Assembly: GCF_963853765.1 (NCBI RefSeq)
Contig: NC_088859.1
Location: forward strand, 19,840,001 to 19,904,000
Direction: 5' to 3'
Length of the DNA: 64,000 nt
From: Magallana gigas
Lineage: Eukaryota
Shown: positions 1 to 64,000 of the stretch, piece by piece
Layout of the letters: the number at the start of each line of letters is the position of its first letter
How positions within the stretch are numbered: the stretch's first letter is position 1
Notes under the pieces: model-generated
The model's database searches: none
Told to the model about the DNA's origin: nothing
What the model saw: only the letters and a program-made list of their open reading frames with translations
Made by a program: the position numbers and the translations under genes

Positions 1-513
1 ATTTCTTGTATGGATGGAACTGTAGCTCTACGGTTCGTCAACCCGAATAGAATCTATATACTTCTTTGACAAGTTTTAAAGATTATTAATTTTCTCACAA
101 TCCATATGAAACAATATTTTTTTTTTCAATTTTATCCAATGTTAGCATTTGATTTAAAAGATACAAGGTAAAAATATCAGGCTAAAAATAAACAACATTT
201 CATCATATCCAGGGACGTATATACCGTTATTTATGTCTCTGTTATAACAACCTTGGAAGATTTTGCATAATATATGCAGTCTCACTGTCTGTTGAACATT
301 TTAATATCCCTGTATTGGTGTTACATGTTACAAGTTATTTCAATAAAGATTAACAACTCATGAACTTTAAAAAAGATGATTTATTGCAAGTTAGGACAAG
401 CTTACAATGGAGTAAAATAAAACATAAAACAAAACAAACCAAATTTTTGTCCAAAAAGGCACATACAGGTATAGCACACATCAACCCCCGTCCCCTTCCA
501 TATCACACACACA

Positions 514-840
514 TAGGGCCACGCCAATATAATTTCTTGTTCATCGGACCCCTCGTGGTCCAATTTCACTATAACTATACAAATAATATTATAACTAATT
601 TTCCGCATCCAGGAAATCTTGCACTGTTTTCTGTACTATTTCCACTATATTTATAACATTTTAAATAATTTTTTAATCAGAAACAAGTAGAAGAAATATT
701 ACTGTCCGCTAAAATTTATTTCTGTACTGCCTGATAATTTTGGCTACAAAAAATTATTTTAATTTTTAAATTGCTCGCCCGCTCCTATCCTTTTTTCACT
801 CGAATGTCCAAGAAACAAGAAATTATATTGGTGTGGCCTA
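514..840. mobile_element. MITE with ~35-bp imperfect terminal inverted repeats
   Basis: Left end tagggccacgccaatataatttcttgtt; right end aacaagaaattatattggtgtggccta. A partial inverted copy occurs at ~16289-16525. Confidence 0.7.
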
Positions 841-1154
841 GACACCATCTGACACTCTTTCTTTTTTAAAAGTGTTTTTTTCCACATCATTTATTCTGGG
901 TGCATGTTTTTATTAAACCACCATAACATTTACAAGTACATTTCCCAATTTCTCATTACTAGCCAAATCAAAATACGTTATAAGAAAATCATGTAAAAAT
1001 TTGTTTTATATGACCTTTTAATGTATAAAATTATTGGTAAATCTGAATTCCTGAAAGCATGTATCTACCCAAACATGAAATAAATTGTTAAAAAAAGCAA
1101 GATTGTAGCATATGGCATAAAAATGAAAGTTTTTGATATCTAAAACTGTAGTCA

Positions 1155-4100
1155 TTAACTTGGAAGTTGCTTCAAATCTGGTTGCACAAATCTGTAATAC
1201 AAAATAAACATTGTATGTTAAAAGTGTCATACCAGTGCATAGTTTTCTTAATATCAATGCTGGTACATATACCGGTACTTTGAAAATTTTAAAGCTAAAA
1301 TGCACAATCATACCAAAATGCTATCAATGAAAAACATTACTTTATAGTGCCACTCCATGAAATGGTTCACATTTCTGAGCTATTTTGATTGCTTGAGGCT
1401 TCATTGCATTTATGTTTTCTCCATTTATGTTTTCAAGCAGTAGTTTATAAAGAAAATTTTTTGGGAATCAGGAAAAATCAACAAATTATTCCATTATATA
1501 CGAGTACTAGCAAATTAAAAATTAATACAGTTGAACTTCGATATCTTCAACACTGATATCTCAAATACTTGGATATCTCAAAGTTTTTGTACCAGTCCCA
1601 TCTAGTTCAAGATAACGAGGTTTGAGTGTATATACTTTAGTATACTCTATTGAGTGTACGGTACATGTATTTACTTCTTATCTAACATTGCTTTACTATA
1701 ATGCGAGTGCTTTTTGTACCCAGTACCAGTACTTACTGATGTCTGGCAGTGTCTGAGTACAAGTGATTGTGGGAGTAGTACTGAGCTATGACTGTTTTGT
1801 CTAGAAGGTAGCGGTTCCTCTCCAAAAACTCTTCAAAGGAGGGGACCCCTGGGGATTTCTTTATGGCGTGGGCGACCTCTGCTATGTAGAACATTGTGAT
1901 GGTTTCGTGGAATCCAAACTTGACCTACCAAGTAGTAAAATGTGATTACCCTTTCAATTGTTTGCAAAAAATCCTACTGTGTGCATCAGTTTTATCAAAC
2001 ATAAATAATCAAATTCTATAAGAAAAAAGTTTTAATAAAAGTACCTTGTCTTTGTTTTGTTCATTAAAATTCTGTATACCAAGTCTGGAATAAAAGAATG
2101 TTAATACACTTAAGTACAAAGACCTGTTTCAAGAGAGATAACTCAGTCATGTTGAAAACAGATCACTATAATTAATAGTTTATCAAATTCAGTTTCAGCC
2201 AAAATTTGCTGAAATTGTGTGCCTTTTAATTATAATTAATCTTTTAAATTTTTTTAATCATAAACAAGAATTTTTCAAAGTGCAGAGGAATTATAAACCT
2301 TACACCAGTTCGATAACACTGATTGTATGTCAAACTCACCGTATGTGAGGAATGGCTCCTTCTTTGCCGTACTCAGTGATGTAGTTCCAGGCCATCCTCA
2401 GATGTGCCTCGTGAGTCCAGTCCTCAAAAGGTAGAGTGGCATCCTCGAAGGCCTGTATAAATATTTCATCTCCAACAGACCTAAACGATCTACAAGGAAA
2501 AGAAATTACAAATAATTGATAACAACAAGTAATTAATTTATTACCCATAGCAATATTATCTGTTGCAAAACATTAAATTTAGATAGCGTTTCACTGCCCA
2601 AGAGCAACAACTTCTTTCTTGATTTTATTTAACGCCTTATAAAGCAGTTTATAACAAAGAGTAAATTGTGTCAAGTTTTGTTTAATACTAGTTATGTAAT
2701 ACTTTTAAAACTAACATAGGTAGAAATGAAATTCATTCCTTACAATTCAATTTTCTAAAACTTACTGATATGTTTTGCACATAAATCATATTGTAACTTT
2801 AACAATAATCTCTATATGGTATACTGGTAGATTATTTATTATTTAATTATTATTTAATCCAATGAAGTGTTACAATGTCAGTTTTGATCACAGCCTCTGA
2901 CCTGATGTAGTACAGGAGAGGATTGTCTTCGGACTCGCTGATTTCAGCATTGAACACGCTGCCATACCAGACATGGTGGTCTCCCACAGTGTGTACAGAG
3001 TGGGCGCGGCATTCCATAACAGCCGCACAGTCGTAAATTATGGGAATACCCTGGAAAGGGAGTCACCAAATTTATCACACAGATTAACGCACCATATTTC
3101 ATATCATTGCATTATTAAAAAGGAATGTACTTGTAGTTATCCTTAAATTATTTTTTTTTCAATTTTTGTGTTTACAGAGAATTAAAGTTCAAAATGATTT
3201 TCATTAAGATTTTAAAAAAAAGGTCATTGATTTGATCATTATGATAATATATTAATAAAAAAAACTGTCTTTATATGCGATTTTGATTAAGACCTACCTC
3301 ATTTGTCAATGCATGTGGAATATTTTTGAATTGGCATTCCTCTGTCTCTATGTGTTTTGAAAAATCTAAACCATATCCCACCTGGAACCACAAAAAAAAC
3401 ATTTCATTGAAGTTTGAAATAACATAATCATTTTGAATTGACTCAGCATCAGAAAATAGTTGCTGTCTAAGGGCACATAATTTGCTATTTTCCTCATAAC
3501 AAGTAAATAGGCACATAACTTGTGAAAAATTATGGATTTTCTAAATTATCATTTTTGTCTCACCTGGTTTTGCTTTAACACATGGATGGCAAATTGCTGA
3601 GTTCTCAACAACAATTCATGCATATGGCTGGAATGGCACAATTAAGATTTTATCAAATTTTAATGTTTTAACAGATTTTTCAAAAACTAGAACACAATAC
3701 ATGTAGTAAAATGAAGTCAGCTAGTGCTTAAATTTTAATTATCTACTTTTTAAATATTATTTTATCTCTATATATACCTTAATTGGGTTATTTATTCCTG
3801 ACAAATAACAGAGCAATAAATTAATCAACTAAATTAATTTATTGTTCTTTTATTTGTCATGAATATTAAAGCTTTAATTTTTTTTTTCATTTTCACCCAA
3901 ACATTTCTATACCTTGGGTTATTTATACAGATGGACACAATTGGAGGTTGGTAGGAAACATTTGTAAAAGAAGTACATGTCATTCCTCTTTTTATCCAGC
4001 GGTCTTTCAGTATGTCAAATTCCCCTGCTGTCACCACCACCACTGCCAAGTAAATTTTAAAAGTCCATTTGCTGACTTGAATTTAAACACTAAAACACTT

Positions 4101-4897
4101 GCAATAAAACCATTGCAAGACTTCAATTCATTAATTGTAATGAAATTTTAGTAAAGTTTGTTTAGTGTATGTCTATATGCCTGCATAATATATGAACTAC
4201 ATGTATGTCAATTGCTTAAAAAAGGAAGGGGGTGTCACGCATTACAAATAGGCCATTAGGCCAAAATAAAATTTAATTGAAAAACAGAAGAACTTTTCTT
4301 TTATATGAAGATTTTTAATTTTTTTACTTATTTTTAATTAGTTAAACTTCAATTTGATAAAAACAATTCCCTCCCTCCTGGCTCTAAAAACGGTCCACCT
4401 TAGGCGGCAATTCCAAACAAACATTTTAATAAGGATAGTCTTAGCGACACTTTGTATATTACATAATCTAGATGTCTAAACGTCAAAACCAAGTTTTCAG
4501 AAAAAGTGCCATTGTTTTCTGTGCAAAAATAAAAATAATATGAAAGATATAACAATAGAAAACAGAAATTTATAAAAACCCACCAGATTGAGGAACTTTT
4601 CTCATTATCTTCTTGTAGTTTTCTGTTGTGTGGCTATCTCTTTGGAAGTTGGATTTAGAAGATCCTGAAATAGAGGGTTTGAAGAGACACAATGGTAAAA
4701 ATTGGTCACATAATAATGGTTTGCTATAGTAACAACGATCATATCTTTTCAAGTTTATGCAATCAATGAAGTTACATAACGTTAAGTTTACCTGAAGATA
4801 AACATCTGCAGCATCGCTTGACCCAGCCATTAACAAGGCCTTGCTCGCTTATCCCAAACGTCTTTCCTATAACAGACAGCAGTCGCACATGTTTCAT
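1155..4897 (-). CDS. Flavin reductase-like (FMN-binding split barrel) protein fused to an uncharacterised C-terminal helical domain, 342 aa, 10 exons
   Basis: Exons 4897-4792, 4664-4584, 4042-3913, 3627-3564, 3381-3298, 3050-2902, 2489-2340, 2084-2045, 1924-1737, 1191-1155; all GT-AG and phase-consistent, 1029 nt in total. Motifs MRKVPQSVVVVT, RGMTCTSFTNVSYQPPIVSICI, FAIHVL and GIPIIYDCAAVMECR..VGDHHVWYGSV match the flavin reductase family. The C-terminus reads AFEDATLPFEDWTHEAHLRMAW..GFHETIT..YYS..SDTARHQFVQPDLKQLPS. Confidence 0.85.
1526..1630. mobile_element. Short Tc1/mariner-pogo-like MITE
   Basis: Ends tacagttgaacttcgatatc and gttcaagataacgaggtttgagtgta are imperfect inverted repeats with TA at both termini. 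Confidence 0.55.
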
Positions 4898-5124
4898 TGT
4901 ACTCCCAATTTTTGTGTGGCTTTTACCGACAATGACAGTCCCTTGTAAGAAGAAAGAGAAAATTCGGATTACCTTTTGCAAATAATGATATACGATTAAT
5001 AAACAGGATTTTTGACAAATTGTCAATTAGTACGACGATGTTCTGAAAAATTTACACGTATAAAACAAATGGACGAATATATATTTATCATAATAAATAA
5101 TTCGTTAAAAAATAAATAATAACC

Positions 5125-5923
5125 CACGGGCCCTGGAAGTTATTGTAAATATATTGCATGTGCATGTATAAAAAAGTAAGGGTAGGACACTCTTTTTGGG
5201 GCGAAATCGGGTTTGACAAAGTCTGGGCGTTCCTCAAACGAAATTTCGCGATAAATCGTTCAAGTATACTTTACTTACGACATATGTATACATTCGATCC
5301 GCTCCAATGCTGTTACGTCGAAGAAAAAGGTGTTTTTATACATCCAAGTGCCTAAGAATTTCGCTAGACTGGTTTACATCCGGTTTAATCGCAGTGAATC
5401 GAAAGATAAGTTCTGATTGGTTAATAATAAAATAAATCTGCTCGTCAATAAGGTGGCGAAACTGATAACAATTTATGGTGAGTATGTATCAGATGTTTGA
5501 AAGGAGTTATGTATATAGATACTGGGTAGTTTGGCCTTTCAACAATGAAATGCGAGAATAATGAAGAAGATTGACAAATATCGATAAGAAATTAAAGAAT
5601 TTATTTCATTATTGACCAATCAGAACTTAGCTTTCAATTTACCTTTCGATTCACTGCGATTAAACCGGATGTAAACCAGTCTAGCGAAATTCTTAGGCAC
5701 TTGGATGTATAAAAACACCTTTTTCTTCGACGTAACAGCATTGGAGCGGATCGAATGTATACATATGTCGTAAGTAAAGTATACTTGAACGATTTATCGC
5801 GAAATTTCGTTTGAGGAACGCCCAGACTTTGTCAAACCCGATTTCGCCCCAAAAAGAGTGTCCTACCCTTACTTTTTTATACATGCACATGCAATATATT
5901 TACAATAACTTCCAGGGCCCGTG
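5125..5923. mobile_element. Foldback / long-TIR non-autonomous DNA transposon with 8-bp target site duplication
   Basis: Arms 5125-5405 and 5643-5923 (281 bp) are exact reverse complements by eye; termini CACGGGCCC..GGGCCCGTG; TSD taataacc at 5117-5124 and 5924-5931. Confidence 0.9.
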
Positions 5924-6219
5924 TAATAACCCGGCACTTCAGGTTGAGCTTCTTTGTATCGCGATCCCGATGAAAAAAAAGTTTATTATTATACTTCGTA
6001 TTACATAAATATTCACAAAAGCATGAAACACAATAAATTATAGCATAAATTGTGTGTGTGTTTTTTTTAAATAACAATATCTAAATTATTTGGAGAAAAT
6101 CTTTTACGAATTATCGTTTCTGGGGCAAATCGTCCTTGGACGTCACACGTACGTCATAATGATTTTGACGCCACAATATAATCAGTCTTTGATGAGATAA
6201 CAACGAAAAAGTCACAAAA

Positions 6220-9200
6220 ATGCCTACTTCAAGTCAAGCAATGATTGTTATGTCGGGAGAGGGAGAGGATCCAAGGATTCCTCGACGGAGGTATGGGGGG
6301 TCAAGTGAGTTCTCCGTGGCCAATTACGATATGGAATTGGCTCTGCGTTTGAAGAACATTGGATTTTTAAACCAAGGAGTTTCCGGAACCGGACTGCCTG
6401 CTCCGAGTGCTGATAGCATGGCAAGTGTCCTGAAAGCCCTTTCCACAGCTCAGGGTTCATATGACCCAGTTCGAAAAGTCTACCGCTGGCAGGTTTCGAA
6501 CACGCACCACGAGAGACGACCTCTGGTGAGAAGCAGTGAAACAAACACCACTGAAAATATCGTGTGGTTTCCAGATAGGGAACGTGTAAACCACAGCAAA
6601 ACGAGTTACAAAGAGATCAATTTACCAAAGCTTTACGGTCGGTCTGGTAGCACGCCAAATGCCGTGTTAGAGGATGCGGGGATAGTTAGAAAAAGAAAGA
6701 CAAGCGGATCAAGGGTTCCAGGGCTTCCTCCGCACAATATACATGTAGCAGCAGACCCTCGGCCTCCGGCCTCGGTCGTCGCTCGAGCCAAGTTCGTCCT
6801 GTGTTCTGATGGTCACCAGAGAGTTTCTGTGGAGAGTCTATGTGAACCGGAGCAAGCTGTGGGTGACAGTGTAAAGAATACAGCCCCTGAGTAAGCACTC
6901 TCAATTAGTCTTTTTTAAGTACAAGTTATATTTCAAACGAATTGTGTGTCAAGCCCCCTATCCATACCCTATCAAATACCATGACATTAGAATAAAACTG
7001 GCATAAATTATATCGATTTCTAAGTTAACCACAATTCCATAAAGACTTTAAAGTGAATTGCGTGAATTTAAATAGTGCGACACATACATGTATGTATACA
7101 TACCAGGCTTGGGGTAATGCTAATGCATTGCAATGTATTAATTACATGTTTTCAAAGTAATGCTAGTAATGTGTAATGCCACAAAATTAGCATTACAAGT
7201 AATGGTAATGTAATTCATTACTTTCACAAATCTAGTGTAATGCTGGCAGTACATGGCATTATGCATGTTCACTTAAAAAATGTGATGAATAAATGAATAC
7301 TGAAATTGAATTTGATAAAGTTTATTTAAAGAAGAAAGAAATCATTCTTGAGCTAAAAATGTTTTAGTTCTATTATTAAAAAAGATTTTAAAAAATTAAT
7401 TTTTAAATTGTTAATATTAACTAGATATTACAACACATTTTCATAACATTTTTAAGAGTGTTCTTACTAAGAGTTTTAAATCATTTAAACAATTTACTCC
7501 AATTAGTTTGCACTTCAATAAAGAATGGGTCAACAAAACACTATGCCCCAGCATAAGTTAAGCTATTGTTATAAGAAGTTCTAAACACACCCAATCCCCT
7601 TCCCTTTGCTATGCAGAGGTGGATCCAGCAATTTGGAAAGGGGGGGGGGGGTTCCAATTGATGAAAATCAATACGTGCAAAATTCATTATTTGTCAATTA
7701 ACAAGCACTTTTGAACGTTTTCCGTGCGTAAATTTAATAAACATTTATCTCGTCACTATCTATTTCATATCTATTACAACATCAGAGTGCACTGCATTAT
7801 TGAGCGTTTTGCTGTTTTGGTTTAGGTAAGGAAGATTTGCATAATTTCTAGCATTAAAAAATCCAAGTCCCCAGCAATAAGAACGTGCATGCGTCTATGC
7901 TTAATAAAAAAGAAACACTAAGAAATAAAAAATAATTCAGACTAATTACGACAAACTATTATAAAAATGGATTTTTTGGTAATTTTTTTTTATATGTCTT
8001 TGATGTTTAAATTCTGAAATATCTATTGATTTTGATTTCTATCGATTGCCTGGTAATGTAATGCATTATTTCAAAAAAATCAAGTAATGGTAATTTTTAA
8101 AATACATGCCCAAATACATGAAAATAAGTGTGGTAATGCAATGCATTACCCCAAGCCTGGTACATATTTCATGAGTAATAGGAAAGCAAAGCAAATCAGT
8201 TTGAATATGTAACCCCTATAGTGATTTTTCTTCTCTTTTTTCATACGAAGAATATAGCATTTCAGACAGGTGATATTTATCGAAGTTTTATAAATAGTAA
8301 CTAAAGATACGAATTTTGAATCGGTGGGTTTCAGTTGGAACGGTTTCTTTGCATGGTGGGTATGCTAGCGCATCAGGTTCACGGTAATTAAGTTGGTCCA
8401 AATAGAAAAGATTTGCCGTGTTGAACACCTTGCTTCGTGCAGTTGTTTGCGTAGTTGCAATTTAATGTAGTGTAAATACTCAAAGACACAAGAAACCAAT
8501 AATGAAATCGAATGAATACAGCTACTAATTAAGCTATTGTTCCATTCGACCATTTCCGTACCTTATTAATTGTGTATCTGCATTCTGAAATAACGTTTTT
8601 GCATTGCTACGATTTAAACCTGAATGGGGAAAAAAATAACCCTCGCCTCAATAAATCTTATGTTTGTTTTCGTTTTTTAAATGATGTAGAACAGCGTGTG
8701 AAAATCTATCAGACGACCAAAAGGGGCACATTGTCCGGAAAAACTGTACATAGAAATATTTAAAGAGTATATTGTAAACGGAATAATTTCATCAATATTT
8801 GACCTGAGTTTACATCTGTTTGCCATTATTGTTAATGGAACCGAGAGTGTGTATACTTAAATAATCAATGTTATAATTTGGGGACGAGCACATAAATGCC
8901 AAGTACTGCACGTAAAGAGTTTTAAACTTTATATATATATATTCAATAGCTAGTGTTATTGGTACCAATATCGCATAAGGCAAAGTGATTGGAGTTAATA
9001 ACATTTGCTTCTTGTAGAACCCCAAAGCCTCCAAAACTTTCCCTATTGGAAGATGTAAAGAAGAGAGTGAACTACGATTGCCGAGTCCATCCAGCCATGT
9101 ACATGCGCAAACACCGTCCTCCACCGAATCCGTTCGCCGTCTGCTTCAGTTTCCGCGAGAACGACAATTACAACCACACTGAAGTGAAAGACATCCTGGA

Positions 9201-9528
9201 ATCGCAGATCGGTCTTAAGGTCCGCTCCGTTCAGTACGATCCTCTGTCGATCCGCTCGTCGGATGCGGATGTGGGAACGAGGTGGATCGTGACGTATGCT
9301 ACTCCGGCGGAGTGCGAGTTCGCGGTCAGCAAAGGACTTGAAGTGAATGGAGATAAAATCGCCATCAAACTGCTTGTTGACATCATCAATTGTGAGTGCG
9401 AGGCGTATATTTTGCACAAAGAGGAGGAGAGACAAAAAAGGATTGCTAAAGGAAATCAAATAATTTGTGAGAAGAGAAAACGGCGAAAGAAACAAAAGGT
9501 TTTTGTTTCAACATCGACGAACACTTAA
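6220..9528 (+). CDS. Two-exon uncharacterised protein (~393 aa) with a C-terminal RRM-like domain and basic tail
   Basis: ORF 6220-6890 ends at a consensus donor GA|GTAAGC (phase 2). Acceptor ttcttgtag|A at 9017/9018 is also phase 2, joining it in frame to ORF 9018-9528. Both exons are GC-richer than the flanks. Confidence 0.7.
7104..8159. mobile_element. hAT-like non-autonomous element in the intron of the two-exon gene
   Basis: TIRs caggcttggggtaatgc / gcattaccccaagcctg; degenerate 8-bp flanks atacatac / gtacatat. Confidence 0.65.
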
Positions 9529-10425
9529 TCTTTTCTTTTATGCGAGATACATACTAGATGGATATTTTCTAAATGTATTTTTGTGTGTGTGGTGGCAGTA
9601 CTAGTTTTATGACAAATATATCATGTCTTTCTCAGTTATGTTGTATATTTTATGCATGTATATCACATAAATTATCATCACGGTTTCAGAAATGCTATGA
9701 TATTGAATTTGTTAGCGAGATTTTTCAATCATTCAATCTGTCCACTTTGATAAAATAAACGGAAATTCAATAAATATTGACTACCTGAATGTGTAATCTG
9801 AAGTTTTTGTCATCGACCAATGAAACGTTTTTATATTATTTCAGGTATGTGAATTAATTTAGAGGCGTATTTTGACGACAACTTGTAATACGAACTTTTT
9901 TATTACTCTGTGAGTAGCATTTAATGCGGCGTTTTATCATAAATAATTTATCATAAATATTTTTCATATATTTTCTTTATTACAGTAAGAAAACATTTAT
10001 TGAACTTAATTAAAAGAAAATTTTGCATTTTATTCATTCTTTTTCAAAATCAATTTTTAAAGTATGTTAATGGCGTGAAGATGTCGTCAAACTAGGCCTT
10101 TTTAAAAAAATGCACTTTGAACAAATGCTTATGTTTGTCAATTCTAATATGAGTCCATCATATATAGAGGATAAAACTAAATGATAATCATGAACTCGAT
10201 TTGTTTTTTGCTTAGCTAGAGATCCAAATGTATTGTTTTTGGTTTTGTTGTTTGAAAGCCTTTTAAATCGACTAAAATTTCAAATCTGATTCTTCGTATC
10301 TGTTAAGGTAATTTGTAATTATATTTCAACATCTAACGGTCATACATATTAATAGATACACAGAATTTGAAAAGAAATATTTCATATATGGCAAATATTG
10401 TCCCTGTGTTTCGTGATGATTAAAA

Positions 10426-10596
10426 CATTGGAAGTTATATCATGAAAACTATTTTTTCGATAACATGGAATTTTTTTCATTGCACTTCAGACTTAATGTA
10501 TGAGTGATTGGACATTGGAAGTTATCATGAAAACTATTTTTTCGATAACATGGAATTTTTTCATTGCACTTCAGACTTAATGTATGAGTGATTGGA
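10426..10596. repeat. Two-copy tandem duplication, unit ~85 bp
   Basis: cattggaagttatcatgaaaactattttttcgataacatgg...gagtgattgga occurs twice head-to-tail with only small indels. Confidence 0.9.
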
Positions 10597-10699
10597 CAGT
10601 GCATAGCAGGGCAATTGGACATTGCACAGCAGGCATACGGCATCGTTTTTGGAAGGGGAACAGACGCCCCCAACACCTTAACACCAACAATATCCTCTT

Positions 10700-10920
10700 C
10701 TTGACATCACCAAGGCAACCCTCTTCTTGTCATCACCAATCGTAATCTTGACCTTATGCACCAACTCTAATACATGTATTAATATTCGTCGCCAATCGTA
10801 ATATTGACCTCAACAATCCTAATCTTGACGTCGCCAGTCGTAATTTTGACCTCACCGACTCTAATTTTGACGTCTTCAGTCGTAATCTTGAAGTCGTCAG
10901 CCGTAATCTTGACGTCATGC
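10700..10920. repeat. Degenerate 21-bp minisatellite
   Basis: The core cgtaatcttgac(gtc/ctc) recurs at ~21-bp spacing. Confidence 0.7.
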
Positions 10921-11217
10921 ACCTATCCCAAGTACCTAACCCCTTGAGGAAGGGGGTATCTAGGCAATTATTTAATATTGTATGCATATTTCTCAACCTG
11001 CTCAAATCAATCGGGGCATTTCGTTTAAATTTTTATATTAAAATATAAGAAAAATGGTTACCGTTGTTTTGCTACGTACCTGTTTGATGATCTTTTTGTC
11101 ACACTTAACATCAGGTGCGTCAAGGTGTAACTGTTGATTGATGAAAATGATGATTGGATATAATTGATTACAAAATATTATTGCACAATTGGAAGGACTT
11201 GGGAACCAGGCTAGCGT

Positions 11218-12262
11218 CCCTAGCCTAGTGAGTAGTGTTCATCGATTGGGGGTTATAGCCTTGTGAGAAGTTTTTACCGATCGGGGACTCCCTAGTCTAG
11301 TGAGTAGTGTTCACCGATCGGGGTCTCCCTTGCCCAGTGAGTAGCGTTCACCGATCGGGGTCTCCTTAGCCTAGTGAGAAGTGTTCACCGATCGGGGTCT
11401 CCCTAGCCTAGTGAGTAGTGTTCACCGATCGGGATCTTCCTATAGCTTAGTGAGAAGTGTTCACCGATCGGAGTCTTCCTAGCCTAGTGAGTAGTGTTCA
11501 CTGATCGGGGTCTTCCTAGCCTAGTGAGTAGTGTTCACCGATCGGGGTCTCCCTAGCCTAGTGAGAAGTGTTCACCGATCGGGGTCTCCCTATAGCTTAG
11601 TGAGAAGTGTTCACCGATCGGGGTCTTCCTAGCCTAGTGAGTAGTGTTCACCGATCGGGGTCTCCTTAGCCTAGTGAGTAGTGTTTACCGATCGGGGTCT
11701 CCCTAGCCTAGTGAGAAGTGTTCACCGATCGGGGTCTTCCTAGCCTAGTGAGTAGTGTTCACCGATCGGGGTCTCCTTAGCCTAGTGAGTAGTGTTCACC
11801 GATCGGGGTCTCCCTAGCCTACTGAGAAGTGTTCACCGATCGGGGTCTCCCTAGCCTACTGAGTAGTGTTCACCGATCGGGGTCTCCCTAGCCTAGTGAG
11901 TAGTGTTCACCGATCGGGGTCTCCCTAGCCCAGTGAGTAGTGTTCACCGATCGGGGTCTCCCTAGCCCAGTGAGTAGTGTTCACCGATCGGGGTCTCCCT
12001 AGCCCAGTGAGTAGTGTTCACCGATCGGGGTCTCCCTAGCCCAGTGAGTAGTGTTCACCGATCGGTGTCTCCCTAGCCCAGTGAGAAGTGTTCACCGATC
12101 GGGGTCTCCCTAGCCCAGTGAGTAGTGTTCACCGATCGGGGTCTCCCTTGCCCAGTGAGTAGTGTTCACCGATCGGGGTCTCCTTAGCCTAGTGAGAAGT
12201 GTTCACCGATCGGGGTCTCCCTAGCCTAGTGAGTAGTGTTCATCGATTAGGGTCTCCCTAGC
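11218..12262. repeat. 37-bp GC-rich minisatellite, ~27-28 copies
   Basis: Unit gtgttcaccgatcggggtctccctagcctagtgagta repeated head-to-tail with point variants and no spacers. Confidence 0.95.
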
Positions 12263-13483
12263 TTCACGGTGTCCCCTTCACCTCAGAAGTGATGATCAAT
12301 AGGATGGACATGAACCCAGCTTTGTAGGTTGAAATTACCGGGAGGAATATTTATATTAGAGAGTTGCTAGTGTCTTCATATTCATTTTTGAAGCGTGTGT
12401 AAATTTGTTTTGCGTGACAGTATAATTATATACTATAGTATTTCGCCATTACGTAGTTTTTGACTGAAATGAATATCATGTTCATTTTTGATATAGACAC
12501 AAATTATCTACTAAACCCCTGACACTACAAAACACAATAAAAGTTATTTTGAGTAAGGAATAATTGATTTTGCATAAAATGAGCAATTATTTATTTACCA
12601 GAGACATAAATAACATTTATGTCAGTTACTAAGTTTACATACAAGTTGAAATATTTCTGATCAGTGGCTTTAAAAAATTTTTAACGTCACATCAGAGACC
12701 GGTTCTTCTCTTTTAACACTTAAGCCTGTTTCATAAAACATAATGTATAAATGGAAAAATTTATTATTTCTAAACAACTTTATTCTTTAAACCATATCAT
12801 TGTAGTTCCATATATACTTCAGAATTATATTTTTTCCTTGACTGCATTTTTACATTTTCCTTTACTCAGTTTTAAATTTTTTTGTACCACTGAGTAGGAT
12901 ATTTCATGTATTTTGTTAGGTGATGATTTTTTTTCACAGGGACTACTTCTTTCAGGGCTCATGCAGCAGCTTCCTGGGGAGTGTGCAGTCTGTTTACATA
13001 CAAATGGAAAACACGTGGTTTTGAGGGTAGACCTGTTTGGAGCTAGATTAGTAGATATTTTGAGAAAATGCAGTATCGCTTGCCCTTTTTATGGTGTTAG
13101 CTGATGAGATAGGTAACAAATAACATTTCCTCCGAATATTTTGTCATGAAAAATACAAACTGATTTTTAAGAATTTTTTCCCCTCTATAGTGTTATATAG
13201 TGAAAACAATTACCGGTGTGATACCTTTGTCTCCGCACTAACACTCAACTTCCATTATAGCCGGAAAAGTAAATCATGTTTTGATTGGTTTTTAAATTAG
13301 TCGTTAAAAATAGTTCTTCGTAAAAAATATCTTTTAATACTAATCAGTTGTTAAAACATTACAAAATGCCACTCAGAAAATAAAACAATTAACATGGATA
13401 TTTATACACCCCTCATATAACCAATTTGATGGAATACTTAAAACTCGCCATCGGCGCACGAATATCGATTACAATCGCACTAT

Positions 13484-13514
13484 TTTCCTCCTTTTCCATG
13501 TGGGATCGCCATTG
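13484..13514 (+). promoter_or_regulatory. Probable RPS9 TCT/5'TOP start and non-coding first exon
   Basis: Pyrimidine tract tttcctccttttcc, then donor TTG|GTAAGC at 13514/13515 and acceptor ttttag just before the ATG at 13762. A DRE-like tatcgatt lies at ~13463. Confidence 0.6.
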
Positions 13515-13761
13515 GTAAGCACGTGTTTCTCTTTCATGAAGCTTATTTCGTCTGACATAATGTAAAGAACATTATTTTAGCGATGAAAATTTTTTTTTTT
13601 ATTTAAGTCAAACACACACTACGTAAAACAATGATATATTGTGTTTCGGAAGTTGACAAACACAAGTCATGAAAAGTCGGGGGGGGGGGGGTATGGGGAT
13701 GGAGTTCTTCGTAAATGCATTTGCAAAAATTTAAACATTATGGAATATATTTTAGATTAAA

Positions 13762-15235
<1,474 letters not shown>

Positions 15236-15324
15236 TTGTACATCTTATGACAATAAAGTCTTTCACTTTCAAATGTTGCATTTTCCCGCTGGATAGTGAC
15301 ACAAATTGAATGATTACTGTACTG

Positions 15325-15582
15325 ATCAGACCAACCTAACAGAAAGTAAACCCAAACTAAACCCTGGGTTAACTTTCGGGGTTGAACAGAGTGAAAAAAC
15401 CGATCAGAAGTATACCCCTGAAAGTAGATGCTACATGTAATTACAGGCAGTAGGAATAGAGAAGACTGGTCTGCTTCACACTTAGTGTTACACTAACAGC
15501 GGATGAAAATTTTAACAAAGCTGACCCTTAGTACACATGGGGTTTAGTTAAGGGTCTGCTTTGGTGTTAGGTTGTGACTGAT
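15325..15582. mobile_element. MITE with imperfect ~40-bp terminal inverted repeats
   Basis: atcagaccaacctaacagaaagtaaacccaaactaaaccc matches the reverse complement of ggtttagttaagggtctgctttggtgttaggttgtgactgat. Confidence 0.55.
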
Positions 15583-16034
15583 TAGCTCTCTATTTTCCAT
15601 ATTTGGAATAAACACATCTTTCTTCGCTTAATATTGATAGAAATAAATGAGATATCGTTATTTTTAATGCTATTGAAGTTTAATTTGCTTGTAAGAATAT
15701 TGCACTTGAAACGGACTTTAAGAAAAAACAACTGGCTTCTAATTTTGCGAGATTTACTTGAAGAGGGGTGTCTTAAATGTGGAATTGGTAGAGCTATTGA
15801 GTAGACGATCCGAATCTACAGTCCCTAGTTGGTCATAGAGCTCTTTTTCTTAAAAAAAAATGAGAACCTTCTGCTCGGAAAATTAACATGGCTATGCATT
15901 TGAACAGACAGAATACAGGTAATGTTGCTTGTTGGTCATCAACACTTTTGCAAACTATTGCACAGTAAACGTGACCGTTGTGGGTTTTTCACCTTTTATA
16001 GTACAACACTTCGAGATAAGGGGAATGATCTTGC

Positions 16035-16105
16035 ATGTACATTGGCTCAAACTCTTAGACCCTTCAAGTTAAAACCTAATGCTCTACCAGCTGAGCTCAA
16101 GGGTT
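16035..16105 (-). pseudogene. Degenerate tRNA-derived sequence (SINE head or tRNA-Lys-like relic)
   Basis: Minus strand gagctcagctggtagagcattaggttttaacttgaagggtc has an A-box/D-arm and a TTT anticodon-like loop; T-arm and acceptor stem are decayed. A more decayed copy lies at ~16645-16700. Confidence 0.5.
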
Positions 16106-16288
16106 AATTAAAGGCTAGTGCTTGTAGAACATGGTGGTACTGAACCTTTTATAAAAAATTTGCATTTTCCCCCCTTTTCCTTATTCACTTTTGAATAAAG
16201 GGTGTAAGCTATACTTGTCCACTTCTCAAACAAGAATACTTTTCCTTATGAGATTTCTCTCTGAAATCCAACACTACCATTTCACCTG

Positions 16289-16525
16289 AGGCCACACCAA
16301 TATAATTTCTTGTTTTTCGGACATCTAGTGAAAAAAGGTATGAGAGGGCGAGCAATTAAATAATAAAGTTTGTATTTTTTGTTGCAAAACATTTAAGTGG
16401 TACATAAATAAATTTTGTGCAGATGGTTATATTTTTTCTACTTGCCTCTAATTTATAAATTAAAACTGTTTTTAAATGCGAAAAATAGAGCAGAAAACGG
16501 GCAGAATTTCCTGGATGAGGGATGT
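16289..16525. mobile_element. Partial inverted copy of the 514-840 MITE
   Basis: aggccacaccaatataatttcttgtt..gaaaaaaggtatgagagggcgagcaatt..gcagaatttcctggatg aligns to the reverse complement of ~600-840. Confidence 0.7.
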
Positions 16526-16994
16526 TGATAATATTATTTGTAGAGTTTTATTTAAATACGAGTGCGCGGGGTTCTACAAAGAAGACATGTTGGTGTGACC
16601 TGGATATTTCTTGGGGCACAACAGGTTAGGGGGATACATGTAGGCTCAAACTTCAGACTCTTCAAGTGAAGTTACCATTAATATACCAATTGAACTAGAG
16701 TTATAACCCACTATCTATACTGGCATGCGACCAGTTCTCGCAGAGTACCATATCTCGCCAGTACATTGTGACGTCATTTTCTCAACATATAAAATAATAG
16801 ACGAAAAATGACATCACAATGTACTGGAAAGAAATGGTACTCGGCGAGAACTGGTCGCACGCCAGTAAATGTTAAACCTTTTAAATAAACTATCGCTATA
16901 GCGAAGACTGAAGGTATACCCAAATAATTCCATATGATGTGATTTTAATTTCTTAAAAATTAAAAAATAAGCAATGTGTATATCAAAGTACAAG

Positions 16995-17378
16995 TCAAAT
17001 ACTGTATAAGGATTTGTTAACATCAATAATTGATAGTTCTTCAATGGGAGTAATTGTTTCTGCAGACAAGTAGTCATAATTCTCTTTCTGAGAAACTGAT
17101 ATAATGTCAGGAGAATCAACAGGTGCAGTGTTTATGAAAATTAACCCCTCGTAGATAATAAAGCTTCCTAAGAATAGCACACAAAGAAAAGGGGGAATAG
17201 CGACAGCAAAAAACTTGTTTGGCCAATAGGTAAGTCCCATCCATTCCTGGTATGATCTTGGAATGTAAGCCCACATTAAATAGATGACGAATGAAACGTA
17301 ACATAACAGACACGAAACAAATCCATACGTCGCTCTTTCCGGTACAAGAGATGGTGGAGACTTTGCATCTTTTTCCAT
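16995..17378 (-). CDS. PIGP: GPI N-acetylglucosaminyltransferase subunit P, intronless CDS
   Basis: 127 aa with PERATYGFV..YLMWAYIP..GLTYWPNKFFAVAIP and two hydrophobic segments, matching the PIG-P family pattern. Confidence 0.88.
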   Translation of the reverse strand: MEKDAKSPPSLVPERATYGFVSCLLCYVSFVIYLMWAYIPRSYQEWMGLTYWPNKFFAVAIPPFLCVLFLGSFIIYEGLIFINTAPVDSPDIISVSQKENYDYLSAETITPIEELSIIDVNKSLYSI

Positions 17379-18996
17379 ATCTTATTTTCTTCTTCTAAAA
17401 CTATAGTATAGTGCAAGATTCACACCACATCCTTCTTTTCAAAACAATGTTTAGCATTCCGATCCCAACTCAAATTGCCCCTCGAATATTTTCCGATCCC
17501 GATGTAAAACGCAATAACCTTTACATCCTATCGAGTGATCTGCTAATGATCATTAAGCATTCTTAGACTTAAATCAAAACTTGTACACTGTCAAAAAAAT
17601 AAAAATGCTTTTAAAATGTGTCTCCTATATGATATTATCATAATCTAATGAATGATTGAAATTTTGACTTCAGTTTAAAAATATTTCATGGTCCCAATAC
17701 CAGGAATCTTTAAACTGAGATGCAATTTGTTTAAAGAATGTTTTTAACAATTTTTTTGAAGTGATATCTGTCAGTAGCAGTAGCTATATAGGAAAAATAC
17801 CTAAAGTTTCCAATTAGGCACCTCTTTACTGGTTTCATTCCATTCCATTTTCGTAAAGTACTAATATCAAAATAAAGAAAGTACATGTAATACAATTATG
17901 TTGAATCCAATTAAAAATTCCGTTTTTACTTTCTAAGCAGTGAAAAAGAGGGGTTTGTGATAACCCTAATATGGGTAAAATATTCTTCAATTGATGATAG
18001 AAAAACCAATTCAAAGGAGTCTCATATTATTTATTCCTCAAATATAAAAAACAGTTGACCAAGGAGTAATGTAGTTGAAGAATTCAGTTCCAATAATATA
18101 CACTACACCTCTATTCTATAGGAAAACAAAGATATAAACTGCACCTACTATAAACTACAGTATATGTTTTATATTTTAAATAAATATAAATATTTTATAT
18201 TTGAAAATTTTATAACAATTTTTATAACAATCCATTCTTGCTCATATCAATCCTTGACCACTACAAGAGCTAGCACATTTACAACTGATTTCTCCCATAA
18301 TAGAGATAGCTATAGAACTTTATACTTGAAAATTTGCAATCAAATCAGAAAAGGATATTCTATATTTAAAAAGGTATCATCATTTCATAGACAATTAACA
18401 TGTAAAGCTGCATAAACATTAACAAGAGTTATACATGTAAAAAAAAATCTAGAAGAACTTATTCAGAATTCTTATAATCAAACTAACGGTACACTAAATC
18501 TACACTCCTAATACTACTTCTTTATTTAAAAGGATAAGGAAAAACAGATCACATGTAATATGTGAATGCAAACAAGAACAAAATTGTAATGTCACACTTA
18601 TACAAAAGTAGCATGTGTACATGACCAACAAAACAACTGTTATCAGCTCAGTCTCACAATAAATAAGAAATCAATGTTTAAATTCTACTCATCTATAAAA
18701 ATTCAGAAAACAAAAGACCAGGTGTGTATCATTTGTAGGAATGGAATCACACACAAAGAAGAATATTGAACAAAGATATGGACATCACAATTGGAACTGT
18801 ACAGTCTTATCACAAAGAGGAAAATGCCCTCGTGGTTTACGGATACACAGACTCAGAGGCCAAGATCTGCATAAAAACTCAACATCTCCATTGTAGATTT
18901 GTAATCCGACAGAATAGGGAAGAATTCCAAGAAAATGAAAACAGAATTCAGTTTCCCTTCTGTCATTGAGAATTATCTCCCCTTCTTAGCAGCTCT

Positions 18997-21291
18997 TCAG
19001 TCAAGGAAGGCAGTGGTGGTGTTCTTTGCACATTTAAAAACAGAATTGATGAGTTTTATAAAGCCAGTGTCCTTTGGTTTTTCTAGTCCACGCATAACTC
19101 TCTGTTTCATCACAGACACAAACTCCTTGTTGCTTAGCTGTCCATCCGCTGAAAAAAAAATATATGAATTGGAAAATTAATTAGTTATCAATGATCAATC
19201 AAATTTTAACTAGTTGAGTAGTTCATTTTTGAAAATTTAGAGTGTAAAGTATCCCTACACATGTATTTCCTGAGATATTTCAATAATACAATATTTTCTG
19301 ATGCAAACAAATCTCACCGTTTTCGTCAAACAAAGTGAAAACCAGTTCCACTACATGGTCCGAGAGCTTCACCCCTGCCACTGTGGCTGCTACATGCTTC
19401 AGGGTCTCTGAAAGAAAAGAAGGAAATCCCCATAGATAAATAAGAATAATGGTCAAGCAAGACCAAATTGTATGTATAAAAGTGCAAGGCATTTGAGTGT
19501 TTAAAACAAACCTAATATGTCAAATTATTATATAAAGAACATGTCATTTTACTGATAAAAATGCAATACAGTCTGCAAACAGAAAATGTTAGCCATGAGC
19601 ATAACCTGTTTTCATTTTACATAATAGATGGGCCAATTTAACATATGAAATTAATATGACGACAAGTCATTAATTACTCTACAATTCTGTACAAACAGGA
19701 AAATGGTTTGGTGTTTTAATGATTAACCACTATCACATTAAGTGGAACCAGCTGTTTATACTGGGTGCAGTAACTTTGCTCACCTTCATCAATTGAGACA
19801 CCCGCAAGGTGGTAAAAACTAAGGGCAGTGTCCACATCATTAATGCTCTTTAGGAACATCCAGAAGTTCAGGTACTCATCAAAAGTTATACCCTGTAAAA
19901 AATAGTCCAAAAAATTGAATCAACATGCAGGCTGAGGGAAGCTGCTAATGATGATCTTGAGAAACATGTTTGACTAGACTTCCATATTTGGATTAAATCT
20001 GCTTAACCATGAAACAGAAAAGAGTAAAATTCAGTTTGATGAGATTATGCATACAGAAATGACCCTTTTTTATTATTAAGGGGGCTCACTACACCTTGAA
20101 ATAGTTTCTCAAAGCAGCACAAAATAATTCGATTATGATAGATAACATGATGTATAAGAAGTATATATGTCAAATAGGCCAAAAAAATGTGCAATTTTTA
20201 AATAGATGAAAAATTATACATTTGTATTTTCAAAAATTTAGTTCAGTAAACATGAACGAAAGCCCACCGATGGATGATATATCAAACTCATGATATGCGG
20301 TTCACAAGTCCGATACTTTAACCACTGAGCTACGACGATACAAAACTAAATCAATTGATACAAACAGTTTAATAACACATTTAAATTGCCATCCTGTGAT
20401 GTAATGTCTCAAAAAGTATAAGTCTAGGTGTAATGAGGTATCTTAAGTGTACATTAAAATATTTTTTTATTTTGTTTAGCTCCAGACCTTTGGATCTTCC
20501 TTGTACTTCTTCTTGACCCTCTTCAACATGCGAGATTTCTTCTGGTCTGGATATCCTGCGTATGTTAGGAGAATTCGACCAAAATCCTTCTCTGAGATTT
20601 TCCCCTTTTCTTCATATAGTGGATCATATCGATCAAACTGCGATAAAAAATTAATAAATGATAACTTTTATTGAAGTTATTTCAATATACAATAGCAATT
20701 ACTACATACATGATAAAAAACCTTACATAAGTAACACGTTTCACATAATATGTTTTGTAAATTTATCTATAAGAATGAATGTCAAATAATAATGCAGCAT
20801 ATGCATTTATTGATTAAATACTGCAAAGCAAAACAAGAGGCCCAGGGGCCACATTGCTCACCTATGCCACATTAGCCATAACAGATCAGAAAAGCTTTAG
20901 ACTCTTTAGAGTTTCAAATACAAAGAATATCTTGACAACTAAGTGGAGTGTATCTTGTTCATAAAGATTTCCAAATTTTTCTCCACAAATTCTTAAGATA
21001 AATAATGAGCTCCTGACTTACTACCACATAGGTTTCAGCTTTTCTGGCCAAAAGGTTTTTGAGAAGAAAACTTTTGTAAAATACCAACAATTTTTCAATA
21101 ATTCAAAATTATTTCCCCTTCAAAGATTACCTGGCCCTTTATTTAAATAAATTGAAAGCCCTTCCCCCATAGATGCTTTTTGCCAAGTTTGAATACAGTT
21201 GGCCCAGTGGACCTGGAGAAAAAGATGAAAATGTGAAAAGTTTACAACAACAAGGATGATGACAACAACGTACAACAGACAAACTTTGATT

Positions 21292-21324
<33 letters not shown>

Positions 21325-24300
21325 ACTAAAAATATTTTTTTTTTAGTTAATTACATTTCTCAACAAAATTTTGATATGGTTTTAATATAATACATGTATC
21401 AATGTCAAAATTTCTGAAATGCAACATTTTAGATTGAGAATTAATAAAACTTCATCGCCAAGAAATTTTCTGCCTCTACCATAATCATAGCTATCTCTAC
21501 TGAAATTCAGCTCCATGTAGTAAACATTGTTTTCCATTACTAGAATAGAATCCACCAACCTCAATGCGTAGGACTTCATTCTGTAGTCTCTGTTGGAATG
21601 TGAGAAATTCTTTGACAGTCAGTTTCTTTTTACCATCAGGGCCGAAAAAGAAGGTCAGGAGGGCGGAGCCAACACCCTTATTGACACTTCCTGTTGTACT
21701 ATGATCCTTGTGACGTTTCCCAATACTGGTCTGGTTCCTAATGATGGCATTAACCTATAGGGGAAAAGAACTGATAAGAAATTCTGACCAGAATAATCAA
21801 ATTATCTGATCGATACTTATGACAAACAATTTTTTACTGGCTTGAAATTCGACTCAGTTTTCAATTTCAATAAGCTGTTTCTATCTACAATAGACAATAA
21901 AGGAGGTTTTTATTTTTAAATCAGCATAATAATTTGTCTCGCCTTTTCAAACTCTTCAATGTCCACTTCCCCATCTCCATTGAAGTCAAACATCTTAAAC
22001 GCGATCTGGAAATTCCTTGGTGGTGCTGAAATCAGTTGAACAAATATGCAGTTTAGTATGGCTGATTTATGGTACACAAATACATACAATACGTGGAAAG
22101 AAAAACATTACTGGTATTTTACAATTGTTGGATTGAGTATTTACGATAATGTCTAACTGCATTACTTTTTTGTCAATTCAAATTAAGTCAACTATTCTTA
22201 CAAATCTTACTCAATAGTCATACAAATATTGTGATTTCACCCAGAGTTTTATTAAAACAATGCTATGGTTGATATACCTATACCTCCCCCCTAACCTCTT
22301 CATCTTAATGTTAACATAAAATGATGTTCTACATTTCTGCAGCTATATGTTTGATCAACTCCACCTCTCCAGCCCCTATTTTCTGAACCCCCCCCCCCCC
22401 CCCCCAACCCCCATCCCCACCCCACCAATCTTACTGTAAGGTTTGAATGGACTGCTTACTTGACAGGACTGTCAACAGGAAGATATAATCGGAGAATGAG
22501 ATGAGTCCACTCTCTCCCATCTGGTAGAAGATGCTGTCTTCTCCCAGGTTCCATTCCACTTTGCTATTCTATAAACCATGCAGAAAGAAGGAAAACAGTC
22601 TCAGATTACAATTCTTGTGAAAAAAAAATTCAATGATTGAGATGATGAATCAATACAGTTCAAAATTATTTCAAAATGAGTACAAAAGATGATTTTTTTC
22701 TTCAGTGTTGCTCAGTTCTAATTCAAAGACTTTTTAAAATAATTTCACAGGTACATTTATCACATTTTAGTATGTACGTTTATTGAATATGCAGTGCATT
22801 AGTTTGCATGATTGGTGGCATTTTTTATTTTATTTTACAAGCTGTGATGTAGTTCAATTATTAGCAATTAGACTTAATTAACCAACATTGACTTAAGTTT
22901 AACTTTTAACCATTGTAAATTCAAAGAAATAAACATAATACAATAAATTTACAACAGATGTACTGAACAATATGATTATTGAAACACAATATTCTTTACA
23001 ATTATTATTTGTGTAAATCATATAAAATAATTACAAATATTAAACATCTTAGACATGCAATCATTTATACACTCATATCAATGTGAGCAAACAAAATTTT
23101 TTAGTGTTGGTTTGTAAAATTTTCTTGCAACGGTTCATTCCAGAAAAAAAATTACATTAAATTCATTCCCTAGGTTTTTGTGAGAGCAATAAAGTTGGTG
23201 CCAATTTTCAATTCGCAAGACTTCCTCAATTAATTCAACACACAATAGGTTGGTAAGGCTGAATAAATTCTGCAGGCAATGGGGTGATAAAATGTAAAAA
23301 CCTTTTCTTCACAAATTAATTTTGCACTTAGATATTCATCTTTAAATTTATCAAGTATGTGTGTTTCATGCGGGTACATGTACAATTATGTATGAATTAA
23401 AATTTTTAAAAAAAACACGGCCAGAAAAAGCAGTTAGCATTGCAGCCATTATAACTTTTACCTTAGTTTGTAAGCACTAAAAATTCTTTATCTCGTAAAT
23501 GCCAGACAGTTTTGAATAAAAGATAAATGAAAAAATAAAAAAGAATTACGGTAAAGCTTAAATTTTAGAACCACAATGCCATGTAATGATGCATTGGTTT
23601 CTCTCAAACCAGTATGGTAAATGGTACATGGTAAATACAGTTTTACAAAAGTATAACCAATTGTAGTGTATCAAACTCTATGATGGTATTTGAACAGTTT
23701 ATGACAAAAAATCTTTGAGCTACAGCCATTTTATATCCTTTACACATGTACATTGTACATAATCTTAAGAAGTATGTTGTACCTGTTTTAAACTAAAAAA
23801 ATCTCATTTTGGGTAATACCCGGTAATTAAACCAATGTATATATATATAATGATTAATGAAACTCACACCAGACCAGAAATATTTGCACAAATATGAAAT
23901 ATTGCAAAATAAATTCAAAGGCAAAGCCAAACATTGCCTTGTGCCACGCATTACAAGAAACACTTCTTTGCAATCAGTAAGAAAATCCACACAGAAAAGT
24001 GGTTCTTTGCCAAGTAGATAAACTATATCCATAACGTGTTATAAATTATTGTTATACTTTTATGTTAAATACTGAAATCTGATTGGTTAAGACGCAGTTC
24101 ATAATTCTTTCTATTACCCTCAGCGTTAGCAACGCACTTAGCAACGGGTAACATTAAAAAATGTTACATGCGCGAAAATTATGCGCGTACGGTTCGCTGT
24201 AGAATTCACGTTATTCCTATATAAAAGAAGTGAAATTTTCTTAAAAATTAAGACATTCAGTATAACAAAATAAATAGTGCCTGTTTGGGAGGATAACAGT

Positions 24301-27300
24301 TGAAATTGACACCCCTCGAAAACCATCTTTAAAAACTTCGCGTCGGTTGACAATGGTTTTCTCGGGGTGTCAATTTCAACTGTTACCCTCCCAAACAGGC
24401 ACTATTTATATAATACTGTATTCCATAACAACTAGCTATTCAGATGTCAAAACTGGCACTGAATGTTTACAGATCAAGCCAGCCATGGGACACTAGTTAT
24501 ATAATGATACTCGGAGAATAAATGTATGGTTTAGCCATTAAACCCTAGCTTTCAATATGAATCCATTTTAGAACAGTGACTCAGATCTTTCATTCATTAA
24601 CATCAATGGGTTTTTTCCATGTAATTTTTGTATTCAAAGCCTCTATATCACAAATAATCACTTTCCAATGTAATACTGTAAGTTCCTTATTTTACGCAAG
24701 TACTCAATTCCGCTGTTTTGTATCAAACCGCAAGAATATAAAATCGCGATCACAAATTTTTGTTATTACACGTACTTCCTACAACCAATACATTGTATAT
24801 ATCTACATGTTATATAATCCTAACTATGTAATGGTACATCACAATATTGGAGAGATTTAATCTATACAACTGATGAATGATTATCGTTACTGACAATACA
24901 GGGTACTACTAGCTAACAAAATAGTACAATTATGTAAAGGAATATACATGTATATGAATTAACACAAATTGTTTACATGGAAATTTAAAATTAATTGACA
25001 TTGAATGACACAACTGAAATACAAATTTGAGTATACACACAGATATGCCAACAGCTACCAGTTGGCGAGGGCATTCATGAGCTAGTAGATCAGACTCGAT
25101 CAACTGAGAATAAATATATAGATAAGTATGACATCATTCTGAAGCAGGCCGAGCAATAACTCACCACCTTAAGCCGACACAGCCGTGGGACAGTTAAGAT
25201 TTTTTTCTTCTGTTGAATATGATTGGACAAAGGATGAGACATTTGACAAAAACAGATGACAAAATGGAAAACAACAATGCCTCCCCCCCCCCTGTCCCCA
25301 ACCCACATTATACACACCAATAACCAACACTGGAATTTTCAATCAAGTTCACAATGGATGCATTTAGAGAGTGTTAGAAGTGACAGCTATGCATTCAAAT
25401 GCCGTAATTGTTAGTTGATGATGAATGACAGTCAGAAACAGAGACAATACAACACAAAGGAGGAAGCCATGAATCTCGATTCAAAGTACACAGTACAGAG
25501 ATGACAAGAATATACCATAGACAAAAAATTAAGATATCTGAACATTCCATTTGGATAACAATATACATGTAATTACATGTAGTATATGTATTGTCCTTGA
25601 TAAAGATAGCTTGATGTTGACAAAACCAACAATTTATCATATGAATGTACAGTAAAACACGGTTATAACGAAGCACCAGGGACGGGCGCATTTGCTTCAT
25701 TATAAGCGTAATTCGTTATATCCGTCAAATTTACGACATGTAATATACCCGGGGAATGAAAATCACTTCGCTGTAAGCTTCAATTCATTATAAGCATGTT
25801 CGCTATAACCGTGTTTTACTGTATGTCTTTAAGAGGGATCGATGGTCTTGAGCATTTATAGGCTGTTTTGATCTCCTTTAAAAGAAGGAAATGCACAGAT
25901 TTAAAAGGTAAAATAAGGACTTTTTTTTTTACTAAATAATAGTTTATACATGATGATGAAGCTAAACAGATCATATCTTAAAATATAAGGAAGATCTGAT
26001 GGCTAATTTGTTGAACATCATATTTAATGTACATGAGGAATGTACATGTTCATGCATTACATTTATAGTAAAAAAAAAAAAATAATGTATTCTAAAACTT
26101 GTACATGAAATGAAAATGTTCAGCGTGTTTTTAAAGATATTTCTTTACTTGATAATCAAACTGTAATGAGGTTGTTACAGTTTTGACAGATGAACGTTTC
26201 AGTGTTAAAATGTGGATAAACTTGTTGCTTCAGTTTAATTAAGATGATCACCCACGTGTTCCCGGGTGTTCTGAGCCTACATAGTACATGAATGATGGAG
26301 AAAACTATCTCTCTGGATCATACATGGTCAAGAGCAAACTCCATAGGTTTGAGGAGATACCCATACATGTTTCTTAAATTACTTCACTTGAAGAACATTT
26401 GATATCCTGAATTGAAACAGGAAAAAAAAATTCAACATTGAAATCCAAAAAAAATCAATCGGTGTACACTGTTCAATGAAAAATATGAAAGCAGTAATAT
26501 TCACTTGCGTGTATACTGTTTACAGGTTTATTTTTGCCCCTGTGTTATTTTCACCCTTCAGCACTTGCAAAACAGCTTTGCCCTGTCTTGAATTTGCCCA
26601 GACACAGTTGTATTTTTAAGAGAGATATTGGAATTCGCCAACTGACAACAAGAGCGAATGGGGTGAAAATAAACGAGGGCAAATATTTCCCTAGTATATA
26701 TACATGTATACAGTCTGTGCATACCTAAAAAATTTCAGTTTGTGACACATTTTTGATTTGCTTAGATAGTTATTTACTATTAAAGTATGTAACATAAATT
26801 TCCATAAAAAAAAAAAAATTCAGAAAAATATAGATATCAATACCTATAATACAATTTAACATTATAGATATTAATTTGTCATATATGAACGTTGAAGAAC
26901 TGTCTGCATAAGTATTTAAAAGGTACACGTATTGGAATTAAAACTGTTAAATTTAGCCAAGCATTTAAGTAGTTTATGCATCAAATAAACAGGCCTATAT
27001 ATCTATTAGTTTAGAATAGCATTTATTAAAAACATCATTAACTGAATAATGAAGCATCAACTCATAAAGTTTAATAACGAATTCTGATTTTTAGTAAAAA
27101 AAAAAAAAAAAAAAAAACACCAAAAAGAAAAGATTTATATTTTTAAAATTGGAGAAGAAATTTTAACTTGCAAAAGCATGAAAAAAATTAGTAGAGATAA
27201 CAGTTAGTCAAAACACAGGGCAGATGTTTGATTCTGTTGTTAAACTTGTTTGTTTACTTCAAGGCCCACATCATTTCTTCAGTGATGAGAGGATTGCTTC

Positions 27301-30300
27301 TCTTTTACAAGTAAACATTTTTCGAGAAAATAAAGAAGCAAAATACTAGTATTCCAATTTTGTTTATAATAATCTATTGATTGGCCAAAAACTGTGATCA
27401 TTTTAAACAATGTTGCCTCTGAAACAATGAATAACACTAACTTAATTCAAAAATATATTTCAATCTAACATAGCTGTTAATACCATCTATATTTTAAGTC
27501 AAATTTTAAAAAGTTGAATGGCCTCATCTATTAAATCCTAATCCATGTAACACATGCTGTATCCATCTATATTTATCACTTTGGAGAGGTTTACATTGTA
27601 CGTCGCAGAAAGAAATGCTTTTTAGTTGAGAAAATTCACTCAAAAACCACCAAAAATGATTAAAGGTATTAACCTTCCTCAAGATATGCCCAAAATAGAA
27701 GGAAAATAATAATTGTAAACCAACTTTTATTTGTGTGCGAGAAAATACGCAACATCCTATTTGCCACTATTTTTTCCACTTTTATAATTTTAATAAATGT
27801 TCAGTTTATCACCTAAAACTCTCTTACTTTAAGCCAGTTTATCACTGTTAATTGCAAATTAAAGTTTGGGCAAAATAAAGATGGTTTACAATGACAGAGT
27901 GTTAAAAGAACCAGAAAATTTGCATCCTCAATTTAAATAACTCTAAATGTATATATTCTACATAAACTTCACAAGAGGTTTATGCAACGTACTACATGTA
28001 TATGTCCTATCAAACTTAAACCAAGAAAAAAATTCTTTGTATTTAATAAAAGGAAAAACATATACCAGTAAAAAAAAAATTAAAAGTGAAATCTCTAAGA
28101 GTGTGTACAGCAATATCTTAAAAGATAGAAGAATGATTGAAACATCTGCCCTCTTTGAATTTATTGTCAATATGCAAGAAAAAAAAAAGAACAAAGAAAT
28201 ACTGCTTGCGACTCACCAAGATTTGCTTAAAATCTCCCGTCTTTGCCAAGACAGACAGAACACATAAATACTTAGTACAATTCTAGATTGAATCATTGCG
28301 CTTATAATAATCGAAATACATTGACATGAATCACATCGACAAACGTAAACATGCATAAACAGATTCAGAGTTCTTGCATGAACATTCATTTCTACTTCAT
28401 TTTTTCTTTCGCTTTTTTTTTTTTTAATTGCGAGACATTTAACACAACAAGCTCAATACTGCAAAACTTGCTCACAAAACAGACTGAAAGTAAAACATAT
28501 GCAATATTCATGTTCCTCTTTTAAATGAGAAACAAAAATTTGCTAGCTTTATATGATGCATTATTAGTTTGCAGCAACTTTGCAGCAACATATGTTGTTC
28601 TGTCACCATTATGTGAACTGCCATGACAAAGCCTAATTCTACTAGAACTTTATTAGGTTGGATTTCTAAGTTAACAGTATTTAGTTTTTAAAAAACTTAA
28701 TTTATCTATTTTCTAAAGAAGACCAGTGCTTCAAGTTTTGAAATAATCCAAAAGGACATTCAATGTACTTCTATACAAATTGATTGTGTTGGTGATACAT
28801 TTGTGTTTCATCTAAGATTTTATGAAAGAAAATTTACTTTAGGGTTAATAATGAAAGGGTCTATTTTCAAAGCATTTTTTTTCTTAAAGAATAAATAAGT
28901 GGTACCAGATGTTTTTTTATTCATTAGCTAGTGCATTATATGTGCTGTACATGTATTATAATTTTAACAAAATGACAGCTAGCACGAGTACTTTCTATTT
29001 TACTTATTGTATCGTATAACGACAAATATATATAACATTATTAATTGTCAGAGTATTTTGGGTCCCTAACCCCAACCCCCTCCAAGAGAAGCACAACTTT
29101 ATTCTAGTGATTTAATTTTTATCACAGAAAAAGATGCAAGTAAGTGTATTTTCAAAAGAAAACAAATACTGTTGCCAAGGGTTAACAGTATTGCAAAAGT
29201 TGAGATTATAACTTTTGAGGGGTTGATTTAAAGAATAAACGATTACTTTGAACAGTGAAACTAGAATGTTAAAAATTGGTTCTATAATTAGAATAAAGTT
29301 GTGTATTGAAACACAAATGTTTTGACTTACCTGGGGGTCAAACTTAATAAACTTGTCCAAGTCAAGACCTTCAATGGAAAATGTTGGTATATAAAACAAA
29401 TAATATGCATTACAAATACACTTATAATAAAAGAATGAAGAATTTAGAAAAAATCAAATTCAAAGCTGGTAGACTAGTTTTGAAGATGATTTACTTCACA
29501 TATATATATATCAAATATACTTATTAAGGCCAATATAATGGAACTACCGGTTCATGTACATGTACCGGTAAATTCAAAATTAGACTCTTTTCCGATATCC
29601 GAATACAGAGCTCTTCACCTAAAAGAAGGTTAATATTGTCTAATGAGGGTCACAACCCCATCCAGCCCTCTTAAAAGCATTCTAATTCATAAAACTGACC
29701 CTCTGGTTGCTTCATCCCCGGAGTGATGGAGCGAACAAAGTCCTCGGGAGTCATGTACACCTCCCATGAACCAGAACCTTTCTCGTCACCGCTATGAACT
29801 TTCAACGTGGCAAAATAGCGAAAAATCTTGTCAGGCGTAGAATAGGCCCGGATTCTGTTCTCATATTCTATGATCTGAAAAATGAACATGAAATTAAGTT
29901 AAATATTCATGACCTTATTGTTAGGAATGGCTGAGTTCCAGAAAGGTTTTCAATTTTAAAACAGCAAATAATGAAAGTCTTTAAAAAGATTTTTCGTAGT
30001 GATGTGAAATAACAGTGCATTTTGTGTTTTCTGTTATTTTCAATTCTTGATGGTTTATGAACAGGTAGAAATAGAATTAAATACAAATAAAATAACCACC
30101 ATCTCTATGTAAATAATTCTGAATTGAATTAATAATAAATCGCATGCATTTTTTTTATCTTTCATATGTTTTAAAAATGAAGTACATGTACTGCAAATGC
30201 ACTAAAATCTACTGTGAACATTCTAACAATCCTAGTCAGTAGGCCACGTCCATATGGGTGATAAATTAAAACAGGAAATTAAATTACATAAGTTAAAATC

Positions 30301-32770
30301 TTTTGATACAGCTAAGAAAGTGTGAATATAAAACAGGATGAAATCTTAATTTTTATGCATAATTAGACAAAAGTAAAAAAACCCCTTATTTTGATGGTCC
30401 ATGTGTAACTACATATATATAGTATACATTCACAAATTAATTGCTTACTGTATACAAGTAACCATTCGCCACTGTTTTATTTTCTCCCCTTTGCCCTCAT
30501 TATCAGCGGGCCAATTTAATACTGGGCAAATTCCAATGTCTCAAATAATCTCTTATAACACAACTTTGTCGGGACAAATTCAAGACTGGGTGAAACCGTT
30601 TGCAAGTGAAAAGGGCGAAAATAACACTGGGGCGAAAATAACCCTGTATACAGTAGTAGAATTATTCTTACTCTCTTTTCCCTGAAGCCAATTTTCTTCT
30701 TCTGGACCTTATTTTCTTCACTTTCCTCGGACTCCTCCTCGGCTCCCTTAACCGCTTCAGGCTCCTCAGCTTTCACACTACGTGAAACATTGTCAGTGTT
30801 TAAACTTTAAAAGGCAGTAAAATACTACAGAGATTTGAAATAGAGTCTTTGTAATTTTTTAAGCTTTAAGAGGTCTGGATGGTTGTGGCCATTTTTAGAC
30901 TATTTAGATCTTCTAAGAAGAAGAGCTTTGCACAAAGATTTCATAAAATATTCAAAAATCAAAGATTCAATTTATGATTTTTTATCTTTATTAAAAAGAT
31001 AGTTTATTATAGCTTTAAAAATCATATCTACAAATTGTAAGAAGATATATATGGCTTATATGTTGACCCCCAAGCCTATTTAAGGTCAAGATCTAGTCAA
31101 TGATTTCAGAGCGTCTTTTTGGTGCTAGAACCATAATGACGTCATAATTGATTTGAAGAATTTTTTCCCGTACTTTACGGCTTTATAAGAATTACGTAGA
31201 AAATTAAAGAATTTCTTGACATTCTATGTTAAATCATGGGAAAAGTAATCCCGATACCTATATTCAATTTGACATCATTCTAGAGAGGAGGTCAAGAGCT
31301 TGTTTATTTCCGTTTTGGGGGAGACTGTAGGCATTCTACGTATATTTTATTAGTCAAAAACGGACAAAACTCCAAACTTTTTCTTCAATTCCTTCATATT
31401 TCATTGAAAATGACAGTTTACAACATGATTTTTTCATTATGTTTACCAAATATTTTAGCCCCGGTACACCCTATCAAACAAAGCTATTGTTATGAAGCAT
31501 CATTGAAAGAATTTGTATCTTAAATTTTATGAACCTGTAGGCACCTTTCATTTACTAAATCTTGACCTTAAAGGGACGACGAAAAAAATATCCCAGGATT
31601 TGAAAATATAGAGATTGAAATACATGTACTTCAAGAAACAGTTGTTAGGAATTCTGAGTTTAACATATTCATTAAATAATAAAAAATATTGATGTTCGCG
31701 ATTGATATCAAAGTTCAACTGTATGTTTTATTGTGTTCCCTACACTTCTTCTGGCTCCTAAGCTACATGCATTATGTTTGGAAATACTATTGTGTCAAGA
31801 TAATCATTTTGTAGATATTTACAACCTGACTATTTAAAGAGATGCTTATGTAAATAAGATTCTGGCTTAATTCTTCAGATAGCAGAAATTGTATTGTTAC
31901 TGGTGAGATGGAATTTAGCAGAGCAAATCTTGTTCACTTCAAGTTTATTCAGTGCCGGTACATGGCTATTTACAGTGAAACACGGTTATAGAAAAGACTC
32001 GATCTTATAATGAATTGACACTTGCTGCGAAGTGATTTCATTCCCTGTGACTTAATTGCATGTTGTAAACTTGACCGTTATAACAAATAACGCTTATAAC
32101 GAAGCAAGATTGCAAGTCCCTGGCACTTTGTAATAAGCGTGTTTTAATGTAAATGCAAAAATTGAAAATTGTGGACTAAATTTGATCATTGAAAGATTTA
32201 CTCCTTCTGGTTTAAGTTACCTCTTGTCATCACCAGAATCAAATGGCCCAAAGTCAAAAAAGATTCTAAAAAAGAAGACAGGAAAGATTCAATAATCATT
32301 GTACATGTCTAAACAAAGTAAATATCTTTTTAATATCTTTGTATCAAAATGATGCAAAAAGTGTCTGCAGGTAATAGCAAAATTCATCACAATTTCCATC
32401 ATGCATCCAACATTGTACTTACTACTACATGTAATTAAGTAAACAACAGATCTCAAACTTACTTGAAACCCGATCCCAACATGATCATACACATCACAAC
32501 TAAATAAGCAGATGTCTTGTAATTAGTTTGAAGTGTTTTGGGGAGCCCCGAGTATCCTGCCCCTCTCCTGATAAACAGTCTGGGACTGGTCTTGTAAAAC
32601 CGAGCTGGCTGTAGACACAGGATTGGTAAGGGAGGGGGAGCACTGATCTCGGACAGACATGGTCTCCTTTGTATACTTTGCCTGCACATGATTGGCTGGG
32701 AGACTCTACAGGATGGGATCAAAGTCCTGCTTATCCCTGCAGCACTCGAAATTTTGGATGCTCTGAACAT
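18997..32770 (-). CDS. MICU1: Mitochondrial calcium uptake protein 1 (EF-hand), 519 aa from 12 core exons
   Basis: Exons 32770-32463, 32265-32221, 30777-30672, 29874-29700, 29368-29331, 22568-22460, 22025-21943, 21754-21560, 20637-20488, 19892-19784, 19407-19318, 19148-18997. Hallmarks [110 protein letters not shown]. Confidence 0.97.
20078..20450. mobile_element. Non-autonomous element with imperfect TIRs and an internal tRNA-like segment
   Basis: Ends taagggggctcactacacc / ggtgtaatgaggtatctta. Minus strand at ~20290-20340 reads tcgtagctcagtggttaaagtatcggacttgtgaacc. Confidence 0.5.
20830..21332 (-). mobile_element. Short Helentron-associated non-autonomous element (HINE, CvA/pearl-like) in a MICU1 intron
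   Basis: Ends aaaacaagaggcccaggggccacattgctcacct and hairpin agctcacttgagcc-ttc-ggctcaggtgaact; short microsatellite and one decayed Cg170-like unit inside. Confidence 0.75.
24020..24415. repeat. Interspersed repeat ending in a long hairpin
   Basis: Arms 24271-24326 and 24353-24408 (~56 bp, near perfect) around a 26-nt loop. Confidence 0.7.
25648..25823. mobile_element. Tc1/mariner-like MITE (TA..TA)
   Basis: TIRs tacagtaaaacacggttata / tataaccgtgttttactgta; a second copy lies at 31971-32151. Confidence 0.75.
26514..26714. mobile_element. ~200-bp MITE
   Basis: Ends tactgtttacaggttatttttgcc / ggcaaatatttccctagtata..tacagt; inverted relative at 30446-30655. Confidence 0.65.
30446..30655. mobile_element. 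~210-bp MITE, same family as 26514-26714
   Basis: TIRs tactgtatacaagtaaccattcgcc / ggcgaaaataaccctgtatacagta. Confidence 0.7.
31084..31567. mobile_element. TTAA-flanked MITE (Kolobok/piggyBac-like)
   Basis: TTAA|ggtcaagatctagtcaatga ... tcatttactaaatcttgacc|TTAA. Confidence 0.7.
31971..32151. mobile_element. Second copy of the 25648-25823 MITE
   Basis: Ends tacagtgaaacacggttatag / taataagcgtgttttaatgta; internal similarity to the first copy. Confidence 0.65.
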
Positions 32771-32864
32771 CTTCAAGGACTGGATTTTTTTTACTGATCT
32801 GGATATAATTATTAAAATATGTAAAGCTTTACATGTTATGATATCATGAAAATTAATTGTAATG

Positions 32865-33225
32865 ATTTTAGGAATAAGGAATCATTCTTTGAGTATTATG
32901 AGGTGATAATTGTGGTCGGGGCGTGATCAAATCCAAAAAAGCATGAAGGGCTTTATGATAGATTTGATCACACCCTGACCAAAATTATCACCTCATAATA
33001 TTTAAAGAATGATTCCTTATTACTAATATTTATATAATTTTAAACCATCGTACGATTAAATATTTAAATATAAATAAGCAAACACCGTTGGCGCCTTTAA
33101 TTTGGCGTCATTTGAAGTTATGGGTTTATAGTACAAAATCGATATGTGGTGTTATCACAGGTATAGACACTGGAAAATGTAAATATTTAATACTTATAAT
33201 ATCTATTTGAGGAATGGTCATATAA
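32865..33225. repeat. Interspersed repeat with a long hairpin
   Basis: Arms 32873-32933 and 32961-33021 (~61 bp, few mismatches) around a ~27-nt loop. Confidence 0.7.
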
Positions 33226-34349
33226 TTGTAAGGAGTTTTTTGCAGCGTCAATTATTGCTTCAAATTCTGTCCATAAAGTACCCAGTGTACACAACAGAAG
33301 CCAAGGTTCATTTTTGTATTTGCTTTGCGTCCACTTTGCTCTACAAAATTTGGTTTCACTTCTGTCTACTCTACATCAGCCTAGTGCCTACTCCGCATTG
33401 GTCAAGAATCCATAAAAGCAATCCAAGAGTCCACTATTAACTAAGGTTACATGTAGCTTTAGGCAGGTACTCAACAAATGTTAAATACATGTGTTCTTTA
33501 TTTTGTTTGACTACAATTCTCAATCTACTACTGCAAGCCTTCCATATTTTACACAAATCTGATACCAACCTTAGCATCTACACACTGGATAACTTACTAT
33601 AGTTTTGTCTCATTAACAGATACATGTGTATTTTACCTGGATGATGCAAAATGTAAGCATGGATAAAAATCCTTGATTATATATAACCAATTACATGTAA
33701 TGTTTACCCCCCCCCCCCCCTTTGCACTCTCCATACAAAACGGCTGAACAGTATCAATGTCAATATTTAAGAGATTTACCTCTGCTTTTTATTAATATAC
33801 TATAAAATGTGTGGCAAGGATGATGCATCTCTCTCTATAATCTATATATAAAAACACTTGGTGTATTTTTATAGAGAGTAAGAGAGGGTGTGTATATATT
33901 ACTAATTAGGTTTATTACTTACTGACTACAGAAATCTCATAGATCAATCTCATAGATGGGGAGGCCCTTGCCACAAATCAAATTTGAATGCATATTAATA
34001 AGCTGTTGAAAGAAATTCAGAGGCTTATCAGGCTGTTGTATGGGAAATTCAAGGATGTGTACTTATATGGCTATGCAATTTTTCAATTCTAATTTAGAAT
34101 TTCTAAATAAGCATTACTTGAACCTTTGTTGTTGCATCATTAGTGGAATACGTAAGAGAAGTCAAAGAAATATACTAAAACCTGTTAAATGCATAAGAAA
34201 TGCTGTGAATATGGCTCAAAGCCCAATTTCTCCTCAAATTCTACACTTTCTCTCTTCTGTTTTCATGATCAATGTCAAAGTCAGTCTTACAATTAAAAGA
34301 CAAATTATGCTTTGAACAAACGCAAAACTGACTATGATATGCCTGGGAA

Positions 34350-34420
34350 ATTGACCAATCGGAAATTCGATTGCACATATTTCCCGCCATATTGTGTACA
34401 CACAACATTTGGCGCCAGTC
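34350..34420 (+). promoter_or_regulatory. PCNA proximal promoter: CCAAT box and two E2F sites
   Basis: ccaat at 34355, tttcccgcc at 34380, tttggcgc at 34408, all within ~230 bp of the PCNA ATG. Confidence 0.65.
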
Positions 34421-34536
34421 AGCAGTACCGACAGGGAGAAGAAGAGAGGTCTAGCGGGAACGGACAATTCTCGTAAAGGAAAAAGAAGAGGAACCGATTT
34501 TCTTGAAGCGTCGACTGTGTTAACTTATTTTGTTAG

Positions 34537-36141
<1,605 letters not shown>

Positions 36142-36590
36142 GGAACAAACTTGTTTTGTGATAACAACATTATTGACTGAAGTGCTTCAGACATGGCAAA
36201 GACTTTTATACATATTAGTACACATCAATCCTGTAATAAAATGTTATGTAATTTCTTTTGCTTTATTTTCATTGTTTCAGTGCCAGTACCTACACTTGCC
36301 TGTGTCGAACAGTTAGCATTATTTGATGGACTACTTCTATGTCTGAATTATTTTAAGATTGAGTTATCTTCCCTTGGGGGGCTTTGCCATTTTAAAAATC
36401 TTGCGTTTTAAAAGATGACACTATATGACCATCGTAATGGTACCTTGAAACTGATTTATTATAGCTTTGCTTGGGAGTTTAATAGCTGTGGGAGTATAAA
36501 TGTGGTCAAACTTCTCATCATCATTTAATTTCCTCTGATTTTGGATAATGATAAATGTATATGTGTAGTTTCATCGCCGGGAAGAAATTA

Positions 36591-36650
36591 TTTTTAGCTC
36601 ACCTGAACCGAAGGTTCAAGTGAGCTTTTCTGATCACCCGTCGTCCGTCC

Positions 36651-36684
<34 letters not shown>

Positions 36685-38682
36685 AAAAACCACTGGGCCA
36701 AATTTGGTACAAAGCATCCTTAAGGAAAGAGGATTATCAATTGTTAAAATAAAGGGCACAGCCCTTTTCAAAAGGGAGATAATTGCGAAACAGTAAGTAT
36801 AGGGTGCATGTCTTTAAAAATCTTCTTCTCAAGAACCACTGCACCAGAAATCCAATATTTACACAAAAACTTGTATATATAGTGAAGATTCTAAATTGTA
36901 AAAATCGTGACCCTCGGACCAAAACTGGGGCCCCAGGCGGGGTTCAAAGTTTAACATAGAAATACATAGGAAAATGTTTAAAAAATCTTCTTCTCAAGAA
37001 CCACTGCACCAGAAATGACAATATTTACACAAAAGCTTGTATACATAGTGAAGATTTTAAATTGTAAAAATCGTGACCCACGTACCAAAACTGGGGCCCC
37101 AGGCGGGGTTCAAATTTAACATAGAAATACATAGGAAAATGTTTTAAAAATCTTATTCTCAAGAACCACTGCACCAGAAATGCCAATATTTACACAAAAG
37201 CTTGTATGTATAATGAAAATTCTAAATTGTAGAAATCGTGACCCTCGGACCAAAACTGGGGCCCCAGGCGGGGTTCAAAGTTTAACATAGAACTACATAT
37301 GAAAAATGTTTAAAAATTTTCTTCTCAAGAACCACTTCACAAAAAATGACAATACATACACAAAAGGTTGTATATATAGTGAAGATTGTAAAAATCGTGA
37401 CCCCTGAACAAAAAGTGGGGCCCCAGTAGGGGTTTAGATTTTAACATATATAGGAAAATGTTTTAAAATCTTTTTTCTCAAGAAGTATAGTGCAACTGTT
37501 TGGGATATTACTATGCATACATGTACATCCTTAAATAATGTAGATTCAAAAAATTGTAACTCCCGGACAATTGATGGGCATCTAGAGGGGTTCAACATTT
37601 TAAACATTTTAAAAAACATAAAGGAAAAGTTTAAAAAAATTTCTTCTCAAGAACTACAATGTTTTAGTTTGTGGAATTTCTATACATGCATCCTTCGCTT
37701 ATGTAGATTCCTAATTGGTAAAATCGTGACCCCCGGACCAATACTGGGGCCCCAAGATGGGGTCAAAGTTTATTATAGAAATATAAAGGTAACATGTTAA
37801 AAAATCTTCTTCTCGAGAACTACAATGCTTCAATTTGTGAGATTACTATCATGCATACAACCTTGGATAATGAAGGTTCGACAGTTTTAAAATAGTGACC
37901 CCTGGACTAATACTAGGGACCCAAGATGGGTTTAAAGTTGAATGTAGAAGTACCGGTATATATGGAAAATATTTAAAAATCTTCTTTTCGAGAGCTACAA
38001 TGCATCAATTTGTCGGATAACTACGTAAGCACCCTCAAATAGTGTAGATTCGAAATTATAAAAGCCGTGACCTCAATCTAATACTGGGGCCCCAAGAGGT
38101 GTTCAAAGTTTAGCATAGAAATATAGAGGGAAAATGTTGAAAAATCTTTTTCTAGGGAACTATAATGCTTCAGCTTGTGAGATAACTATGCAAGCATCCT
38201 TAAATAATGTAGATTCCAAATAATTAAAACTTTAGCACTGGACTAATACTGCAAGAGGGGTTCAAAGTTTAACATAGAAAGATATATTGAAAATGTTTTT
38301 AAACAAGTTTTTCTCGAGAACTATAATGCTACAGTTTGTGAGATTACTATGCAAGGATCCTCAAATTGTGTAAACTCTAATGTAATGGATCCAAGAGTTA
38401 TCTTTCTTGATGTTCTGTAAAGTCTGAGAGTTATTCCTCTTGAAGTGGAACTCTTCTACGTTCAGTTTTTCAGATTGTGTACGTGCGGTCCCACCGCAGT
38501 GCTACACATTTTCATTCCTTTGTTACTATTTATGGTGTTCAAGCCAACCATAAACCTCGGACCATACCTGGGTCCCCAGAAAGGGGTTCAATGTTTAAAA
38601 TAGAAAAAGCATATGCTACGAAATGTAATGTTACAAGGAACTGCTGTTCAGGTGAGCGATGTGGCCCATGGGCATCTTGTTT
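36591..38682 (+). mobile_element. HINE-type element carrying ~10 Cg170-like ~166-bp satellite units
   Basis: 5' tttttagctcacctgaacc-gaa-ggttcaagtgagct hairpin, (gtcc)n microsatellite, units beginning aaaaatcttcttctcaagaac at ~36817, 36982, 37148, 37313 and onward to ~38305, 3' end tcaggtgagcgatgtggcccatgggcatcttgtt. Confidence 0.88.
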
Positions 38683-39613
38683 GAATAAATATAGCTCGCC
38701 TTGGCTCTGGGTAAAAGTTTGTCAATATTTCACGTTTTCACCCTGATCCATGGGTCAATTTCTTTTTGTAAGGGTATAGTTTCCAGAGACAATTAGAATT
38801 ACTTTAGAACTCGCCTGAGCCAAAGGATAAAGTGAGCTTCTAATTTTTAAAATTTGTCCGTACTTTGTCATCATTTTGATGTAAAGAGGTAAAGCGCCAT
38901 TTCCCATTATTTCGCCAAAAGCAGTGTTTGGACGGAAAGTACCTGTTACTAAACATAGCTTCAGGTACCTAGCTTTCAAAACCTGTATACACTGTACTGA
39001 TTTTATAATGATGTCTGTAACAACTGATTTGTCATAAATTCGGGAACTCTGTGTATAACGGTAGTTGATATTCTGAATCGTGATAAGTTCAAGCAAAATG
39101 CAATGGATCTAAGTGTAAATACTGTTGATGAAGAGATCTATATATACTGGGTGTGCTCATACTCAGTCTGAATTAAAAAAGATATTTTTTTTAAAGATCC
39201 AGAAGAATAGATACATGTAACTTAACCTCTCTATTCTGTTCATGTTTCAATTTAAGTGAAAAAAAATTCTACTTTGTGGATTCTATCCAGCGACCACAAA
39301 ATCAAAAAGACCTCCGCGTTACCACTAGACCTCGCATCTAATATTTTCAGCATATGTATTTTCAATATATATGGCTATATACAATTGTATATTGTAATAG
39401 AAAAGACATTAATTGAAACATTTGTCTAATTTTCAGTACGAAGACCACGTTAAACAAAAACTAATTCAATGTAAACGTGTACTACAATACCTGTAGAACA
39501 CAATTTTAATCAGATGTCTTTGGTTTAAAGTAGTTCAAATAGTCAAATATCCAATTTTTTATCGTATACTAACTACTTTCCTATATATCCCTAACAAAAC
39601 CTGAATATTTTAA

Positions 39614-40108
39614 AGGGGCATGGTCACGATTTTGGTCAAAAATTATTTTTCCAATTTTAATGTTTACAATGCTATAGAAAGGCATTTTTAATAGGCAACC
39701 AAAATTTGTGTGTCATTCGTTGAGTTACAGTGTATAAGGGAGTTACAGAGCTTGCAATTCTTTGCTATGTACACAAAGCTTTTGTTTACAGTTTGAATGT
39801 GGAAGTGAAAATTCCAGTTTTAGACCTAAAATGAATGTGTTAAACGTTAGAAACTGTTTATTTATGCTAAAAATGGATAAGAAGATAGACAATTCAGCTT
39901 GAAAAAGATTTTTACTGCTCTATTGAATCTATGTAAACAAAAAAGGGCACGAGTCTTGTTTACATGACAAAGAATTGTGAGCCCTTATCTTGCTTAACTT
40001 TACAACTGACTCTCAGATTTCATTTGATCATTAGAAATTCTTTTCTTAAACATTGTTAATAATGAAAACAGAAAAATATAATTTGACCAAAATCGTGACC
40101 ATGCCCCT
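39614..40108. mobile_element. TTAA-flanked MITE (Kolobok-like)
   Basis: TTAA|aggggcatggtcacgattttggtcaaa ... tttgaccaaaatcgtgaccatgcccct|TTAA, a perfect 27-bp TIR. Confidence 0.85.
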
Positions 40109-40199
40109 TTAATGATGTAGTGTAAAATAATTAAAACTTTTAGAGCATTGTGATTGTGTAATTTGCGTTTTTTTTGGTTATATTTAAGTTTGTTCAAAT

Positions 40200-40726
40200 G
40201 AGGGACTAGGTGCCCTCTAAATGAAAGAATATATAGAGTTATTGAAAATTTCTTGGTATATTTCAAAAATCTCAAAGCCTTTGGCAAGAAAAATGAAACT
40301 TTTGTAGAAGCATCCTTAGGTAGTGTATATTAAAAATTGTTCAGATCATAAACCCCAGATATTGGGTGGGACAACGATGTGGGTCGAAAATAACATAGGA
40401 ATAAAGAAAAATCCTCTCAAAAACCGTTCGGCAAGAAAAGCTGTAACTTGTGTGGAAGCATCTTATGTATTGTAGATTCAAGTTAGTTTTAATCATGATC
40501 CGTAGGGGTATGGCAAGGCCACAATGGTGGGGGGTGGGAAATTTTTTAATTGGAATAGAGGAAAACTTCTCGACTCTGTGATTTCTACTGTTTATGACAG
40601 AACGTCACAACATGGCACTTTTAACGATAAACCATTGTAAAACAGTTTTATATCGCCTTATTTTGTCAAATTTTTCTCCTAAAATTGAAGTTTCAGGTGA
40701 GCGATGTGGCTCCTCGGCCTCTTGTC
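40200..40726 (+). mobile_element. 5'-truncated HINE-type element
   Basis: Decayed Cg170-like units followed by the 3' end ttcaggtgagcgatgtggctcctcggcctcttgt. Confidence 0.6.
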
Positions 40727-42195
40727 CCAATCAGTTTTTAAACTTTTATTTATAAAAAAAAAAAACAAAAAAAACTCTGCAAAATATTGAACTATTTCAG
40801 GTACCATATGAGATGCAGTTTTTTTATAAGCGTCATTTATTTCGACTTTTCTTTAATTACCGGACCCATTACAACAAAACTTGGCACAAAACATCTTCAG
40901 CTGAAGGGGAATATTTAAGATTGTAAATCAACCGTTTTCAAAGTGGAGATATTTTTTTTAATCCAAAAAATATGAAGTGTGTCTTAAAAATATATATATA
41001 TATATTTGTGCTTTTACAAAGTCATTGATTCTAAAAACTCCAAGCGTACTACACTAATTTCGTGTATTTTCTACTGATTTCAGAGTTGTCTAACCTTGCT
41101 GCAGGGATTCTTGTAACGTTAATGGGGCCTAGACACGATTTCAGACGATTTTTTTTTATGTATAGAATAGTTAACTTGTCAAGATGTCGGATAAGTCTCC
41201 CCCTCCCCACGATATTGTTTATAGCGAGCGCAGCTCGCCGGCGCGCAGCGCCGGCGCGAAGCGAGCTCTACCGGCAAGGCGTGTGTGAATAGAAAATTCG
41301 GACTAGTTGCACATTCATTCAACGGATTTTTTTGGCGTCAGTAAATCGGACCAGTAATGCATCGTTTTAATCGTCCCAGTAGTTCCCTGTAATCATGGCA
41401 ATTTTTATCACTTCACACTCTCACGAGAATCAGCAAGACAAATTTAGACAGTAAAAACAATAACGATGTAAGCGACATACAGTCAATGTTACCTCTAAAG
41501 TTCACCTCAGTACACTTTCAATCAAAAATAATCGTGTGACGTCACAAACGTTTACACATTGATCCTATATATTTTTTCGGAGTCAGTAAATTTTGACCCA
41601 CAATTCATAGTACCAATGGTTTCCAACCTCACGTTCCAACATCACGTTCTCCCGAGAATCAAAGTAAAACCTTTGAAAAGCTTATAAGATGTGTAATTTT
41701 AAGAACATCATGCTTTTTAAGTAAATAAAACAGTATACTTCGCATACTTTTATTTCTCAGGGGAGTTTTAAAGAGTAAGACGACACTTAACCAACGTCAG
41801 CTTTGACGTCACAATAAGCACTGATAAGGGGAAATTACTCTAATTGAAGTTATTGTAAATCTGCTGAAATTACCAAAATCCTCTCAAAATCTTGCAAAGG
41901 CTAAGATAAAGAACAGCTGACGAATAAGGACATTTCTTCAGATACAGGAAACAGTTGTAAATTGCTCTAATTTGGATGAATGCTCACAAATATTTTATTC
42001 ACTATAATTACGGTAATTTCCTGAAACGTAACGTTATACGTAGCAGCGCTTTTTTAAAAGGGGGTGGGTGGGTGGATGGCAGCCTCATCCAAAAAATCTT
42101 TGCAAGCAAAAAGAAAAATAAATCATGAAAATTATAATCCTTCAGCTCTTTAGCAGTTCAATGGTTTCTTTATTTTCACTTCCATTTATTACATG

Positions 42196-42229
<34 letters not shown>

Positions 42230-43111
42230 AACACCATGTTCTTTTAACATGATAAGCAAATATTTTTAAGCGTAAACTAAAAATAAAATTAAACATTAAT
42301 TCTTTTTTTTTGAAGTGGAGGGGCAAATCCATGGTAAGTCGATTTTCTATGTATAAATTGACAAAAATGAAAAAAATTTTAGCATGGGGGGAGCTCTATG
42401 ATGAGTCAAGTTTTATATGTAAGTTTAAGAAAAAATGTCTACTGCAAAAAAAAAAAGGGGGGAAATCAATCAATCAATCATAATCACAATCACTTTAAAA
42501 GAGGAGATGCAGTGCAATGAATATTTATATATTAAAATCTTTATTATTTAACAACATTCTATCTGAGATTAAAGTATTGTTCTACATATAAAAAAATAAA
42601 TTATAACAAATCTTATAAACTATGAATAATGAAAATTTACTGAAAAATAGGTATGTTTTATTTTTTGGCATTCAAATTTCACGTTGTTAATTTTATTTTT
42701 ATTGATTTATTATAATTGATTGTTTGATCACATGCTGTGCTCGCCCCAACGGTCGCACCGTAAAACATATTAAATTTTACTTATACGGTTTGCAAATATT
42801 TTCCAAACTAAAACTATATAGTAAATATTATTGCAATTATTTTGAAACTATATTTAGTATAATATATTTTCAGAAAATAGAGTAGATAATTTTTTTTAAA
42901 AATAGAAAAAAAATATTGCAAAAATAATTTTAAAATTTATACCAAAAAATCACTACCCAAACATTTTTTCACATTATTTTCAATCGGGTGTGCACGTGGT
43001 TAAAATCAACGTTTCCAAGACTGACGTTTTCGATTGTGACGTCACAATTACTTTCAAGGAAAGAACGCAAACAGCTGTGTGCAACAAAAGGAGATATCTA
43101 CAAAGGAAAAT

Positions 43112-45076
43112 ATGGTAATTTCTTTAATTTATTCAGAACCTAATGCAGATACAGTGATGCAGATTAAATATTTTGGTATGATAACACTGAATGAAAAATA
43201 TTTGACTCACTTGGAAATCTATTTCATAGGATTTGAAGAAGAATGACAGAGGTGATGGAATTGAGCGAGAAATTCTGAAGAATGAGACAGACAGTTTGAT
43301 CGAGACAGAGGTACTAGAAGTCCTCGGATTTCTCAAATATGTGTTAAATAACAGCTTAATAGATTTGATTCAAACATTTTAATTACTTTCGAAAATTAAG
43401 TAAATTCAATCAAATTTTAAAATTATGGTACAAAAAAGCTAGATAATGCAATAATGCATAAAATTTTAGAGGGAAATACCAGCAAAAGAGACCGTTGTTT
43501 CCAACGAAGCAAAAACGAAAGATGTCAGCTCAGAGTTTAAGGCAAAAGAAGCATGTCGGGACTGGTTGAAATATTACAATCAACCAAATTTCTTTGAAGT
43601 GAGTACAGTTAATCTTTCAGTTTTTAAACTCGATCATAAAAACACATTTGTGGTTGGAAACAACAATACTGATTGGTTTCATACAATATTTTCACATCAG
43701 CCCTTCCCCGGTGGTGAAGCTGTACAAGAATTCAGAAGATGGGAGCAGAGCGTAAGAAAACAACAACTGAGCCAAGCCCTCGTCCCTTTTATGGTGAGTT
43801 TATAATTCTCTTCCAAGTTAATCAATATCCTTACAGGAAGGGGCTAATTATTATCATAACTCCTCTGATTTTTCATTTGAATTTGAGCTCTTGTATCTCA
43901 AAAAACAAATTTCACAACTGTATAGGAGAAGAATGAAGACCCAACGGACGGAGACAGCAAGGTCAAATCATCTGAGGTCAAGGACGTCATTGAAAGTGAT
44001 GTAAGTACCACAACTTATATGAAGACAGTCCCGGAATAAACTAGTTATGATAAATAAGTTATAAATTATCGTAAGACAGTAATTAAAATGATGATAATAT
44101 TGGGGGGGGGGGGCTAGTAAAATTAATTGATATTACGGGGAAAATAATTATAATCATAATACAGTCTGTCTTATCACGTAGTATGAATTTTTTCAGGATG
44201 AAGAGTTGAATCCGCTCTTGAAACTGATGCTTCAACCGACAATTTACATCTGGGAAAATTTCGAGGACCAGGTATTTTGATTAATTTTTATTTTATTCAA
44301 ATATTATTTGATTCTACTTTTTAAAACGTAAAACTTACACGTATTAGGACTAGAAACGTAGAACTTTAGAAATTTTCTACATGATGAAATTCCTTTAATT
44401 TTTGTTTAACATTAATAATATTGTGAATATTTTTTTCCCACAAAAAAGAAGCCACTGAAGTGGTTCAGTGAGGACACCCAGAAGACTCCAAGTGACGTGA
44501 GGGCAGATGCTGGGTTCTCAGACCCCTGGGGTGTGCCGGGGGAGTGGGGCGAGGCAACAGAACCAGCACAGGTGAGAATACAGACCACTTTATGTACAGT
44601 GTTTGATTTTAATAGTCAAAACCACAATTAAATGATATTTTGAAATTTAATGTTATCAATTCATGATGCAATATTCACGAAATCTTATATTTTTGAACAG
44701 GAGTGCACTGTCAAGAAAGAAAAGAGGAAATGGTTCTCTTGCAAATCCTTGCGTAAAAGCGTAAGTATAATATTATTCATATTATGAATAAAAACTACAT
44801 TCTGTTTTAACTTGCAATTGCTTGCACGCTAAAACCAACAGATTGCAAAGGATATTCAGTAACATATTCAATATCGCGTACCTGTAACCGGCGTCATTTG
44901 TTAACCAGTAACTATAGGCTTCCCCACGAACGTTCGTGAGGAGCCGTGCGGATCAGAAACCCTTGGCTAGCGAAATTGGGCGGGTTCTTGTCTAACATAC
45001 ATGTAATTTATTTTTTCATTTGTAGAGGAAAGAAAAGAAGAGAGCTCCTGGATTTCTGGCCAGATTTTTCCGCTGA
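43112..45076 (+). CDS. Uncharacterised 229-aa protein, 9 exons, all introns phase 0
   Basis: Exons 43112-43114 (ATG only), 43230-43310, 43470-43598, 43701-43793, 43926-44000, 44197-44271, 44449-44571, 44701-44760, 45026-45076. Canonical GT-AG sites, every exon a multiple of 3, one open frame; AATAAA at ~45145. Confidence 0.78.
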
Positions 45077-47012
45077 ATGATTTTTCCACCGTTGGACAGT
45101 TTTGAAAATAATGTTGGAATATTTCCACTTCCTCTAAAGAAAACAGACATTTCCATCAATATTATGCATATATTTAAAGAATCATTGTGAAATTTTTAAT
45201 CATGAATAAACTGATGAATTAATTGTATAAAATATTGTATTGTCTTTACGCGATTAAGTACCTTACCTTCTAAGTGTTAGGTACATGTATAACACAATAC
45301 AGCCAGATTTTTGTGGAGACGCTAATAAAAACTGCAGAAAAAAATAGATAACCTGCGTTAAGAGTAAATACGTGTAAATACCTTCTTAACGCGCGTGAAT
45401 CACCAAAGAAAGCATTTTATTGTTTAATATATTAACATCTTTCTTTTAACTAATTAATAAATTGATTACGAAAAGTAAGTAAAATTCACTAAATTACTGT
45501 TAATGTACGTACTAGTAAGTACGTTAGCTAAAAGAAACAGCCAAATCGTCTCCTGTGAGACTTTGAGTCTGACTTCATCATGATTATTTCGTGCAGTCGG
45601 TGACATTTCTTAGGTCGCTGTAGGTTTCGACCAATCGATGAACAGAGCGTGTCAATTTCAGTCCTGTCAGTTACTCGCCAGTTTCAGCCGCTGTAGATTT
45701 CTACCAATCGATAAACAGGGCGTGTAAATTTCAGTCTGGCTGTTTCTATTGCGCTATGAATTAACTTTTTAAGTTTCCATAAGAAATAGAGGGAATAATA
45801 CTTGGTAGATGTAAATATTAAACTTTAATACGCTGTGCGTGTATTTTTCACTTTTCACTCAAGTTCTATTTGAAATGATGCCTTCTTTAAAATATAACAG
45901 TATTAAAAATATGATATGACAAATGAATTAAACAAATTCTGGGCTGTGTTTTTCAATGCTTTTTTCTTCTTCCTAAAAATGATGTGCATTCAATTTGATT
46001 TATATATTGGTAATTGGACTGCATCATCGGTTGTCTCCCTTCCTTTCCCAGTGATGCTAGGAGTAGATCATATTCAAAAGTGTTTAGAAAAGTGTTTAGA
46101 AAAGAATGTAAAAACTTAATTAATATGGCTAAATATCGATGTCCAGATTTTGTCATTTTTTCATAATTTTTTCCAAAGTGCGTTAGGTGCCTTCATGATA
46201 AAAAATGTGCGTTGTCAAAGTGTTTTCGTTTTGTCCCCAAAAATTTAACGCACATTGAAAAAAATTCAAACTGCGAAATTTTGTTCGAAGTGCGTTGCCA
46301 CAGTGCATTATCACAGAAAATTCTGATTTTTATATTTTTGTTATTCTGCCCCTTTAATATAAATTAATGCTGTGTTTATGTATCATTATACACTGCCATC
46401 AGATCCATTTTTATAATTACTAGTATATAGTATGATCAAGCAATGTGGTAGCCTGCGGTATGTGAACTTGCTCCCTTTTCCCCTATCCATAACTGTATGT
46501 TGAATGAAATTTGCTTCTCTCCATGGAAATTACCGGTCTGAGAGTCAGTTTCAACAAACTTGAATTTACTACTATTTAAACAAGCTTTCCTGTAAACAAT
46601 TCATTTTTGGTAGAGCAGTTCTTTAAAAGAATGTTTTTTTTAAGACCCACACCTTATTTTCATCTTCGTATATAAATAAGATGCCGTGGTTCAATTCAAA
46701 CTTGACAGGCCCTGATTTAAGCTTCCTTAAAATTAGATAAATTGGTGTGAAGTAGATAAAAATATATGAAAAGCTAAGAAGACTGGGTGATTGTGGCCAT
46801 TTTTAAGACCATGTAAATCTCCTTCGGAAGGAGAACTTTGTATAAAGATATAGAAAAATATTCAAACTTTTAAGGTAAAACAGAAAGTTTTCTTTACTAA
46901 TTAACAGATTATGTCTTAAAAAAACATATTTAAAATTTTAAGATCTATTTAATAGTTAAATTGACCACCCTGCCTCAATAATACAAGCAGACACAGACAG
47001 CCCACGTCAGCT

Positions 47013-48793
47013 AAAACAAGAGGCCAATTGGCCTTAACGGTCACCTGAGTAGCATATATCCAATACACAAACTTGTCATGGAGTCTCATATATGCATCTA
47101 ATTAATTAGGTTTCATACTGGAGTACAAAAATTATAAATTTGTAATGACAACCACATTTAATTCAAAAAGAACTGTGAAACCTATAATGTTGGTGAAAAA
47201 CTAAAAGATCTGGTCTACAAAATAATGAATATAACAACATATGCATTAACATCTATACATCCATTTTGGCCCTGCCCTAGAGTCAAAACCCATACCCCAG
47301 GGGACATGAAAATTAAAATTTCAGTAGAGGACTTCCTGGTAAACATAATTATTAGTCGGTTTTTTTTTATACAGATGTGTGAGAATAGAGAAGAAGATTT
47401 TTAAACATTATATGCATTAACACTTTATTGCCATATTGCCCCCTCATGTCCTGAACCCCTGACCCTGGGGCCATGAATTTCACAATTTAGGTAAAGGAGA
47501 TTGTGGATATCATAACCATGTAGTCAGTTTTTTGCCCACATGTGTGGGAGTAGAGAAGAAGATTTTTTAAGATTTAAATCATTTTTACTATATGGCCATA
47601 TTGGTCCCACCCTAGAGCATGAACACCTAACAAAAGGGTCATGAATTTCACAATTTTAGTAGAGAGCCTCATGGACATCATAATCATGCATTTAGTTTTT
47701 AACAAATATATATGGGAGTAGAGAAGAAGATTTTCTAAGATTTAATACATTTTTACTATTTGGCCATATTGGCCCCACCCTAGAGCCTGAACCCCTGACT
47801 GAGGGGTCATGAATTTCACAATTAAGGTAGAGGGCTTCATGGACATCATAACCATGCATTTAGTTTTTAACAAATATATATGGGAGTAGAGAAGAAGATT
47901 TTCTAAGATTTGAAACATTTTTACTATTTGGCCATATCGGCCCCACCCTAGAGCCTGAACCCCTGACCCAGGGGTCATGAATTTCACAATTTAGGTAGAG
48001 GGCTTCATGGACATCATAATCATGCATTTAGTATTTAACAAATATATATGATAGTAGAGAAGAAGATTTTCTAAGATTTAATACATTTTTACTATATGGC
48101 CATATTGGCCCCACCCTAGAGCCTGAACCCCTGACCCAGGTGTCATGAATTTCACAATTTAGGTAGAGGGCTTCATGGACATCATAATCATGCATTTAGT
48201 ATTTAACAAATATATATGATAGTAGAGAAGAAGATTTTCTAAGATTTAATACATTTTTACTATTTGGCCATATTGACCCCACCCTAGAGCCTGAACCCCT
48301 GACCCAGGGGTCATGAATTTCACAATTTAAGTTGAGGGCTTCATGGACATCATAATCATGCATTTAGTTTTTAACAAATATAAATGATAGTAGAGAAGAA
48401 GATTTTCTAAGATTTAATACATTTTTACTATATGGCCATATTGGCCCCACCCTAGAGCCAGAACCCCTGACCAAGGGGCCATAAATTTCACAATTTTGGT
48501 AGAGGGCCTCATGGACATCATAACCATGCATTCAGTTTTTTCCTCACATGTGTGGAAGTAAAGAAGAAGATTTTTGAAAATTTGGCTTTTTTTGCATATT
48601 TGGCCCCGCCCGTGGCACCCCAGGGGTGGTAGAGCCATAAATTTCACAATTTAGATTCTTCTTACCATAGAGATGCTTCACACCAAAAATGGTAACGATT
48701 GGCCTGGTAGTTTTCAAGAAGAAGTTAAAAATTGTAAAATTGTTAACGCACGACGCACGACGCACAACGCACGACGACGGACGAAGACCAATT

Positions 48794-48827
<34 letters not shown>
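47013..48827 (-). mobile_element. HINE-type element with ~8-9 tandem ~169-bp satellite-like units
   Basis: Ends aaaacaagaggccaattggccttaacggtcacctgag and perfect hairpin aggtcacctgag-tga-ctcaggtgacct; (gcacgac)n microsatellite; gagaagaagatt recurs every ~165-170 bp from ~47389 to ~48563. Confidence 0.88.
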
Positions 48828-50890
48828 TGAGAACGATAAAAGAAGAAAACAAGTTTATATCATTTATTTTTTTTCACATGATAATAATTATTTACAAATC
48901 TTTCAAATGCATACAATATCCTCATTATAAAATAATATGAATGTATACATGGAGAACCGTGTTTTGGTCAGTATCATTTGGCAATAACTGTTCGAGAGAA
49001 CAAAACAACTAAAGTGAGAAATTATTTTTTCAAAATCTCCGTAAAACGGCAACTGATGAAAAAAAAAACCCCCAAATCTTTGGTCAAAAATCAAAATCTA
49101 ATTGTTTTCAATGCAATAAATTATTTAGCTTAAATAGTTGATTCCCTTTTAATTTAATGGACTGCATATTGATATTGGACACATTTAATCTATTAGAGTT
49201 TTGAGAGGAAAAAAAGTAGTCTCCCTTTGTATGAGATTTCAGAGAATGCAACACATTAAATATTGATTTATTAAATGTGTTCACTAGCACCTTCATAGGG
49301 TTTTAAATGTGACAAATTATCCCTTTAAGAATTTGCTATATGATACATGCAGTTTTGAATGAATGACATATAGACTTGGCCACATCATCATTCCATCATA
49401 ATTTCATCACTTTTTTTGTAACATTGCACAAATTCTAATAACCTTATTAGCACCTTCCACACAGCACAAGGACAAACAAAACAATTTTTGGACAATATCT
49501 CACCCCTCATTCTTCACTCTCTCTCATTTGTCCTTCTCTCACTCTTTTTTTATTTTATAACAAATGCACACTACTCTGAAGACTAGCATACCAAACAGGT
49601 GAGCACCTCGCACAAGCCTACAATTAATTAATGATTAATCAATGATTAATTAATCAATTAAAGAGTTTTTACTGAACAAATGAAATGATGGGGTTTGAAC
49701 AAAATCCAAGCCGATATAAGTTCTATCAGGGAATAAATAAATCCGACATCATAATACACAGTGAAAGACAAACATTGTTTTAAATTCATTTCATAAGAAA
49801 TTCATTCATACAATTCTTTTTTTTTTATCATGTTCCATATTCTCTTCTGAATAGAATGTACATGTATTTCATTTCTTTTGAAGTTAGATGCACAATGTGT
49901 GTTGTGCACATGCATCATATCAACACACATATACACATAATGCATTACATGACTAGATCAAGAGTTCACCTTAATGATAATTAACATGAATGTAACAGAA
50001 TCTGCTTTCCTTTCTTCGAAGATTTGCAATCCATGAAATAATACAAAATGTAGCTTCAATTATGTAATAAACAGCTTTCTAAATCATTAATTTATCAGCA
50101 GAAAGTTTTTAAAATGAATAATGGATTTTTATCTTCTGTGTACATTAATTTTTTTTGGCAATGTAACTCATGCACATGTGTGACACATATTTCTTTAAAA
50201 TCACAGTCAGCATGTAGTACATGTTTTTTGAAATTGTCCATGATGTTTAACCATGGCAGAAAAAAACAAAAAAATATCACATCATAAAACGGAACACAAG
50301 GGTAACTTCCCTTTGGTCCTTCTCTTTCAGTCTCTTTGCTGTAGCACTTAAGATATAAAGAACAACAAAATCGGCATACTGCTTTGTAATATTGCATTGG
50401 AACAGCTGCTCTGATTTCGTTTTGTCTTTCTTTCCTTTGGCTTAGAGAGGAAAGCACCAGGAATTTTAAAAAACAAACTACATCGGTAGCCTTTAACCAT
50501 ACCACACCATATCTTTTCATCCCAACTTAGAATTGTCAAATATTTTACTCTGGTAAAGGGATTTATAGAGTATGATGGTATGTAATAAATATTTGGTCCT
50601 AGCCTCTTCACCCTAGTGAAGTCACTAGCTTCAAGCCTCTGTAATCAACAAGCAGCAATAGCTTGTTCTACTGCAATAATGGGCAAGTTTCTAGCTTTAA
50701 TCCTCCTTGCTTCCAGGAATAGGGCTCAACCATCACGTATATCAATGCAAAATTGTTTTTTGTTAACATCGATGGGAGTTTTTCGATCCCTGGGGTTTGG
50801 ATTTCTGAATTCCTTTTGTTTTTCTTCTTTTTAAAAATTTTTTTTACACAGGGACAGTCCTGCTGCCCTGGAAGTCAAAAGTCGGTGGGA

Positions 50891-64000: not shown

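What the first reader, a model, noticed from the sequence alone, without database searches (positions are those of the whole stretch)
22569..29330. Cluster of frame-preserving micro-exon candidates in MICU1 at the vertebrate MICU1.1 position
Seen: the 6.8-kb phase-0 intron between KFDPQ and NSKVEW is by far the longest in the coding region. It contains AG..GT-bounded, stop-free segments that are multiples of 3: 28240-28217 (TGDFKQIL, donor GTGAGT, UGCAUG ~110 nt upstream), 26406-26383 (DIKCSSSE, strong pyrimidine tract), 26160-26149 (FDYQ, GTAAAG), 25329-25318 (CWLL, UGC motifs upstream), plus two 45-nt exons listed separately. Knowledge: vertebrate MICU1 inserts the micro-exon EFWQ (MICU1.1) at the equivalent loop after KRFDGK, raising Ca2+ sensitivity in muscle. 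Inference: oysters may tune mitochondrial Ca2+ gating with a larger combinatorial micro-exon set at this loop. Some candidates could be chance matches in an intron this long.
Basis: partly seen in the sequence, partly recalled or inferred. Interest (0 to 1): 0.72.

Follow-up and report, generated by a model that had tools for sequence, protein, structure and literature searches.

The report
Oyster MICU1 alternative micro-exon cluster
The long intron of the oyster mitochondrial calcium-gatekeeper gene MICU1 holds three real, conserved, optional mini-exons at the spot where vertebrates insert their muscle/brain micro-exon.

Summary
The coordinates, flanking exons (KFDPQ | NSKVEW), phase 0 and the four named segments are all as described. 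The selection rule has no power, though: AG..GT, in frame, stop-free gives 152 segments in the intron against 150±13 in shuffles.

Public protein isoforms of this oyster differ only at this junction. They define three cassette exons:
- A: 28240-28217, TGDFKQIL
- B: 25209-25165, [15 protein letters not shown]
- C: 23476-23462, CLQTK

Together with one unexplained island D, these are the only collinear conserved islands when the intron is compared with Ostrea and Saccostrea. Spliced cDNA contigs from related oysters carry A or B.

[12 protein letters not shown] and CWLL are in no isoform and are not conserved. Reads cross the first two unspliced, and a variant in one RNA run destroys the FDYQ acceptor.

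Scallops, mussels and clams have matching cassettes at the same site, and crabs have a 12-nt one.

The isoforms are already in RefSeq, but I found no paper on them in the library searched.

New here: a 13-nt element after exon A is exactly complementary to island D, 0.4-2.5 kb downstream, which carries two ACUAAY motifs. This may be an RNA bridge.

The scan had not found this before on other DNA.

The parts
29331..29368 (-). Constitutive exon 4 (38 nt, ..[12 protein letters not shown]), donor CAG|GTAAGT
   Evidence: The exon3-exon4 joint is seen in 3/14/3 reads of three RNA runs and in one contig. cDNA mapping.
22569..29330 (-). Phase-0 intron of 6762 nt that hosts the cassette exons. It corresponds to human intron 5 (after FDGK).
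28217..28240 (-).
   Evidence: Present in isoforms P0269, P0274, P0275 and P0276. Present in spliced cDNA contigs L004-L006 of a related oyster. Conserved with its flanks in Ostrea and Saccostrea as SEDFKQIL.
28241..28297 (-). Conserved upstream flank of exon A: GTACTAAGTAT (branch-point-like), then the UCUGUCUGUCUU tract and AAG
28140..28216 (-). Conserved downstream flank of exon A: donor GTGAGT, box 1 TTGCATATTGAC (28177-28166), box 2 AGGGCAGATGTTT (28152-28140)
27142..27229 (-). Island D, a near-invariant intronic element that is not an annotated exon. It contains box 2' AAACATCTGCCCT (27229-27217, the exact complement of box 2), ACUAAC (27208-27203), ACUAAU (27192-27187), a pyrimidine tract and AG (27168-27167).
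25165..25209 (-). Cassette micro-exon B, 45 nt, [15 protein letters not shown] (real; basic, one Cys)
   Evidence: Present in isoforms P0270, P0277, P0296 and P0276. Present in spliced cDNA contig L003 of a related oyster. Conserved with its flanks 25248-25127. Four synonymous codon changes against each other genus.
23462..23476 (-).
   Evidence: Present in isoforms P0272, P0273 and P0275. Ostrea has CRQNK in an annotated isoform. Saccostrea has CLQSK in the genome with AG/GT kept. Flanks 23499-23419 are conserved.
23367..23371 (-). GCAUG 91 nt downstream of exon C. A GCAUGAAACA-type element lies 61-91 nt downstream in all three oysters.
22460..22568 (-). Constitutive exon 5 (NSKVEW..TVLS)
26383..26406 (-). 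Rejected candidate DIKCSSSE. It has the best acceptor in the intron but a weak donor, GTAATT.
   Evidence: In no isoform and in no conserved island. A contig and reads run through it unspliced, and a donor +4 variant is seen in 24/24 reads of run X22.
26149..26160 (-). Rejected candidate FDYQ
   Evidence: In no isoform and not conserved. The acceptor is AG>AA in 12/12 reads of run X22, and reads are contiguous across it.
25318..25329 (-). Rejected candidate CWLL
   Evidence: In no isoform. It lies outside the conserved island of exon B. It ranks 31 of 172 by a crude splice score.

Best explanation
The 6.8-kb intron of oyster MICU1 contains three genuine cassette micro-exons: A (24 nt), B (45 nt) and C (15 nt). 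They are included independently and add 8, 15 and/or 5 residues between ..KFDPQ and NSKVEW... By alignment this is the site where vertebrate MICU1.1 to MICU1.3 insert EFWQ and a 2-residue exon.

Shown: the exons exist, they are alternatively included in annotated and assembled transcripts, and they have been kept with their flanking intron sequence across oyster genera.

Inferred: as in vertebrates, the inserts change the linker that precedes the first EF-hand lobe. That would tune the Ca2+ threshold or cooperativity of uniporter gating, or the contacts of MICU1 with its partners. Exon A is acidic and aromatic (DFKQ, compare vertebrate DFWQ/EFWQ). Exon B is strongly basic.

The other named segments ([16 protein letters not shown]) are chance AG..GT matches.
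For: - Isoforms: public isoforms of this species differ only at this junction. They carry no insert, A, B, C, A+B or A+C, and each peptide maps to a single AG/GT-bounded segment of the intron.
- DNA conservation: blastn of the intron against the orthologous introns of Ostrea edulis (22 kb) and Saccostrea echinata (5.3 kb) finds only four collinear islands, A, D, B and C. Everything else is unalignable (alignments).
- Coding constraint: exon B shows four synonymous third-position changes against each genus.
- Transcripts: spliced cDNA contigs from public RNA runs of related oysters join exon 4 to A to exon 5 (L004-L006) and exon 4 to B to exon 5 (L003).
- Other bivalves: scallops have three cassettes at the same site with all 8 combinations annotated, and mussels have three. 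Heterodont clams have two.
- Other animals: crabs have a 12-nt SAEE exon at this site, and vertebrate hits carry DFWQ or DFWQTE.
- Function in vertebrates: in human, exons 5' and 5'' give four variants with different effects on mitochondrial Ca2+ uptake (PMC8909990).
Against: - The one reads call on this species did not list a joint to A or B. However, 74 joints and 911 loose ends were hidden behind repeat-derived rows, and exon C and exon 5 lay outside the 6-kb stretch.
- Evidence for C rests on RefSeq models in two species plus conservation. No assembled cDNA with C was seen.
- Nothing here tests tissue specificity or an effect on Ca2+.
- The AlphaFold model is of low confidence in this region (pLDDT below 50 for residues 202-252), so the structural role is not resolved.
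Confidence: 0.88

Rival explanations
1. All the reader's candidates, including [12 protein letters not shown] and CWLL, are real but rare or tissue-restricted micro-exons, so the set is larger than three.
For: DIKCSSSE has the best-scoring acceptor in the intron. The block around DIKCSSSE and FDYQ is transcribed in sense at a notable level. Rare isoforms can be missing from annotation.
Against: - None is in any of about 30 oyster isoforms or transcript-derived proteins.
- None lies in a conserved island.
- A 384-nt contig and the reads cross both DIKCSSSE and FDYQ without splicing.
- In run X22 the FDYQ acceptor is AA in 12/12 reads and the DIKCSSSE donor is changed at +4 in 24/24 reads.
- The selection rule yields as many hits as shuffled sequence does.
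Confidence: 0.05
2. Inclusion of A, B and C is splicing noise or an over-prediction by annotation pipelines, and has no function.
For: RefSeq isoforms are model-based. Inclusion levels in this species were not measured here.
Against: - The exons and 40-80 nt of flanking intron are the only parts of a 5-22 kb intron kept across three genera.
- Exon B shows a synonymous substitution pattern.
- Independent cDNA assemblies carry A and B.
- The same three-cassette layout is found in scallops and mussels.
Confidence: 0.04
3. Island D is itself an unannotated exon (a poison or non-coding exon, or the 3' splice site of one) rather than a regulatory element.
For: - D ends in a perfect branch-point sequence, a long pyrimidine tract and AG.
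- In all three species an AG..GT span of 66 nt can be drawn around it. This is my reading of the alignment.
Against: - The putative donors are poor (GTT in all three).
- The frame differs between species, and each frame has stops.
- Sequence after the AG is not conserved.
- Read depth there is low, 1-2x against about 13-33x in exon 3.
- No isoform shows it.
Confidence: 0.12

Closest known systems
Vertebrate MICU1.1 / MICU1.2 / MICU1.3 (exon 5' EFWQ, 12 nt, and exon 5'', 6 nt; PMC8909990, and PMC13281805 for zebrafish)
   Same: - In-frame cassette micro-exons at the same aligned position, after FDGK in vertebrates and FDPQ in oysters, ahead of the first EF-hand lobe.
- Combinatorial use of more than one cassette.
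- Exon A shares a D-F-x-Q core with DFWQ/EFWQ.
- A GCAUG element lies near one cassette. Vertebrate exon 5' is driven by RBFOX2.
   Different: - Three cassettes of 24, 45 and 15 nt instead of 12 and 6 nt.
- A basic 15-residue exon and a Cys-containing 5-residue exon have no vertebrate counterpart.
- Homology of exon A with EFWQ is not established.
- Tissue pattern and effect on Ca2+ are unknown in oysters.
RefSeq and UniProt predicted isoforms of Magallana (Crassostrea) gigas calcium uptake protein 1 (XP_011445734/35/36, XP_019928067/68, XP_034312768, A0A8W8IDS9), as named
   Same: These records already contain exons A, B and C in the combinations reported here.
   Different: They are unannotated predictions. 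No paper in the library searched describes them, links them to MICU1.1 or shows their conservation.
Long-range RNA 'bridges' that bring distal splicing-factor sites to a regulated exon, and STAR/QKI-type ACUAAY response elements (both from my own knowledge of the splicing literature, not read here)
   Same: - A conserved 13-bp complement links the flank of exon A to a distal island that carries two ACUAAY motifs.
- With the stem formed, UACUAAC sits about 65-88 nt from the exon A donor. In scallops it sits at +77 without any stem.
   Different: There is no covariation, because both arms are invariant. No binding or splicing data exist. The pairing is found only in oysters.

Membership tests
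MICU1 orthologue | Full-length similarity to solved MICU1, including the EF-hand lobes and the N-terminal polybasic stretch | tested here: met
   E 3.5e-139 to human MICU1 chains over residues 139-537. The KKKIGFR motif and the EF-hand Pfam families are present.
MICU1.1-type cassette micro-exon | Lies in the intron that splits the FDGK/FDPQ | K.. junction ahead of the first EF-hand lobe | tested here: met
   Alignments. The inserts sit exactly between KFDPQ and NSKVEW.
MICU1.1-type cassette micro-exon | At most 51 nt, a multiple of 3, with AG/GT borders | tested here: met
   A is 24 nt, B 45 nt and C 15 nt. The three rejected candidates also meet this, which is why the feature alone is not diagnostic.
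MICU1.1-type cassette micro-exon | Transcripts exist both with and without the exon | tested here: met
   A and B are in spliced cDNA contigs of related oysters. A, B and C are in isoform models of this species. This is not met for [12 protein letters not shown] or CWLL.
MICU1.1-type cassette micro-exon | Exon and flanking intron conserved between species | tested here: met
   for A, B and C. This is not met for [12 protein letters not shown] or CWLL.
MICU1.1-type cassette micro-exon | Sequence homology with EFWQ | tested here: inconclusive
   Only a D-F-x-Q core is shared, which is too short to test.
MICU1.1-type cassette micro-exon | Muscle/brain-specific inclusion and a changed Ca2+ sensitivity of the uniporter | not testable with these tools
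RNA-bridge or long-range-structure-regulated exon | Conserved complementary boxes, more than chance would give | tested here: met
   A 13-nt exact complement in all three oysters. None of 1000 shuffles reached 13 nt. Duplex energy is -34 to -38 kcal/mol against -15 to -22 for shuffles.
RNA-bridge or long-range-structure-regulated exon | Compensatory changes that keep the pairing | tested here: inconclusive
   Both arms are invariant in the three genera. No counterpart exists in scallops or mussel.

The most novel reading that the evidence does not exclude
There are two parts.

(1) The micro-exon module at this MICU1 intron is ancient. Molluscs share a K-D-x-[FL]-x-x-L type exon A and a basic exon B. 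Crustaceans and vertebrates have micro-exons at the same site. MICU1.1-like tuning would then predate vertebrates.

(2) In oysters, where insertions moved the downstream regulatory element 0.4-2.5 kb away, a conserved 13-bp RNA stem (box 2 with box 2') bridges it back. This would place a double ACUAAY site (QKI/HOW/SF1-type, also a perfect branch point) about 70 nt from the exon A donor to control inclusion.
Probability: 0.3. Interest if true: 0.65.

Novelty: new member of a known kind. Interest (0 to 1): 0.45.

Why it matters
MICU1 sets the Ca2+ threshold of the mitochondrial uniporter. The vertebrate micro-exon variant MICU1.1 is the textbook case of tissue-specific tuning of that threshold.

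A richer three-cassette version at the same site, conserved across bivalves and paralleled in crustaceans, suggests that this linker is an old and general adjustment point rather than a vertebrate muscle novelty.

It also supplies natural variants for structure-function work: acidic/aromatic, basic and Cys-containing inserts. Oysters face large swings in oxygen, temperature and Ca2+ load, so isoform switching could be physiologically relevant.

The candidate RNA bridge is a compact, testable example of long-range intron structure in a lophotrochozoan.

Tried and rejected
- **Reads.** I laid three raw poly(A) RNA runs and one contig set on 23899-29898, within the 6,000-letter limit. The exon 3-4 joint served as a positive control. 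Repeat-derived rows filled the tables, with 74 joints and 911 loose ends not shown, so inclusion of A and B in this species could not be read off. Exon C and exon 5 were outside the stretch.
- **Exon-based library search.** It gave no own-species protein, only the route to homologues.
- **Fragment search for short transcript-derived proteins with B or C.** No oyster hits.
- **Rfam on the whole intron at E ≤ 1.** Nothing, so island D is not a known RNA family.
- **Search for an equivalent complementary pair after exon A in scallops and mussel.** Only AT-rich chance matches.
- **Oyster islands blasted against scallop and mussel introns.** No significant hits.
- **Crude splice-site scoring.** It ranks the false DIKCSSSE first and misses exon C, so it does not discriminate.
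- **AlphaFold model of the A+B isoform.** Low confidence at the insert, so no fold search was made.
- **Earlier scan notes.** Nothing on MICU1 apart from this same finding.
Full report
**1. Observation**

The window carries MICU1 on the minus strand. A full-length isoform matches human MICU1 chains at E 3.5e-139.
- Exon 4 (29368-29331) ends ...KFDPQ with donor CAG|GTAAGT.
- Exon 5 starts at 22568 with NSKVEW.
- The intron between them is 6762 nt and phase 0.
- Mapping of cDNA contigs gives the other coding introns as roughly 167-1446 nt, so this intron is by far the longest.

**2. Chance**

- It finds 152 segments of 9-51 nt in the intron.
- Dinucleotide shuffles give 150±13, and the opposite strand gives 145.

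The rule therefore carries no information by itself. A crude splice-site score ranks DIKCSSSE 1st, the 45-nt segment 25209-25165 2nd, TGDFKQIL 3rd, FDYQ 13th and CWLL 31st of 172.

**3. What the isoforms say**

A search from a bivalve homologue reached the cluster of Crassostrea/Magallana gigas 'calcium uptake protein 1' isoforms. Aligned, they are identical except between KFDPQ and NSKVEW, apart from alternative N-termini in a few UniProt and Logan entries and scattered single-residue differences.

| Insert | Isoform ids |
|---|---|
| none | P0196 |
| TGDFKQIL | P0269, P0274 |
| [15 protein letters not shown] | P0270, P0277, P0296 |
| CLQTK | P0272, P0273 |
| TGDFKQIL + CLQTK | P0275 |
| TGDFKQIL + [15 protein letters not shown] | P0276 |

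Each peptide maps once in the intron:
- A: 28240-28217
- B: 25209-25165
- C: 23476-23462, with borders ..tttttag|TGC..AAG|gtaaaag

Ostrea edulis and two Saccostrea species have the same pattern: SEDFKQIL, R/KK.ILSVPRLC.LKV and CRQNK.

**4. DNA conservation**

I fetched the orthologous loci of O. edulis (intron 22 kb) and S. echinata (intron 5.3 kb).

blastn of the oyster intron against them gives only four collinear islands:
- 28297-28140, around A
- 27229-27142, island D
- 25248-25127, around B
- 23499-23419, around C

Two other hits are transposon-like and non-collinear.

In the alignments the AG and GT of A, B and C are invariant, and 40-80 nt of flank is kept. Exon B shows four synonymous third-position codon changes against each other genus. 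In Saccostrea, exon C is present in the genome as CLQSK although it is not annotated there.

**5. Transcript evidence**

Proteins predicted from assemblies of public RNA runs include forms with A (P0308, P0232, P0353, P0355, P0356; Saccostrea P0292) and with B (P0361).

Their contigs are uninterrupted cDNAs of 2.1-2.6 kb. Their exons are roughly 84-98% identical to the window, so they come from related oysters. They map as exon 4 to A to exon 5 (L004-L006, three runs) and exon 4 to B to exon 5 (L003).

**6. Reads of this species**

I laid three stranded poly(A) RNA runs and one contig set on 23899-29898.
- The exon 3-exon 4 joint appears with 3, 14 and 3 reads plus a contig.
- No joint to a cassette is among the 15 rows shown, but 74 more joints and 911 loose ends were hidden, mostly behind repeat pile-ups. 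This is therefore no evidence of absence.
- A single-copy block, 26034-26420, is covered contiguously by one 384-nt contig. It is also covered by sense-strand reads at a depth close to that of the exons.
- Those reads cross the DIKCSSSE and FDYQ borders unspliced.
- In run X22 the FDYQ acceptor reads AA instead of AG in 12 of 12 reads. The DIKCSSSE donor is changed at +4 in 24 of 24 reads.

**7. Rejected candidates**

[12 protein letters not shown] and CWLL are in none of the roughly 30 oyster isoforms or transcript-derived proteins examined and lie in no conserved island. For the first two, the read and variant evidence above also counts against them. They are best read as chance matches.

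**8. Wider distribution (database isoforms)**

| Group | Cassettes at this site |
|---|---|
| Scallops (Pecten, Mizuhopecten) | KDDVHSL, a 14-residue exon, and GSK; all eight combinations annotated |
| Mussels | KDDFR(T/K)L, MSKMKK, and DPRV (EPKV in another Logan-derived relative) |
| Heterodont clams | KDNLKAL, KESVAEL or DNLNDL, plus a basic 4-mer (KQRL, KKAR or KRQM) |
| Gastropods | KDSFKDL, KDSLDDL, KESLKDL |
| Crabs | a 12-nt SAEE exon |
| Vertebrate hits | DFWQ and DFWQTE |

Exon A thus belongs to a mollusc-wide exon family of K-D/E-x-[FLIV]-x-x-L type. A second, basic cassette is also widespread.

**9. Protein context and likely mechanism**

In human MICU1 the insert follows residue 181. 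Exons 5' and 5'' give four variants. Those with exon 5' raise MCU activation and resist MICU2 gatekeeping. The region is unresolved in crystal structures (PMC8909990). In zebrafish, two micu1 micro-exons depend on srrm3 (PMC13281805).

The oyster inserts sit at the aligned position. An AlphaFold model of the A+B isoform is of low confidence there (pLDDT below 50 for residues 202-252). It suggests only a short helix over DFKQILKKK.

My inference is that the cassettes alter the length and charge of the linker before the first EF-hand lobe, and thereby the Ca2+ threshold or partner contacts. That inference is not tested here.

**10. Regulatory elements**

Island D is the most conserved part of the intron and is not in any isoform.
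- Its first 13 nt (AAACATCTGCCCT, 27229-27217) are the exact complement of box 2 (AGGGCAGATGTTT, 28152-28140). Box 2 lies 55-78 nt after the exon A donor.
- Each motif occurs once per intron in all three oysters. The two are 442, 925 and 2475 nt apart.
- None of 1000 shuffles of the 365 nt of conserved intronic islands gives a 13-nt complement; the maximum was 12.
- Duplex energies are -34 to -38 kcal/mol, against -15 to -22 for shuffles.
- D then carries ACUAAC and ACUAAU 16 nt apart, a pyrimidine tract and an AG.
- Scallops have ACUAAU at +38 and UACUAAC at +77 directly after exon A'. The mussel has UACUAAC at +20.
- With the stem formed, the oyster UACUAAC would lie about 65-88 nt from the exon A donor. 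That estimate is my calculation from the positions.

I propose, with odds of about 0.3, an RNA bridge that keeps an ancestral downstream element near exon A. That element could be a branch-point/SF1 site or a STAR/QKI-type site. There is no covariation, because everything is invariant, and no counterpart pairing exists in scallop or mussel.

Exon C has a GCAUGAAACA-type element 61-91 nt downstream in all three oysters, which is compatible with Rbfox-type activation.

**11. Novelty**

The isoforms are already in RefSeq and UniProt. No paper in the library searched describes MICU1 splicing in oysters or other invertebrates.

I file this as a new member of a known kind, MICU1.1-type cassette micro-exons. 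Two unproven extensions go with it: deep conservation of the module, and the candidate RNA bridge.

**12. Limits**

Inclusion levels, tissue pattern and function in this oyster were not measured. Exon C lacks assembled-cDNA support. The homology of exon A with EFWQ and the role of island D remain hypotheses.

Noticed in passing
window 27142-27229 with 28140-28152: Island D is near-invariant and its first 13 nt are the exact reverse complement of a conserved box 65-77 nt after the exon A donor, in three oyster genera. D also holds two ACUAAY motifs, a pyrimidine tract and an AG. It is in no isoform and matches no Rfam family.
   Followed up: yes
window 26034-26420 (minus strand): This single-copy block is covered by one contiguous contig (depth 123, against 20-43 for neighbouring intron contigs and 250 for the exon contig). 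It is also covered by sense-only reads at about exon depth. It is not conserved in Ostrea or Saccostrea. It begins near the strong acceptor at 26406, and reading from exon 4 would give ..[15 protein letters not shown]-stop. It may be an alternative terminal exon or an independent transcript, and it remains unexplained.
   Followed up: partly
window 24047-24414: A foldback, MITE-like element has 57-nt arms that are 95% complementary (24270-24326 and 24353-24409). RNA depth is very high on both strands (up to about 880x), with many loose ends, so it belongs to a multi-copy transcribed repeat. A copy lies in the Saccostrea intron at a non-collinear place.
   Followed up: partly
window 25621-25850: A second inverted-repeat element (52-nt arms, 75% complementary) shows read pile-ups on both strands and loose ends at 25823/25824. 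It is probably another transposon fragment.
   Followed up: no
window 29142-29368: One RNA contig (449 nt, depth 250) joins exon 3 to exon 4 and then runs on unspliced for about 190 nt into the long intron. This is retention or pre-mRNA at the exon 4 donor.
   Followed up: no
window 32226-32267: MICU1 has a further small constitutive exon of about 42 nt between exon 1 and the acidic exon, seen in the cDNA mapping.
   Followed up: no
L007 8344-9000 and L008 7249-7891: In scallops the A' and B' cassettes lie only 412-433 nt apart inside one 650-nt block that is 82% conserved. RefSeq lists all eight combinations of three cassettes (21, 42 and 9 nt).
   Followed up: partly
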